Shown here one piece after another: positions 1 to 64,000 of a DNA stretch of 64,000 nucleotides; the first letter of the stretch is position 1; every line of letters begins with the position of its first letter. Below the pieces are notes generated by a model that had not been told where the DNA came from, did not search any database, and saw only the letters and a list, made by a program, of their open reading frames with translations. Source of the stretch: Candidatus Helarchaeota archaeon (lineage in GTDB: Archaea > Asgardarchaeota > Lokiarchaeia > Helarchaeales > RDOG01). The translations under genes and the position numbers were made by a program. The stretch lies in NCBI GenBank assembly GCA_019058315.1, contig JAHPZH010000001.1:1233432-1297431 (forward strand), written 5' to 3'.

Positions 1-531
1 TGGAAGAATTGTTCCTTTGGATTTGGTTATGGGATTCCTCCATTTGTTAAGATATGTAATTTTACCCAAATCCAATCTTGGTGGAGGATCAGGTTGTTCA
101 GAATAGTAACCTAATAAGATTAAAGCAATTATTTTATAACTATTTGGAACTGACAGTAATTTTCTAACCGTTGATCTATTAAAAGCCCCAATCCAACATG
201 TTCCTATTCCTAATTCGATTGCCATTAGCAAAATATTTTGTATAGCTGCACCTACTTCTTCGATCCATGAATCGGAATCTATACAGACAACAATCATTGA
301 AGAACACTGTGCAGCATGCCTTTGACGAAAAAATACTATTTTTGAATTATTAGCAATCTCTTTGAGCAAGTTTTCATCCGTAACCACTATAAAACGGGTT
401 TTTTGCCTATTGGTGGCTGTCGGTGCCCATCTTGCAGCTTCTAAAATTTTGATTAAGTCATCTTGAGGTATTGGTTTTGAGGAAAATTTACGAATACTCC
501 TTCTATGTAAAATTGCATTGCCAACATTCAT
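1..531 (-). CDS. Nitroreductase family protein (partial; 3' end lies beyond the window start)
   Basis: Not in the ORF track. Manual translation from ATG at 531 gives MNVGNAILHRRSIRKFSSKPIPQDDLIKILEAARWAPTATNRQ...GAAIQNILLMAIELGIGTCWIGAF, with the RRSIRxF, APxxxNxQ and GxGTCWIG motifs. The frame is open to position 1. Confidence 0.9.
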   Translation of the reverse strand, partial: MNVGNAILHRRSIRKFSSKPIPQDDLIKILEAARWAPTATNRQKTRFIVVTDENLLKEIANNSKIVFFRQRHAAQCSSMIVVCIDSDSWIEEVGAAIQNILLMAIELGIGTCWIGAFNRSTVRKLLSVPNSYKIIALILLGYYSEQPDPPPRLDLGKITYLNKWRNPITKSKGTILP

Positions 532-614
532 TCTTATTCAGCTTCAATTTATTAAAATAAAAAAAATAAGAGATAACTAAAATTTAATCTTACTAAATAT
601 AAATAATGTTTAAA

Positions 615-1754
615 TTATCTATAGCGTAAAAATTTCTTCTTTATTTTAGTTTTATATTTTTGTTCGATTTGAAATATCAAAGGATGTTCATCTAATGATA
701 CAAATGTATACGCCAACCCTTCTTTGCCCATTCTCCCCGTTCTACCAATACGATGAACATAATTTTGAATCTCATTAGGCATATCGTAATTAATTACACA
801 AGTAACATTTTCGATATCAATACCTCTAGATACTACGTCTGTTGCAACTAATATCATTCTTCTATTTTGAAATTCTTCTAATGTTTTTTCTCTAGCTGCT
901 TGAGACAGATCACTATTGATAAACTTTGCCTTAAACCCTAAACTGTATAAAGTATTTGCTAATTTTCTAGTAGCGACTCTAGTTTTAACGAAAATTAATA
1001 TTTTTAATTGATTACTTCCATTGTAATTATTTTCCAAATCACTTATTATATTGATTAAATGATTTAGCTTATCACTAGATTCTGCAACAACATAATAAAA
1101 TTGCTTAATTGATGATGGAATTCTTTCATCATGTTCTTTTCGTATTGTTATCATAACGGGATCTTTCATGTAATTTTTTGACAATTCTATTGTTTCGTCA
1201 GGGATAGTTGCACCAAAAAACATGAATTGCTGATTGCCCTGGCCCCTAATTAGCTTGAGAATGTAGCTTACATCATCATAAAATCCCATGTCAAACATTT
1301 TATCTGCTTCATCTAGAACTATAATTTTGGGTTTAATTTTCAAACCTTTTGTTAGGTGATCTATTAACCTACCGGGAGTTCCAACGACTATTTGAGCCCC
1401 TCTTCTTATTTGGTTTACTTGATTTTGAAATGAAACTCCCCCATAAATGGTCATAGTTTTAATATTTGTAAATTTTGCAGCTTTGGATATTTCTTCAGCT
1501 ACTTGTTTTGCCAATTCCCTAGTTGGAGTTATGATTATTGCTTGAATTTCAGGACGATTTTCATTAATTCGCTCAATTATTGGAATTCCAAATGCAAGAG
1601 TTTTACCTGATCCCGTTTTAGCTTGACCTATAACGTTTCTGCCTTTTAAAAGGTGAGGTATTACTTTTTCTTGTATAGGAGTTGCTTCTAAAAAATCGTG
1701 AAATTTAAGCCCTTTTAATAATTTTTGTCTTATTTTAAATTCTGAAAATTGCAT
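615..1754 (-). CDS. DEAD-box ATP-dependent RNA helicase (minimal core)
   Basis: Q motif (F..ATPIQ), AKTGSGKT, PTRELA, GG, TPGRL, DEAD, GAT (motif III variant), SRGID, HRIGRTGR. Confidence 0.95.
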   Translation of the reverse strand: MQFSEFKIRQKLLKGLKFHDFLEATPIQEKVIPHLLKGRNVIGQAKTGSGKTLAFGIPIIERINENRPEIQAIIITPTRELAKQVAEEISKAAKFTNIKTMTIYGGVSFQNQVNQIRRGAQIVVGTPGRLIDHLTKGLKIKPKIIVLDEADKMFDMGFYDDVSYILKLIRGQGNQQFMFFGATIPDETIELSKNYMKDPVMITIRKEHDERIPSSIKQFYYVVAESSDKLNHLINIISDLENNYNGSNQLKILIFVKTRVATRKLANTLYSLGFKAKFINSDLSQAAREKTLEEFQNRRMILVATDVVSRGIDIENVTCVINYDMPNEIQNYVHRIGRTGRMGKEGLAYTFVSLDEHPLIFQIEQKYKTKIKKKFLRYR

Positions 1755-1876
1755 AAAATTAACCTTTTCTGTCTGTCTTATTCCGTCTAGTCCGTTAAAA
1801 TCTTTTCTAAAAGGCTTAATTCTATAAAGTTATTAAGTAATCCTTAACTTGAAAATTTCAAAGTCTCGACAGAATC

Positions 1877-1913
1877 TGAAATGATACTGAAAAAATTCCC
1901 TATTATCATTTCA
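1877..1913. repeat. Perfect 10-bp inverted repeat with a 17-nt spacer in the divergent intergenic region upstream of the helicase
   Basis: TGAAATGATA (1877-1886) and TATCATTTCA (1904-1913). Confidence 0.6.
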
Positions 1914-2093
1914 TGTTTTTTTAAAAATATAAATGAAACAAGCTTTTTTAATCTTCTTATTGATAATTTTTTTTCTAATCACTAAATTAGATTTAACTAA
2001 TTTAATAAAGTAGCTGTAAAAGCTTTATATTCAGTATATTAGTAATCTAATCAACATTTTTATTAAGAATCAAATTATAATTAAAATGATCAT

Positions 2094-2273
2094 ATGAAGA
2101 AAATAAAATGTAAAATTTGTGGTAAAGAGGTTCAAATTGAAAAATTAAATGTTAGTTTTTATGCGAAATGGATTGAATTTAAGCCCGGAATATGGGTTTG
2201 TCGAGACTGTGAACAGTCAGCTATTTGGCCAAATATTATTCAATATAAAATTCCCGATGATTATCGTTCTTAA
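2094..2273 (+). CDS. Small zinc-finger protein (59 aa, two CxxC pairs)
   Basis: Below the ORF-track size cut-off. MKKIKCKICGKEVQIEKLNVSFYAKWIEFKPGIWVCRDCEQSAIWPNIIQYKIPDDYRS*, with CKIC and CRDC. Confidence 0.7.
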   Translation: MKKIKCKICGKEVQIEKLNVSFYAKWIEFKPGIWVCRDCEQSAIWPNIIQYKIPDDYRS

Positions 2274-2364
2274 GATTTTTTATTGATATTTTAAAAATGA
2301 AACGAACCGTTATTTGATTTTTAGGTCTATCTTTCTTTAAAATAATAAATTTTTTATAGGATGT

Positions 2365-2388
2365 GTTAGTAACATTAAGTGAGTATAA
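2365..2388 (+). promoter_or_regulatory. Putative Phr/HSR1-type heat-shock operator just downstream of a TATA-like box (TTTTTATA, ~2351-2358)
   Basis: GTTA-GTA-AC-ATTAA-GT-G-A-GT-ATAA fits the recalled Pyrococcus Phr consensus TTTAnnnACnnnnnGTnAnnAAAA with two mismatches. It lies upstream of an ArsR-type regulator and cdc48. Confidence 0.55.
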
Positions 2389-2439
2389 GTATTTATGATT
2401 AAAATATCCGTATTTAGGACAAAAAATGGACGTGATTAA

Positions 2440-3012
2440 TTGGATGAACAAGATTTGTTTGATTCTCTTTTAAGAATTTTGGGCAATAAGACTCGACGAA
2501 TGATGTTAGAACTATTAAGTGAACGTCCCAGATTCCTTAGTGACATTTCAAAAGAGCTCGAAATTGGTCAACAAGCTATTTTACGCCATATTGAAGAATT
2601 TACAAAGGCAGGAATATTAGAAGTAGCAGATGAATCAGTACTTGATGAAAAGAAAATAGGAAGAAAACCAAAATATTATAAGATTGCCGAAAATAAACGA
2701 ATTATTATAGACATTACACCTGGACGATTTGACGTTGATTTAATTCCATCATTTCTGGATGAACAAGAGGAACTAAAAGAAGATATTGATATTAAGTTTT
2801 GTTCTGATTTAGCTGAAATCGAGAATAAAATTAATTCATTGGAAGAAATCAAAGATCCAGACACACGATATAATAAAATCAAAATTTTAGAACAAGAACT
2901 TAAGGAAGAAATAAATTCTTTAATTGATGCTAAGCATTATGCTGAATTATTATTAGAAAAATTAAGTCCTAAAAGAAAGATTGTTGAAGATTATTTAGGA
3001 ATTAGTCAATAA
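2440..3012 (+). CDS. ArsR-family winged-helix transcription regulator, Phr/HSR1-like heat-shock regulator
   Basis: LGNKTRRMMLELLSERPRFLSDISKELEIGQQAILRHIEEF..AGIL..GRKPKYYKI plus a C-terminal coiled coil. It directly precedes cdc48. Confidence 0.8.
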   Translation: MDEQDLFDSLLRILGNKTRRMMLELLSERPRFLSDISKELEIGQQAILRHIEEFTKAGILEVADESVLDEKKIGRKPKYYKIAENKRIIIDITPGRFDVDLIPSFLDEQEELKEDIDIKFCSDLAEIENKINSLEEIKDPDTRYNKIKILEQELKEEINSLIDAKHYAELLLEKLSPKRKIVEDYLGISQ

Positions 3013-3088
3013 ATAGAAATTTTAAAATAGGTATATTAATCATGAATCCAATTATAAATTAAATTAATTATGATAATAGAGGTATTAA

Positions 3089-5365
<2,277 letters not shown>

Positions 5366-5454
5366 GTTTTAAAATCTTTATTTTTTTAAGATTCCTATCA
5401 AATAGGAATTAAAATTTTATTTATAATTTTAAGTTTAAAAAAAGTGTGAAATAA

Positions 5455-6258
5455 ATGGATGGAAATATTCCAATAATAAAAGTTGTAAAAGTAAAAGAGT
5501 TTGATGAAGCAAAAAGAGAATTAAAAAATCCTATTTGTATCCATGGTATGCCAGGTATGGGCATGACTGGAAAAACTGTTATGGATCACTTTATTGAAGA
5601 ATTAAAACCTAATATTAAGAAAATTTGTGAAATTTATTCAACTGCCTTTCCTGCTAATGTAATTATACAGGAAGATGGGTCGATTTCTCCACCAAAAATC
5701 ACAATTTACGCCTATGTAAATGGAAATGGAGAAAGAAAAAATGATTTAGTTTTGATAACTGGAGAAACACAACCCAATTCTGTAATTGGAACAAATAATC
5801 TTTCCATCGAAATCGTTAAAATTCTGAATGATTTAAACGTTAAGCTGTTAATTTCCCTCGCCGCTACTCCAGTTATGAACCCGAAATCTTCACCAACGGT
5901 GTATATAACTGTAACATCCAATAAACTTATAGAAGATTTTAAAAAAGCAGGTGTGAGGAAGGAATTTATAAGTGGGGTTATTACTGGAATGAATGGTATT
6001 ATCCCAGGACTTGCCAAATTTGAATATAACATTGATGGATGTGCATTATTAGCCGAAACTTATCCCCAATTTGGTAAAGATATAAATGCATCTATTTCTT
6101 TAATAAGGATATTAAACAAATATTTGAATTTAGAAATAAAGACAACAGAATTAGAGGAAAAAGCGAAGAAAGTCGAAGATTTATATCAATCTTTAGTTGA
6201 TAAGAGAAAAAGAAGAGAAAAAAGGCAAAAGAAGAAAGATTTGGGTTATATTAGTTAA
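5455..6258 (+). CDS. PAC2-family proteasome assembly chaperone
   Basis: GMPGMGMTGK, DLVLITGETQP, ITGMNGIIPG, CALLAETY, D..AS motifs; C-terminus LGYIS. Confidence 0.85.
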   Translation: MDGNIPIIKVVKVKEFDEAKRELKNPICIHGMPGMGMTGKTVMDHFIEELKPNIKKICEIYSTAFPANVIIQEDGSISPPKITIYAYVNGNGERKNDLVLITGETQPNSVIGTNNLSIEIVKILNDLNVKLLISLAATPVMNPKSSPTVYITVTSNKLIEDFKKAGVRKEFISGVITGMNGIIPGLAKFEYNIDGCALLAETYPQFGKDINASISLIRILNKYLNLEIKTTELEEKAKKVEDLYQSLVDKRKRREKRQKKKDLGYIS

Positions 6259-6772
6259 GAACATCCTAGGAGGACTTTATATTTCAGTCGGAAATTATGT
6301 AAATGACACTCTAAATGTTGTAATTAATTATCTACCTTCTAATTTCAGACTCTATGAAGAAACTGGGGACGAAAAGAGTGGAAAACTAATATTTAAAAGC
6401 TTAGAAATTTATGATGAGACTTGGGGACCTTATTTAACTTTAACTTTTTCTTGGATCTCATACCCAATAGAAAATTTTCATTCTGGAGATGCAATTCAAG
6501 ATATTTTAAATTTATTCGCAAAACTTAATATGAATTTAGACGATCGAATAAATGACTATATACTCGGGCATTTTTTCCAGTCTGCTGTAGGATCTCGTAT
6601 CATACTAAAGAAAGGAACCCCATATACAGTCAAAGAAATTCATGGAATTTTATATTGTGAGCATTCACAACGTGAAATTTCTATAATAGTAGTAATAAAT
6701 AATATACAGAACATTTTTCCTAGTTGGAAAGACACAATTATTAGAATTATTAAATCAATCAAATTTCATTAA
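6197..6772 (+). CDS. Hypothetical protein (true start probably near 6281)
   Basis: Open frame filling the gap between PAC2 and the eL13 fusion. GGAGG at 6269-6273 lies 7 nt before an in-frame ATT at 6281. Confidence 0.65.
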   Translation: MIREKEEKKGKRRKIWVILVKNILGGLYISVGNYVNDTLNVVINYLPSNFRLYEETGDEKSGKLIFKSLEIYDETWGPYLTLTFSWISYPIENFHSGDAIQDILNLFAKLNMNLDDRINDYILGHFFQSAVGSRIILKKGTPYTVKEIHGILYCEHSQREISIIVVINNIQNIFPSWKDTIIRIIKSIKFH

Positions 6773-6816
6773 AAACAATTTAGACTTAAATAAAACAATA
6801 ACATGATGTGATATAA

Positions 6817-8190
6817 TTGAAAAAATCGAAGAAACAAACGGTAGTAGTAACTCTTGAGGAAAAGGAGAAAATAACAGTTCCTATTGTGAAATCTCCTTCC
6901 CGCATTCTAGATAAGAGATTAGGTAAAGGATTTAGTATTAAAGAAATACAAGCCGCTTCAATTCCTATTGGTGAATTTCAACGTTTAAATTTAAGAATTG
7001 ATCATAGAAGAAGAACAATTTATGATTCAAATGTAGAATATATAGGTAAGAAATATCGTGAATTATTATCTGAAGAATTAATCGAGAGAGAAGCTTTAGA
7101 TAAGTTGGAAAAACGCGAAAAAGATATAATGAAAACCCTGACAAAAATTCCTTCGATCTCAAAGAAATATGCTAAAAAACTTATTGGTGCTGGAGTGAAA
7201 TCAATCGAAAATTTAATCAAAGAAGATGCATCATCTTTAGCAATTGATATCGGGGAAAAAGAAAAAATTGTTAATCAATGGATAAAAGACGCTAAGAAAT
7301 TTAAAAGTTTACTAGAATTAGATAGTTCAATTAATAATTTAACTCAAATTGATATTTTAAACGAAGAAAAAGCAAAACTTATGGCTTCCATTGGAATAGT
7401 TAACCTTGAAATCCTCGCAGAAGAAGAAGCTTCAGTACTTTCAAAGGATCTAGGAGTTTCAGAGTATTTAGCTAACGAATGGATAAACAAGGCAAATGCT
7501 TTAATAAAAAAAGACGTTAAAGGCAAAAAAGTTGAGAAAAAGAAAAAAGAAGTTAAGAAAAGAGAAGAACCTCTTGCCAAAGTTACTAAAAAGGCTAAAA
7601 TTAAACCCATAGAATTAAGTCTAAAGGATATTAGTGGAATTGGTAAAAAAGATTTGAATAAATTAGAAACTTTAGAAATTACCACATTAAAACAATTAGC
7701 TGATGAAGATCCTCTGGAGATTTCGTCTATTTTGGGTGTTGGAAAAGATCAAGTGTTTGGGTGGATTAATAAGGCTAGAGAACTCCTAGGAATGCCTAAA
7801 TTAGAAGAGATAAAGAAGAAGAAAGCTCCGAAAATTAAAAAAATCGAAAAAGAAGAAGTAGTTATGGAAGAAACCGTAGATTTTTCTACTCTTGAAGAAG
7901 AGCTTGAGGAACAAATTGAGGAGGAATTAATAGAAAAAGAACAAGAAGAGCCTGAAACAAGTGAGATTCAAAAGAAATTTGTGATTTCTGAAGAAGATAA
8001 AAAAGAAATTCTAAAAGAACTTCTTAAAATTAAAGGTGTTGGTAAAGTAAGTGGTGAGAAATTGATAAATGCAGGTATTAGATCTATCCAAGATCTTATT
8101 GAAGCTAATTTAAAGGAATTATCCTCAAGTACAGATATTAAAGAACAAAAACTCCAGAATTTTATTGACGAAGCAAAAAAATTGGAATAA
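6817..8190 (+). CDS. rpl13e: Ribosomal protein eL13 (L13e) domain fused to four helix-hairpin-helix (HHH_5/DUF4332-like) modules
   Basis: N-terminal PIVKSP..KRLGKGFSIKEIQAA..RLNLRIDHRRRTIYDSNVE matches the archaeal L13e signature. Four ~55-aa repeats follow, e.g. LKDISGIGKKDLNKLETLEITTLKQLA and LLKIKGVGKVSGEKLINAGIRSIQDLI. Confidence 0.75.
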   Translation: MKKSKKQTVVVTLEEKEKITVPIVKSPSRILDKRLGKGFSIKEIQAASIPIGEFQRLNLRIDHRRRTIYDSNVEYIGKKYRELLSEELIEREALDKLEKREKDIMKTLTKIPSISKKYAKKLIGAGVKSIENLIKEDASSLAIDIGEKEKIVNQWIKDAKKFKSLLELDSSINNLTQIDILNEEKAKLMASIGIVNLEILAEEEASVLSKDLGVSEYLANEWINKANALIKKDVKGKKVEKKKKEVKKREEPLAKVTKKAKIKPIELSLKDISGIGKKDLNKLETLEITTLKQLADEDPLEISSILGVGKDQVFGWINKARELLGMPKLEEIKKKKAPKIKKIEKEEVVMEETVDFSTLEEELEEQIEEELIEKEQEEPETSEIQKKFVISEEDKKEILKELLKIKGVGKVSGEKLINAGIRSIQDLIEANLKELSSSTDIKEQKLQNFIDEAKKLE

Positions 8191-8526
8191 TATACTTGAT
8201 TAATTTTATAATTTAGAAATTATTTTTTTATTTTTTTATTAAACATTATACTAAGTATTATAATTCTGTTAAATACGTTATTTAACTCTATATTATAGAT
8301 TTTAAATTAAATTATTTTGATTTAATTTTTATATCCACACTTCTTTTCTTTAAAAATGTATTAAAATTTGAATTAATGGTGGTGTTCATTTACTCTCTGA
8401 AATTAGATACATTAAGACATATATAGTCATTCAAAGAAAAAAGATTTAAACTACTTATCTTCATGTTTATTCGGATCATGTCCAATTTTCTTTTAAATTG
8501 CATAATTTTCAAGTGAGCGAATAAAG

Positions 8527-9969
8527 TTGATCGAAAATAGCGATGATTTAGAGAGATTACTAAAATTAACAAAAAAAATGAGTGTAAAAATAGCTCAACT
8601 TAGTCCAGAATCTCAATTTTCCGCTCAACTGGAGAGATTAACTTTTATTAACCAAGATTTTGAAAATATAATTGGGGAATATAAACAACAAACAGATCAA
8701 GTCACAAAACTCGTGCAAAAGATTTCTAATTTAGAAAAAGAAGTAGACGAGCACCGAACAAGATTTGATTCTAAAGCAAAATCAACAATAACTCAAATTC
8801 AAAAAGAGAAAGGAGATTTAGAATCTGATCTTGAAAAAATTTCTGAGGATTATATAAAAGCAAATAATGAAATAGCAACTCAGAAGGAATTAATCAATAA
8901 ACTTATTATAGAAAATGAAAGAATCAACAATAAGCTTGTGGGAGAGTGGAAAGCTAGTCAAGTTCTGCGGAAAACTCTGCAAAGAGAACGTGATATGCGA
9001 GAGGACTTAAATAATCAAATTAATGAACTAAAACGCACATTAAGAAGATTACAAAGACGTTTAAGCCGAGGTGGAAGGTTATTTGGACTTCATATCCCAG
9101 TAGAAAGAATAGAAGAATCGGAGGTTTCTGGAAAAGAGGGAATTGATAAAGAACAAATTGAGCAGTTGAAGTTCGAATTACAAAAACGGATGGATAAAAT
9201 TACCGAACTTGAGATGAAAAATCGAGAATTGAAAGGTCAAATTATAAAATCGCCCACTAAGGATTTGGAATTACAAATTCAATCCTATAAAAAAGATTTG
9301 GACGTCAAAACGGGAAAAATTGCGACTTTTGAAGCAGAAAGAAAAAAATTAGAACAACAAATTGGAATTTTGCAAAATCGCATTACTGATTTACAAGTCA
9401 ATTTTCAAGAACAGAGTAAAACCATAAACGATAGAGAAAAACGAATAGGTGATCTGGAAAAAACTATGCGCCTTGGAATTCATGAAAAAAGTGCTCGTGA
9501 TTTAATTGTAAATTTACAGGAGAAAAACAAAGAATTACAAGCAAGTTTAAGAGATAAAGAAAGAGATATTAAAAATTTAGATAAAAATGCTTTCTTTTAT
9601 AAACAACAATTAGACGTCGTTAAAGGACAAGTTCAAACTTTATATGCTAAAAATAGAGAATTATTGACAAGATTACAACAAGGGGGATCTATATCAGAAG
9701 CAGAAATTAGAAGAAGTGTAGATATATTTGAGGGAGAAAGCCCATTTGATAAAGATATGAAAGATCAGCAACATAAATTAAAAAGATTAGAGAGCAGAAC
9801 CGAAAGTTTAGAACAAGAGGTTTCAGATCTTCGATTTGCACTTCATAGTAAAGATGCTAAAATAGAAGAATTAAACCAGATTATGAATGAATTAAAAGTA
9901 GTTTTAGCAAAAGCTAAAATCGAAATTGGCCCTAAAGGGAAAAAAGGAAAGAAGACCAAGCGTAATTAG
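8527..9969 (+). CDS. Long coiled-coil protein
   Basis: 480 aa, E/K/Q/L-rich heptads throughout, recurring L..KN[RK]EL motif, no NTPase motif. Confidence 0.8.
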   Translation: MIENSDDLERLLKLTKKMSVKIAQLSPESQFSAQLERLTFINQDFENIIGEYKQQTDQVTKLVQKISNLEKEVDEHRTRFDSKAKSTITQIQKEKGDLESDLEKISEDYIKANNEIATQKELINKLIIENERINNKLVGEWKASQVLRKTLQRERDMREDLNNQINELKRTLRRLQRRLSRGGRLFGLHIPVERIEESEVSGKEGIDKEQIEQLKFELQKRMDKITELEMKNRELKGQIIKSPTKDLELQIQSYKKDLDVKTGKIATFEAERKKLEQQIGILQNRITDLQVNFQEQSKTINDREKRIGDLEKTMRLGIHEKSARDLIVNLQEKNKELQASLRDKERDIKNLDKNAFFYKQQLDVVKGQVQTLYAKNRELLTRLQQGGSISEAEIRRSVDIFEGESPFDKDMKDQQHKLKRLESRTESLEQEVSDLRFALHSKDAKIEELNQIMNELKVVLAKAKIEIGPKGKKGKKTKRN

Positions 9970-9978
9970 GTTATTTTT

Positions 9979-12900
9979 ATGAAGAGAGATAAGAAACTTA
10001 TAATATTAATTTATATATTCTTTTTATCCTCCTTATTCTTTATCCCAATCAATAATTTTAATAATTCTGACATTTTTAATAACTCAATTTTTAAAAAGAA
10101 CGCAATTAAAAAAGATTATATAATTAAATCTGATAGTGTTAATTCAATAAGCCTTCAAGGAACAGGATCAAATCTTAAAGGTGAAGAATATCCTTATAAT
10201 GTGAGTAATGAACAAGGACTTATTAATAATGATGAAATTAATTGGAGTGTTCCCAATACTTATTCTGGAAAAGAATTTTGGGTTAAAATTGAGAATTTAA
10301 CAGCGAACGGTTCCTTTACTAGTCCACAAAACGCAGATCAAGCTGTCATATTTGAGGGGGACTATGCTAGTGGAAGTATTGGAGACACTAACACTACGGA
10401 CGGTAATTATTATCAAGTAAATGATGATATAACACCATCTCAAGATGCACTTGATTTTGATTTTGAATTTGACATTAGTGGAATTTCTAAAACTGATGTA
10501 AATTCAATCTTTTTTTATGTTGTAGGTCAAAGATCTATTTTGGGACAAGATGTTCAAATTCGCATATATAATTTTTCTAGTTTAAGTTATGTGAATATTG
10601 GTACTATCACAAATTTTTTTACATGGGATACCGACTTCGGTACAATATATGGTAATGATTGTTTTGATAATTCTGATCCTCGAATTAGATTGAATTTTTA
10701 TAGTTCGGATTTGGATGGTAATTATGTTAGATTGGATCATGTTTATGTTATAGTCAATTACAGTGTATCCTTTGTATCTGTCAATCCAGAAACTATTAAT
10801 TTCCGAGTTCGACATGAAAGTACGAATTATCCAATAACTTCAGCTAATTTTAATTCTACAACGATTCAAGGAAATTGGTTAGCACCAACAACTGAAACTT
10901 TTACGTTTTTATCGGACTATTCCGCCAACTTTGATATTGAGACTATTTTCCTATTAAATAAATCTAGAAATGCAGATATTTACTATTATTTGGCAGGAAA
11001 TGAGAATTTTGAAAATACTTGGAAGGTAAATTATTCTGTTGGTTCCATACCATCAGGTTATCAAAATATAAATTTTACAGTAAATCTTCCGAATGATTGG
11101 GAATATTTAAATACTACAGCTCCAGACGGGTCCGATAATACAGCACAAACAAACACTGTAATTATTGGTAATAAATTAGTAGTATCAGTTAGCTCGAGTG
11201 CTATAGATCCATTTGTAGCACAATTACCATTAAATTGGTCAATTTGGGCTAATTCTTCTAATTATATCTCAACAATTCAATTTTTTCAATATCCGGATTT
11301 TGTAACTCCAATGCTAAGTCCAATTATTTACAATTTAACGGATAATATGACAGTCAAGTGTCCATTAAGCACTCCTACAAATTCTCCTTCTAGCGCAAAT
11401 TTAACTATATTTAATAGTACAGATGATATAGTCCATCAAGAATTAAATGTTGATGTAATTGGAAGTACAATAACATTTACAGGTTGGAATACATCAAAAT
11501 ATAATTCGAATGGACAATACAAAGCTCAAGTTACGTGGTTTAATGGAACGCAAATAGGATTTAAGAACTCAACATTTTGGTGTGTTTATAAAACTACTGT
11601 GCAAATGGTAGTTCCGAGTTTAAATCCGTTTGATTGGGGTTTTAACCGGACTCTTGAAGTAACTGTAAGATTCTTAAATACTTTTACAAACCAAGGAATT
11701 CCAGGAGCTAGTATTGCTCAATATATTTTTAATAGTAGCATATCTCAAAATTTATTTGATAAATCAAATGGTAATTATAATTTAACCGAAACAAATATGG
11801 AACTAGACTTAAAACCCCATGATTTATTCATAAATTTTTCTAAATTCGGCTATCATAATATAACAAATTTCCATATCGTGGTAAATATAATTAATGATAC
11901 AGAATTAAATTTAATAGTTGAAAATTTTACTCTACAATTAACCAATCCTACTATTATTAATTCATATTTTCCTGAGAATATTACAATAACTGCAAATTAC
12001 ACTCAATTATGGGTTACTCTGCCGAATCCTTTAACTAATGCAATATTGAACATTTCAATAAATGAGAATTATTATGCAGATATGATTCCAAAAATTGGAC
12101 AACCTGGACTTTATTACTTAATTATTAATTCATCAGACTTGGTTTTTTCATTCTTTGATATTGGACAAAATAATATAACTATTTCTGCGTGGAAGAATGG
12201 CTATTTTCCACATGTAAAAACTTTTTTATGGAATATAATCGAAACACCTACGAGTTTATCAGCAAATATTTCTACACATGCCGATTATGGAGGTATACCC
12301 TTCAAGGTCGAACTTTATTTTAATAATACTTATCATAATTATAAATATAACATCACAGATGCGAATTTTACGATAAAATTTGGCGTTAGTCAGACATTTT
12401 ATGAGTTACATAATGACAATATTACAAATTACTACAATGGAACTTATATAATAGCAATTTCCTTTGATATCTATAATTACAACTATAATTTTCAGTTAAA
12501 TATAACTGCATGGCGACCGGGTTACGATAATAAGACGGTTTCGATAGACACTGCAATTTGGGTTTATAATACTTCCATTGTTTACTGGGATTATTCTTCA
12601 ATTATACCACTCTACGCAAATCAGACCATTGATATTGGGTTGAATCGATCAATTTTTGGAAATTTCACATTTCCTATTGGGATTCAACCTGACATCGATG
12701 TTAAAATTAATCAAACATATGGAGTTTTTTGGGAAAATATCACCAATGAAGGAAATTATACAATTACTTTAATTACAGATCATGATATTTCAAACATTAA
12801 TGCAAGCATACAGAAGGTTAATATTACAATAAATAAGACAAATCATAAAATTATCTTCTTATTATCAAGTTTTATAATTAGAGAAAATAATACCCGAGCA

Positions 12901-15900
12901 TATATTACTCAAAGTTATGAAGATTTTAATTTTCTTAAATTTGAATACGGTAATTGGTATGACCTTAATATTTATCTTAATCAGACACTAGATATCTTCG
13001 TAAATTATACAAATAACGAAACAGGTCCAAATTATAAACTACAAAATGAGACTAATGACAATATTGACATTAATATAGATTTGTATAATAGAACTGACAT
13101 GAGTTGGATGGGTTATTATAATGCAACAGCATATATAAGCAATCAGTTTAATATAACCATAGATCCTACAAAATATAATCTTTTAGTTGGTGATTATTTT
13201 CTAAATATTTCTTTTAAGAAATTTAATTACGAAAGAGCTTATATATTTGTAAACCTTTCAGTGAATCCATGGCGTTCCTATCTTATTCCAATAGGTCAAG
13301 CAGGAATTAATACAACGATTAATCAATGGCAAGATCAAACAATTATATTTCGAGCAAATTACTCTAAAATAATTTTTAATAAGACTTCTCCACGTTTTGG
13401 AATTGTTGAAGTCGTCACGGATGCAATTCAATGGAATGCTGTGATAAATTACACAATTAAAACTTTAACAAATCAAACTATTAAGACAGGTTCTAATCTA
13501 TCATATAATAACATTACAAAATTATGGGAACTAACCGAAATAGTGTATTTGAAATCAGATTTAAATAATACAATTCCACCAGGTTTATATAAGATATGGT
13601 TGAATTCTAGTGGAAATAATATTGCCCCAATGAACGCTATAATCAATTTACGAGTTTTGGAATGGCTTCCTTCAGAAATTATTTTTCTTTCTCCCCCTGA
13701 AATTTCTGAAGATGGTATGTTACTTATATTCTTACAATATAAGGCAAATAATACACCAATTCAACAGGCATTAAGTCTAAAATTGACTTTAATTTTAGAG
13801 GGAGGGCTACCTATTCCATTAGATTTCTCAATAAAAACAGGCTCGGATGGATCTCTCCAAACATCTTTACCCGTATTTGCGGGTGTTAAATCTATTTTAT
13901 GTTGGGTAGAATTTATGGGCACGAATGATTCGTATCCTAAATGGTCTATAAAACCAAGTCAATCTATTCCATTATCTACTTCAATAACATCAATATGGAC
14001 ATCACTAGTTCCGATATTTGTTATTGCAGTAGTTGTTTTTATAGGTGTAATAACAATATATGTCATAAATAGGAAAGTTAGAGTAAAAAGACAATCGAAA
14101 GTAATGGTGGAAGCAGAAAAGACCTTTGATTATTTTAATGATCTAATTAGCCTTCGTAAAATATACATAATGCATAAGAAATTACAAACAACTATTTTTC
14201 AACAAAATTATAACATGGAAGATTTTAATGATTTTACTAATAAAGCATTAATAAATATGATCAAAGGATTTGGGAAAGGCAAATCAGGTTATAGTGCTTC
14301 GTTAGATTTAGTTCGTTTTCAAGATTTGGTGATAATAATTGATGATGGAGATTTAACAAGGACTGCCTTTATTTTATCTAAGCTTCCTACTAATAAGTTC
14401 TTAAAAGGAATAGTTCGTTTCCTTCAATTTTTTGAAATAAATAATTATGATATTTTGAAAAAAGATGGGCAATTTGCAAAAGAAAGTAAAATTGAAAGAC
14501 TTTTAGATTATATTTTTGAAATTTCAATAATTTTACCTTATAGGGTTACTATGAAAGGTATGAATATGAAGTTAAATGCTTTTAGAAGCCAATTAGTAAT
14601 GACCGCATATGAATGCTCTCCAGAGGGATATTTCTTCATAGCTGATCTCTTCCAAAAAACCTTAAAAAAATCAGTAATACCAGAAATGATGATTTTCAAG
14701 GAGATTTCGTATTTAATTGATAGACGTGCATTTATTCTTTATTCATTAAAGCAATTAAAAGAGAAAGGTGGAAAAATTAAATATATATCAACAAAAGAAG
14801 TTAAATTTGGGAAGCCGGAAGAAAAATTAAAAGAAACTCCAAAGGGCGGTGAGGAACCTATAGATGAAGAATACATTACTCCCGTAACAGCACGTATAAT
14901 GGAGGATTATGAATTTCCAGAACCTACTTTACCAACTAAATTACTAACAACTGAATTAGATACATTCGAAGAACCTTTGATTGAAGAAGAAATTGATGAG
15001 GATGGAAAAACTCCCTTTGAATTAATTGTAGAAAAAGAGTTCGAAAAACCATCAATAGAAGAAAAAGTTGAAATTATAGAACCTGAAATTAAAAAAGTTG
15101 ATATTGAAAAAAAGGTAATTCCAAAAAAAACAATTACTATTAAACCAATCCCTATTAAACCTGTTATTAAGCCTAAACCAATAGAAGTTATAAAAATAAA
15201 ACCCAAACCAATTAAGATAATTAAACCTGTTGAAAAACCTGAGCCAATTATTAAAAAGATTAAACCAAAACTCATACAAGAGGAACTAAAACCTAGTAAA
15301 TTTATTCAAATAGGTGAAATTGAAGATAAAAAAATTGATAAGACCGTAATCGATGTTGTTAATAGAACTAATAAACTTATTACTACAATGGATGAAATTG
15401 AGAAGTATATTGGAAAGTCAGTAAAAGAAATTGTGGCAAATAAAGAAGATATAGATGCTATTACGCTTGAAGTCTTGAAAATATTTGAAGATAAAAACCT
15501 AATTATTGAAAATGAAATTGAAACTGCAAAAACTAAGTTAAAGAGTGCAGAAAAAATTGTAGAAAAGCTATTATTTTATTTAATTGATATTGAAAAAGAA
15601 CTTGAGAAAAGTGACAAAGAATTTAGTATAATATCAAAAGATATTAGATTAATAAGAAAGAAATTTGAAAAACAATCTAAATCCGAAGTGGAAATAGATT
15701 TACAAAAACTAGATCAAGTTCAGCAAAAATTAACTGAAATTGATGATAAAATTGTCAAATCGCTAGAAGTAAGAGAAAAATTTGAAGCTAGTCTCAACGA
15801 ATCAGCTAAAATAGTTGAAAAACTTGATGATAAAATCAAAGATTTAGAGAAAAATATGGAATCAGATAAGATTGAAAAACAAGAAATTATAGACGAAAAA

Positions 15901-16044
15901 GCTAAAACATACGATTTGAAACTCCATTGCCCATCTTGTAATAAAATAATTGAAGATAGGGAATTAAACCTTCTTAAAAAGGGCTTCACTCCAGAATGTC
16001 CAGCATGTGGGAAAGTTTTAAAACCATCGGAATTTGATCTGTAA
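9979..16044 (+). CDS. Giant (2021 aa) single-pass cell-surface protein with cytoplasmic longin-like, Pro/Lys-rich, coiled-coil and Zn-ribbon regions
   Basis: Signal peptide; ~1300-aa beta-rich ectodomain with dozens of N-x-S/T sequons; TM helix (LVPIFVIAVVVFIGVITIYVI) followed by a basic stop-transfer segment; PIKP-rich linker; terminal CPSC...CPAC. Confidence 0.85.
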   Translation: MKRDKKLIILIYIFFLSSLFFIPINNFNNSDIFNNSIFKKNAIKKDYIIKSDSVNSISLQGTGSNLKGEEYPYNVSNEQGLINNDEINWSVPNTYSGKEFWVKIENLTANGSFTSPQNADQAVIFEGDYASGSIGDTNTTDGNYYQVNDDITPSQDALDFDFEFDISGISKTDVNSIFFYVVGQRSILGQDVQIRIYNFSSLSYVNIGTITNFFTWDTDFGTIYGNDCFDNSDPRIRLNFYSSDLDGNYVRLDHVYVIVNYSVSFVSVNPETINFRVRHESTNYPITSANFNSTTIQGNWLAPTTETFTFLSDYSANFDIETIFLLNKSRNADIYYYLAGNENFENTWKVNYSVGSIPSGYQNINFTVNLPNDWEYLNTTAPDGSDNTAQTNTVIIGNKLVVSVSSSAIDPFVAQLPLNWSIWANSSNYISTIQFFQYPDFVTPMLSPIIYNLTDNMTVKCPLSTPTNSPSSANLTIFNSTDDIVHQELNVDVIGSTITFTGWNTSKYNSNGQYKAQVTWFNGTQIGFKNSTFWCVYKTTVQMVVPSLNPFDWGFNRTLEVTVRFLNTFTNQGIPGASIAQYIFNSSISQNLFDKSNGNYNLTETNMELDLKPHDLFINFSKFGYHNITNFHIVVNIINDTELNLIVENFTLQLTNPTIINSYFPENITITANYTQLWVTLPNPLTNAILNISINENYYADMIPKIGQPGLYYLIINSSDLVFSFFDIGQNNITISAWKNGYFPHVKTFLWNIIETPTSLSANISTHADYGGIPFKVELYFNNTYHNYKYNITDANFTIKFGVSQTFYELHNDNITNYYNGTYIIAISFDIYNYNYNFQLNITAWRPGYDNKTVSIDTAIWVYNTSIVYWDYSSIIPLYANQTIDIGLNRSIFGNFTFPIGIQPDIDVKINQTYGVFWENITNEGNYTITLITDHDISNINASIQKVNITINKTNHKIIFLLSSFIIRENNTRAYITQSYEDFNFLKFEYGNWYDLNIYLNQTLDIFVNYTNNETGPNYKLQNETNDNIDINIDLYNRTDMSWMGYYNATAYISNQFNITIDPTKYNLLVGDYFLNISFKKFNYERAYIFVNLSVNPWRSYLIPIGQAGINTTINQWQDQTIIFRANYSKIIFNKTSPRFGIVEVVTDAIQWNAVINYTIKTLTNQTIKTGSNLSYNNITKLWELTEIVYLKSDLNNTIPPGLYKIWLNSSGNNIAPMNAIINLRVLEWLPSEIIFLSPPEISEDGMLLIFLQYKANNTPIQQALSLKLTLILEGGLPIPLDFSIKTGSDGSLQTSLPVFAGVKSILCWVEFMGTNDSYPKWSIKPSQSIPLSTSITSIWTSLVPIFVIAVVVFIGVITIYVINRKVRVKRQSKVMVEAEKTFDYFNDLISLRKIYIMHKKLQTTIFQQNYNMEDFNDFTNKALINMIKGFGKGKSGYSASLDLVRFQDLVIIIDDGDLTRTAFILSKLPTNKFLKGIVRFLQFFEINNYDILKKDGQFAKESKIERLLDYIFEISIILPYRVTMKGMNMKLNAFRSQLVMTAYECSPEGYFFIADLFQKTLKKSVIPEMMIFKEISYLIDRRAFILYSLKQLKEKGGKIKYISTKEVKFGKPEEKLKETPKGGEEPIDEEYITPVTARIMEDYEFPEPTLPTKLLTTELDTFEEPLIEEEIDEDGKTPFELIVEKEFEKPSIEEKVEIIEPEIKKVDIEKKVIPKKTITIKPIPIKPVIKPKPIEVIKIKPKPIKIIKPVEKPEPIIKKIKPKLIQEELKPSKFIQIGEIEDKKIDKTVIDVVNRTNKLITTMDEIEKYIGKSVKEIVANKEDIDAITLEVLKIFEDKNLIIENEIETAKTKLKSAEKIVEKLLFYLIDIEKELEKSDKEFSIISKDIRLIRKKFEKQSKSEVEIDLQKLDQVQQKLTEIDDKIVKSLEVREKFEASLNESAKIVEKLDDKIKDLEKNMESDKIEKQEIIDEKAKTYDLKLHCPSCNKIIEDRELNLLKKGFTPECPACGKVLKPSEFDL

Positions 16045-16063
16045 ATCATTTTGTGGAATCAAA

Positions 16064-17188
16064 ATGGATGTAGGTATATTCATTTTTCCTCAATATATCA
16101 AAAAGGAGGAAATTAACCAGATATTAGAAAACCTTACTAATTATTCTATTAGTCAAATCCATGTAAGTTTTAATTACAGTTCCTTATTAGAAAATAAACC
16201 TAATCAAGACGTTCTATTTTTTAAACCAGATAATTCTTACTACCAAATCGATAATAAATTGCTGCAATATTCCCGAGAAAATTGGAATATTTTTCAAAAA
16301 TTTATTGAGAGCGCTAATAAATCAGGATTCAAGATTATTGCTTGGCTTAATTGTTTAGAAAATCAAAATATTTTATTGAAATATCCAGATTGGGCACAAG
16401 TGAATCATATTGGAGAAAAAAGTAAAAGATTTTTATGCCCAAATAATTTATCGGTCCAAAAATACTTTTCAAGTCTTATTAAAAATATAATAGAAAAATA
16501 TCCAGTTCAAGGTATTGAATTATTTAATGCTAGATTTCCATTTCCATATAAAGAAGAATTATGTTGTTTTTGTGAATCTTGTGAGAGAGAGGCAACAAAA
16601 CCACGTGCATTAGAAGATTTAAAAGAGCGAGAAATTGTGGATGAATCATGGAAAGGATTTAGCATCAAACAGCTTCGTAAATATTTTATTAAAAATTCTC
16701 ATTTGTTATCGGAAAAAACTCTTGGTGAAGATAGTGTATTTCAATCTTGGAATAGATTTCGATACAATTCTATAACACGATTTGTTGGAAACATATTAAT
16801 TTCAGCCCGTCAAACGGATCAGAATATATCTTTAGGTACTGATATATGGCCTATTTCAAAAGCGGAATTAATAGGTCAAAATTATGCTGATCTAGCTACT
16901 TATCAAGATTTAATTTATCAAATCTTATTTATGAAGGATAAACATTTTCAAAAATATACTGAAATAATTAAAGAAATTAATGAATTGAAGAAGTTGATTA
17001 AAAAAGCAAGAGGACTAAAAAAATTCTATACGTGTATAAGTTTGGATGAACAAATACAAAAGAACGAATTTCAACGAATAATTAATGCTACAAAACAAAT
17101 AGGAGTTAAGGGAATAGTATTTTTTCATTATAAAAAAGAATTTGAATTAAGATTGGAAATTATTAGCGAATTTTTAAAAAATTCATAA
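16064..17188 (+). CDS. Glycoside hydrolase-like TIM-barrel protein (GHL10/DUF187-like)
   Basis: GFKIIAWL, KYPDWAQVNHIG..FLCPNN, CCFCESC, W..FRYNSIT. The ATG at 16064 is preferred over the ORF-track TTG at 16034. Confidence 0.6.
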   Translation: MDVGIFIFPQYIKKEEINQILENLTNYSISQIHVSFNYSSLLENKPNQDVLFFKPDNSYYQIDNKLLQYSRENWNIFQKFIESANKSGFKIIAWLNCLENQNILLKYPDWAQVNHIGEKSKRFLCPNNLSVQKYFSSLIKNIIEKYPVQGIELFNARFPFPYKEELCCFCESCEREATKPRALEDLKEREIVDESWKGFSIKQLRKYFIKNSHLLSEKTLGEDSVFQSWNRFRYNSITRFVGNILISARQTDQNISLGTDIWPISKAELIGQNYADLATYQDLIYQILFMKDKHFQKYTEIIKEINELKKLIKKARGLKKFYTCISLDEQIQKNEFQRIINATKQIGVKGIVFFHYKKEFELRLEIISEFLKNS

Positions 17189-17203
17189 TTTAGAATAAAA
17201 GTA

Positions 17204-17989
17204 TTAATTATGATTTACTAATCCTATTTTTCGAGCGATATTTTCCACTGCTTTATAAGCTTCTGAATCTTTTAATCCAGTTATAGGTTTACCCAGAAAA
17301 TTAAACTCTGAAATCTGTTCATCTTGAGGAATAATGCCAGCAAATTCGATTCCAATTTTTTTTGCAGATGCTTTCAATTTTTCTTCCATTTCCGGAGTAA
17401 ATCTATTTCCGACTATAAACATTTTCTTGAAAGATATATTTACTTCTTTTGTTAATTCTTTAATTCTTTCAGCCGTTTTTATACCCATTTGACTAGGATC
17501 AGTAATGATAAACATGATATCAACGTCTCTAGCAGTTCTCCTACTTAAATGTTCAAGACCAGCTTCCATATCCATTAGTGTAATATTGTAGTTGTTGCTC
17601 AAGCTATCTACAATTCCTGTAAGTAGCTGATTAGGGAAACAATAACAACCATCTCCTTCACAGCGCCCCATTGTTAGTAAATCAAAGTCATCTTCTTCTT
17701 TTAATATTTTAAAAACATCAGATTCTAAAATTTGTTGTTTTGTTGTGCCTGGAGGAATCGTTCCTTTTTCTATTTGTTTTTTTAAAGAAAACGCCGCTCC
17801 GCCAACGGTATCACACCTTGGAACTTCAATACCAAGTAAATCAGGCAAATTAGAATCTGGATCAGCATCCACTACTAAAATATCTAAATTTTTGTTATTT
17901 TTAATTAGCACTTGTAATAATAATGCAGAAAAAGTGGTTTTTCCTACTCCACCTTTTCCAGAAACAGTTATTACTATATTTTTTGTCAT
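17204..17989 (-). CDS. cooC: CooC/AcsF-type nickel-insertion ATPase (CODH/ACS maturation)
   Basis: GKGGVGKTT, VDADP, GDGCYC (CxC Ni-binding), DMEAGLEHLSR. Confidence 0.9.
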   Translation of the reverse strand: MTKNIVITVSGKGGVGKTTFSALLLQVLIKNNKNLDILVVDADPDSNLPDLLGIEVPRCDTVGGAAFSLKKQIEKGTIPPGTTKQQILESDVFKILKEEDDFDLLTMGRCEGDGCYCFPNQLLTGIVDSLSNNYNITLMDMEAGLEHLSRRTARDVDIMFIITDPSQMGIKTAERIKELTKEVNISFKKMFIVGNRFTPEMEEKLKASAKKIGIEFAGIIPQDEQISEFNFLGKPITGLKDSEAYKAVENIARKIGLVNHN

Positions 17990-18084
17990 TTATTCAACTC
18001 CATCTTTCTAATTAAATAAACTGAAAATTTATATTAGAAATTTATTATTACGGATTGAAACTTTAGACTAATAGTTAATAGAAA

Positions 18085-18489
18085 CTAAGCCGTTTGTTGT
18101 TTTTTGGGTTGAGGAATTTTTCTTTTTCTTTTATTTCTCTTAGTCTTATATTGAAATTTTCCCCTTTCGTCTTTAATATCCTCATAAGTGTCAATGATTT
18201 TCCTAATAAATCCACTAAGCTTTTTGTATGTGATTTTTTCTGGGTTATTTAATATTTCTAAAATATCTTTATTATCAGAATCCACATTTAAGCCCAAATA
18301 TTCCAAAGGTACTTGAAATGATTGAATAACATAGCCGGTATCTTTATCCATTTTTCCTCTAATTTGTTTAACGCCCAATTTTGGATCAAAATCATATTGT
18401 TTAAGACCTATCATCTTTTTCTCATTTCTTATTCGAATAGTAATGAAATTTAGGTCCTCTTCTTTAACTTTTTTTGGACGTTTTGGCAT
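18085..18489 (-). CDS. Hypothetical basic protein
   Basis: 134-aa ORF with an ATG start and K/R-rich termini; family not recognised. Confidence 0.65.
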   Translation of the reverse strand: MPKRPKKVKEEDLNFITIRIRNEKKMIGLKQYDFDPKLGVKQIRGKMDKDTGYVIQSFQVPLEYLGLNVDSDNKDILEILNNPEKITYKKLSGFIRKIIDTYEDIKDERGKFQYKTKRNKRKRKIPQPKKQQTA

Positions 18490-18533
18490 TTTTTTCCCTT
18501 TTAAATGAATTTATACAAATTATTTAAATTCAA

Positions 18534-19400
18534 TTATATAAAATTGATTGAATCTCCTTTAAAACCCATTTTTTGTAGTATGAGCTCAGCTTCATTTATA
18601 ATGTTATTAATAAATTCCTTAACTGTTAAAATCTGATCTATGACTCCAACCGCCATAGAGGGAACAGCAGAATCACGTAGTTGTAGATGAAAAACTTTTT
18701 TATGAAGGTCTTCATCGAATGCATCTTGTTCAACAAGTTTATGCTGTTTAAATTTATCGGGTATTGGACATTCTTTACAAGCCATAAAAGCTGTTCCCAT
18801 ACAGACAGCTTGAGCTCCCATGGTTAGGGCAGATAGAAATCCTCTCGCATCTCCAATTCCGCCAGCAGCAATGACAGGAATTTTTAGTTGTCTGACAGCA
18901 TTTGTCATATTAATTAAAGTAGTATTTTGAACTGGGTTTTTGTAACCAGTCCCTTCTAATCCTACAATAGTTACTCCATCTGCACCTTGTCTTTCAGCAG
19001 CCAAGGCATGCTTCATAGTTGCTACCTTATGGAACCAATTGATTCCATGTGATTTTACTTTTTGTCCAATTTTCATTGCTTTATAAGCAGAAGTAAAGAC
19101 TGTCCTAATATCCTCTTCTATAATAATATCAACCATTTCATCAAAAAAATTTTCACCAAAACCCCTTTCTCTTAATATTGAAAAATTAACACCAAATGGT
19201 TTATTTGTTAACTTTTTGCATTTTTGAATATCTTCTCTCAGTTTATCAGGACTTCTAAATGCAATTGCTGTGATAACGCCCATTCCGCCAGCCTCAGATA
19301 CCGGAGCGGCTATTTTGTGTGTTCCAAATGTTGCAAATGCTCCTTGTATTATTGGGAATTCACAGCCCGTTATTTCAGTAAATTTAGTTTTCCATTTCAT
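18534..19400 (-). CDS. Nitronate monooxygenase / FabK-like FMN oxidoreductase
   Basis: PIIQGA, VSEAGGMG, T.KPFGVN, IPVIAAGGIGDARG, GAQAVCMGTAF. Confidence 0.88.
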   Translation of the reverse strand: MKWKTKFTEITGCEFPIIQGAFATFGTHKIAAPVSEAGGMGVITAIAFRSPDKLREDIQKCKKLTNKPFGVNFSILRERGFGENFFDEMVDIIIEEDIRTVFTSAYKAMKIGQKVKSHGINWFHKVATMKHALAAERQGADGVTIVGLEGTGYKNPVQNTTLINMTNAVRQLKIPVIAAGGIGDARGFLSALTMGAQAVCMGTAFMACKECPIPDKFKQHKLVEQDAFDEDLHKKVFHLQLRDSAVPSMAVGVIDQILTVKEFINNIINEAELILQKMGFKGDSINFI

Positions 19401-19404
19401 TATC

Positions 19405-20925
19405 TTAATCTCCTAATTTCTTATTAGATTCTTGATGTTTCTCTAGAAAATGAGTATAATCTATTAAATATTTCAGAGCTCTTGCTGCATCCTCCACACT
19501 GCCATATGCAGGAAATTTTTTCAAAAACAATTTTGTATCATCTACTCTTTCATGAGGATAACAAACATCAATAACCGCTACTGCAACTAATTTTCCCGCT
19601 TTTTTAAGTCTAGATAAATTTTTAAATAAATTTTGATAATAAATATCTTTCATGCTTTCTACGCCAAAAAAATCAAGGCGAGGAAAATAGATATATTGTA
19701 AAGATATTTCAAAAATAATTGAGCTAATTGGAAGGTCTATTAAAACATCGAATATATTTTTAATTCCTGAAAAATTAAAGAAATCATAAGCAAGATCAAG
19801 TGGATTTGTCGAGTTCACTCCTATTGTATATATCATAATATCTTCAATTTTTTTTATCGTTTCAGGTGAAAATTTAGGAACATTTAAACCTACCTTCATA
19901 ACATCATCAGTATTTGTGACAGAGCTACCTCCTGAAATTGAAAGCAGAACTACATCCTTATTAATATTATTAAGTGCAAGGTTACTAGGTTTATAATGTT
20001 TGAATGTAATTATACAATTTACAAATTCCCGGAAGTTATTGACTTTAATGATACCTGCTTGTTTTACTGCAGCGTTCCAAATATCTATTGATCCCGATAA
20101 AGCTCCTGTATGAGTAAATGCAGCTTTTGCGCCAGCATCAGTAACTCCTCCTTTCCAAAGAATAACAGGCTTTTTTAATGATGCTTCTCGAAGAATTTTA
20201 AAGAATCTTGGGCTATCTTTTTTGCGTACTCCTTCAATATAAGCACAAATAATTTTTGTTTTTTTATCATGTGTTAAATATTCAAGAAAATCAGTACAAG
20301 TCAAATCTATTTGATTTCCATAACTAATAAATTTACTGATTCCGATTCCTAAATCTTTCAATTTGTACGCTAAATTTTGAGCTAGTCCACCCGATTGGGC
20401 GATAAAACCGATATTACCCACCCGTAATGATAGATCTTGTCTAAAAGAAACTTTAGATTCAGGGCAATATATTCCCATGCAGTTAGGACCAATAACACGT
20501 AAGGGTGGATTGTTTTTTTGATTGTTTAAAATTGAAATTAACTTATTTTCAAGCAAAGTACATTCATTTTTTCCTGTTTCAGAAAAACCTGATGTGAAAA
20601 TTGTAACTAATTTTGCTTTTTTTTCAATACATTCCTTAAGAACTTGGGGAACTCGTGGTGCGGGAACGGTTATTACCGCATAATCTATAGGTTCAGAAAT
20701 ATCCAATATTGATTTATAAAAAGGAATTCCATAAGCTGCATTTGGACCTTTGGGATTAATTGGGAACACTTTTCCGAGAAAACCAGCTAAAACAAAATTT
20801 TGTAGCCAAAAATAATCATTTTTTTTCGATACCCCAATTAAAGCTACTGACTGTGGTTTAAAATATGAATCAAATTCTTTAAATTCTTCTTCATTCAAAA
20901 ACAAGTCACCATCAAACGAATACAA
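19405..20925 (-). CDS. Acyl-CoA synthetase (NDP-forming) alpha subunit
   Basis: F.PQSVALIGVS, RVIGPNCMG, AQSGG, SYGNQIDL, and the phospho-His motif AAFTHTGAL. Confidence 0.9.
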   Translation of the reverse strand: MYSFDGDLFLNEEEFKEFDSYFKPQSVALIGVSKKNDYFWLQNFVLAGFLGKVFPINPKGPNAAYGIPFYKSILDISEPIDYAVITVPAPRVPQVLKECIEKKAKLVTIFTSGFSETGKNECTLLENKLISILNNQKNNPPLRVIGPNCMGIYCPESKVSFRQDLSLRVGNIGFIAQSGGLAQNLAYKLKDLGIGISKFISYGNQIDLTCTDFLEYLTHDKKTKIICAYIEGVRKKDSPRFFKILREASLKKPVILWKGGVTDAGAKAAFTHTGALSGSIDIWNAAVKQAGIIKVNNFREFVNCIITFKHYKPSNLALNNINKDVVLLSISGGSSVTNTDDVMKVGLNVPKFSPETIKKIEDIMIYTIGVNSTNPLDLAYDFFNFSGIKNIFDVLIDLPISSIIFEISLQYIYFPRLDFFGVESMKDIYYQNLFKNLSRLKKAGKLVAVAVIDVCYPHERVDDTKLFLKKFPAYGSVEDAARALKYLIDYTHFLEKHQESNKKLGD

Positions 20926-21198
20926 TAATTGGGTATTATTTTAATTTACGGTAATAAAAATTCATTTTAAATTTAATCCGATATCTTTTTAAAAAAAAGA
21001 AAAAATGACCTAATATCAAAAATCTTTACGCAGAATGATGAAAATCTTTTTCATAATGAAAATCTGAAGTGTAATATAAATAACCTGATATAAAATTCCA
21101 TTATCAATAAAAGGACAATTATTATAAAGTTTTTTTCAAATTTTTATTTAGAAATATACAGATTAAATATAGCAGAAATAATATGAGATGTTGAAATT

Positions 21199-21420
21199 AT
21201 GTGTTTAGCCATTCCAGCTAAAGTTTTAGAGATTGAGGGCGAATATGCTAAAGTAGATTTTGGGGGCATAATTAAGAAAGTATTAATTAACCTATTAGAA
21301 AAGGTCGAGATTGGAAATTACGTTATTGTTCATGCAGGTTATGCAATTGAAGTAATGAGCGAAGAAGAGGGAATAAAAACCAAAATTCTTTTGGATGAAA
21401 TGCTCACCTCTCTTGATTAA
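21199..21420 (+). CDS. hypC: Hydrogenase maturation chaperone HypC
   Basis: MCLAIPAKV...AKVDFGG...GNYVIVHAGYAI. Confidence 0.95.
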   Translation: MCLAIPAKVLEIEGEYAKVDFGGIIKKVLINLLEKVEIGNYVIVHAGYAIEVMSEEEGIKTKILLDEMLTSLD

Positions 21421-21634
21421 TTTCATTTTTCAATTTCCTTTTTAATTCCAAATAAAACCATAAATGATTTATTTTTAACTCTTTTAACTTTATTAGTTTA
21501 ATTTTTCATTTGTATTATAATAATACAAAAGATTTGTTTTATTCGAATTATTAAAACAAAAATTTAAAAATTATGATAGAAAATTCTTTACAAAAATTAA
21601 ATTCATCACATAATTTTACATTAAGGATAATTAC

Positions 21635-22711
21635 ATGAGTTTAAATTTAACAATGGCTGCAATAATTGCTTTTATCTCAGCAGCTATTGTATTGGTATTA
21701 TTTTTCCAAAAATGGAGTGATTATTTAAAGACAAAATTTCCACAAGACTTAGCTCTGGCGTGTACATGGCTTTCCGTCTTTTTATATTCTTCAGCACAAG
21801 GATTAGCTTTCCAATTTCTCTCATTAGATTTATATCGTATTAGTTATTTCATTGCTGCATTTGTTAATATTTTTCTACTTATATTTAATGATTATATTTC
21901 GAAAGAATCAATTCATCCAATAAGATTAACTATAATAACGGGATTGTTTATTGTAGCATTAATTTCTTCATTTCTTCCAAATTCGATTATTCTCGATTTC
22001 TATCCTAATGGTGAATTAGGAATCTTCCAGGCGGGATATTTTCGAATCCTTGTAAATTTTCCTCTTGTTTTAACCTTCATAATTCTTATTTATTCTACTT
22101 CTAGATTATACTTAGAAGCTCCTCAGGAACTAAAGATTTACTGCGGTTTATATTTATTTGGAATGTTATTGATAGTTATAGGTCCTATTATTTTTATAAT
22201 TTTAAATTTAAATTTAATTTTTCCTGCATTTCACTTATTTTGGATGGCTATTAGCTCGGTAATAATTGGTATTACTTATTCTAAAGAACCAAGAATCGGT
22301 TATATATTACCATTTAAAGTTATAAAATTATCAGTTATTGAAATTAATCGAGGAATTTCTCTTTTTAATTATAATTGGAGTAAAAAGGAAGAATTGTTAG
22401 AGCAAGCTACTTTTTCTGCTATGATTCATGCAATTAATCAGTTCATTGGAGAAACATTGCAAAAAGGTTATATTCGTGAAATTATTTTAGAAAAAGCAAT
22501 CTTAATTGTACAGAAACAAGAAAAATACCCAATTGCATTTGTATTAATTTCCACTAAATCTTCTAAGTCTCTTAGAAAAGGTCTGAACTGCTTCATAGAA
22601 AGATTCATTAAAGAATATTCTGAATATTTTCAAATTCCTCATGATACTGAGAAATTTAAATCCGCTTCACATATAATTTTAGACTGTTTTTCCTTTGTTC
22701 CAGTATATTAA
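21635..22711 (+). CDS. Seven-TM membrane protein with a C-terminal cytoplasmic longin-like domain
   Basis: About seven hydrophobic helices in aa 1-215, then KLSVIEINRGISLFNYNW..FSAMIHAINQFIGE..IREIILE..FVLIS..LRKGLNCFIERF, a longin-type beta-beta-alpha-beta-beta-beta-alpha pattern. Confidence 0.7.
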   Translation: MSLNLTMAAIIAFISAAIVLVLFFQKWSDYLKTKFPQDLALACTWLSVFLYSSAQGLAFQFLSLDLYRISYFIAAFVNIFLLIFNDYISKESIHPIRLTIITGLFIVALISSFLPNSIILDFYPNGELGIFQAGYFRILVNFPLVLTFIILIYSTSRLYLEAPQELKIYCGLYLFGMLLIVIGPIIFIILNLNLIFPAFHLFWMAISSVIIGITYSKEPRIGYILPFKVIKLSVIEINRGISLFNYNWSKKEELLEQATFSAMIHAINQFIGETLQKGYIREIILEKAILIVQKQEKYPIAFVLISTKSSKSLRKGLNCFIERFIKEYSEYFQIPHDTEKFKSASHIILDCFSFVPVY

Positions 22712-23145
22712 TCCCATTTACCGATATTCATAAACCGAAATAATTCTTTTAAAGTATATGGCATAGGATATTTTGGAACATCTTCAAATTTAACCCATTT
22801 AGCATTTAATGCATCATCTTGAGCTTGAGCTTCCCCTTTAAATGAAGTAGTTTTATAATCAAAAATTGCAAAATGATATAAAACGTTATTTTCTTCATCC
22901 CAAATAACCTTAGTTACAGCATCGACAAATTCTACTTTATCAACTTTTATACCAGTTTCTTCATAGACTTCACGAATTGCAGCTTCTTCAGCAGTTTCTC
23001 CATTTTCAATGAGCCCTCCAGGTATTGACCAAAGACCCTTATCAGGTTCTGCGGCTCTTTGTATCATTAATATTTTTCCATCTCTAATTAAAACCGTCCC
23101 AACTCCGCCAATAGGGCGGGATGGGTGTTTTCTACTTGTTTCCAT
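22708..23145 (-). CDS. NUDIX hydrolase (ADP-ribose pyrophosphatase-like)
   Basis: Nudix box GGLIENGETAEEAAIREVYEETGI. Confidence 0.92.
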   Translation of the reverse strand: METSRKHPSRPIGGVGTVLIRDGKILMIQRAAEPDKGLWSIPGGLIENGETAEEAAIREVYEETGIKVDKVEFVDAVTKVIWDEENNVLYHFAIFDYKTTSFKGEAQAQDDALNAKWVKFEDVPKYPMPYTLKELFRFMNIGKWD

Positions 23146-23179
23146 ATAATAGCAACCCTTGATCTTTTAAAATTCTTTT

Positions 23180-24619
23180 CTATTTCAGGAAAAATTCGTT
23201 ATTTGTTAATTCTCCATGTATAAGACCAAATTCAAGCATGTATTTTATTAATCTAACTAATATCTTTGCATCTATTTTTGCGGATTTAGCAACTTCACTT
23301 AAAAGAGATTTTTTTGATTTTTTCAAGATATCCATTAGAATAAATAACATTTTTTCTTCTTTAATAATTTCAGATTTATCCCAAGTCACTATAACTCTTA
23401 AATTGTGTTGTTTAATTAATTTTTCTACATGTTTCACAAGGTCTTGAGGAGGTAATTTAAAATTTTCATTAATAGTTTTGAATTTAATTCGTTCATTTTT
23501 TTCTATAAAATCCATAATCGTTTTATTTAATATTTGATAAGTGAAAAATTTGCTTTCATCATTAGAAACTAATCCACTAATCTTCTGATTTGATATTAAT
23601 TTTTTAAGTAGACTTGATGTATTTTTTGGACCTAATCTGATTTTTTCTTGAATTTCCATGATATTTAAAACATCTTGATTTTTTTCATTTATTATATTAA
23701 TGATTTCATCAAAAACTTTTTCCTCTGATACATATTCAGTTTCATCTAAAGTAAAAAATCCTCGTATTACATTATTTTTTTCTAGAATGTTAAGTTCATT
23801 TTTTAACATATCAATTTCCTTAATTCCAAATTTTTTTTGGAGATCTGAAGTTTTAACCCTACCAGTTCTTTTAATAAAATTTGATATTTCTTTGGTGATA
23901 ATATTTTGAGGAACAAAATATTCTTGATCTTCTGTAAAATTACCTCTTATTTTATTCCAAGAAATTAAATTATCGATCCAGATTCTTGCCCGTTTCTTAC
24001 CAAGAGCTGCATCAATAGCATTTTTAGCTAGTGCCTCCCACTCATTTAAATCAGAATCCTTATCATCCTTAATATCAGTTATCAAAGATGTTAAATCAAT
24101 ATCTTCATTAGATTCGATCAAATCATCTATGAAATCAGCTAACTCAGATAAATGAACTTTTCCTTTTTTTAAAATTGATAGCATTTGATTTTGTTCTATT
24201 TCACTTACATGAAAAAACATATAATTTTCAGAAATATCGAAAAATCCATGTTGAATATCTTGACTGCATAGATCATTTATTATTTTGTAAATAATTTCAA
24301 GTGGAACTCCAAAATCTTGACTTTGTTTTTTGAGATCTAATTTAAAGATTCCTTCTATATTATTATTTAATTGTTCTTTCAAATAATCATATGTAATAAA
24401 TTCAGTATCTAAAAACGTAAAATAACCTATAATTTGCTCATCTTTGATTAAATCCTCTAATTCCTTTTTTACTTCCGGGATCACCAATCCTAATTCATTT
24501 GAAAAGAGTTCAATATTAAAAATTCCTCTTTTCATTACTTCTTTTTTAATTTTTACCTTCCTAGGATCTAATTCATCTTTTATTTTCTCAATCTTATTTT
24601 TTATTTTTTCAAACATCAA
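23180..24619 (-). CDS. Tandem winged-helix (PCI-like) repeat protein, UFL1/DDRGK1-like
   Basis: About seven ~60-aa repeats, most ending in an LI....I.G.F..D..[EF][FY]-like segment. Confidence 0.6.
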   Translation of the reverse strand: MMFEKIKNKIEKIKDELDPRKVKIKKEVMKRGIFNIELFSNELGLVIPEVKKELEDLIKDEQIIGYFTFLDTEFITYDYLKEQLNNNIEGIFKLDLKKQSQDFGVPLEIIYKIINDLCSQDIQHGFFDISENYMFFHVSEIEQNQMLSILKKGKVHLSELADFIDDLIESNEDIDLTSLITDIKDDKDSDLNEWEALAKNAIDAALGKKRARIWIDNLISWNKIRGNFTEDQEYFVPQNIITKEISNFIKRTGRVKTSDLQKKFGIKEIDMLKNELNILEKNNVIRGFFTLDETEYVSEEKVFDEIINIINEKNQDVLNIMEIQEKIRLGPKNTSSLLKKLISNQKISGLVSNDESKFFTYQILNKTIMDFIEKNERIKFKTINENFKLPPQDLVKHVEKLIKQHNLRVIVTWDKSEIIKEEKMLFILMDILKKSKKSLLSEVAKSAKIDAKILVRLIKYMLEFGLIHGELTNNEFFLK

Positions 24620-24685
24620 AATCTTCTTTATTATTGTTTCTCATTTAAAAATTAATAATTAGGTTTTAAATTAGTCCATCAAACC

Positions 24686-26659
24686 TTACATACGTTCCGG
24701 GATTTTAATTCCCATTAATTTTTCTAGGCCTATTTCAAAAACTATTTGTACTGCTTTTACCAAGGCTAATCTTGAATTCTTTAAATCTTCATTTTCTGCA
24801 TTTAGGACCTGACAAGCATGATAGAAATCTGAAAATTTATCAGCTAATTGTAATAAATATTCAGGAAGCTGATGAATTGTAAAATTTTCTATTATATTTT
24901 TTATTAAATTTGGAAGCTTGGATAGATGTTTAATTAATTCTTTTTCTGTTGGATCCGTTAATTGAGAATAATCAGGATTTTTTAATTCTCCTCCATGTTT
25001 TTTTAAGATGCTATTTGCCCTAACTGCAGCGTATTGAATATAAGGACAACTGTCACCTTCAAAATTCAAAACGTCCTGCCATTTTATTATTATTTTTCGT
25101 TCTCTTTTAAACTTTGCAATATAATATTTTATTGCTCCAACTCCAATTTTTTCAGCTAATTCTTTCATATACTCTTCTGAATATTCTTTCTCATGACGTT
25201 TTTTTACTTCTTCATAAGCTAATTCGACTGCTTTATCGATAGCTATATCTGCTTGATAGCCTTTCCAAGTTCCTCTACGCCCTGAGAAAGAATCATCAGG
25301 TAAACCGACATGTTCAAAGCTAAGATGGTGAGAATTTAAATATGCGTCTTCATAACCTATAGCTTTCATAGAATAAAAAACAACTTGCTGAGAATCTGTT
25401 TGTTCAGATCCGATAACATTTATTGATATATCTCCTCTTCCAAATCTCTTCATCGGGTCTCCATTCATATTAGTTTCCCATAAAACTTGCCCATTAGGTT
25501 GCTTAATTTTTTCTCGATAATTAAAAGTAGATTCTACAAGATTCATTTTAAATGCATGAAGACCAATGTCTCTACCAGTATATGTAGGGACATCATTTGA
25601 ACGAACAATAATTTTATATGGTTTAGTCTTCTTTTTGTATTCTTTATCAACTTCGGACATATTAACTACTATACAACCTGCATCAGGTCCCTCTTTTATT
25701 TTGTAGACATTTTTAGATTTTAATATTTTACTTAGCACTTCCTCAAATATGCCACTATGAATGACATCACTTTCCCAAATAATTAAATCATAAAAAATAT
25801 TCATTCTCCAAGCTGTTTCTAATTGTCCTAATGTAGCTCTTTTCACAATATCTTCTGCTTTTTTGGAGTATTTATTATTACCATGTTCCATCATTTTAAT
25901 AATATCACTTACTTTCGTTTCAAATTCTTCGTTTTTAGCAATTTTTTGCGAAGCATCAACATAAAGTAACCCCAAATAATAATCAATTTTAAAATTAGTA
26001 ATATCTAATTCTATAAAAAATGGTAAAAAGAAGAGATATGGAAAATAGTTAATGGGACTATCATCTTCTAAAAATCTCCAAACTAATACAGCAATCTGTC
26101 TTCCCAAATTATCCATATAATTTTCTACTTCTACATTAAATCCTCCTTTTCTATAGATCCGAGAAATTATATCGCCTAAGACACCACATCTTAAAGTCCC
26201 TAAATGTAAAGGTTTATTAGGATTTGCAGAAGTATGCTCTATTATAGCTTTTTTTTCTTGTCCTACATCAAGATTTCCATAATTGTTATTAGATTTTAAA
26301 ATTTCCCCTAATGCAAATTTTGAATACTTTTCCCAATTTAGGTAGAAATTAATATGGCCCCCACCCGCAATTTCAACTTTATTTATTAATGATGTGTTAG
26401 AAATTGAAATATTATTTAAAATATCTTCAGCTATTTTATTGGGAGACTTTTTTAACTTCTTTGCCAATGAGAATGCTATTGGAGTAGAAAATTCTCCAAA
26501 ATTTGGATCGGGTGGTTCATTAATCATTCTTTCCCACTTGATCCAATCTAACTTTAAATTTATATTTTTTAAAGCAGAAAATAAATTGTTTTTTATTTCT
26601 TTTTTAACAAAATTCCATGGATCAGAGTATTTGGGAATTAAACTGCTATCTTTACTCAT
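24686..26659 (-). CDS. argS: Arginine--tRNA ligase
   Basis: EHTSANPNKPLHLGTLR (HIGH motif), FSGRRG, GDSCPYIQYAAVRANSIL, and the DALR domain ending PERM. Confidence 0.96.
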   Translation of the reverse strand: MSKDSSLIPKYSDPWNFVKKEIKNNLFSALKNINLKLDWIKWERMINEPPDPNFGEFSTPIAFSLAKKLKKSPNKIAEDILNNISISNTSLINKVEIAGGGHINFYLNWEKYSKFALGEILKSNNNYGNLDVGQEKKAIIEHTSANPNKPLHLGTLRCGVLGDIISRIYRKGGFNVEVENYMDNLGRQIAVLVWRFLEDDSPINYFPYLFFLPFFIELDITNFKIDYYLGLLYVDASQKIAKNEEFETKVSDIIKMMEHGNNKYSKKAEDIVKRATLGQLETAWRMNIFYDLIIWESDVIHSGIFEEVLSKILKSKNVYKIKEGPDAGCIVVNMSEVDKEYKKKTKPYKIIVRSNDVPTYTGRDIGLHAFKMNLVESTFNYREKIKQPNGQVLWETNMNGDPMKRFGRGDISINVIGSEQTDSQQVVFYSMKAIGYEDAYLNSHHLSFEHVGLPDDSFSGRRGTWKGYQADIAIDKAVELAYEEVKKRHEKEYSEEYMKELAEKIGVGAIKYYIAKFKRERKIIIKWQDVLNFEGDSCPYIQYAAVRANSILKKHGGELKNPDYSQLTDPTEKELIKHLSKLPNLIKNIIENFTIHQLPEYLLQLADKFSDFYHACQVLNAENEDLKNSRLALVKAVQIVFEIGLEKLMGIKIPERM

Positions 26660-26878
26660 TTAAAATCACGAATTTTACCAGTTACAATCACTATTTTCAT
26701 GTGTAATTAATAATTCTTTAACTAATTTTAGCTTTTCATATACAAGCTAACTATCGAAAAAAAATGGGAACTCTGAATATCAAATTAATCTATAATTTTT
26801 TATTCTTCAAAATTCTGAAAAATCGTAAAATAAGAAATTAAAGTGGAATTGAAAAATATTTAATGAAAAATTAAATTA

Positions 26879-27487
26879 TTAAGTGACTAATTTATATCCT
26901 TCTTTTGTTATCGTAGCGATCTGGAAATCGCCACCAGAGGCAATATCTCTCTTTCTTGCTGCGCTAATTGCTGCTTTTACAAGTTCAATACATTCTGTAA
27001 CACTCATATCAGGTTTGTATCTATTTTCAAGAACTCCTATTCCAACAATACTTCCACTCCCTGTAGCAGTGAAGGTTGTTTCTTCGAGTATCGAACCAAA
27101 TGGGTCAAGGCTATATAAGTGAGGACCTTGTTTATCCCAACCACCGCAAACTAACATTGTTATATAAGGAAACATCCTATTTTGAAACAAAATTGCAGCT
27201 GCTAGCTGAACAATCGATTTAACCATCATATCTTTATTCGATTCAAGTTGTCTAAGACTCGCCAAAGCAGTCAAAGTTCTTATAAGTTGCTGGCTATCAG
27301 CCACTCCACCAGATATGGTCATAGCAATATATTTAGTTACTTTAAATAATTTGGTAGCTGTTTTAGACGCAACAAAATATCCAGCTGTAGCTTGACTCTC
27401 GGTAGCTAGAACTACACCATCTTTACAAATAAGTCCCATAGTTGTTGTCCCAGTTTTGACAATTTTATTTTCTAAATTACTTTCCAT
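26879..27487 (-). CDS. psmB: Proteasome subunit beta
   Basis: Propeptide ...KTG/TTT, GGVADSQ, ATGSGS, RDIASG. Confidence 0.96.
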   Translation of the reverse strand: MESNLENKIVKTGTTTMGLICKDGVVLATESQATAGYFVASKTATKLFKVTKYIAMTISGGVADSQQLIRTLTALASLRQLESNKDMMVKSIVQLAAAILFQNRMFPYITMLVCGGWDKQGPHLYSLDPFGSILEETTFTATGSGSIVGIGVLENRYKPDMSVTECIELVKAAISAARKRDIASGGDFQIATITKEGYKLVT

Positions 27488-27738
27488 TTTACTTCAACAC
27501 CATTTAACCAAAATAATATGAATTTAATTTAAATTCTTTTTTACGGGATTTTTTTATTCTAATATAGAAATTATAAAAAATATGAATATTTAGATTATTA
27601 AAACATATTTATTTAATTGATTACCAGATAAGAAATTATTGTATTAAAATCATTCCAAGTAACTTAAAATTAATTTTAACATATTAAAATAAATCAAAAA
27701 AAATGAAAAAAAAAGTATTTTATTCTGATTTTATTTTT

Positions 27739-28152
27739 TTAAGATCCAAATGCTTCCCATATTGGATCACTCCCCAGAATACAAACAAATAAGGCTTGAA
27801 ATGCCATTATTACTCCACCCCAATACATAGAACCATACCATGCCATACCAGCACAAATTATCATCACAATATGTTGAGTCTGAGTAAGAACCTCACCGTC
27901 CTTAATACTCATAAATGGACCAATGTTTGGTATGAAATAGAGAATTCCACTAGCAATACCTATAATTATAGCACTAATTGCGTATCCTGAGAGAGCTGGT
28001 CTGCCAAAACTGAAATTGAAAAATCCTCTTGGGGTCACAAATGCATCTGCCCATAGAAAACCCCATAAGATTGATAGACCAATTGCAGCAATAGGGGCAA
28101 TCCAATTTAATATTTTTCTTATATCATCTGCAGCGTCCCAAATTGCAGGCAT
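27739..28152 (-). CDS. Small multi-TM membrane protein, unknown function
   Basis: 137 aa with about four hydrophobic segments; GGTGGAAG lies upstream of the ATG. Confidence 0.75.
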   Translation of the reverse strand: MPAIWDAADDIRKILNWIAPIAAIGLSILWGFLWADAFVTPRGFFNFSFGRPALSGYAISAIIIGIASGILYFIPNIGPFMSIKDGEVLTQTQHIVMIICAGMAWYGSMYWGGVIMAFQALFVCILGSDPIWEAFGS

Positions 28153-28392
28153 AATACTTCACCATTTATTTTTATTTTTGATTCCTTTTTTTTTATTTTT
28201 AATAGATAAAAAAATAGTTATGACTTGGTTTTTATTTTGTAATTTAAAGTTTATCTAATTAGGCATAAAATATTATAAAAAGTTAAAATAATATAAAGAG
28301 TCTAATTAATCGCTTAAACTTGTTTTAAAATGGTTTAATCAAATTTAAATCAAAATAAAAAAATAAAAAAGTGATAAAACATAGGGTAAAGT

Positions 28393-28692
28393 TTAGACTC
28401 CGCCGCCTTCAAGGAAATCTTTGTTTATTTTTAAGAATAGAAGTAATACAGAACCAATTATTGCCAGAACTATTCCCAGCATTACCATTCCACCGGGGAG
28501 CATCGTAATAACAATGAGATAACCTATTAGTCCTAGAAACCAAACAAAGAAAATAGCAAAGAATCCATTTAATGTTCTACCATAAACAGCAAAGTTTGCC
28601 ACTGCAATTATTGAACCTGCTAATGCTAGAGCTATTCCTACCCATGTAAGTATATTTTCTACATTTTCTGGTATTTCAACCATTTTTATCAT
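28393..28692 (-). CDS. Small three-TM membrane protein, unknown function
   Basis: About 96-99 aa and hydrophobic. Its N-terminus resembles that of 27739-28152. Confidence 0.7.
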   Translation of the reverse strand: MIKMVEIPENVENILTWVGIALALAGSIIAVANFAVYGRTLNGFFAIFFVWFLGLIGYLIVITMLPGGMVMLGIVLAIIGSVLLLFLKINKDFLEGGGV

Positions 28693-29038
28693 CCATTACT
28701 CTTTTTTTTGGATATTTGTAATTATAGATAATTCATTTTTAAACTTTATATAAAATCTTGAATAATATCAAAATAATATCAGCTATAAAATCTCACATTA
28801 GACTTTTTATTTTTGACTTTAAAATTAATTTTTTATTAAAAAGAAAATAATTTATGGTAGTTACAAAAATATTAATCTCTAATTCTAATATATTGTGAAT
28901 GAATTCTATAATAATTTATAATTATCTTGATAACTTACAAGTCATTAAATTAGATTATTAAAGCTATAATATTTTTAAAATTTCATTAAGAGATATTTTT
29001 TAAATAATATTTTTCAAATAATTACATAGTGTAAAGTC

Positions 29039-29554
29039 ATGATGTCTTTAGAAGAAATTTTAAAAGATTTAAGAAAATATTATAATAAAAATCCTCTTAA
29101 TTGGAGAATATCTGTTAACAAGGATTCTTTAAATCATGGCAATATACTTATTTCTAATCCAGATTTTGAATTATTATGGCAAATCAAGCTGGATAGTTTA
29201 TACAAACCTAATCCAATCGGTATAGGAGCTAAAATTAAAGATTTTGACTTTGGGAATAAAAATATTGATTTAAAAATGCCATCTTTCGGTTATCGCCCAC
29301 TTTTAGATGAACAACTTGAACAATTACAATTTAAAATTTTAGAGAAAAAGCCTTTGGACAATTTAATTATGGATATTCTAAATAATGATCCTATACCTGT
29401 AAAAGATGCTAAAAACAAAGGTTTACTAGAGGGACCTATAACATTTTCCCCACCAGGATATATATCAAAAAGACAAAAAGAATTAGATAAGAAACTGAAA
29501 CGTGATTTAAATCAATTAAAATACAGACAAGGTCTAGGTTTACAATATATCTAA
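29039..29554 (+). CDS. Conserved archaeal hypothetical protein
   Basis: 171-aa soluble ORF (NPLNWR, IGIGAKI, FGYRP, GPI); C-terminus LGLQYI. Confidence 0.75.
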   Translation: MMSLEEILKDLRKYYNKNPLNWRISVNKDSLNHGNILISNPDFELLWQIKLDSLYKPNPIGIGAKIKDFDFGNKNIDLKMPSFGYRPLLDEQLEQLQFKILEKKPLDNLIMDILNNDPIPVKDAKNKGLLEGPITFSPPGYISKRQKELDKKLKRDLNQLKYRQGLGLQYI

Positions 29555-29609
29555 TTGGTTATAATAAAAAAAAAGTGAAAATTTAGATTCATTAGTTCTC
29601 TAATTTTAT

Positions 29610-29783
29610 CTACGTTACTTCTTTAAAGAAATCTAGCCAAAAATGGAAGCGAGCTATCTTAACAATTATGTCTAGTAAATCTGGTTGCATGCCCATAACA
29701 GTTATTAAGATCCAAATTGCACCAAAACAAATTACACCGTACATGGCTATTTGAACTATTTGGTTAATTTTATCGAGAATCAA
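29610..29783 (-). CDS. Membrane micro-protein C (57 aa), PD[LM][LI]D family
   Basis: The TTG start overlaps the upstream TGA (TTGA), with GGAGG at 29795-29799. MILDKINQIVQIAMYGVICFGAIWILITVMGMQPDLLDIIVKIARFHFWLDFFKEVT. The ORF track gives an alternative start at 29792. Confidence 0.75.
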   Translation of the reverse strand: MILDKINQIVQIAMYGVICFGAIWILITVMGMQPDLLDIIVKIARFHFWLDFFKEVT

Positions 29784-29947
29784 AATGACCAATCCTCCAT
29801 AAAAGTTAGCATCTTCAATAATGTTGTAAATTTATCTAATAAATCAGGTCCTAATCCAGCAAGAGTCATCCAAATTAGTATACCACAAATGCCTACCACT
29901 AGTAAAGTTATTACTTGTATCCACTTAATTAAATCTTCTAACTCCAA
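29780..29947 (-). CDS. Membrane micro-protein B (55 aa), PD[LM][LI]D family
   Basis: GAGGTG lies 7 nt before the TTG at 29947. MELEDLIKWIQVITLLVVGICGILIWMTLAGLGPDLLDKFTTLLKMLTFMEDWSF. Confidence 0.75.
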   Translation of the reverse strand: MELEDLIKWIQVITLLVVGICGILIWMTLAGLGPDLLDKFTTLLKMLTFMEDWSF

Positions 29948-29980
29948 TCTTATACACCTCATTAATTTATTCAATTTTAA

Positions 29981-30148
29981 TTAAAGGAAATTAAAAGCCC
30001 ATCGTAAAAATGCTAAGTCTGCTAATTGATCAATCATATCCGGACGCCAAGATGAAACCAAAACTACTATAGCTATGACACTAACTATGACAAGGATGTA
30101 ACCTACTAATTTTATGATTGCCATCACTATATTATCTTCTTCTTCCAT
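29981..30148 (-). CDS. Membrane micro-protein A (55 aa), PD[LM][LI]D family
   Basis: GAGG lies upstream of the ATG at 30148. MEEEDNIVMAIIKLVGYILVIVSVIAIVVLVSSWRPDMIDQLADLAFLRWAFNFL. Confidence 0.75.
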   Translation of the reverse strand: MEEEDNIVMAIIKLVGYILVIVSVIAIVVLVSSWRPDMIDQLADLAFLRWAFNFL

Positions 30149-30544
30149 GTATATCTGCCTCATATTTTTTGATTTTTATTTTGTTTTTGATTTATTCTAT
30201 ATTAAATAGTTATTTTTACCAATTGAGTTTAATTGGGTGTTTTTTTATATGAAAAATTTTAATATAAATTTTACTAGTATTAAAATAATCAGATATTATT
30301 TTTAACACTATATTTTTTCAAATTTTAGTATATTTAATTGAAATAAAATATTTTCACCTTGAAAAATCTACTAAATATGTTTAAAACCCACCATTCAATC
30401 ATTAAAATTAATCATTTCAAAAAATGATTAAATTTCATTATAAAATATCTTTTCTTGAAATGTAAAGAATTAAATAATTTAATTCCTAAATTCATCCATT
30501 AAATCAAAATTATTAAAATGATTTAATTTTTAGGAGAAATTGAA

Positions 30545-31630
30545 GTGGAAAAATTGGATCTTGATGAAAAAGAGCTTAAGAGCCCATATTCGGCTTTTAG
30601 ATCTGTATTTGGGACTCAAGTAGTTGCAACGAAGGGCAGAGTTACTTATAAACTTAAAAAAATGAGAAAAAAAGCAACTCATTGTGCATTTGATGATAAA
30701 AAAACATTAGTAAAGAATAATGAATATATTGGTGAAGTGTTTTTTAATACCGAAACGGATAAATTTGAATGGAGATATGCACCTGAAAGTGAAGAAGAAT
30801 ATTCCATATTAGTAGTTAAAAACATTTTCCCAATTATTGATAAAACTATTGAAGATGTTAGTTCTAAAAATTTGGTTATTATTGAATCACGTGAACATCT
30901 TACTCATTTTCATCTATTGAGTCATAATAGCATGAAAGCTTGTTTAAAGTGCTATAAAACTTTGATGAAACAGTTCTATGATGATTATATTTGTTTTATT
31001 TTGTATAAAAATCAAGGCAAATCAGCTCAAAGTTCTATGGAACACATCCATAGCCAAATGGTCTGTCTAGATCAAATTCCTAATCGTCTCATTAATAATG
31101 CAAATGAAATTTTTAATAAAGACGACTGTGGGTTATGTAAACGCTATCATGAGCTTATGACTACAGACAACCAATATATTCTTAAAGAATATAAACATTT
31201 TATCGAATATTGTCCGAAATATATATATCCTTACACAATACGCATTTTAGCCAAACGTCATATCCCAAGTTTATTGGCTCTAACTGAAGATGAAATAACA
31301 GAACTTGCAAAGATAATTAAAATTTCTACAAATAGAATTATTGGAAATTTTGGTGATTTAGATTATAATATACTTTTTCATCAAGCTCCTAAAATATACA
31401 TAAACCGTTGGCATTTATTTATAGAAATTATTCCTCGAGGTTTAAATGAACCTGCAGGCTTTGAGATGTTAACTGGTATTCGTGTAACTGAAAACCCTGA
31501 ACGTGCAGCTGAGCAATTGAAAAGTGTTAAAACTCGTTGTGTTATGTGTGGGGAATATTATCTTGGCGAGTTAGGTTTATGTCCATATTGTGGTTATTTA
31601 AAACTCACATTAATAGAGGAAGATTTTTAA
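30545..31630 (+). CDS. galT: Galactose-1-phosphate uridylyltransferase-like (GalT/HIT) protein with a C-terminal Zn ribbon
   Basis: KNQGKSAQSSMEHIHSQ (HxHxQ), CGLC, WHLFIEIIPR, AGFEMLTG, PERAAEQL; extra CVMC...CPYC tail. Confidence 0.75.
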   Translation: MEKLDLDEKELKSPYSAFRSVFGTQVVATKGRVTYKLKKMRKKATHCAFDDKKTLVKNNEYIGEVFFNTETDKFEWRYAPESEEEYSILVVKNIFPIIDKTIEDVSSKNLVIIESREHLTHFHLLSHNSMKACLKCYKTLMKQFYDDYICFILYKNQGKSAQSSMEHIHSQMVCLDQIPNRLINNANEIFNKDDCGLCKRYHELMTTDNQYILKEYKHFIEYCPKYIYPYTIRILAKRHIPSLLALTEDEITELAKIIKISTNRIIGNFGDLDYNILFHQAPKIYINRWHLFIEIIPRGLNEPAGFEMLTGIRVTENPERAAEQLKSVKTRCVMCGEYYLGELGLCPYCGYLKLTLIEEDF

Positions 31631-31631
31631 A

Positions 31632-32489
31632 TTATCCCTCCCAATCCACATCCCCCTCAAATATTTTTTCTGAAGGTCCAGTCATATAAACATGATTATC
31701 ATCTGCCCATTTAATCTTTAAATCCCCCCCAGGTAAATGGACTGTAATTAATTGATTTTTTTTAACAAATTTATTTAGAACTGAACTAACAACCGAAGCA
31801 CAAGCACCTGTGCCACAAGCTAAAGTCTCCCCTGCTCCTCTTTCCCAGACTTTTAATGATAATTCTTCATCATTTATTATTTGCACAAATTCTACGTTTA
31901 CTTTATTTGGAAAGATTGGATGAGTTTCAAATTTTTTACCAATTTCAATATCGATTGAATTAACATTATTATCATAAATTATGCAGTGAGGATTTCCCAT
32001 AGAAACACAGGTGATTTTATATATTTCACCATCAACTTTTAATTCTTCTCCAACTATAGTTGTATTTTCTCCAGTCATAGGAATTTCATTACGAAGTAAT
32101 TTTGGAGTACCCATATCTACTTCGACATTTTCAACCAAATTATCTTTTAAAAATAATTTGAGAATTTTAATACCCGCTAAAGTTTCTATCCGAATTTCCG
32201 TATTTTTTGTTAACTTATATTCAAATGCATATTTTACAATAGCTCTGATACCATTTCCACACATCTCGGCCTCTGAGCCATCAGAATTGAAGATTCGCAT
32301 TTTAAAATCAGCATTTCGACTATTTTCTAATATTAGAATACCATCTGCACCTATGCTGAATCTTCTCCTACAAAGAGCTTTAGCTAAATCTGAAAATTTA
32401 TTCTCGGGAATTTTTTCTTCAATATTATTAATTAAAATAAAGTCATTTCCTATTGAAGAGTATTTAAAGAAATGCATAAAGTTTTTCAT
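31632..32489 (-). CDS. dapF: Diaminopimelate epimerase
   Basis: GNDF, GADG, NSDGSEAEMCGNG, SMGNPH, ERGAGETLACGTGA. Confidence 0.96.
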   Translation of the reverse strand: MKNFMHFFKYSSIGNDFILINNIEEKIPENKFSDLAKALCRRRFSIGADGILILENSRNADFKMRIFNSDGSEAEMCGNGIRAIVKYAFEYKLTKNTEIRIETLAGIKILKLFLKDNLVENVEVDMGTPKLLRNEIPMTGENTTIVGEELKVDGEIYKITCVSMGNPHCIIYDNNVNSIDIEIGKKFETHPIFPNKVNVEFVQIINDEELSLKVWERGAGETLACGTGACASVVSSVLNKFVKKNQLITVHLPGGDLKIKWADDNHVYMTGPSEKIFEGDVDWEG

Positions 32490-32580
32490 CTCAAATATAA
32501 TTTGATTTAATTGATTTTTCTATATATCTAATTTTCGACTTTTTAAAAAATTTTATAATAATATTTAACTTTTATTAATT

Positions 32581-32802
32581 ATGCTTAGTTTAATTATTTC
32601 TCAATTTCGCTTATTTAAAAATTTGATTAATAGTACAGATGAAAGCGAAGCTGCAGTTTCAACGAAAGAAAAATTTGCTTTATTTTGGCTTTTAATAGGG
32701 GGGTTGATAATGGGCATATTCTTTTTAATATTTATATACATTTTTGCTACCACATATGAGTTTAGAGAATTTTCATTAGATTTTGGTGGTCCCCCAGGAT
32801 AA
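32581..32802 (+). CDS. Small single-TM protein
   Basis: 73 aa with one strong TM segment (FALFWLLIGGLIMGIFFLIFIYIF); 20 nt upstream of the Rab-like gene. Confidence 0.6.
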   Translation: MLSLIISQFRLFKNLINSTDESEAAVSTKEKFALFWLLIGGLIMGIFFLIFIYIFATTYEFREFSLDFGGPPG

Positions 32803-32822
32803 TAGATTGGAATGAGACGTTC

Positions 32823-33692
32823 ATGGAAAAGCTAAAGTTTAAAATTGCAATATTAGGGGAGCCAGAGGTTGGGAAAAGCACCTTAAACACATTCTGTCAA
32901 CAAAGGTTTGATCAAAAATTAGAAGCTCTACATGAAAACATATTCGGTGTTTCCTTTGCAGTAAAAATATTAAAATCTATAGATGTTCAAATTACACTAG
33001 TTGTATGGTCATTTACTGGGCAAGATCGTTATCGATCTTTAAGACCACAGTATATTAAAGGTGTATCCGGCATTTTGCTCCTATTTGATATAACCAGGAG
33101 AGAAACTTTTGAAAAACTCTCAGATTGGATATCTTTTTTAAGAAAACATAATTCTAACGTTCCAATAATATTATTAGGAAATAAAGCAGATTTATTTGAA
33201 AAAAGGAAAGTAAAAGATGAAGAAATAGAGGATTTCATTAATGATAACATGCTCCAAGGATATTATGAGATTTCTTTAAAAACAGGCTTTAATGTGGAAC
33301 AATCAATTGTGCGTCTTGCGGAAATGGTATATCAATTTATGAAAACCGGAGTAAAGGTTCCTATTAAATTAAAAATTGAGAGAAAAGAAGAAAGACCATT
33401 AGAAATCGACAATAAGAAATTTTTTGATAGTTTTATAATTACTCTGAGGGAGATTAGCAGACAAATTTACAATGAAATTTCAAATAAGATAGCAAATTTA
33501 CCAGAAATTTCACACGTCACGACTATTAGTAAGATATTAGGAGAAATTAGCTCATATGATATAAAAATTAAAAAATTATTTGAAGATTTGCCTATATCAA
33601 TTGAAGTATCAGTTAAAAAGAATTTACTTAAAGATTGGGAATCTAAAAAAGATGAACTTCTTACTAATATTAAAAAAATAAAGACAATGTGA
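32823..33692 (+). CDS. Rab-like small GTPase with a degenerate G3 motif and a ~110-aa C-terminal helical domain
   Basis: GEPEVGKST, FGVSF, WSFTGQDRYRSL, GNKAD, EISLKTG. Confidence 0.85.
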   Translation: MEKLKFKIAILGEPEVGKSTLNTFCQQRFDQKLEALHENIFGVSFAVKILKSIDVQITLVVWSFTGQDRYRSLRPQYIKGVSGILLLFDITRRETFEKLSDWISFLRKHNSNVPIILLGNKADLFEKRKVKDEEIEDFINDNMLQGYYEISLKTGFNVEQSIVRLAEMVYQFMKTGVKVPIKLKIERKEERPLEIDNKKFFDSFIITLREISRQIYNEISNKIANLPEISHVTTISKILGEISSYDIKIKKLFEDLPISIEVSVKKNLLKDWESKKDELLTNIKKIKTM

Positions 33693-33722
33693 CTTTAATT
33701 AAATCTATTTTTATAGAAAATA

Positions 33723-35294
33723 TCACTTCTCTATGCGGAACTGGAGAGAAGTTATTGAATGAGGGGGAAATTCATGTGAATATGGATTAGCTCCATTACT
33801 TAGAGTATTTTCTTTTAAATCAATCTCATTTGGCGATTTTTTACTGTTTGTTATAAATGGATTATCATGATATAATAAACACATTTCAATATTAGGATTA
33901 ATTTTTATATCAATTTCATTATTAAAATTAAATTTTGCTTGAACTGCTTCTTTATAATGCTTATTTATACAAAAGAAAGAGAATGTTTTACCATCTTCAG
34001 AAATTGTTGCTATAATATCAAGAACTGGTCGTTTCAAAGTAGGTATATTCTTTCCAAACGGTTTTGAAGTAATAATAGGGCAATCCATTTGTATAGGTAA
34101 AAAATTTGCCTGTATAGCTTTACTATACATTTTGAAAACATGAAAATGGGGATTTAAAACAACTTGATTATCATATGTTAGTATCATTCCAATACAATTT
34201 ACCATTTGGGCAAAGTTGGCCATTCCAATTGATTTTGCATGACGAATTAAAGTATTTAATACACCTGCAGTCCATAAACCATCTCTTAAAATATAGGGAG
34301 GTTTATCTGCCCTATATATTTGGCTATAATGATACCAAATATTCCATTCATCAAGTGCGATTTTGCATTTATCAAAACCATTAGGGCCTAAAGTTGCTAG
34401 AATATCTTCTTCAGTTTTGATAATTAGATCTTCTACACAATAAGAAGAATTGACAATACTATAATACACCCTTTCTGTAGCAGGAAGGGGGTTTTTTCTT
34501 AAAAGATTTGAAAGTATTCCAATCATTGGTAAATAAATATGAACAGAAAGATAATCTACATGATCTTTGATTTGCTCAAGAAGAGGACGATTCCAGTTTG
34601 AACGATTACATCCACAAGCGATAAATTTTATTGTAGGATCAACTTTTCGCATTGCTTTTGTAAATTCAATATATCTCCTTGCGTATTTTTGGGGAGTTTT
34701 ACAGTATCCTTTCTCCCAAAATCCGTATATTTCATTAGCAATCCCCCAATACTTAACGTTATATGGTTCTTTATGACCATTTTTTACTCTTAATTTTCCA
34801 TATTCAGAATTTTTATCACCATTGGTATATTCCACCCAATCCACAGCTTCTTCAATAGTACCAGAACCAAAGTTAATGTTAAGATACTTTTCTGCATTTA
34901 ATTTCTCGCATAATGTTAGAAATTCATCCGTTCCAAAATGATTCCTTTCTTTAGGACCCACATTATACAAGGCACTCTTAAGAAGTCCACCCCAAGCTTT
35001 ATTTCTACGCTTGGGACGTTTATCACGAGGTCCAATACCATCTTTCCAGTGATAAGTATCAGAAAAGCAGCCCCCTGGGTATCTTATTATTGGTGGTTTT
35101 AATTCTGCCATTTTTTGAAAGAGATCTGCAGGTACTCGCTCTAGTAGAAACTCATTTAATAAAAGGCGTTTAGTTTCTTTATACATCCATATCCCATTTT
35201 CGATACAACGCCCTAAATGTTCAATAAAATGACCCAAAATTAAGGTGGAAATTGGAATCCGTTCAACTTTAGGATCTAAATTTATATTTACCAT
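33723..35294 (-). CDS. Alpha-L-arabinofuranosidase (GH51)
   Basis: GHFIEHLGRC, RYPGGCFSDTYHWKDGIGP, FGTDEF, WGIANE (acid/base), LDEWNIW (nucleophile), AQMVN. Confidence 0.92.
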   Translation of the reverse strand: MVNINLDPKVERIPISTLILGHFIEHLGRCIENGIWMYKETKRLLLNEFLLERVPADLFQKMAELKPPIIRYPGGCFSDTYHWKDGIGPRDKRPKRRNKAWGGLLKSALYNVGPKERNHFGTDEFLTLCEKLNAEKYLNINFGSGTIEEAVDWVEYTNGDKNSEYGKLRVKNGHKEPYNVKYWGIANEIYGFWEKGYCKTPQKYARRYIEFTKAMRKVDPTIKFIACGCNRSNWNRPLLEQIKDHVDYLSVHIYLPMIGILSNLLRKNPLPATERVYYSIVNSSYCVEDLIIKTEEDILATLGPNGFDKCKIALDEWNIWYHYSQIYRADKPPYILRDGLWTAGVLNTLIRHAKSIGMANFAQMVNCIGMILTYDNQVVLNPHFHVFKMYSKAIQANFLPIQMDCPIITSKPFGKNIPTLKRPVLDIIATISEDGKTFSFFCINKHYKEAVQAKFNFNNEIDIKINPNIEMCLLYHDNPFITNSKKSPNEIDLKENTLSNGANPYSHEFPPHSITSLQFRIEK

Positions 35295-35512
35295 CGCTTT
35301 TATTTTAATAACCTCATTTAAGCCTCTTTGAACAATATAAATTTATTTTGCATTAATTTTTATTTCTATAGTCAATTGACTCTCATTAATAATTTTTTAT
35401 ATAGTAAATTATTGGAATTAATTCGACAAAATTGCCAAACATTTTTAGATTCAGAATTAATTATTTGATTTTAGGCATAGAGTGTCAATTAATTACATTA
35501 ATGGTTTTATTA

Positions 35513-35797
35513 ATGAGTCCTTATTATGTTTATATTGTTAGATGTAAAGGCGGAACACTCTATACAGGTTATACTAATAATATAAAACGTCGATTAAAAG
35601 AACATAATAATGGACAAAGTAAGTATTGTAGGGGTAGACGCCCAGTTAAACTTCAATATTTTGAGATTTATAGGACTCAAAAGTCAGCAATGAGACGTGA
35701 ACTTGAAATTAAAAAATTAACAAGGAAAGACAAATTGAAATTAATAAAAAATAATTCAGATAGCAATATTAAAATCGAGAAAAATTATCCTAAATAA
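35513..35797 (+). CDS. GIY-YIG nuclease family protein (UPF0213)
   Basis: YYVYIVRC.GGTLYTGYTNNIKRRLKEHN...RRPVKL...AMRRELEIKKL. The ATG at 35513 (or 35501) is preferred over the ORF-track start at 35432. Confidence 0.88.
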   Translation: MSPYYVYIVRCKGGTLYTGYTNNIKRRLKEHNNGQSKYCRGRRPVKLQYFEIYRTQKSAMRRELEIKKLTRKDKLKLIKNNSDSNIKIEKNYPK

Positions 35798-35804
35798 GTA
35801 TTTT

Positions 35805-36653
35805 TTACCTTGGTTTTCCTATTACCGATAAATGGATTTGAAATACATTTAGGGGAACAAGGAGACTAAATTTTAGGTGTTCTTGATATTTTTTACGAAG
35901 ACCTATCCATGTTTTCAAAGCTTTAGGGCATACTTTAAGTTTTTTAAAATAATCGATAATTTCATTTATATTAGGACAATCATTATGAACATAATAATAT
36001 GAAGCAAGTAAGCTCCATTTGAAGCTCTCCATTTCGTAAAGTGTTGCTCTTTTATCAAACGGTACTGTAATCAATCCACCAATAGCTGTTAATCCATTCA
36101 TAATTGCACTTTTTAAGAGTTGAAATACCGAAACTTTTGGAAGTTTTGTAGTTTTAACTAAATTTTCTCCATAGAGTGTATGGGCTCTACCAATAACACT
36201 TCCCATAACAATATCGTTTGGTGCAAGTATAGCTGCCATAATTTTATTAACAGAAAAAACCTTTGAAAACTTTCCACTAAGAAAATCCTTCTCTCGACAA
36301 ATAAAGTGAGAGATAAACATACCAGTTGATTTATCTACGCAGTATAAGATTGATTGAATTATATTTTTTTTAGGTTTTAAATAACCGCACTTTATTTCAA
36401 ATGCCATAAGAACTCTATTTAAATATTTTATCTTTTTCTTTGAAACCTTGTTCGAAACGACAATTAGGATGTCTGCGTCGCTATCTTTAGTACAATATCC
36501 TTTTACAATTGATCCAAAGATAATAATTGAACGTAAATCTTCCCCAAGTGTTCTATGAAGAAATGGAACTATTGAATTTAAGTATTTATCTGCTTTTTGA
36601 GGAATATTTATACCGGTTTTATTTAACTGAGGACGTAAATTCTTTAACTGCAA
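35805..36653 (-). CDS. Pol-beta-superfamily nucleotidyltransferase domain protein with a C-terminal helical region
   Basis: SIIIFGSIVKG...DSDADILIVV (GS..DxD motif). Confidence 0.8.
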   Translation of the reverse strand: MQLKNLRPQLNKTGINIPQKADKYLNSIVPFLHRTLGEDLRSIIIFGSIVKGYCTKDSDADILIVVSNKVSKKKIKYLNRVLMAFEIKCGYLKPKKNIIQSILYCVDKSTGMFISHFICREKDFLSGKFSKVFSVNKIMAAILAPNDIVMGSVIGRAHTLYGENLVKTTKLPKVSVFQLLKSAIMNGLTAIGGLITVPFDKRATLYEMESFKWSLLASYYYVHNDCPNINEIIDYFKKLKVCPKALKTWIGLRKKYQEHLKFSLLVPLNVFQIHLSVIGKPR

Positions 36654-36808
36654 GATTACAACCAGCTCTTAAGATACTATATTCCTATTATTAAAGTTAA
36701 ACAATAATCGAGTTTTAATAAATAAAAAGGTTTGTATTATAAATTCAATTAGAATTTATTTCTTAAAATAATGAATAAACTTTATAAATTTAAGATAGGA
36801 ATATTCTT

Positions 36809-39169
36809 TTAAAATATTTTTATTTCGCTTATTTCAGAAGGCGATAAATTGTATAAATTAAATACTAAATCGTTTATTTTTTCTATAATTTCTTTTAACA
36901 CTTTATTATTAGCATTTAAATGAGCTTTTTCTGATAGGATGGCTAAATTTTCGTGAATTTCATTATTTTGATCAAATTTAGGGAGATTTAGGAATTTTAA
37001 AATTGAAGGAGGAGCAAATGATTTTCCTCCTTTTAAAGAAAATTTTTGTAGAAGAAATGAGCATAATTTTGAATTCATAATTGAACAGACATAATAAGCT
37101 TCATTTTTATCATTAAATGGGATAAATGTTAAAACATTATCAGGAATAACAACTCTTTTTCCTATATCATTAATTTTAATAGGTGACAATACAGAAGCAT
37201 TTAGCTTATTTCCCATACGATTCCATACTACCTTAAATGGAGCGAATGTATATGTTCCAATATTAAACATCGTAAAAAAAGGTGCTTTTGAACCTTGAAA
37301 ATATTTTTTAAACATTGGACGTTCTTTTAAAAAATTTTCAAAATTTTTCAAATATCGATAAGTTTTAGGAAATTTCTTTTCTAAATCTTTAAAACCACTT
37401 CTTTTTTCAGGATCTTGGACCATTAAAGTAAAAGTATAATCATCAATTGTTGTCCAAGGCCTCAAATTTTTACTTTTAACCAAGGGATAGATTATATCTT
37501 TTTCTATAAGATGTCTAATTCTTTTAATCTTTTTTTTACCTTCTTCAATTCTATTTTCAATAATTATGTAATCGCCATCTGGTTTCAATACATTTACCCA
37601 ATAAATTCCATTAGCCCCTCCTGTATTAAGTCCAAGATGTCCAACATAAGGAGATGGACCAATTAATCTTTTTAATTTTAATAATTTTTTTGTGGTAGTA
37701 AACCAAGGGGATGTAGGTTTTGCAATAGGTTCAGCATATAATTCTTTGGTTTTTAGCTTAATTACTTGATCCATACAATCTTCTTTGAAACTAGATTTTT
37801 CAATTTCAATTATCTTTGTATAGGGAATTGGATATTCAGTTTCTATTCCTTTTTTAATAATTAAGATAGATGTCATATTAGATGCATTTTGAAATGGTCT
37901 AACATCAACCAGATCTATTACTTCAATAACTTTCAGATGTTCTTCATTACCGATTTGAAACCTACGGAAGCCTTCACCCGCACCTAAAGTTTTGAATACT
38001 GTTTGGGTTATTAAAAATCCAAGTAACCCATTTTTTTTCAAATATTTATCCGCAACTGTGTAAGTAAAAAGCATTGAAATATCTTTTCTGCCCCCTCCCA
38101 ATCTTGCTTCATGTCCTTTTAACGAAAAAAGACCATAATTTTTCCATAAATTAATTGTAGATTCCCTATAAACATTATCTAGATCTTCCCAATTGATCCA
38201 TGGTGGATTTCCAATTATAAGATCAAATTTAAAGGTTAAAGGAGAAGCACTAATAACATCATAGGAGTAAATTGGAATTTCTATTAGTTCTTTAATAAAA
38301 GGAATTAATGTGTGGATCGCAAATAAATAATTTGTTTTAGCAGTGATGATTGCCAATGGATTAATTTCGAAGCCAATTATAGTTTCCAAAATGCTCGATA
38401 ATAAATTTGTTTTATTAATTGTTGATTTGTAATATTTTTTTAATATTTTCTTTATCTCCAAACTAAGAAATATACCCGAGCCACAACTGGGGTCTAATAT
38501 TTTATTATTTAATTCCCCATTAAACCCAATTTTATCAATTAAGAAGTTTGCAAGCCAGACTGGAGTATAATATTCTCCTAACTGGTGTCTTATACCTTTC
38601 GGGATAATGTTTTGGTATAATATTTGGAGATGATCAATATTTTCTTCTTTTAATATTTCCTCATAATCAATTTCGGATATTTTAATAATTAATCCTCGAA
38701 AAAATGTTTCAATTTCTTCATTCCAACTAGAAAGATACCAAGAGAATATATTTTCATTTGAAAAATTCGAGACTCCTAGATTTTCAAATAAATTTCCATT
38801 TTCTAATTTCTCTAAATTTTTATGTAAATCATTTAGAATTGAATTAAATGCGGAAATTTGAGGCGTTTTCTTTTTTTCAATTAATAATCCATAAGCTAAT
38901 AATTTTATTATAATACTAAAATATGTTTGGATAGCAAATAAGAAGTATCCTAAATTATTTTTAGAAATATCATACTCATTTTCTAATTTCTTATCAATTC
39001 TTTGAATTTTGGAAAGTTTACCATAAATTTTTTCAAAAATTGATTGCCATCTTTTATAAAAAGTCTTCATATTTTGTTTTTTAATATTTTCAAAAAAATA
39101 TAGAATAATTTCTTTTGCAATCGGCTCATTAAGACCAAAATTTTGGAATAAAAACTCATTTTTTGGCAT
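36809..39169 (-). CDS. N6-adenine DNA methyltransferase with a target-recognition region (Eco57I/type IIG-like); no nuclease domain visible
   Basis: LGEYYTP, ILDPSCGSGIFL, GFEINP, IIGNPPW; C-terminal TaqI-like region (KVVWNRM...AYYVCSIMNS). Confidence 0.88.
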   Translation of the reverse strand: MPKNEFLFQNFGLNEPIAKEIILYFFENIKKQNMKTFYKRWQSIFEKIYGKLSKIQRIDKKLENEYDISKNNLGYFLFAIQTYFSIIIKLLAYGLLIEKKKTPQISAFNSILNDLHKNLEKLENGNLFENLGVSNFSNENIFSWYLSSWNEEIETFFRGLIIKISEIDYEEILKEENIDHLQILYQNIIPKGIRHQLGEYYTPVWLANFLIDKIGFNGELNNKILDPSCGSGIFLSLEIKKILKKYYKSTINKTNLLSSILETIIGFEINPLAIITAKTNYLFAIHTLIPFIKELIEIPIYSYDVISASPLTFKFDLIIGNPPWINWEDLDNVYRESTINLWKNYGLFSLKGHEARLGGGRKDISMLFTYTVADKYLKKNGLLGFLITQTVFKTLGAGEGFRRFQIGNEEHLKVIEVIDLVDVRPFQNASNMTSILIIKKGIETEYPIPYTKIIEIEKSSFKEDCMDQVIKLKTKELYAEPIAKPTSPWFTTTKKLLKLKRLIGPSPYVGHLGLNTGGANGIYWVNVLKPDGDYIIIENRIEEGKKKIKRIRHLIEKDIIYPLVKSKNLRPWTTIDDYTFTLMVQDPEKRSGFKDLEKKFPKTYRYLKNFENFLKERPMFKKYFQGSKAPFFTMFNIGTYTFAPFKVVWNRMGNKLNASVLSPIKINDIGKRVVIPDNVLTFIPFNDKNEAYYVCSIMNSKLCSFLLQKFSLKGGKSFAPPSILKFLNLPKFDQNNEIHENLAILSEKAHLNANNKVLKEIIEKINDLVFNLYNLSPSEISEIKIF

Positions 39170-40049
39170 TTTCAGCCTTCGGTTTTCTGAAAATTAATAT
39201 AAACTGGTGGACAATTGAAGGAATCCAACTATAATTAATACCATACAGGTGTAATTTCTTTGCAACATCATACCAGATGATCTCTCCTTTAAGAACAAAT
39301 CCGATATTCTCAAGAATTTGAGTCAAATCAGAAGTCAATAAATGATATTTTTTCTTATAATACATATTACCAATGAAAACAGCACAGTATTTTTTAGGTT
39401 TTAAAACTCTATAACATTCAATAAAAACATTATGAAGAAGTTTTCTCCATTCATCTTTTGTTTTAGGAGCATTTTCATTGAATGATTTCAGTTTAGATTT
39501 TTCGGAGTATATTCCTTTTGCCTTTTCTCCAAATTTTTTATATGTTCCTTTAGATTTTTCCACTTTATCCATTAACCAATATGGAACATCAGTTAAAATA
39601 AAATCTACTTCGTTTGTATATGTTTTAAGATATATCTGGGAGTCTCCAACAATTATTTCTTCTTCTTTTATATTTTCTAATTTACACACTTTTTTATAGA
39701 TATTAACCCATTTGGGATTGATCTCAATTCCAATTCCACGTCTTTTTATTAAAGTGCATCCTATTAGGGTTCCGCCAACTCCTGCAAGGGGATCTAGAAC
39801 TAGTTGTCCCTCTTTTGTAAAAGTACTTATTAACTGTGCACATAATTCTGGCGGTTTTTGTCCCCCATGTTGGTTTCTTAGCTTTTGGAGTTGGAATGAA
39901 GGAGGATATGACTTTGGTATAACGCTTTTAGTGGAAAATATCCATTCTTTTCCCGTAAAATCGTTAATTTTATTCCTCTTATCATAAAAGCCGCGAGATT
40001 CTCCCAATTCATCAAATAATTCTATTTTATTATTATTTGTGTTATCCAA
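39156..40049 (-). CDS. SAM-dependent amino-methyltransferase (N4-C/N6-A DNA methylase or Trm11-like)
   Basis: HGGQKPPEL, FTKEGQLVLDPLAGVGGTL, GIEINP, GDS, DFILTDVPYW, CYRVLKP, IIWYD, HQFILIFRK. Confidence 0.82.
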   Translation of the reverse strand: MDNTNNNKIELFDELGESRGFYDKRNKINDFTGKEWIFSTKSVIPKSYPPSFQLQKLRNQHGGQKPPELCAQLISTFTKEGQLVLDPLAGVGGTLIGCTLIKRRGIGIEINPKWVNIYKKVCKLENIKEEEIIVGDSQIYLKTYTNEVDFILTDVPYWLMDKVEKSKGTYKKFGEKAKGIYSEKSKLKSFNENAPKTKDEWRKLLHNVFIECYRVLKPKKYCAVFIGNMYYKKKYHLLTSDLTQILENIGFVLKGEIIWYDVAKKLHLYGINYSWIPSIVHQFILIFRKPKAENAKK

Positions 40050-40111
40050 ATTTACGTCCCCTAGAATTTTATAAATTTCATTGAGATTCAGTATTATAAA
40101 GGAGTAAAACT

Positions 40112-40816
40112 TTATTTTGGGTTAAATTTGGCAGAAACTAGCGCATGATCACTGGAATATGGATCTAATTTTAGGACTTGAATTATTTCAAAATTATTTT
40201 TTTTCAAAATAGAAATTTGTTTGTCATAAATTTCTTCTGGTTTTTTTGTTACGTCTACACTTCGGGATTTTACACAAAGCAGGCTAAGACCACCATTTTT
40301 TAAAAACCAATTTGCATTATTCACAAGTATTTGGGCTTGTTCGGGCTGGGCAATATCACAATAAATCAAATCTACTTGATCTATAAGTAGCGAATATTTT
40401 TCTGGAAATCTAGCATCTCCAAAAATTGGAATTAGATTTGATCGAACTTTACAATGCTCTACAAATTCCCTTATTACACGTTGTGCAAATTCAAGACAAT
40501 ATATCGTTCCACCAGCTCCCATTATATCGGAAATATGGCTAGCAGTAGTGCCGGAAGCAGATCCTAAATATAATAATTTATCTTCTGTATTCGATTTGAT
40601 TGGTAAGTTTTTAAGATTTTTTAGTATAGCTGCTGCTAATTTACTCCTTCTAGCATTCCATAAACGATATTCTATCCCATTTATAGAAACTAAACGTTCA
40701 TCATATACTGTTTTTCCTGGAGTTAAATTTTTAGTAGCCAATCTATCTATTTCATCTTCTAATGTTATCCAGTAAATTCCAGGAAATTTTTCATGTGGTT
40801 TTATTTTTATCTTCAC
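40112..40816 (-). CDS. flpA: Fibrillarin (box C/D rRNA/tRNA 2'-O-methyltransferase)
   Basis: EYRLWNARRSKLAAAI, LYLGSASGTTASHISD, DARFP, DIAQPEQA, LDPYSSDH. Confidence 0.96.
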   Translation of the reverse strand: MKIKIKPHEKFPGIYWITLEDEIDRLATKNLTPGKTVYDERLVSINGIEYRLWNARRSKLAAAILKNLKNLPIKSNTEDKLLYLGSASGTTASHISDIMGAGGTIYCLEFAQRVIREFVEHCKVRSNLIPIFGDARFPEKYSLLIDQVDLIYCDIAQPEQAQILVNNANWFLKNGGLSLLCVKSRSVDVTKKPEEIYDKQISILKKNNFEIIQVLKLDPYSSDHALVSAKFNPK

Positions 40817-42084
40817 TTTTTACCCTTTTTTTGCTTTTTTTTATCGGACTTATTCCATTTCTTTCTTCTTTTTTTATCTCTCTTTTTCTTTTTTTCTTTT
40901 TTCTCTTTGATAACTTCTTTTTTCTTCTTTGGTGGTTCTTTATACTTAGCATTTAGCGCATTAATCGTTGAATTTAAGCTATCTAAAAGATCATCAGCTA
41001 CATATTCGCCTGAAAAGGCATCTACCCTAGCTGCAATAGATAATTTGCTTGCAGTGGCTCTTGCTATTTTTCCACGGAGCCACCACTTCGCATTATAAAT
41101 AGGTTCCCATTGAAAAATAATTCCATGTTTTGGAGGTTTTGCTCCGGTTTTAAGAGAACGGAATAAAGCTCGCTCTGCTCCTAATACCTGTACAGTTGAA
41201 GAAGGTTTTTGCGCTAGCTCCATTATACCACCAGCTGCGCTTATCAAACGTGCTCCTAGCATAGCCCCTACCATGCCACGAAGATTTGGAGCAACTTCCA
41301 ACATTGCCTCATCTATATATTTTGCAAGAGTATCTCTTAATTTATATAGAACTACTCCTTCGGAAGCAAAATGTTGTAATGGTAGCAGATCAATCTCTTG
41401 GATTTGTGATCCCATAGAGTTTTTTGCTAAACTAGAAATTTTTTTGGCTTTCTCTTGCGTATAATTCATAATTTCAGTTAATTCATTAACTTTATATTTG
41501 GTTCTGAATCCAAATTGAGAAATTAGTTTTAAAAATGTCGTATGATTTGATATCTCTTTATCTAATTCAGGAAAATGAAGACCATACCATTCCCTCATAC
41601 GGGCAGAAAAAATATTTAGAGCCTTATCGATATCATCAACTGATTCTATTGCTTGAATAATTAATTTATCCTTTCTCTCAGATGCTTTTTTTACCTTTTT
41701 TCTAGTTAATTGAATATTTATTTCTTGGAGATATTTTTTAAATTCGTCCTCAGTTTTAAAAACATTTAAACTCTTGCCTAATTCGAAAAGTTTAGCTCTA
41801 ACTTTTTTCCCAACGGGACTTGGTTTCTCGATTTGAATCTTAAATTTAAATTTTTCCTTAATCTCTTGAGCCAATTCATTATCTTCTAATAGTAATTCAT
41901 TAACTTCTTTTTCTTTAATGTCATTTAATAATTCAATAAATTCAGGAATTAATTTATTCGCTTGAACAGAATAAAGCTTTTCAGCAACATCATCTCTTTT
42001 TACAAATAATTTCTTGCTGAATATTTCTCCATTTTCATTAAATGCGAAAATTCCCATTATATTAGGCAAAATCGTAACTGTCAA
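40813..42084 (-). CDS. nop5: Nop5 (Nop56/58) box C/D RNP protein
   Basis: REWYGLHFPEL, APNL, PSSTVQVLGAERALF, PKHGIIF, RGKIARA, and a lysine-rich tail. A GTGA overlap couples it to fibrillarin. Confidence 0.96.
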   Translation of the reverse strand: MTVTILPNIMGIFAFNENGEIFSKKLFVKRDDVAEKLYSVQANKLIPEFIELLNDIKEKEVNELLLEDNELAQEIKEKFKFKIQIEKPSPVGKKVRAKLFELGKSLNVFKTEDEFKKYLQEINIQLTRKKVKKASERKDKLIIQAIESVDDIDKALNIFSARMREWYGLHFPELDKEISNHTTFLKLISQFGFRTKYKVNELTEIMNYTQEKAKKISSLAKNSMGSQIQEIDLLPLQHFASEGVVLYKLRDTLAKYIDEAMLEVAPNLRGMVGAMLGARLISAAGGIMELAQKPSSTVQVLGAERALFRSLKTGAKPPKHGIIFQWEPIYNAKWWLRGKIARATASKLSIAARVDAFSGEYVADDLLDSLNSTINALNAKYKEPPKKKKEVIKEKKEKKKKRDKKRRKKWNKSDKKKQKKGKK

Positions 42085-42331
42085 TTAGGAATTCCTCTTG
42101 ATAAATTTTGTATTTAATATCCTTAATCTAATAATTAAAATTATTGTGCAAGAAATAATTTATCAATCTTATTAATCCAAAATAAATTTTAAAAAAAGTA
42201 AATTAATCCAATAAATTACATTAGATAGTAGTAATTTACCCCCACTTCCCGACATTCCATTTTTAAATTAACCTAATTTTATTTTTAAATAGAGATGGTG
42301 CAATTTTATGCCTTAAATTAAATACTCATTT

Positions 42332-43522
42332 CTATTTTGAATTTTTTTTAGTCTTAAGTAATTTAATAAGTTGTTGTTCCAAAATTTGAGCTGGAACATC
42401 ATGCAAAGTAATTTTTAAAGGTTTTTTATGTATAATTTTTGATTGATTATATAATTGAATAATTAATCCTAAGTCTATAAGCTGTTTGATTGATTTTGTG
42501 AACATATTCTGTGTTTTAGGTTTCATACCAAATTCTTCACAGACAATTTTGAAATAAGAATATGCTTCCTTAATGCTCACATCTGGACAATCTTCAATTA
42601 AAAGGCATCTTGCTAAAGCTAAAATGGCAAATAATTCATTTTTTTTCAGAGTCTTTAGAATTTTTGATGAAGTCTCTGGAAAAATATAATTTTTAGCTTC
42701 CCGGACCATTTCTGCAGTTATTATATTTTTGTCATTTTTGCTACAATCTGCGATTTTGCCTGCATGATATAAGATTTCTATAGCATGTCGAGCATTCTGA
42801 GTGTTTGAAGCCACATCAGCGATCATTTCTATTATTTCACGATTAATTACTCCTTGTTTAAAAGCTTCAACCCTAGAATTTAATATTTGAATTAGATCGT
42901 CCTTTGAATACCCTTCTAATTTAATATGATCATTAATTCTTCCAGAGAGATTAACGTTTAGTATTTTCTTAAAGAAATAATCCCTTGAAATTAGGATATA
43001 ATAAATATTTGGTTCTGTAAATTGTAGAAAAAATAGGATTTCATCAGTATTAAGAACATGAATCTCATCTAAAATTAATAAAAGCTTTTTACTGTCCCTT
43101 TTTAATCGATTGTGCAGGTCTAGTAATAAATTTTCAGGTTCAAAACCTCGACTAGTGGCATCATAAAGTTTCGATAATAAATGATATAAAATAGCAGATT
43201 TAGATCTATAAGTATAACAATTACAATATTGATATTCTATCTTCTTATTTAAGGATTTAGATAAATCTACAAGTCTTTCGCAGAAATATTTTGCAAGAAC
43301 AGTTTTTCCTACTCCTGATTTTCCACTTAGTGCTATATTGACTGGAAAATTTACCTTATCTTTAAAAATAGGTCTAAAATCTCGACTTATTCTTTCTAAT
43401 TCCTTTTCTCTTCTTGGTAGTTGTTCAGGTATATATTCTCGAAAAAGTTTTGTTTCATCTTTAAAGACCGAAGTCCCAAAAAGGGTATTTCTAAAGATTT
43501 CATCAAAAATATCTGATGTCAT
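42332..43522 (-). CDS. cdc6: Orc1/Cdc6 replication initiator family protein
   Basis: EYIPEQLPRRE, GKSGVGKT, LILDEI, NARHAIEIL, and a C-terminal winged helix. Confidence 0.9.
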   Translation of the reverse strand: MTSDIFDEIFRNTLFGTSVFKDETKLFREYIPEQLPRREKELERISRDFRPIFKDKVNFPVNIALSGKSGVGKTVLAKYFCERLVDLSKSLNKKIEYQYCNCYTYRSKSAILYHLLSKLYDATSRGFEPENLLLDLHNRLKRDSKKLLLILDEIHVLNTDEILFFLQFTEPNIYYILISRDYFFKKILNVNLSGRINDHIKLEGYSKDDLIQILNSRVEAFKQGVINREIIEMIADVASNTQNARHAIEILYHAGKIADCSKNDKNIITAEMVREAKNYIFPETSSKILKTLKKNELFAILALARCLLIEDCPDVSIKEAYSYFKIVCEEFGMKPKTQNMFTKSIKQLIDLGLIIQLYNQSKIIHKKPLKITLHDVPAQILEQQLIKLLKTKKNSK

Positions 43523-43550
43523 TAAATTTCAACATAAAAAAAGAAATTGT

Positions 43551-44690
43551 CTATGGGTCTTTAATCCCATTTTCGTAAATCATGAATACTGCTTCTCTCT
43601 CCGGTAGACATGGGGAGTCGACCATTCTTGCGATCCGCTTTTCGCCTTTGGACTTTCGAAGATAAATTCTATATGTCGAAGCATGTGCTAGAACATGACC
43701 TCCAACTGGTTGGGTCGGATCTCCAAAGAATATTCCTGGTGCAGCCATAACTTGATTAGTTATAAAAACCGCAAGATTATAAGCCTCTCCAATTTGAAGA
43801 AGTTTATGAATGAATTTATTGAGTTTTTGTTGTCTATCAGCGAGTGTTCCTCTTCCAATATATTCAGAGCGAAAATGACTAATTATAGAATCAACTACAA
43901 TTAGTTTAATATTATTTTCTTTAATTATAGCAGGTAATTTATCGACTATTAATTGTTGATGGGCGGAATTATAAGATCTTGCGTAAATAACATTGTCCAA
44001 CATAGTTTTTGGGTCTAATTCAGGATATTTTTCTGCTATTTCTAATAATCTTTCCGGTCTAAAGGTCCCTTCAGCATCAATATATACAGCCTTAGCTTCT
44101 AAACCACCTTTTTCTTTTGGTAATTGAACTGTCACACATAATTGGTGAGCTATTTGTGTTTTCCCAGTTCTAAATTCTCCATAAACCTCAATCAATGAAC
44201 GTGTTTCAACTCCTCCACCAATCATTTCGTCGAATTGTTCGCACCCAGTTGTAAATCTATCCATAGCTTTTCTATTATCTAGGACTTCTGCAGCTGTAGA
44301 AAAACCTATTTCTAATTTGTCTCTTGCAGCTTGAATTATTTTTCCCATAGTTGATTCACCAATTGAGGTCAAAGAACTCACTTCGTTTGGCGATGCAACT
44401 GCAAGGGCTTCAACTGAACCATAACCTGCTTCTTTTAACTTATCCGCAATAGCAGGTCCAACTCCATTAAGATCTTCTATATTAATTTCTTCTTCCAGAC
44501 TAACTTCTATTTTTTTCTTTACTTTAGAATTTTTTTTGTCAGATTTTTTACTTTTTTTTGTTTTTTTAATTTCGCTAGTTTCATCTTCTTCCGAATCAAT
44601 TGTATCTAATTCTTCTAGAGCTTCATCCTCTTCTTCGGTTTTAGTATTCTTTTTTGTAGTAGTTTTAGTTGTTGCCAATTTTTTTTTCAC
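43551..44690 (-). CDS. radA: DNA repair and recombination protein RadA with a charged N-terminal extension
   Basis: HhH N-domain, GEFRTGKTQ, YIDAEGTFRPER, IVVDS, GRGTLADRQQ, TNQV, GGHVLAHAS. An alternative TTG start at 44678 follows AGGTGA. Confidence 0.96.
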   Translation of the reverse strand: MKKKLATTKTTTKKNTKTEEEDEALEELDTIDSEEDETSEIKKTKKSKKSDKKNSKVKKKIEVSLEEEINIEDLNGVGPAIADKLKEAGYGSVEALAVASPNEVSSLTSIGESTMGKIIQAARDKLEIGFSTAAEVLDNRKAMDRFTTGCEQFDEMIGGGVETRSLIEVYGEFRTGKTQIAHQLCVTVQLPKEKGGLEAKAVYIDAEGTFRPERLLEIAEKYPELDPKTMLDNVIYARSYNSAHQQLIVDKLPAIIKENNIKLIVVDSIISHFRSEYIGRGTLADRQQKLNKFIHKLLQIGEAYNLAVFITNQVMAAPGIFFGDPTQPVGGHVLAHASTYRIYLRKSKGEKRIARMVDSPCLPEREAVFMIYENGIKDP

Positions 44691-44807
44691 CTTATTACTA
44701 TGACATTAATTACAATATTATAAAGGGAAATAGAGAGAGACAGAGAAGTATGAAAAATAAAAAAAGTAAAAGTATTTATGTTTCTAAATTAAAAAAATAG
44801 CATTTAA

Positions 44808-45632
44808 TTATTCAATTTTTATTTTAGAGCCATTTTTAGTTAATTTTAACCTACCAAAATCTGATAATTCTTTTAACTGTGATGAATCAATTACCGGTCC
44901 ATCTAAGCAAACTCTAAATTTGCCATTCAAAACACATTTTCCACAAATCCCTATTCCACAACCAATATATCTTTCAAGTGAAAACTGTGCATTAATATTA
45001 TGCTCGATGGCAAATTCAAGTACTTTAAACATCATAAGTTCTGGACCACAACAATAGATTTGATCAATTTTGTGCTCCTCAAAAATATAATCTAATTGAT
45101 CCGTGCAATATTTACTTTTAATTCCCATACAGCCATCTTCAGTTGTAATATGAAGATTGCTATATTTTTCAAAGATATCGAGGAAAAAAATGTCCGATTC
45201 GGTTTTAAAGCCCAATAAACTGGTTATATTTAATTTATTTTTAAGTAATTCCTTAAGCAAATATCTTAAAGGTGCTAATCCAAATCCTCCTCCAACAAGA
45301 AGAACATTATTCCCTTGAATAGTAAAACCCTTACCTAGAGGCCCCATTAATCCTATTTTATCACCAATTTTTAGTTTCTCATACATGTAAGTTGTAGTTT
45401 TTCCGATTTTTTTTACTGTAAAAGATAGAAGGTCATTTTCAAAATCAGAAATGCTAAAAGGTTTCATATTGAACTTTGGAATCCAAATATTGCAAAATTT
45501 ACCAGGAGCAATATTTTCAAATTTATAACCTTCGATATAACTTCCTAATTTAAAAGTTTTAACATAAGCAGATTCTTCTTTAATTTCCTTAATTATAACC
45601 GGTTTTGGGATTTTTTCATTGGAAAAATTCAT
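44808..45632 (-). CDS. pyrK: Dihydroorotate dehydrogenase electron-transfer subunit
   Basis: KPFSIS, GPLGKGF, GGGFGLAPL, CGPELM, CGIGICGKC...VCLDGP; adjacent to pyrD. Confidence 0.92.
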   Translation of the reverse strand: MNFSNEKIPKPVIIKEIKEESAYVKTFKLGSYIEGYKFENIAPGKFCNIWIPKFNMKPFSISDFENDLLSFTVKKIGKTTTYMYEKLKIGDKIGLMGPLGKGFTIQGNNVLLVGGGFGLAPLRYLLKELLKNKLNITSLLGFKTESDIFFLDIFEKYSNLHITTEDGCMGIKSKYCTDQLDYIFEEHKIDQIYCCGPELMMFKVLEFAIEHNINAQFSLERYIGCGIGICGKCVLNGKFRVCLDGPVIDSSQLKELSDFGRLKLTKNGSKIKIE

Positions 45633-45649
45633 AAATCAAGCCTTAATTT

Positions 45650-46672
45650 TTATTTATAACGTTCTTCAATAACCTTTATTACTTTACCTCTAAATTCTGA
45701 AATCTTATTATATCCTTGTTTATACATTATCTTTTTTAATTCATTGGATATACTATTAAAGCATTCTACAGGATTTTTATAATAAGAAATTGCAGAACCT
45801 ATTTGTACACACTCTACACCTAATAATAAAAATCTCATTACGTCCTCTGCATTTCGAATTCCGCCTACACCTATAACGGGAATATTTGACCTGTTATTTT
45901 TTCGTAAATATAGAATAATATCAGCTAATTTCTTTTGAGCAATACACCTAATCGAAGGTCCAGATTGTCCCCCAAAATAATTAGCAAGAACTGGCATTTC
46001 TAAATAGGGATCAATTTCAAGAGCTTGAACTGTATTTATAGCAGATATTCCATCAATTCCGTTGGATATAGCTATTTTAACAAATTCAGTAATGTCTGTG
46101 ACATTAGGAGATAATTTAATAATAAATTTTGTATTGTTCTTCTTAATTTTCTTCAAATCTTTTAAAATCTGATCTGTTTTGTCTGGCATTTGACCAATTA
46201 TTAATTTGCGTGATTTAGGATCAGAGTGAGGACATGAGATATTTAATTCAAATATTTTTACACCTACATCTTGAAAACTACCGATAATTGTGCTAAATTC
46301 TTCTTCGTTTCCACCCCAAACACTGATTATTAACGGAATTTTATTAAAATCAATATTATATTCTTTTATATTTTTAACAAATTTCTGGTAACCTGGATTT
46401 GGAAGACCCACTGCATTAACAAAAACATTTTCCATTGGTTTTATGACAATAGGATTTACATAACCTTCTTTCGGTTTAAAACCAATGGATTTCGAAATTA
46501 CAGCACCTGCACCTGCTTTAAGTATTTGCATTAATGATTCAAGTGAAACTCCTAAAATTCCAGAAGCTAATATTAGTGGATTCTTTAATTTCAAATCAAA
46601 TAAGTCTATTGAAGTATCTATAGCCTTAATTTCTTTAGCATCATCTTTTTTTTGAAATTGAATTTTAATCAT
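45650..46672 (-). CDS. pyrD: Dihydroorotate dehydrogenase family 1B catalytic subunit
   Basis: NPLILASG, NAVGLPNPG, ELNISCPH, KLSPN, AINT, GGQSGP, IGVGGI. Confidence 0.93.
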   Translation of the reverse strand: MIKIQFQKKDDAKEIKAIDTSIDLFDLKLKNPLILASGILGVSLESLMQILKAGAGAVISKSIGFKPKEGYVNPIVIKPMENVFVNAVGLPNPGYQKFVKNIKEYNIDFNKIPLIISVWGGNEEEFSTIIGSFQDVGVKIFELNISCPHSDPKSRKLIIGQMPDKTDQILKDLKKIKKNNTKFIIKLSPNVTDITEFVKIAISNGIDGISAINTVQALEIDPYLEMPVLANYFGGQSGPSIRCIAQKKLADIILYLRKNNRSNIPVIGVGGIRNAEDVMRFLLLGVECVQIGSAISYYKNPVECFNSISNELKKIMYKQGYNKISEFRGKVIKVIEERYK

Positions 46673-46769
46673 CTAAATATTTTTTAATAATTTGTTGAAC
46701 TTTCAGATATTAATTTTATCAGTATTAATTTTCAAAAAATTTATAATATTATTGAAGGAAGTGAATAAT

Positions 46770-47126
46770 ATGTTAAAGATTCTAATTAACGTATGGTATC
46801 CAATTGAGAAAAGTAATGAAGTTGTGGAAAAATTCATTGAAGTTGAAAAGTTTTATCCTATAAATTCGCCTTTAATAAAACCTTTAACAACATGGGAATC
46901 ATGGGCAACTAAAACTGGTATAAAGGGAACAGGTATATTTAAAGTGATAAAAGGGAAATTTAAGGATACTTTAAATTTTTTTATTAGACGCTTGAGCATG
47001 TACGCGCAAGATATCGAGGGATATACCTTTGAAATAGCCGCATCATTACCGAGTAAGAAAGGAAAAACATTAATAGGGAAAGATTTATCTGAATTTTTAA
47101 TTCCGGAGGATAAAAATGGAACTTAA
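46770..47126 (+). CDS. Hypothetical protein (small alpha/beta family, recalled as common in Asgard archaea)
   Basis: ATG at 46770 after GGAAGTGA; WYP..K..EVVEKF...TGIKG...IEGYTFEI. Confidence 0.7.
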   Translation: MLKILINVWYPIEKSNEVVEKFIEVEKFYPINSPLIKPLTTWESWATKTGIKGTGIFKVIKGKFKDTLNFFIRRLSMYAQDIEGYTFEIAASLPSKKGKTLIGKDLSEFLIPEDKNGT

Positions 47127-48066
47127 AGAGATAGCAAAGGATATATATGCTTGTTTGCAGGAAGATAGGGGATTTGGATGGAATAACGCTGGGTTCGTGA
47201 ATCTAGGTGGAGGGTTGGCTATTGACACATTTTATGATTTGAACCTTACTAGGCAGATGATCAAGCTCTATAAAACTATATCACCTGAACCAGCACAACG
47301 ACTCGTGAATACCCATCACAATGGAGATCATACTTGGGGTAATCAGCTTTTTAAAGACGCTGAGATTATCGCACACCGCCTCTGTGCTGAAAAAATGAAA
47401 GAAGAAAAGAAGATTAACTTACCAGCATTCTTACTGTCAGGGCAACAAAACCCTAAGGCTTTTCCATCAAAATTGAAGCCGTTTATAGATGCTATGAGTG
47501 AGTTTGACTTTTCTGGGATTGAAATTACACTGCCAAATCACTTATTCGAAGATAAGTTAGATCTTGATCTAGATGGCTATCCTTGCCAACTCATTTATGT
47601 TGGCCCAGCACACACTCCAGGTGATATAATTGTATATCTTCCCGAGCATAGTATCATCTTTGCCGGTGATATTGTCTTCAGGCAATGCACGCCAGTTGGT
47701 TGGGAAGGCACACATGCTAAGTGGATTGAAGCGTTAGATCTTGTGTTATCCTTTGAGCCCGAGGTTGTTGTCCCTGGACATGGCCCACTCTGTGGTGTCG
47801 AAGGAGTGAAGGAGCTACGAGGGTACTTTGAGTTCGTCTATTCCGAGGCTAAGCGTTTCTTTGATGAGGGCCTTGACCCTCTTGAGGCATCGAAGAAAAT
47901 CGATCTTGGATCTTATACAAAATGGAATGAACCCGAACGACTATTCTTTAATGTTAATAGAGCTTATCGCGAGTTCCGGAATGTAGAACCATGGGATGCA
48001 CCCTATAACGCAATAAATCTTTTCCTTAAATGTCAGGAGTTGCGGGTTCACTGGGATGGAAAATAA
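47116..48066 (+). CDS. MBL-fold metallo-hydrolase (cyclase-like)
   Basis: NAGFV, IDTF, NTHHNGDHTWGN, AHTPGD, FAGD, VPGHG. Confidence 0.9.
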   Translation: MELKEIAKDIYACLQEDRGFGWNNAGFVNLGGGLAIDTFYDLNLTRQMIKLYKTISPEPAQRLVNTHHNGDHTWGNQLFKDAEIIAHRLCAEKMKEEKKINLPAFLLSGQQNPKAFPSKLKPFIDAMSEFDFSGIEITLPNHLFEDKLDLDLDGYPCQLIYVGPAHTPGDIIVYLPEHSIIFAGDIVFRQCTPVGWEGTHAKWIEALDLVLSFEPEVVVPGHGPLCGVEGVKELRGYFEFVYSEAKRFFDEGLDPLEASKKIDLGSYTKWNEPERLFFNVNRAYREFRNVEPWDAPYNAINLFLKCQELRVHWDGK

Positions 48067-48179
48067 AATGATTTACATTATAACAATAAAATAATAATAA
48101 GGATTTTCTTATTTTTTGTAATTAGAGGATTTAGTTGAAAAAAATTTAAAAATTATCTATACTTTGTCGAAACGGTTTA

Positions 48180-48851
48180 ATGAAAATGATGCTTTTTGAT
48201 TTTCATATACATAGTGAATGGTCAGACGGGGACAATAGTTTAGAGGAAATTATGAAAGCAGCTAAGGATAAAGGATTAGAAATTATTGGAATTAATGACC
48301 ATTTGTCCAGTATAAAAGCATCCATACCACTGGAATCAGAAGCTTTACAAGATTATTTACTAGATATTCGAGAAATTAGTCAAACAATCGGAATAAAAGC
48401 TTTAGCGGGTTTAGAAATTGATATTTATCCACCAGATGATTTAGATATTGAAGTATTAAACAAGTATGATTATCTAATATTTGAAAATATTATGGGATTA
48501 CCAAAAATCAAAGCAATTTGTGAATTTTCTAAAAAAATTCAAGGACCTCTTATAGGTTTAGCACATACAGAATTGAGATATCCAGAGCCAATCTTTCGTA
48601 AAGTAATAAAACTTTTAGAAGATAACAATATATTCATCGAATTAAATGCAAATTACACACAAAATTATGAAGCTTCACATGATTTATTTAAAATAATCGC
48701 AGAATCTAAAATTGGGATTTCAATTGGATCTGATTCTCATTCAATAAAAACTCTTGGATTATTTAATTATGCTATTGAATTTTTAGAAAATTTTAAAATA
48801 AATATAGAAGATCGGCTTGTGCTTTTAAAAAAATTTAAAACAGGTCCTTAA
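48180..48851 (+). CDS. PHP-domain phosphoesterase
   Basis: DFHIHSEWSDG, INDH, GLEID, LAH, ELN, GSDSH. Confidence 0.88.
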   Translation: MKMMLFDFHIHSEWSDGDNSLEEIMKAAKDKGLEIIGINDHLSSIKASIPLESEALQDYLLDIREISQTIGIKALAGLEIDIYPPDDLDIEVLNKYDYLIFENIMGLPKIKAICEFSKKIQGPLIGLAHTELRYPEPIFRKVIKLLEDNNIFIELNANYTQNYEASHDLFKIIAESKIGISIGSDSHSIKTLGLFNYAIEFLENFKINIEDRLVLLKKFKTGP

Positions 48852-48853
48852 AA

Positions 48854-49978
48854 GTGCCTAAGAAAAAAAAGAAACGAATGAGTCTTGAAAATCTAAAGGA
48901 TTTAGAAGCTGAGCCAGAAAAAATTCCAAAAGTTAATAAAATACCTCAAAAACCCACTGAATCCAAATCTATAATTCAAGAAAAATCACCTTCTAATGAA
49001 CTGGTAAATGAAGAATTAGAGAAGCTATTTGAACAATTGAATAAATGGAAAATTGCGCGTCGAGTTAATTCTGATATGCAGATGCAATATAGAGATACGG
49101 TGCGCGAATGTAAAGAAATAAGAGAAGATCTAAAAAAGGAAATTGCAGATATCAGAACAGTTGCGAATACTGCGAAAAATCAGCGGGATAAGATAAATGA
49201 AAAAGTAAATGAACTAAAAAAGCAAAGAAGCGAGGCAAATGAGAAAATAAAGGAATACAAAAATAAACGAGATGAAAAATGGACTGAAGTTAAACAAATT
49301 AGAGAACAATTTCGAAATATGATCAATCAAAAAAAGGACTTACGTGAAAAATTATTCAAAGCTAAACAATTATCCCAAATCATTGAATCATTAGATTGGG
49401 AATTACAGACTGTTTCTATGGATTGGGAAAAAGAGTGCGAATTAATGGATCAAATTGAAGATATGTTTCACCAATTTGAACAAATTAAAGAGGTTAAAAA
49501 ATTTAAAGATATATCAAACATATTGGATAATTATTCAAGTCAACTTGATAAATTAAGAACGGAAGCAAATCAATATCACCAATTAATGTTAGATTTTGTT
49601 GAAGAATCAAATTTCATTCATAATCAAATTTTAGAGTCAGTTAACGAGTCCGATCAATATCATTCGGAAATGATTACAAATTTTGAAAAGACTAGCAAGC
49701 TTCAGATTCAAGAAGAAGAAGCACATCAAAACATGATGAATGCAGTTCAAGAATTAAATCTATTGAAAAAAGGAGAACAAGAAATCGAAAAGGAACTCCA
49801 AATAGTAAGAAAAAAGCTTGGTAAATTACGAGAAAAAGAGGAGGCATTGAAATCTAAAGAAACCAAAAAAATTCTAGATGAGAAAGCCCAAAAAATATTA
49901 AAGAAATATAAAGCTGGTCAAAAATTAACGATTAATGAATTTCGAATTTTGATGAGAACTGATAAATTGAAAGAATAA
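48854..49978 (+). CDS. Archaeal coiled-coil protein (COG1340-like)
   Basis: RDKINEKVNELKKQR, LDWELQTVSM..EKECELM, AN.YHQ repeats, C-terminal KYKAGQKLTINEF. Confidence 0.75.
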   Translation: MPKKKKKRMSLENLKDLEAEPEKIPKVNKIPQKPTESKSIIQEKSPSNELVNEELEKLFEQLNKWKIARRVNSDMQMQYRDTVRECKEIREDLKKEIADIRTVANTAKNQRDKINEKVNELKKQRSEANEKIKEYKNKRDEKWTEVKQIREQFRNMINQKKDLREKLFKAKQLSQIIESLDWELQTVSMDWEKECELMDQIEDMFHQFEQIKEVKKFKDISNILDNYSSQLDKLRTEANQYHQLMLDFVEESNFIHNQILESVNESDQYHSEMITNFEKTSKLQIQEEEAHQNMMNAVQELNLLKKGEQEIEKELQIVRKKLGKLREKEEALKSKETKKILDEKAQKILKKYKAGQKLTINEFRILMRTDKLKE

Positions 49979-50096
49979 ATAATTTCTTATTAAATACTAA
50001 TAAGATTTAGTTTTTTTATTACTCAAAGTCAAATAATGTTAAAAGTTTTTATTTTCGTACATTACTAAAGTCTTGATTACCTTTCGGTGAACTTGA

Positions 50097-51680
50097 GTGG
50101 AAAATTTTGCCAGAATGATAATAGATGAAATAAAAAGTGGAAGAATAAAAAATAAAAAAGATTTAGAAAGGCGAAAGAGGAATATATGCCATAAAAATAA
50201 GCTTTCTAAAGTTTTTAGTAATGCTGATATATTAAATTTTGCTAATGATGAAGAACGAGAAGAAATAATACACTTATTATTGAAACGACCTATCCGCACA
50301 ATTAGTGGAGTTGCTGTTGTAGCAATTATGAGCAAACCACAACCATGTCCGCATGGTAAATGTTTATATTGTCCAGGAGGTCCAGAATTTGGCAGCCCAC
50401 AAAGCTATACAGGTCTAGAACCTGCAGCTTTACGTTCCATTCAAAATGATTTTGATCCTTATAAACAAGTTTCTGCACGTCTTCGACAATTAAGTGCTAT
50501 TGGTCACCCAATTGATAAAATTGATCTTATTATTATGGGAGGAACATTTCCAAGTTTCCCAGAAGCTTATCAAAATTGGTTTATTAAAAGATCATTAGAT
50601 GCAATTAATCAAATCGATTCAAAAAATTTGCAACATGCTCTTAAAATAGCTGAAACTGCAAAAAACCGTCTAATTGGTATGACCATCGAAACTAGACCAG
50701 ATTATTGTTCACAAGATCAAATAAATATGTTATTAGAATATGGTACTACTCGAGTTGAAATTGGTGTACAAAATTTAGATGACCAAATATATAAGAAAGT
50801 AAAAAGAGGACATACAGTAAAAGATGTTGAAAATGCTTTCCAATTATTAAGAGATAATTCTTTGAAAATTACTGCTCATATGATGCCATTTTTACCCGGA
50901 TCTTCTTTTGAGAAAGATTTAGCTGCATTTAATACTTTATTTTATGATGATCGTTTCAAACCTGACGAATTAAAGATTTATCCTACACAAGTAATTGAAG
51001 GGACGGAATTATATGATATGTGGAAAAATGGGGATTATAAAGCTGCTACTGATGAAGAAGTCATTGATCTCCTTGTCGAAGTTAAAAAAATTATTCCACC
51101 ATATGTAAGAATAAAGAGAATAATTAGAGACATCCCTGCATATAAAATTGTAGCAGGACCTAAAAAAAGTAATTTGCGAGAATTAGTCAAAAAAGAATTA
51201 GATAAAAAGGGTCTCAAGTGTAATTGTATACGTTGTAGAGAAGTCGGACATATGGAATATAAATATGGAATAAGACCAGATATAAAAAATATTAAATTAA
51301 AAAAATATGAATATAACGCATCAAATGGGAAGGAATTTTTCCTCTCATTTGAAGATATAGAACAAAATATTATCATAGGATTCCTAAGACTAAGGATTCC
51401 ATCAGAAGAGACTAAACGCAAAGAAATTAATGAAATCCCAACCGCTCTAGTAAGAGAACTTCATATCTATGGACCAATGTTAAAAATTGGAGAAAAATCA
51501 CTAGATGGATGGCAACATCAAGGATACGGACAAAATTTATTAAAAGAAGCTGAAGAAATAGCAAAAAACGAATTTGATCGTAATAAACTATTAGTTATAA
51601 GTGGAGCTGGAGCAAGAGAATATTATTATAAATTCGGATTTAAAAAAGATGGTCCCTTTGTATCTAAATTATTGAATTAA
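50097..51680 (+). CDS. elp3: tRNA uridine(34) acetyltransferase Elp3 (radical SAM plus KAT)
   Basis: RTISGVAVVAIM, CPHGKCLYCPGG, QSYTG, ETRPD, ELKIYPT, VRELHIYG, QHQGYG. Confidence 0.96.
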   Translation: MENFARMIIDEIKSGRIKNKKDLERRKRNICHKNKLSKVFSNADILNFANDEEREEIIHLLLKRPIRTISGVAVVAIMSKPQPCPHGKCLYCPGGPEFGSPQSYTGLEPAALRSIQNDFDPYKQVSARLRQLSAIGHPIDKIDLIIMGGTFPSFPEAYQNWFIKRSLDAINQIDSKNLQHALKIAETAKNRLIGMTIETRPDYCSQDQINMLLEYGTTRVEIGVQNLDDQIYKKVKRGHTVKDVENAFQLLRDNSLKITAHMMPFLPGSSFEKDLAAFNTLFYDDRFKPDELKIYPTQVIEGTELYDMWKNGDYKAATDEEVIDLLVEVKKIIPPYVRIKRIIRDIPAYKIVAGPKKSNLRELVKKELDKKGLKCNCIRCREVGHMEYKYGIRPDIKNIKLKKYEYNASNGKEFFLSFEDIEQNIIIGFLRLRIPSEETKRKEINEIPTALVRELHIYGPMLKIGEKSLDGWQHQGYGQNLLKEAEEIAKNEFDRNKLLVISGAGAREYYYKFGFKKDGPFVSKLLN

Positions 51681-52042
51681 TCGAATTCGATGGTTCCTGT
51701 TTTTAGATATCCTTGTTTTTGTAGCCAACGTGCTTGTGTCTTAGTATATCTTGTAATGATTTCTCCTCTTTCATCGCTTTGCATGTCAATCCAAGGTTCT
51801 ACAAGGACAACATCATCGATTCTAATCCACATTCGTTTGCGTATTTTCCCTCTAATCCGACAATTTCTAACTTTATCATCTTCACATTGAACTTTTAGCC
51901 AACCCCCACCTAATATTTGAATTACCCTTCCTAGAACTTGGCCCTCCACGGGGGTTTGAATTCGTCTAAAATAAGTAGTTTGGTCTGTTGGACCTGATGT
52001 TTTTTTCTTTTTTTTTGAACGTGCTTTCTTTTTTGGGGGCAA
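51677..52042 (-). CDS. eif1a: Translation initiation factor aIF-1A
   Basis: GQVLGRVIQILGGG...CRIRGKIRKRMWIRIDDVVLVEPW...RGEIITRYT. Confidence 0.93.
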   Translation of the reverse strand: MPPKKKARSKKKKKTSGPTDQTTYFRRIQTPVEGQVLGRVIQILGGGWLKVQCEDDKVRNCRIRGKIRKRMWIRIDDVVLVEPWIDMQSDERGEIITRYTKTQARWLQKQGYLKTGTIEFD

Positions 52043-52234
52043 GATAACTTCTCATTAAATATATTTTATATTGAATTTATTATATTAAAAAAATCTATAC
52101 TTAAAAATATGTAGGTGAATTGGGAATTTTGATTTGTAAATTTATAAAATATTTTTAATCTTTGATTTCTATAACTTTAATAGAAGACTAAATAGAGAAA
52201 TATATTCTCGTTTTGAGGATATAAATAATATATT

Positions 52235-52810
52235 TTAACCAATTCTTCCATCGAAATGGATATTGATTTCTAAAGTATTGTCTTCCCTTAAATTTGTATC
52301 TACTTTTGAAGTAAATAAACGATACCTTATATTCATTATATTAGATAGAAATTTGGTTAATGATTTTGTACAATTTGATAACAATATTTTTGCTATTTCG
52401 TTTTCATCAGTAATATGGTCAATTCTGTATTTTTCTTTTAAATATCTTAGAACATTTAATTCTTCAGCGTCAAAAATATAATATAAATCAATATCGGCAT
52501 CTACATTACTTTTACCTTTTTTAACTTCAACTTTCAAGTTTGAATCAAATGAAAATATTTCAGTCAAGAATTCTGTAAAAATATAAGACCCAGCGAATTC
52601 TAGAAAAGGTGAGATTAAATATGATCCCTTAATACTAACCCATTTCTGCCATATCGGGTGAAAACGTTCTAAATATGATTTTACTGCTATTTGATTATAA
52701 TTTGCCTCATTAACAATGGCTTTTTCTAGTCTACCTCCGGAAATTTCTAGGTTGCTTTCACTAATTATTCTTTCAACCATCGGAGAAAAATTTTGATGCA
52801 ATAAAATCAC
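52235..52810 (-). CDS. Hypothetical protein
   Basis: 191-aa open frame with host-like composition; family not recognised. Confidence 0.65.
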   Translation of the reverse strand: MILLHQNFSPMVERIISESNLEISGGRLEKAIVNEANYNQIAVKSYLERFHPIWQKWVSIKGSYLISPFLEFAGSYIFTEFLTEIFSFDSNLKVEVKKGKSNVDADIDLYYIFDAEELNVLRYLKEKYRIDHITDENEIAKILLSNCTKSLTKFLSNIMNIRYRLFTSKVDTNLREDNTLEINIHFDGRIG

Positions 52811-52956
52811 ATTTCAATTTCTACAATTGATAATCATAACTTGAATAAAATTATTATCTTTTATTATTTCATTTCAATATTTACTTAATTAATTGTAGGT
52901 GCGAATATAATTTTCAATTCATTAAATATAAGCAAAAAATTAATATTTAAAAAAGA

Positions 52957-53448
52957 ATGTGTGAAAAAATGACTCAAATTGGCGTTATTGGTTCTGGATT
53001 TTTAGAAGATAAATCAATTTATAAAATTGCTTATGAGATTGGAAGAGAAATTGCACTTAATAATTTTATTCTAATTTGTGGTGGGAAAGGAGGTGTTATG
53101 GAAGCAGTTTGTAAAGGTGTCAAGGAAGTTAATGGATTAAGTGTAGGAATATTACCAAGTATTAATAAAAATGAGGCAAATGAATTTGTAACCATAAAAA
53201 TTCCTACAAATTTAGGAGAAGATAGAAATTATTTAGTTGTTCAGTCTTCAGAAATTGTTATTTGTATTGCAGGACAAGTAGGTACGAAAATGGAAGCTGA
53301 ATATACATTAAAACTAAAGAAACCCTTGATTACAATACCAAAAACAGGTGGTATTTCACTAAATATTACTAAAAAATATCCAGAATCTGTATATCCTGTA
53401 AAAAATGCTAAGGATGCTATTAAAAAAATTTTAGATTTGATTAAATAA
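52957..53448 (+). CDS. LOG-family (TIGR00725-like) nucleotide-binding protein
   Basis: QIGVIGS, LICGGKGGVMEAVCKG, SVGILP, RNYLVV, GTKMEA. Confidence 0.88.
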   Translation: MCEKMTQIGVIGSGFLEDKSIYKIAYEIGREIALNNFILICGGKGGVMEAVCKGVKEVNGLSVGILPSINKNEANEFVTIKIPTNLGEDRNYLVVQSSEIVICIAGQVGTKMEAEYTLKLKKPLITIPKTGGISLNITKKYPESVYPVKNAKDAIKKILDLIK

Positions 53449-53541
53449 AATTAAATTATAGATAATTTTAATTAGGAATTATTAAAACTATTAATTTACA
53501 ATATTTTAGAATTTGTAATATTTTAGAAAAACATTTATGAG

Positions 53542-53880
53542 GTGGCTGATATGGGTAAAAAAAAGACATTATTTAAAGGAGTAATGGAAGGAACGGCAAC
53601 AACATATTGGTATGGTTCCAATTTTGTTATCAAATTAGATAATCCTATAGAAGGCATTCCAGAGGAATTTGTTGTATATTCAAGTGCGATGGCAGGTAGT
53701 GGTGGAGGTTTTGGAGCTATGAAATCAATGAGAAAAATTATGGCAACTAATATTCGACCAGGAGACAAGATGATTGTTGAAGGAGAACTTATTGTAGAGT
53801 ATGAGGGAAAGGAACAACTTGAATTTGTTCGAATGGCAGCAGATCATATTTACAATGGAACTTTAAAATGTGGATTCTAA
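53542..53880 (+). CDS. Hypothetical protein (possible OB fold)
   Basis: Beta-rich 112 aa; IRPGDKMIVEG...IYNGTL. Confidence 0.6.
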   Translation: MADMGKKKTLFKGVMEGTATTYWYGSNFVIKLDNPIEGIPEEFVVYSSAMAGSGGGFGAMKSMRKIMATNIRPGDKMIVEGELIVEYEGKEQLEFVRMAADHIYNGTLKCGF

Positions 53881-54053
53881 GTTAAAAAGAATTTCCCTTA
53901 TTTTTTTATTTTAGGTAGGTTTCATTATATATTTATAAATCATTCGTATAAAGACTGACCATGTCTCTAATGAGACCTTAAAATGTGGATATTTAGAACC
54001 GGTAGAATTTGAAAAAATTTTCCTTAAACACAACTCTGTTTAAAAAATATATT

Positions 54054-54413
54054 TTAATTAAAATTTTTACGCCCACAGTATTCGCATACGGCTTCTTTTA
54101 GAGGAGCTTTGCAGAATTGACAAGTATAGTTTAATTCTTTAAGTGGATCTTTCTTTTTCCTTCTCCTAAATCTCGAAGTATAATATGTAGGAGTACTATA
54201 TGATTGAGAGGAGAAAGGTCTTGAAAAACTACTACCAAATTTAATTTTTAATATTATAATCGTTATAAAAACACCCGCCATTATTGCTGCAATAGTTATA
54301 AACGTTGTAGTTCCCCTATTGACATTATCTCTAAACCAAATTTCACTCAGTAAAGCAAATAGCCAAAATGCTCTGTCCATTTCATCTGGATCCATAAATA
54401 AAAAAAATAACAT
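54054..54413 (-). CDS. Small membrane protein with a C-terminal Zn ribbon
   Basis: TM segment (FITIAAIMAGVFITIIIL), Ser/Tyr-rich linker, CQFC...CEYC. GGTGGGAG precedes the ATG. Confidence 0.7.
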   Translation of the reverse strand: MLFFLFMDPDEMDRAFWLFALLSEIWFRDNVNRGTTTFITIAAIMAGVFITIIILKIKFGSSFSRPFSSQSYSTPTYYTSRFRRRKKKDPLKELNYTCQFCKAPLKEAVCEYCGRKNFN

Positions 54414-54549
54414 ACTCCCACCTTTTGAAAAGGTTAACTAATTGTAATATAGATAATATAGAGTAAATACTACTATAAAATGATTTTTATCATTTTTTAG
54501 AATTTAGATGTTTTTATCGATAAAATTAAAAATAAAAATAAGAAATAAA

Positions 54550-55356
54550 TTATTTTCCAACAAAATTTGATTCTCTTTTTTCTTTCAGAGCTTTTAAAGA
54601 TTCGCTAAAGTCTTTAGATGCTGCTGTTTTTCGTAACCCTTTATTTTCCATATCTAAAGCATCGGATATAAATTGTGTAAGAGGTTTATGTAGTGCTCTT
54701 TTCATCATTTTTAAAGCAAGACTTGGACCTTTCGGAGGTACTAATTTAAGTGCTTGTTCTCTTGTATATGGAATTAGTTCTTCAGGTTTACAGACTTTAT
54801 TTATAAGTCCAAAGTCATACATTTGTTGAGCAGAGATTTTGTCTCCAAAAAACATCAGTTCTTTTGTTTTTGGATATCCGATCAGACGAGGGAGGATGAA
54901 ACTGGATGCAAATTCGGGAATTATAGCCCTTTTAACAAACATGAAGCTTGCATAGGCATTTTCAGACATGTAGATTAAGTCGCAACAAGTCAGAGGCATT
55001 GTTATGCCAGCGCCGAGTGCTAATCCATTAATAGCTGCAATTATGGGTTTTTCAAATTCCCACATTTTTAAACATAGCTTTTTTTGTGCAATATCATTCA
55101 GATCTATTTCTTTTTTAATTTCAGGAGGAATCTGTTCTAATATTTTCATATTAAAATAACCACCAGATGAAAATGCATCCCCAGCTCCAGTCATTATTAT
55201 GACACGTGCCTTTTTATCTTTTTGAGCTTGATCAAATGCTTGCCAAAGTTCCCAAAATGTCAATTGAGATAGCGCATTTTTTCTTTCTGGTTTGTTTAAT
55301 GTAATAGTTACAATTCCGTTCTCTTCTTGGTCAAAAATTATATCTTCAAATTCCAA
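54550..55356 (-). CDS. Enoyl-CoA hydratase/isomerase family protein
   Basis: ITLNKPERKNAL, AFSSGG, KPIIAAINGLALGAG, PEFASS. Confidence 0.92.
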   Translation of the reverse strand: MEFEDIIFDQEENGIVTITLNKPERKNALSQLTFWELWQAFDQAQKDKKARVIIMTGAGDAFSSGGYFNMKILEQIPPEIKKEIDLNDIAQKKLCLKMWEFEKPIIAAINGLALGAGITMPLTCCDLIYMSENAYASFMFVKRAIIPEFASSFILPRLIGYPKTKELMFFGDKISAQQMYDFGLINKVCKPEELIPYTREQALKLVPPKGPSLALKMMKRALHKPLTQFISDALDMENKGLRKTAASKDFSESLKALKEKRESNFVGK

Positions 55357-55449
55357 ATTAATAACCCTATTAATTTATTCTTTTTAAAATGGTTAAATTA
55401 AAGTTCACAAAACATCTTTTAAATTTTTCAAAAAGATTCTAATAACAAA

Positions 55450-56730
55450 CTAAAAAAAAGTTTTAATTTTTTCGAGTTCAACACCCGATTTTGATATTCT
55501 TAAACTCCCAAATTGAATTTGATCTATTATTTCTTTTACAGGGGTGAAAATTTTAATAATATTTTCTTCATAGTCAATCTCCTCAATTATGCCTGTACCA
55601 TAATGTATATTATTTCCTACTAAACCTACAAGAATCCCCTTTTCAATATCTAATTGGACTATATGAATATATTGAACATTATATTTTTCTTTTAACAAAT
55701 TTAAGTTGTCAAGTTTCCAAAATTTCTCTTCATCTTGGACAAAAAATATACCATCTTTACTAATTTCACAATATTTTGATTTTAAATCTAAAATTTCCTC
55801 AATTGATTTTAAAGTAGATTCATCAGGTTTGTTTCCAGTTTTAAATAAACAATACGCAAAATTAATTTCATTACAATTGAAAGATCTAGATGTAGCATTT
55901 AGGAAATAGTCTCGAAAGGATACTTCTCGTAAGAATCTTCTATCATTAAAATTTCGTATATGAATATTTTTTGAAACAGATAATCTATGAATAGGGATAA
56001 TTTCATAAAAAGGTTTTAATAAGTGTTCAATTTCAGATTCTTTTTGAATTCCTACGATTAAATTTGGTTTAATTAATTCAATTTTTGATGTTTTATAACT
56101 TCTTGCTGCATTTCCTTTTATCCAGCCACTTGTATCGATTAATATTACATCATTTTTAAGTGCTTCTTCTAACAATCTTCCTATTCCTGCCAAACATCTA
56201 ATCATATGTCCTGAAGGAGAAGTATTACCTACAAAAAAGAGACTTTCAATTGGAACATCTTTAAGATCATAAACAGATTCTTTTAAAATTCCTAATCCAA
56301 TTGTACAGGGAGGACCTATATCATGTTGACCTACATCTAAATCAAGCACTGCTGTTTTATAACCATTTTCAAAACTTTTATTAGCGAGATAAGTAATGAG
56401 TGAAGTTTTTCCCGTATCTCCACCTCCCATTAGGAGAATTTTACATGGTTTTGCAAGTTCCAAAATTTTTTTTGCTAATTTCCTTTTATCTTCAGAAATT
56501 GCAGGTCCTTCTATTTTCTCTATGTTGTTTGAAGAATCAGTATTAATTTGTAAAATTGAAAGCTTATTAGCTTCGATGGGTAATGATTTACCTTTTTTAA
56601 CGATTAAAGATTCACTACTATAAATTTTCTTACCAAAGATTTCAATTTCTCCATCATCCACTTGAATTTTAGAAGGTCCAATTATTTTCCTTACTTCATT
56701 TTTTTTGAGTTTGATTTCCATTTGGTCCAC
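55450..56730 (-). CDS. clp1: Clp1/Nol9-family polynucleotide 5'-hydroxyl kinase with an N-terminal beta-sandwich
   Basis: GGGDTGKTS, DLDVGQ..IGPP, FVGNTSP, IDTSGW, RRFLRE...YF. Confidence 0.88.
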   Translation of the reverse strand: MDQMEIKLKKNEVRKIIGPSKIQVDDGEIEIFGKKIYSSESLIVKKGKSLPIEANKLSILQINTDSSNNIEKIEGPAISEDKRKLAKKILELAKPCKILLMGGGDTGKTSLITYLANKSFENGYKTAVLDLDVGQHDIGPPCTIGLGILKESVYDLKDVPIESLFFVGNTSPSGHMIRCLAGIGRLLEEALKNDVILIDTSGWIKGNAARSYKTSKIELIKPNLIVGIQKESEIEHLLKPFYEIIPIHRLSVSKNIHIRNFNDRRFLREVSFRDYFLNATSRSFNCNEINFAYCLFKTGNKPDESTLKSIEEILDLKSKYCEISKDGIFFVQDEEKFWKLDNLNLLKEKYNVQYIHIVQLDIEKGILVGLVGNNIHYGTGIIEEIDYEENIIKIFTPVKEIIDQIQFGSLRISKSGVELEKIKTFF

Positions 56731-57072
56731 TTAAATATAGAATTTGTCTTTGGGCCTAGAAGGTGATTTAACTGTTAAAATTTTAGCATAATCCGATAGA
56801 ACTCTTAAAGAATGGGTCTCATTGGGTTCAAAATAGATTGCTGTTCCCTTACCAAGATTTATTTTTTTATGGTTAACATCAAATTCTATCAAACCTTCAA
56901 TAATGTACAAAATTTCTTGTACTTCCAAGTGGAAATGAGCTCTAAATGACTCTCCTTTATTAAATTCAGCAACTCCCAACTCCACTTCATTTATTGACGC
57001 ATTCCATGGTCCAATTAACCATTTCGAAATTTTTTCCCCTTTCTCTACCTCTTTTTCATTAATTATAAACAA
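56731..57072 (-). CDS. Cupin-domain protein
   Basis: AHFHLEVQEILYIIEG and FEPNETH. Confidence 0.85.
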   Translation of the reverse strand: MFIINEKEVEKGEKISKWLIGPWNASINEVELGVAEFNKGESFRAHFHLEVQEILYIIEGLIEFDVNHKKINLGKGTAIYFEPNETHSLRVLSDYAKILTVKSPSRPKDKFYI

Positions 57073-57106
57073 AATATAACCTCATTATCTTTTGGGTTTA
57101 AGAAAA

Positions 57107-58021
57107 TTAACCCCCAATTTTCACTTTTAAACCATAAGATTCTAGAATTTTTTTTATTTCCTCTAACCGATCTATCTCAGGAGGTTTAACATCATGCATA
57201 GTCCATTCCATATCTAACTTTTCGTATTTTGATTCTCCTAATCGGTGGAAAGGAATAATATTAATTTCATTGACACCTTCTAACATCTTTACAAATTCCC
57301 CAGTTTGTTTAATATTTTTATTGGAATCATTGTAGCCGGGTATTAAAGGGAACCTAATTATCATTAGCTTCTTTGACTTTGAAATTTTTTTAATATTTTC
57401 AATGATAATATTATTATTTTTTCCTGTAAACTCCTCATGGCTATTGGAATCCATGTGTTTAAGATCAAATAAGACTAAATCAATATATTCTAAAACTTCA
57501 TTAAAAGTTTTCCAACTTACATACCCACAAGTTTCAATAGCGGTATTAATATTTCTATTTTTACATTCTTTTAATAATTCTATTAAAAATTTTGGTTGCA
57601 TCAATGGTTCTCCCCCAGAAACCGTGATTCCACCACCACTTTTTTCATAAAATGGTCTATCTTTTTCCACTTCTTTAATAACTTCTTCTACAGTCATTTT
57701 TTTTCCTGCTACTTCTAAAGCTTCAGCATAGCATGTTTCAATACATTTCAAACATCGATTACACTTATCACGATCAATTCTTTTATCAGCAGATTTAATT
57801 ATTGCATCTTCAGAACAGACTTCTGAACATTTTCCGCAACCTATACATTTAACTTTTGAAAATAGGATCTCAGGGTACGTATTTTGAGATTCTGGATTAC
57901 TACACCATAAACAACGTAATGGACATCCTTTAAAAAATACTAAAGTTCTAATACCTGGTCCATCATGGATGGAATAGCGTTGAATGTTGAAAATCGTTCC
58001 AACAGTTTCCATTTTTTTCAC
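57107..58021 (-). CDS. Glycyl-radical enzyme activating enzyme (radical SAM with a ferredoxin-like insert)
   Basis: IQRYSIHDGPGIRT.VFFKGCPLRCLWCSNPE, CIGCGKC..VC and CNRCLKC..TC, GGITVSGGEP, ETCG, DLK. Confidence 0.93.
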   Translation of the reverse strand: MKKMETVGTIFNIQRYSIHDGPGIRTLVFFKGCPLRCLWCSNPESQNTYPEILFSKVKCIGCGKCSEVCSEDAIIKSADKRIDRDKCNRCLKCIETCYAEALEVAGKKMTVEEVIKEVEKDRPFYEKSGGGITVSGGEPLMQPKFLIELLKECKNRNINTAIETCGYVSWKTFNEVLEYIDLVLFDLKHMDSNSHEEFTGKNNNIIIENIKKISKSKKLMIIRFPLIPGYNDSNKNIKQTGEFVKMLEGVNEINIIPFHRLGESKYEKLDMEWTMHDVKPPEIDRLEEIKKILESYGLKVKIGG

Positions 58022-58122
58022 AAAAAAAGTAAAGTTGAAATTGCTTTTAGAAATTGCTCTTTAAAATATTGGAATATAATGAGTTTTGAATTAATACAAT
58101 TGATATAAATTATAAAGGTTCA

Positions 58123-58671
58123 TTATTTAATGAGCTTTTCTGCAATTTTATAAAAGGCTTTTTCCACTTGTTCACCAGTCTTAGCGGATGTTTCGAAGAA
58201 CGCAATAGATTTTATAATTTTGGACATTTCTTCGCCTTTTTCAGTCGAAACAGGAGCTAGATCATCTTTTATTAAGCTCCTTGATAGCCCTTTCATCTCA
58301 CTTCTTAAGTCTACCTTGTTACCAACAAGAATTAAAGGAACATCCTCAATATCACGTAAATCTTGAACAAAGTCGGGAACTTCCAGGTATGTGCTGGGTT
58401 TAGTGACGTCATAAACTACTAGAGCAGCACTTGAGCCCCTATAATACATCTGTCTTACACGGCCGAACTTTTCCTGACCTGCAACATCCCAACATAACAG
58501 TTGAACATTTTTATTATCCACTTTAAGATCTTTAATTAATATATTCACACCGATTGTTTCTTTATATGATTCAGAGAATGAATTTTCCACATATTTTTTG
58601 ATTAAAGATGTCTTACCTACAGCAGGGGCGCCCACAAGAATTATTTTGAAATTATATGTTTCCTCACTCAT
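58123..58671 (-). CDS. Rab-like small GTPase (canonical motifs, no C-terminal Cys)
   Basis: GAPAVGKTS, YKETIGV, WDVAGQEKF, YYRGS, GNKVD, ETSAK. Confidence 0.93.
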   Translation of the reverse strand: MSEETYNFKIILVGAPAVGKTSLIKKYVENSFSESYKETIGVNILIKDLKVDNKNVQLLCWDVAGQEKFGRVRQMYYRGSSAALVVYDVTKPSTYLEVPDFVQDLRDIEDVPLILVGNKVDLRSEMKGLSRSLIKDDLAPVSTEKGEEMSKIIKSIAFFETSAKTGEQVEKAFYKIAEKLIK

Positions 58672-58771
58672 TTTTCTACCATACCATATTTTTAGATTTA
58701 TTAATTAAATTATTAAAAAATCAGCCAATTCATAAAAAAATTTTTTGATTATTTCTTTTTAAATAAATTTA

Positions 58772-59269
58772 TCACTCAAATAAACTTGGATAAATTTTTT
58801 TTACCAAAGGATATTGTTCTTCTAAAGCCTTAAGCCATAGGTCTTTCTCCCACATCTCTTTTAATTCTTCATTATTCATTATATATTTTAACCTTTCTTT
58901 AAGTTGTTCACAAGTTGGTTTTGAGGGTATATATATCAATGTATTTAACTTTTTTCCATCAGAAAGAACAACTTTGCATGTAGTTCTTTGAAATAGATGT
59001 GGAACTCCCTCATAAAAGTCTAATTCTTTTAAACCATCAACTGAAATATCATATACCAACGCTTTTACTGTAGAATTTTTTTTAGTTGGAACTGCAAAAG
59101 GATAAAAAATACCCAATTCTTCAAATTTAGGATGATAAATTCTTACAAAATTCTCAATTGAACCAGTTCCAATTACTTTAAAAAGACTTTCACCAGATGC
59201 GGAACGAATTATAAAAGTACCATACCCTATCATTTTGACTTGCTTTTCGGACTCTTCACTTTTTTCCAT
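58772..59269 (-). CDS. Gamma-glutamylcyclotransferase (GGCT/AIG2-like) family protein
   Basis: IGYGTF and LKELDFYEGVPHLFQR. Confidence 0.75.
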   Translation of the reverse strand: MEKSEESEKQVKMIGYGTFIIRSASGESLFKVIGTGSIENFVRIYHPKFEELGIFYPFAVPTKKNSTVKALVYDISVDGLKELDFYEGVPHLFQRTTCKVVLSDGKKLNTLIYIPSKPTCEQLKERLKYIMNNEELKEMWEKDLWLKALEEQYPLVKKIYPSLFE

Positions 59270-59390
59270 TTATTATCGGTCCATAATAAATAATCATTAT
59301 TTTATCTTATTTTTGAATAATTACTATTAATAAATTAACTTGAAAAAATATTAAATGTTTGATTAAACTATTAAACTTATCATTTATAAG

Positions 59391-60257
59391 ATGGGACTTC
59401 TAATGAATGAAAAACGATTTACTAACTTAATAATAACCTATTTAATATTATGGGCAGTATCAGTATTTGTTCCAGATATTCTTTTTAGAAATTCTTCTAA
59501 TATTTTTGCCAAAATGATAAGAATTCAAGTCCCAGTTGCCGAATACGGAATTTTTTCTACTAATCTTCATCTAAGTACTTTATTTGAATTTATTCTACCA
59601 TTTGTAATCAATCCCATCTTCATCTTTCTTTTATATAGAGAGCTTAAAAGTTCTCCTCCACGAGATACAGATAATAGATTGACGATCTGGACTAAATATG
59701 GAATTATAAGTGCAATGTTGATTTTTTCTTTGGGCTATGGCTTTCATTATGTAGGAGATGCACTTGATACAATCATCCCATTTGATTGGATATCAATCAG
59801 TTTAATCACGGGTCATATAAATGAGGCCCTAATATTTATGTATGTGAAGATTCCAGCTTATTATTTTGATGAAGTGATAGCTCATAAATTAGTACAATTT
59901 GGACTATATGGTTCTTATTCAGGATTAGCTATTATACAATATTTGCATCCAATAGAAATTGAATTAAATGAATTAGAGTATTATGGAAAAGCTATTTTAG
60001 GTGGTGCCTTTGGGGGTGCAACAGCAATCGCATTAGCAGAAGGTCAATGTGCCTTTGAATTTTTATTTTTTAATCTCTTTACACTAATATTTATTGTAAT
60101 CCAAATAAAAAAATTAGAAATTAATCTGCGTAAGCTGCCTTTTTTAACTTTCTTCTTATTCTATTTATTAATAATGATAATTGTAACTCTAATTTGGGGC
60201 CTAGTAACTGGATTCAAACCCTTCTACCCATTCTTTTATCAAATGAGCGAATTATAA
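59391..60257 (+). CDS. Polytopic membrane protein, CLN6-like
   Basis: About 7-8 TM segments, with the motifs GYGFHYVGDAL, YYFDEVIAH and AEGQ in the same order as in CLN6 (from memory). Confidence 0.65.
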   Translation: MGLLMNEKRFTNLIITYLILWAVSVFVPDILFRNSSNIFAKMIRIQVPVAEYGIFSTNLHLSTLFEFILPFVINPIFIFLLYRELKSSPPRDTDNRLTIWTKYGIISAMLIFSLGYGFHYVGDALDTIIPFDWISISLITGHINEALIFMYVKIPAYYFDEVIAHKLVQFGLYGSYSGLAIIQYLHPIEIELNELEYYGKAILGGAFGGATAIALAEGQCAFEFLFFNLFTLIFIVIQIKKLEINLRKLPFLTFFLFYLLIMIIVTLIWGLVTGFKPFYPFFYQMSEL

Positions 60258-60376
60258 CGGTAAATACTAAATATTTCAAAGTTTAAATTAAAATACATAA
60301 GTCTCTCACCATTTCATCTCAAATGAAGGAGAATATAATATTAATTTTAAAAAAATTATCAAATTTTTGAATGAAA

Positions 60377-61153
60377 TTAATCCGCCCATCCAATTCTACG
60401 TTTAAACCAATCTGGCATAGCGAAACAGACATAGAAAATAATTGCGGCAGGAATAAATAACACTTGGATGGTTGAAAGCTCTCTTGAAATTGATGTAAAG
60501 ACAATAGCTATAACAAATAATAAAATACCAATTCCAAACCAAATTGAACGGTTACTATTAGCTTTATTTTCATTTCGGACTTTTTTAGCAAAATAGAAAA
60601 AAACTCCAACTGGAATCGCACCAAATGGTATTAAAAGAATTATACGTATTAAGATAATTTCAATAGAGAAGAAAATTGCAAAATCAACAATTTTAGTGTG
60701 TGGAGGACCTTGAATAATTGCCCAACTTTGAGTCCCTAGTAAAATACCTGATAATACTAATAAAAATATAAATATGACGTTAAAACGTTTAGGATAAGTA
60801 ACACGAATTGCAAATGCATTAACAAATAAATAACATATTTGAGCGGAAAGGTACATATTTATTGTTAAAAGTTCTCCTAGCCCTGGTAAACCCCAAGTTG
60901 CGTAACATAATCTTGAAAATACAACTAGTACATTACTAATTATTAAAAATATCATTCCTAATAAAAAGAGCAAAGTTTCTGTTAATTTGTCTCTTCTATA
61001 ATCCTTATATAATTCATAAATTATAAGAAATAAGAATAGCCCAGCAACACCATAGATCACAATTCCAAAAATTTCGAATAGTAGATTAGTAGTATTAAGA
61101 CCAAGTAGTTGATAAATAATATACTGAAAAGGATAATCCCACGACGCAACCAT
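60377..61153 (-). CDS. Seven-TM membrane protein, unknown function
   Basis: About seven hydrophobic helices, C-terminal MPDWFKRRIG; the N-terminus resembles that of 21635-22711. Confidence 0.75.
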   Translation of the reverse strand: MVASWDYPFQYIIYQLLGLNTTNLLFEIFGIVIYGVAGLFLFLIIYELYKDYRRDKLTETLLFLLGMIFLIISNVLVVFSRLCYATWGLPGLGELLTINMYLSAQICYLFVNAFAIRVTYPKRFNVIFIFLLVLSGILLGTQSWAIIQGPPHTKIVDFAIFFSIEIILIRIILLIPFGAIPVGVFFYFAKKVRNENKANSNRSIWFGIGILLFVIAIVFTSISRELSTIQVLFIPAAIIFYVCFAMPDWFKRRIGWAD

Positions 61154-61387
61154 TTTCTATCTTCCTTTTTTTAAAATAGTCTTATTTTACATATAATGAT
61201 TTTTATTAGATATATTGAGCATATTAATTAATCTTTTCTTTTGGTAATTATAGCTTATTTTTTAAAAATATAATAATTCATCAGATATTAGAATTTAGAA
61301 CTCAAAGAAATTAATCAAATTTGTTTAATTTTATATTCTCAAAATATTAATGATATAATAAAATCATCAAATAAGGAAAATAATTAT

Positions 61388-64000
61388 ATGGTCGATTTAT
61401 TAAATAATGAGCTTTCAGATCAGATTAATAATTTAAGCCACAAAGCCGAAGAGGAGGAATTAAAATACAATTGGCTTAAAGAAATTGAAATTTTAAAAAA
61501 AGCAGAAAAAATAAGTTCAGAGGAAAATTTCAAGTTAAAAAATGGAGAAATTAATTTTAAATTGGGCGAAATTTATTTAATGGCTGCAAATTTTGGAAAA
61601 ACTGAAGAAAATGTAATAATAAACTTTCAATTATCTAAGAATCATTTTCTAAAGAGTTTGGAGATATTTAAAGACCTTAATATTGAAGAAAAAATATATG
61701 CTACATTAGGTTTCATTGATTATCTAGATTACATATTAGAAACTGAAGCAATTGAAGAAAATATATTAGATAGGGCAAAAAATGAATTCAAAAAAGCGAA
61801 ATTAATTAATTTTAATAAAGGGGATTTAATTGAATCTTTAAAATCGGCAATTTTTGAAAGTAGATTCATAAATCTAATTATGTGTGAAAAACTTATTTGC
61901 ATAGACCCAAATATAGATTTCATCGAATTAGCTTCAGATTATGAAAATCTGGTTGCAAAAATTTGGGTAGATATTAAAAATCAACAACAAGATTTACCCG
62001 AATTTTATTACTATTTCTTTTTGAAAAATATCGTCCATTTTGTAACTTTAATTTTTTATTTCTTACCAGTTAAAGTATCAGTTAAAAGACAGCTTCTAAT
62101 CAATAATTTGAATATTATTTCGGAATTTATAGATAAAATCGAAAATTCAAAGAAAGAATTAAGTTCATTTTATGCTTATTCAATATGCTCTTCATTTAAC
62201 ATGGTATATTCAATATTTTATGTCGAAAGTCAATTTGAGCAGAAAAAATATTTAAAATCTGCACAAAAATGGTTACGAAAAGCAGAAATTTTATTACCTA
62301 ATATCACTGCGAATTCAGCATTGAGAACATTCTATTTCACACGATTTACAGTGTCTATTTTTTTAATTAGACTAGGTTTTTTTGCTAGAGATTTTAAACA
62401 TGTAATGGAAGATTTAAATGAATGTGTTAATCTACTTTTTATTCTTTTTCCCAGAATATTTGGTATAGTTATTACTTTCCTTTCTGTAAATGTTTTTTTA
62501 GCAGCAGCTAATAATCCTTCAGCTCCAGAAGTTCAAAGATTTGATTTTGCTGAAAAAGCTATGGATTTGATTAATTCTAAAATAAATAAATTTTCATTAC
62601 TAAACAATCCAAATTATAAACTCTTTACTATAACAAAAGATGTTCAACTATGTATGGCATTTGGGATATTAGGGGATTTAAGTAAAAATAAAGAAGAGAG
62701 AGATAGATATATTAAGAATTCAAAAACTCTTTTTGATAATTTGTCAAAATTTGATAATCCTTTTATAACAGACAATTATCTTTACTTAACTATAGTTCCT
62801 AGGATTGGAAAAACATTAGCTAGTCATTCAAAAGAGAAAAATAACAAAGTATATTATGACCAAAAGGTAATAGATATATTATTACGTGGTAGAGAAATGG
62901 CAATGGCTTATTTCGATGTCGAGAACCAATTTTTAATTGGAGAAACATATTTTGAAATGGCAACACTAACCAATGATGATAAAATACTAAAAAAAGCTTA
63001 TTCATCATATATGAATACCATTAAATTCTGCAAAGATAAAGGGTATTTTAATTTAGTGGGAACTGCATATATTAATCTTGCCCAAATTGAAGATAGATTA
63101 GAAAATTATTTATCTGCATCAGATAATTATAAAAAAGCCATAGATTCATTCGATCAGGCAATTATGACTCTTACATACACAAAATTGAGTAAAAAGATTG
63201 AGAAGCTAAAAAAATATGTAGAAGCCTGGAGTATAATTGAAATAGCTAAATCATACCATGTAAAAGAGGAACATCATGAAGCACAATTAAATTATGAGCA
63301 AGCTAGCAGAATATTAAATGATTTACGTGATTATAAATTCGAATCACCTTTTTATTCTGCATGGGGTGTGCTAGAAAAAGCAGAAGATTTAAGTAAAATA
63401 AATAAACATCAAGAAGCTGCAGCTACATATTTAGTATCAAAAAATAAATTCCACGATGCTTTAGAAACCCTCAATTCTTACTTGAAAAAAAGAAAATCTC
63501 TTGAGGATATAGATCGAATTTCCAAGTTAACTCAAGTTGCAATGATACGTGAAACATATTGCGACGCTAGATACGAGATTGAAACCGCAAGAATAGAAAG
63601 TAGAAAGGGAAATCATTTAATCGCAGCTGAACTTTATAATAAAGCAAGTGTCGCTTTTGAAAATATATGTCAAAAATTTAAAATTCGACATGAAAGGGAT
63701 GAGTTATCAGCGATTTACTATCTCTGTAAGGCTTGGGAGAAGATGGAACAAGCAGAAGGAGAACAAAAACCAAATCTTTATGATGTGGCCTCACAACTCT
63801 TTGAAAAGGCGAGTAAAATATTTCCGGAAAGTCGTATGAAAAAATTATCTATAGGGAATTCACTTTTTTGTTCCGCTCTTGAACAAGGGAGTTACTTTGA
63901 TAAAACCACTGAATTGGATGAAAAGATTAAACATTATAAAAAAATAAAGATGTATTTACGAGAATCGTCAAAAAACTATCAATTGGGTGGATTCAAACAG
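61388..64000 (+). CDS. Large alpha-helical TPR-like repeat protein (partial; at least 871 aa)
   Basis: Not in the ORF track because there is no stop in the window. ATG at 61388, MVDLLNNELSDQ..., open to ...NYQLGGFKQ. TPR-like segments include GTAYINLAQIEDRLENYLSASDNYKKAI. Confidence 0.85.
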   Translation, partial: MVDLLNNELSDQINNLSHKAEEEELKYNWLKEIEILKKAEKISSEENFKLKNGEINFKLGEIYLMAANFGKTEENVIINFQLSKNHFLKSLEIFKDLNIEEKIYATLGFIDYLDYILETEAIEENILDRAKNEFKKAKLINFNKGDLIESLKSAIFESRFINLIMCEKLICIDPNIDFIELASDYENLVAKIWVDIKNQQQDLPEFYYYFFLKNIVHFVTLIFYFLPVKVSVKRQLLINNLNIISEFIDKIENSKKELSSFYAYSICSSFNMVYSIFYVESQFEQKKYLKSAQKWLRKAEILLPNITANSALRTFYFTRFTVSIFLIRLGFFARDFKHVMEDLNECVNLLFILFPRIFGIVITFLSVNVFLAAANNPSAPEVQRFDFAEKAMDLINSKINKFSLLNNPNYKLFTITKDVQLCMAFGILGDLSKNKEERDRYIKNSKTLFDNLSKFDNPFITDNYLYLTIVPRIGKTLASHSKEKNNKVYYDQKVIDILLRGREMAMAYFDVENQFLIGETYFEMATLTNDDKILKKAYSSYMNTIKFCKDKGYFNLVGTAYINLAQIEDRLENYLSASDNYKKAIDSFDQAIMTLTYTKLSKKIEKLKKYVEAWSIIEIAKSYHVKEEHHEAQLNYEQASRILNDLRDYKFESPFYSAWGVLEKAEDLSKINKHQEAAATYLVSKNKFHDALETLNSYLKKRKSLEDIDRISKLTQVAMIRETYCDARYEIETARIESRKGNHLIAAELYNKASVAFENICQKFKIRHERDELSAIYYLCKAWEKMEQAEGEQKPNLYDVASQLFEKASKIFPESRMKKLSIGNSLFCSALEQGSYFDKTTELDEKIKHYKKIKMYLRESSKNYQLGGFKQ

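Follow-up and report, generated by a model that had tools for sequence, protein, structure and literature searches.

Gene model and features

At positions 59391..60257 of the window (the whole stretch of 64,000 nucleotides that was analysed) the forward strand carries an open reading frame of 288 amino acids, as seen in the ORF listing and its translation, and the strand opposite to it is rich in stop codons. The product, here called P0001, probably starts at M5, the ATG at 59403, which would give a protein of 284 amino acids, because all eight orthologs are 284 amino acids long and begin at the fifth codon of this reading frame (MNEKRF or MDEKRF). Residue numbers below refer to the 288-codon frame. 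The dN/dS of about 0.13 (0.13–0.16 against two orthologs) indicates purifying selection on the gene, and a spurious reading frame can be ruled out from the stop-filled opposite strand, the orthologs and this ratio. The features discussed in the following are:

59391..60257, + strand: gene of a CLN6-like membrane protein, 288 codons and a stop, with an in-frame ATG at 59403
59514..59570, + strand: predicted beta-hairpin on the extracytoplasmic side, connecting TM1 with TM2 (residues 42–60), with predicted strands 42–49 and 53–60
59541–59543, + strand: Glu51 at the hairpin tip, in AEYG; by eye equivalent to human L-D59-F-G, with Ile54 at the place of Arg62
59733..59759, + strand: GYGFHYVGD towards the outer end of TM3, with His119 and Asp123 as counterparts of human His127 and Asp131
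59859..59885, + strand: YYFDEVIAH in TM4, with Asp160, Glu161 and His165 as counterparts of human Asp173, Glu174 and His178 (the latter proposed as the phosphohistidine nucleophile) and with Y157 in Y..DE...H
60039..60047, + strand: EGQ turn joining TM5 to TM6, with Glu217 at the position of human Glu227
60216..60251, + strand: predicted extracytoplasmic C-terminal tail KPFYPFFYQMSE, family consensus KPxYPFFxQPSE; by eye equivalent to human K289-Y290-P291-GVIYVP-E298

Relationship to the CLN6 family

The original prediction regarded this protein as a candidate homolog of CLN6 on the basis of five strings shared in the same order. All five archaeal strings are present in the translation in the order quoted, namely FVINPIFIFLL (residues 71–81), IFSLGYGFHYVGDAL (111–125), AYYFDEVIAHKL (156–167), ALAEGQ (214–219) and TLIWG (266–270). 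The five human strings were likewise all found in human CLN6, which we translated by eye from the codon-optimised CDS printed in 10.64898/2026.10.07.757477 and whose translation matches the published numbering at D59, R62, H127, D131, D173, E174, H178, Y182, Y223 and E227. When the five human motifs are placed collinearly and without gaps on the archaeal protein, the best BLOSUM62 score is 122, a value reached by none of 5000 composition-preserving shuffles (57.1 ± 8.0, maximum 93; z = 8.1), and the neighbouring polytopic membrane ORF scores 52. Each of the three polar motifs has its single best placement at the position first given for it (111, 156 and 214), and the two hydrophobic motifs are individually undistinctive. 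The claimed similarity in spacing also holds, as the anchor distances counted by eye are near-identical between the human and the archaeal protein: 68 and 68 for D59–H127 and E51–H119, 46 and 41 for H127–D173 and its counterpart, 54 and 57 for D173–E227, 52 and 52 for E227–W279 and E217–W269, and 71 and 70 for E227–E298 and E217–E287.

A direct match to the Pfam profile of CLN6 (PF15156), which had been proposed as a check, was obtained at E ≤ 10 neither for P0001 nor for any of the 8 orthologs nor for the six frames of the genome, and searches with P0001 and the profile of its orthogroup did not find CLN6 in Pfam, NCBIfam or PDB sequences. The homology is nevertheless borne out through intermediates. 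A phmmer search of P0001 against 1.8 billion representatives gave 44 matches including P0027 (6.8e-7) and P0044 (1.6e-4), and the PF15156 scores of Asgard relatives amount to 47.3 bits for P0074, 43.8 for P0073, 41.9 for P0076, 40.2 for P0075 and 30.2 for P0044, against a gathering cut-off of 27 bits that is an operational threshold rather than a biological feature. BLASTP aligns P0001 with P0074 at E = 3e-13 and 26% identity over 243 amino acids, and hhalign of the orthogroup (alignment A1) against the P0044/P0074 group (A4) yields a probability of 98.4% and E = 5.3e-15 over residues 40–288; with the 0 of 5000 shuffles, these two E-values rule out chance similarity. An ESM Atlas feature search with P0001 and P0085 returned a top cluster with PF15156 on 12% of its members. 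Judged from these sequence comparisons P0001 is a real but distant relative of CLN6, connected to it via Asgard intermediates, and since it has no direct PF15156 match we file it as a divergent CLN6-like relative and not as a Pfam-defined member.

In the family tree the P0001 clade lies on the deep branch opposite to the members most similar to the PF15156 model, and sub-threshold PF15156 matches occur on both deep branches. The Pfam-positive Asgard proteins on the other branch (such as P0074 and P0085 from a Promethearchaeota MAG; 47 bits) share DE...H, EGQ and KPxYPFFxQPSE with P0001 but have H...N where P0001 has H..GD, and their clade keeps a Tyr at the position of human Tyr223 that is absent from the P0001 clade. 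Some Asgard paralogs already carry a CLN6 label by automatic Pfam annotation. A profile search with alignment A2 matched Asgard proteins only and no eukaryotic CLN6, and the Pfam-positive P0044, used as query at E ≤ 10, retrieved its own group only, again with no eukaryotic CLN6. No relevant work connecting CLN6 to archaea, to Asgard members or to prokaryotic homologs came up in our literature search, and neither of the two preprints on the CLN6 enzyme mentions prokaryotic relatives (10.64898/2026.10.07.757350, 10.64898/2026.10.07.757477).

Conservation of the active site

CLN6 is the Batten-disease protein and was described before 2026 as a trafficking factor and not as an enzyme; the statement in the original prediction that it has no established catalytic activity is out of date since these preprints of October 2026 (10.64898/2026.10.07.757350, 10.64898/2026.10.07.757477). 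According to them, human CLN6 is an ER-resident, Ca2+-dependent glycerophosphoglycerol (GPG) epimerase converting R,S- to S,S-GPG in the biosynthesis of S,S-BMP, with CLN8 and CLN5 as the next enzymes of the pathway, and it acts through phospho-His178, a key step that comes from QM/MM modelling with no trapped intermediate (10.64898/2026.10.07.757350, 10.64898/2026.10.07.757477). The purified protein is catalytically active and H178A abolishes this activity; H127Y, R62H and R62C are inactive, as is the disease variant D59E, and D131A and E227A fail to rescue in human cells (10.64898/2026.10.07.757350, 10.64898/2026.10.07.757477). H127, D131, D173, E174, H178 and E227 are required and belong to ten residues reported as essential (10.64898/2026.10.07.757350, 10.64898/2026.10.07.757477).

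By an eye-made, motif-anchored mapping onto the CDS translation, which is not a computed alignment, six of these ten residues are identical in the archaeal protein (H178 = H165, D173 = D160, E174 = E161, H127 = H119, D131 = D123 and E227 = E217). A seventh, D59, is conservatively replaced by Glu51, the same exchange that is inactive in the human protein, and the substrate-pocket residues R62, Y182 and Y223 are not kept, with Ile54, Gln169 and Ile213 at their places. All 55 aligned family sequences have D160, E161 and H165, at a mean column identity of 20%, and an invariant His with an adjacent Asp-Glu pair across sequences so divergent is a pattern typical of a catalytic centre. G218 is invariant and Q219 and E217 are near-invariant family-wide. 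Glu51, which is E or D across the family, is invariant in the nine-member orthogroup, as are His119 and Asp123, and Glu217 is found in 8 of the 9 members, being missing in one ortholog (P0007) and also in two sister-clade proteins (P0011 and P0012). In the C-terminal tail K276, Y279, P280 and E287 are invariant in an 18-sequence subset. The suggestion made from the sequence, that H..GD, DE...H and EGQ form a metal-binding or catalytic site, perhaps a lipid-modifying one, thus gains support, as their human equivalents are required for a Ca2+-dependent epimerase of a lipid precursor (10.64898/2026.10.07.757350, 10.64898/2026.10.07.757477).

These residues bear on whether P0001 might be a true functional equivalent of CLN6, that is an R,S to S,S epimerase of GPG. 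The six identical essential residues and the D to E exchange at the seventh point in this direction, as does the Asp of the P0001 clade in the place of human D131, a residue that is Asn in most other prokaryotic members, and so do the common architecture, inferred orientation and predicted dimer (see below). Against this stand the lack of R62, Y182 and Y223, the position of the P0001 clade on the deep branch opposite to that of the members most like the PF15156 model and the downstream BMP enzymes, which were not found in the source genome. As Arg62, Tyr182 and Tyr223 are not conserved, the same substrate as for human CLN6 should not be assumed, and we consider full equivalence distinctly unlikely.

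Predicted fold, orientation and dimer

The AF2 model of P0001 (pLDDT 95.4, pTM 0.91) consists of the beta-hairpin and seven helices (residues 7–32, 61–86, 96–128, 143–185, 194–217, 221–242 and 250–273). The predicted inside carries 9 Lys and Arg residues versus 4 on the outside, from which an N-in/C-out orientation is predicted, the same as the topology of CLN6. In the model the conserved polar residues lie within about 0–10 residues of the outer helix ends or in outer loops, in the outer-face half. Prediction of a homodimer gave an ipSAE of 0.82 in three runs versus 0.00 for the best control, a mark whose calibration (20 of 30 proteins solved as one-chain pairs, 1 of 23 single chains) is rough here owing to the custom alignment; at least 94% of the contacts recur between runs, and the partner pLDDT is at least 85. 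The interface is predicted to be formed jointly by the hairpin, TM3, the N-terminal half of TM4, Q219 and the C-tail, the latter with residues 278–280 and 284–287. The archaeal protein is therefore a predicted homodimer, and human CLN6, which has seven TM segments, a cytosolic N-terminus and a luminal C-terminus, has also been modelled as one (10.64898/2026.10.07.757350, 10.64898/2026.10.07.757477).

The two proteins thus resemble each other in length (311 and 288 amino acids) and in an architecture of a hairpin plus seven helices, whose N-terminus is on the inner side and whose C-terminus is on the outer or luminal one (for P0001 by prediction). The motifs H..GD, Y..DE...H, EGQ and C-terminal K.YP......E follow one another in both in unchanged order and at near-identical distances, the catalytic His and four acidic residues are identical, and both are predicted or modelled as homodimers. 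They differ in Arg62, Tyr182 and Tyr223, which are Ile, Gln and Ile in P0001, in Asp59, which is Glu, in the long N-terminal cytosolic extension that is absent from the archaeal protein, and in the surroundings of the active site, which is the Ca2+-rich ER lumen for CLN6 and, as predicted, the cell exterior for P0001. A further difference is the archaeal host, in which CLN8 and CLN5 are not detectable.

Searches with the AF2 model gave nothing at E ≤ 0.001 in Foldseek against the PDB, only generic helical bundles with a best Z of 7.5 in VIA-align wide, and a TM of at most 0.32 by shape in the ESM Atlas. To our knowledge there is no solved structure of CLN6, and the result of these searches is that no solved CLN6-like structure was found; they do not show a new fold.

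Gene neighbourhood and distribution

At two orthologous Helarchaeota loci genes for BacA, PAP2 and VTT/DedA lie directly downstream on the same strand, BacA being of the undecaprenyl-diphosphatase family and PAP2 a lipid phosphate phosphatase. The intergenic gaps of 81–301 bp at these loci do not show co-transcription. In the source genome PAP2 and VTT are found together, about 440 kb away from the CLN6-like gene, so that the linkage to lipid genes is not obligatory, and it is absent at the Promethearchaeota, Jordarchaeales and other loci examined. An LPG_synthase_TM gene is directly upstream of P0018, and a geranylgeranyl reductase is two genes away from the Jordarchaeales copy.

The downstream acyltransferase CLN8 (TLC domain, PF03798) and the BMP synthase CLN5 (PF15014) had no match at E ≤ 0.01 in the source genome, whose completeness is 94.3%; the CLN5 blank is weak because PF15014 matched nothing in control genomes either. 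Production of BMP by the archaeal host is not expected.

This context would suit a member of the same family that uses phospho-His metal chemistry for another reaction. It could work at the outer face as a phosphatase, a phosphodiesterase or a head-group transferase, with polyprenyl (dolichyl) phosphate, the corresponding pyrophosphate or a membrane lipid head group as its substrate, and would serve lipid-phosphate recycling instead of the stereo-inversion of free GPG. Besides the downstream BacA, PAP2 and VTT/DedA genes, the lack of the substrate-contacting R62, Y182 and Y223 and the missing CLN8 and CLN5 (the latter with the reservation just given) as users of S,S-GPG are in line with it. 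The linkage is however broken in the source genome and absent elsewhere, the gaps fall short of co-transcription, and such a reaction has no biochemical precedent in the CLN6 family, so that we hold it to be possible but rather doubtful.

The neighbourhood differs for the Pfam-positive paralogs. At the Promethearchaeota loci the paralog adjoins genes for VIT1 (iron/manganese transporter family) and PhoU_div, and the P0074/P0085-type neighbourhood has UDP-glucose dehydrogenase/GT2 upstream and VIT1 downstream, differing from that of P0001. Along with the earlier description of CLN6 as a trafficking factor, the VIT1 and PhoU_div genes could suggest a non-catalytic membrane protein, either a channel or transporter for divalent cations or a scaffold, in which the acidic and His residues bind metal for transport or stability only. 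The activity of purified human CLN6, its loss in H178A and the His and Asp-Glu pair that stay invariant in 55 very divergent sequences make this hardly credible.

The CLN6-like family is patchy in Asgard archaea and was found in 43 of 301 genomes. Bacterial members, with putative clusters in Chloroflexota and Actinomycetota, are a lead only, given by Atlas clusters and by P0050, whose neighbours on its contig look bacterial. In GTDB genomes a degenerate DNA pattern encoding YPFFYQP[ST]E matched just two cyanobacterial intergenic repeats and no genes.

Proposed function and mechanism

The reading that we favour and regard as reasonably probable is that of a divergent, homodimeric integral membrane enzyme of the CLN6 family with N-in/C-out orientation, which would perform a metal-dependent phosphoryl transfer via phospho-His on a glycerophosphodiester at the outer face of the membrane. 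While the homology, the conservation of the catalytic core and the helix architecture are documented above, the chemistry is drawn by analogy with CLN6. Glu51, Asp123, Asp160, Glu161 and Glu217 would, together with His119, be placed in the outward-facing half of the protein and there bind the phosphate of the glycerophosphodiester along with one or two divalent cations, as in human CLN6. In the next step a second hydroxyl group would take the place of the histidine on the phosphate. In CLN6 this group is the remaining primary hydroxyl of the glycerol itself, so that the phosphate migrates from position 1 to 3 and the handedness of the glycerol flips.

PAP2 lipid phosphate phosphatases and HKD phospholipase D enzymes likewise use a His nucleophile that becomes covalently phosphorylated in the reaction with a lipid-related phosphate ester, and the PAP2 enzymes act at the outer membrane face as well. 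The likeness of both groups to CLN6 is one of mechanism only; they are metal-independent whereas CLN6 needs Ca2+, and no relationship of sequence or fold to the archaeal protein was detected with Pfam, Foldseek against the PDB or VIA-align.

The S configuration corresponds to sn-1, archaeal-type glycerol phosphate, and the sole sn-1,sn-1' phospholipid known from mammals is made by CLN6. As the CLN6 reaction yields an sn-1 (archaeal-type) glycerophosphate, the presence of the family in Asgard archaea raises the question of an editing of lipid glycerol stereochemistry after synthesis. One could speculate that, once a glycerophosphodiester has been made, the Asgard enzymes shift its phosphate between the sn-3 and sn-1 glycerol hydroxyls at the outer face, interconverting the bacterial/eukaryotic-type and the archaeal-type configuration, and that eukaryotic CLN6 is a relic from an archaeal ancestor. 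We consider this very unlikely; if true, it would provide a route across the 'lipid divide' that is independent of the choice of glycerol-phosphate dehydrogenase. No literature linking BMP, sn-glycerol-1-phosphate and archaea was found.

With the enzymatic function of CLN6 assigned only in October 2026 and its phospho-His178 step taken from modelling, a compact archaeal homolog with the whole catalytic core lends itself to structure determination and to trapping of the phosphohistidine. It might also serve as an evolutionary filter on the residues of CLN6: the His and the adjacent Asp-Glu pair are invariant in the family, and Arg62, Tyr182 and Tyr223 are lineage-specific, which suggests that they tune the choice of substrate.

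Results and Discussion

The CLN6-like protein P0001 is encoded by one ORF, taken from the ORF listing and its translation:

59391–60257, + strand: P0001, 288 codons

The strand opposite this ORF shows many stops and no open frame, and the five peptide strings named in the original prediction are all present in the protein (residues 71–81, 111–125, 156–167, 214–219 and 266–270). Eight orthologs with 64–94% identity were found in public data, labelled as Helarchaeota, Hodarchaeota or Promethearchaeota MAG proteins, all Asgard lineages. As all eight are 284 aa long and begin at the fifth codon of the window ORF, the true start is probably 59403; residue numbers here follow the 288-aa form. The pairwise dN/dS of 0.13–0.16 against two orthologs marks P0001, at the sequence level, as a real gene under purifying selection.

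The likeness to human CLN6 had been proposed from five human motifs. The methods section of 10.64898/2026.10.07.757477 gives the human CLN6 coding sequence; in a by-eye translation of it we found all five motifs and could also reproduce the published residue numbers. Placed collinearly and ungapped in P0001, these motifs score 122, compared to 57 ± 8 for 5000 shuffles (maximum 93, z = 8.1), and the same placement in a neighbouring polytopic membrane ORF scores 52. For the three polar motifs the best placement is exactly the predicted one, and distances between anchor residues are near-equal in human CLN6 and P0001 (68/68, 52/52 and 71/70).

Comparison with the Pfam CLN6 profile, also suggested originally, failed directly: PF15156 matches neither P0001 nor its orthologs nor the six-frame translation of the genome. 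A phmmer search of 1.8 billion cluster representatives with P0001 gave 44 relatives, and 7 of 43 match PF15156 on their own. Among these matches the Asgard protein P0044 (E = 1.6e-4 in this library) lies above the curated cut-off of 27 bits, and its close relatives P0074, P0073, P0076 and P0075 reach 47.3, 43.8, 41.9 and 40.2 bits. BLASTP aligned P0001 with P0074 over 243 residues (E = 3e-13), and hhalign of the nine-member P0001 orthogroup against the P0044 group gave 98.4% probability (E = 5e-15, residues 40–288). A language-model feature search led, for P0001 and for the Pfam-positive relative P0085, to a top cluster with PF15156 on 12% of its members. Through these intermediates homology to CLN6 appears secure and is, on sequence comparison, very highly probable; the phmmer, BLASTP and hhalign links to PF15156-positive Asgard proteins thus support the original reading: P0001 belongs to the CLN6 family, as a divergent Asgard protein invisible to the Pfam model.

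The assumption that CLN6 has no known catalytic activity has been overtaken by two preprints posted on bioRxiv on 9 October 2026, describing human CLN6 as a Ca2+-dependent glycerophosphoglycerol (GPG) epimerase, which converts R,S-GPG into S,S-GPG before CLN8 and CLN5 act in the synthesis of bis(monoacylglycero)phosphate (BMP) (10.64898/2026.10.07.757350; 10.64898/2026.10.07.757477). The same preprints place a carboxylate-rich cavity of the homodimer towards the ER lumen as active site and report that D59A, D131A, D173A, E174A, H178A and E227A do not rescue, that the patient variants R62H/C and H127Y are inactive and that the double mutant Y182A/Y223A fails. From QM/MM modelling they propose that His178 attacks the phosphorus to form a phosphohistidine and is displaced by the remaining primary hydroxyl on the same glycerol; this shifts the phosphate from position 1 to position 3 and inverts the centre while every bond to the chiral carbon stays intact. 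For human CLN6, the predicted metal-binding catalytic site acting on a lipid-related substrate was correct.

Human CLN6 residues and their P0001 counterparts, mapped by eye from the motifs as anchors and not by a computed alignment
D173, E174, H178: D160, E161, H165; invariant in 55/55 aligned family members
E227-G-Q: E217-G218-Q219; G218 invariant, E217 and Q219 near-invariant
H127, D131: H119, D123; orthogroup-invariant
D59: E51 at the hairpin tip (AEYG vs LDFG); E/D family-wide
R62: Ile54; not conserved
Y182: Gln169; not conserved
Y223: Ile213; not conserved in the P0001 clade, kept in the Pfam-positive clade

The glutamic acid at the E217 position is absent from the ortholog P0007 and the sister-clade proteins P0011 and P0012, most other prokaryotic family members carry Asn at the D131 position, and D59E is itself inactive in human CLN6 (10.64898/2026.10.07.757350; 10.64898/2026.10.07.757477). 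The C-terminal KPxYPFFxQPSE of the family matches K-Y-P-GVIYVP-E of human CLN6. By this mapping P0001 is a protein with an intact putative catalytic core and an altered substrate pocket. Lys166 beside the catalytic His is invariant in the P0001 clade and could, as a pure suggestion, substitute for the missing Arg62 in phosphate binding.

A short intergenic element common to two cyanobacterial genomes, a Kovacikia sp. MAG and Cyanobacteriota bacterium JS3 (L006:1603-1674, − strand; L007:2985-3101, + strand), reads ...LYPFFYQPSELI..KIIQSY in one frame, an identity to the CLN6-like C-terminal motif that is coincidental. As it is repeat-like and located just downstream of unrelated genes, it was rejected as a CLN6-like gene.

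The AlphaFold2 model of P0001 (55-sequence alignment, pLDDT 95.4, pTM 0.91) shows seven long helices and, following TM1, a beta-hairpin, with all conserved polar residues by the outer helix ends or in outer loops. Because of the charge bias on the predicted sides (9 K/R inside vs 4 outside) an N-in/C-out orientation is predicted, like the topology mapped experimentally for CLN6. A homodimer is also predicted, with an ipSAE of 0.82 in three runs vs 0.00 for the best control, at least 94% contact agreement between the runs and partner pLDDT of at least 85; in the calibration of the tool the mark was reached by 20 of 30 solved one-chain pairs and 1 of 23 solved single chains, counts that are only rough for P0001 since a custom alignment was used. 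The segments carrying the conserved residues also build the predicted interface, namely the hairpin, TM3, the N-terminal half of TM4, Q219 and the C-terminal tail. Structure searches found no solved structure resembling the model, which fits with CLN6 having no experimental structure.

The P0001 gene is flanked by opposite-strand genes and is therefore probably transcribed alone. Its surroundings include:

58123–58671, − strand: small GTPase of the Ras/Arf/Roc family (169 bits on Ras), part of the upstream block
60377–61153, − strand: 258-aa polytopic membrane protein, convergent with P0001, no Pfam match at E ≤ 0.01
61388–64000, + strand: large TPR/MIT-like protein of >870 aa, running past the window end

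The upstream block of GGACT-family, Ras/Arf-like GTPase, radical-SAM activase-like, cupin and Clp1-like P-loop genes recurs in the two orthologous Helarchaeota loci L001 and L002. There BacA (in one locus only), PAP2 and VTT/DedA come after the CLN6-like gene and share its strand; all are lipid-phosphate enzymes or flippase-like proteins. In the window the 258-aa membrane gene occupies this place, and the PAP2 and VTT genes of this genome are still mutually adjacent but lie about 440 kb away, outside the window. Elsewhere one CLN6-like gene adjoins an MprF-like LPG_synthase_TM gene, one is near a geranylgeranyl reductase and further ones lie between UDP-glucose dehydrogenase/GT2 and VIT1 genes. 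This recurring lipid theme is suggestive and too little conserved to assign a substrate.

The large protein at 61388–64000 gave only weak TPR_12, MIT-domain and Annexin_3 matches, each under the Pfam cut-off, and its MIT and annexin-like signals may indicate eukaryote-like membrane-trafficking parts. L002 also carries an alpha-subunit gene of methyl/alkyl-coenzyme M reductase (MCR; L002:384-2195, − strand) at a distance of about 6 kb from its CLN6-like gene, in line with the proposal that Helarchaeota live by oxidising alkanes.

CLN8/TLC and CLN5 were not detected in the genome of the window at E ≤ 0.01 (94.3% complete; the blank for CLN5 is a weak one), and P0001 is thus without detectable BMP pathway partners there. 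A strong Fe-ADH_2 match represents a candidate glycerol-1-phosphate dehydrogenase, a match of the expected kind. By analogy to human CLN6 we somewhat favour, as most likely function, that P0001 would carry out an outward-facing, metal-dependent phosphoryl transfer via phospho-His165 on a glycerophosphodiester; that it would be a GPG epimerase specifically seems improbable.

The family profile matched 43 of the 301 genomes sampled from this phylum (24 of 71 genera; 12 of 90 high-quality genomes), and all relatives with a source name are Asgard (Hel-, Hod-, Sigyn-, Loki-, Jord- and Odinarchaeia, Promethearchaeota). In a quick maximum-likelihood tree the family falls into two deep branches with good support (SH-aLRT 99); the P0001 clade belongs to one, the strongly Pfam-positive clade to the other, and sub-threshold CLN6 matches occur on both. 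Bacterial members are a lead only: Atlas clusters consist mainly of Chloroflexota and Actinomycetota, and a single weak relative comes from a contig with bacterial-looking neighbours. The genome of the window has one CLN6-like match and some genomes have up to four, including broken copies. In two genomes of the same order or class, extra copies are interrupted or split in two (G240:C160:53811-54661; G285:C283:1047-1688), one by a TAG and one by a TGA and two TAA, which suggests paralog decay.
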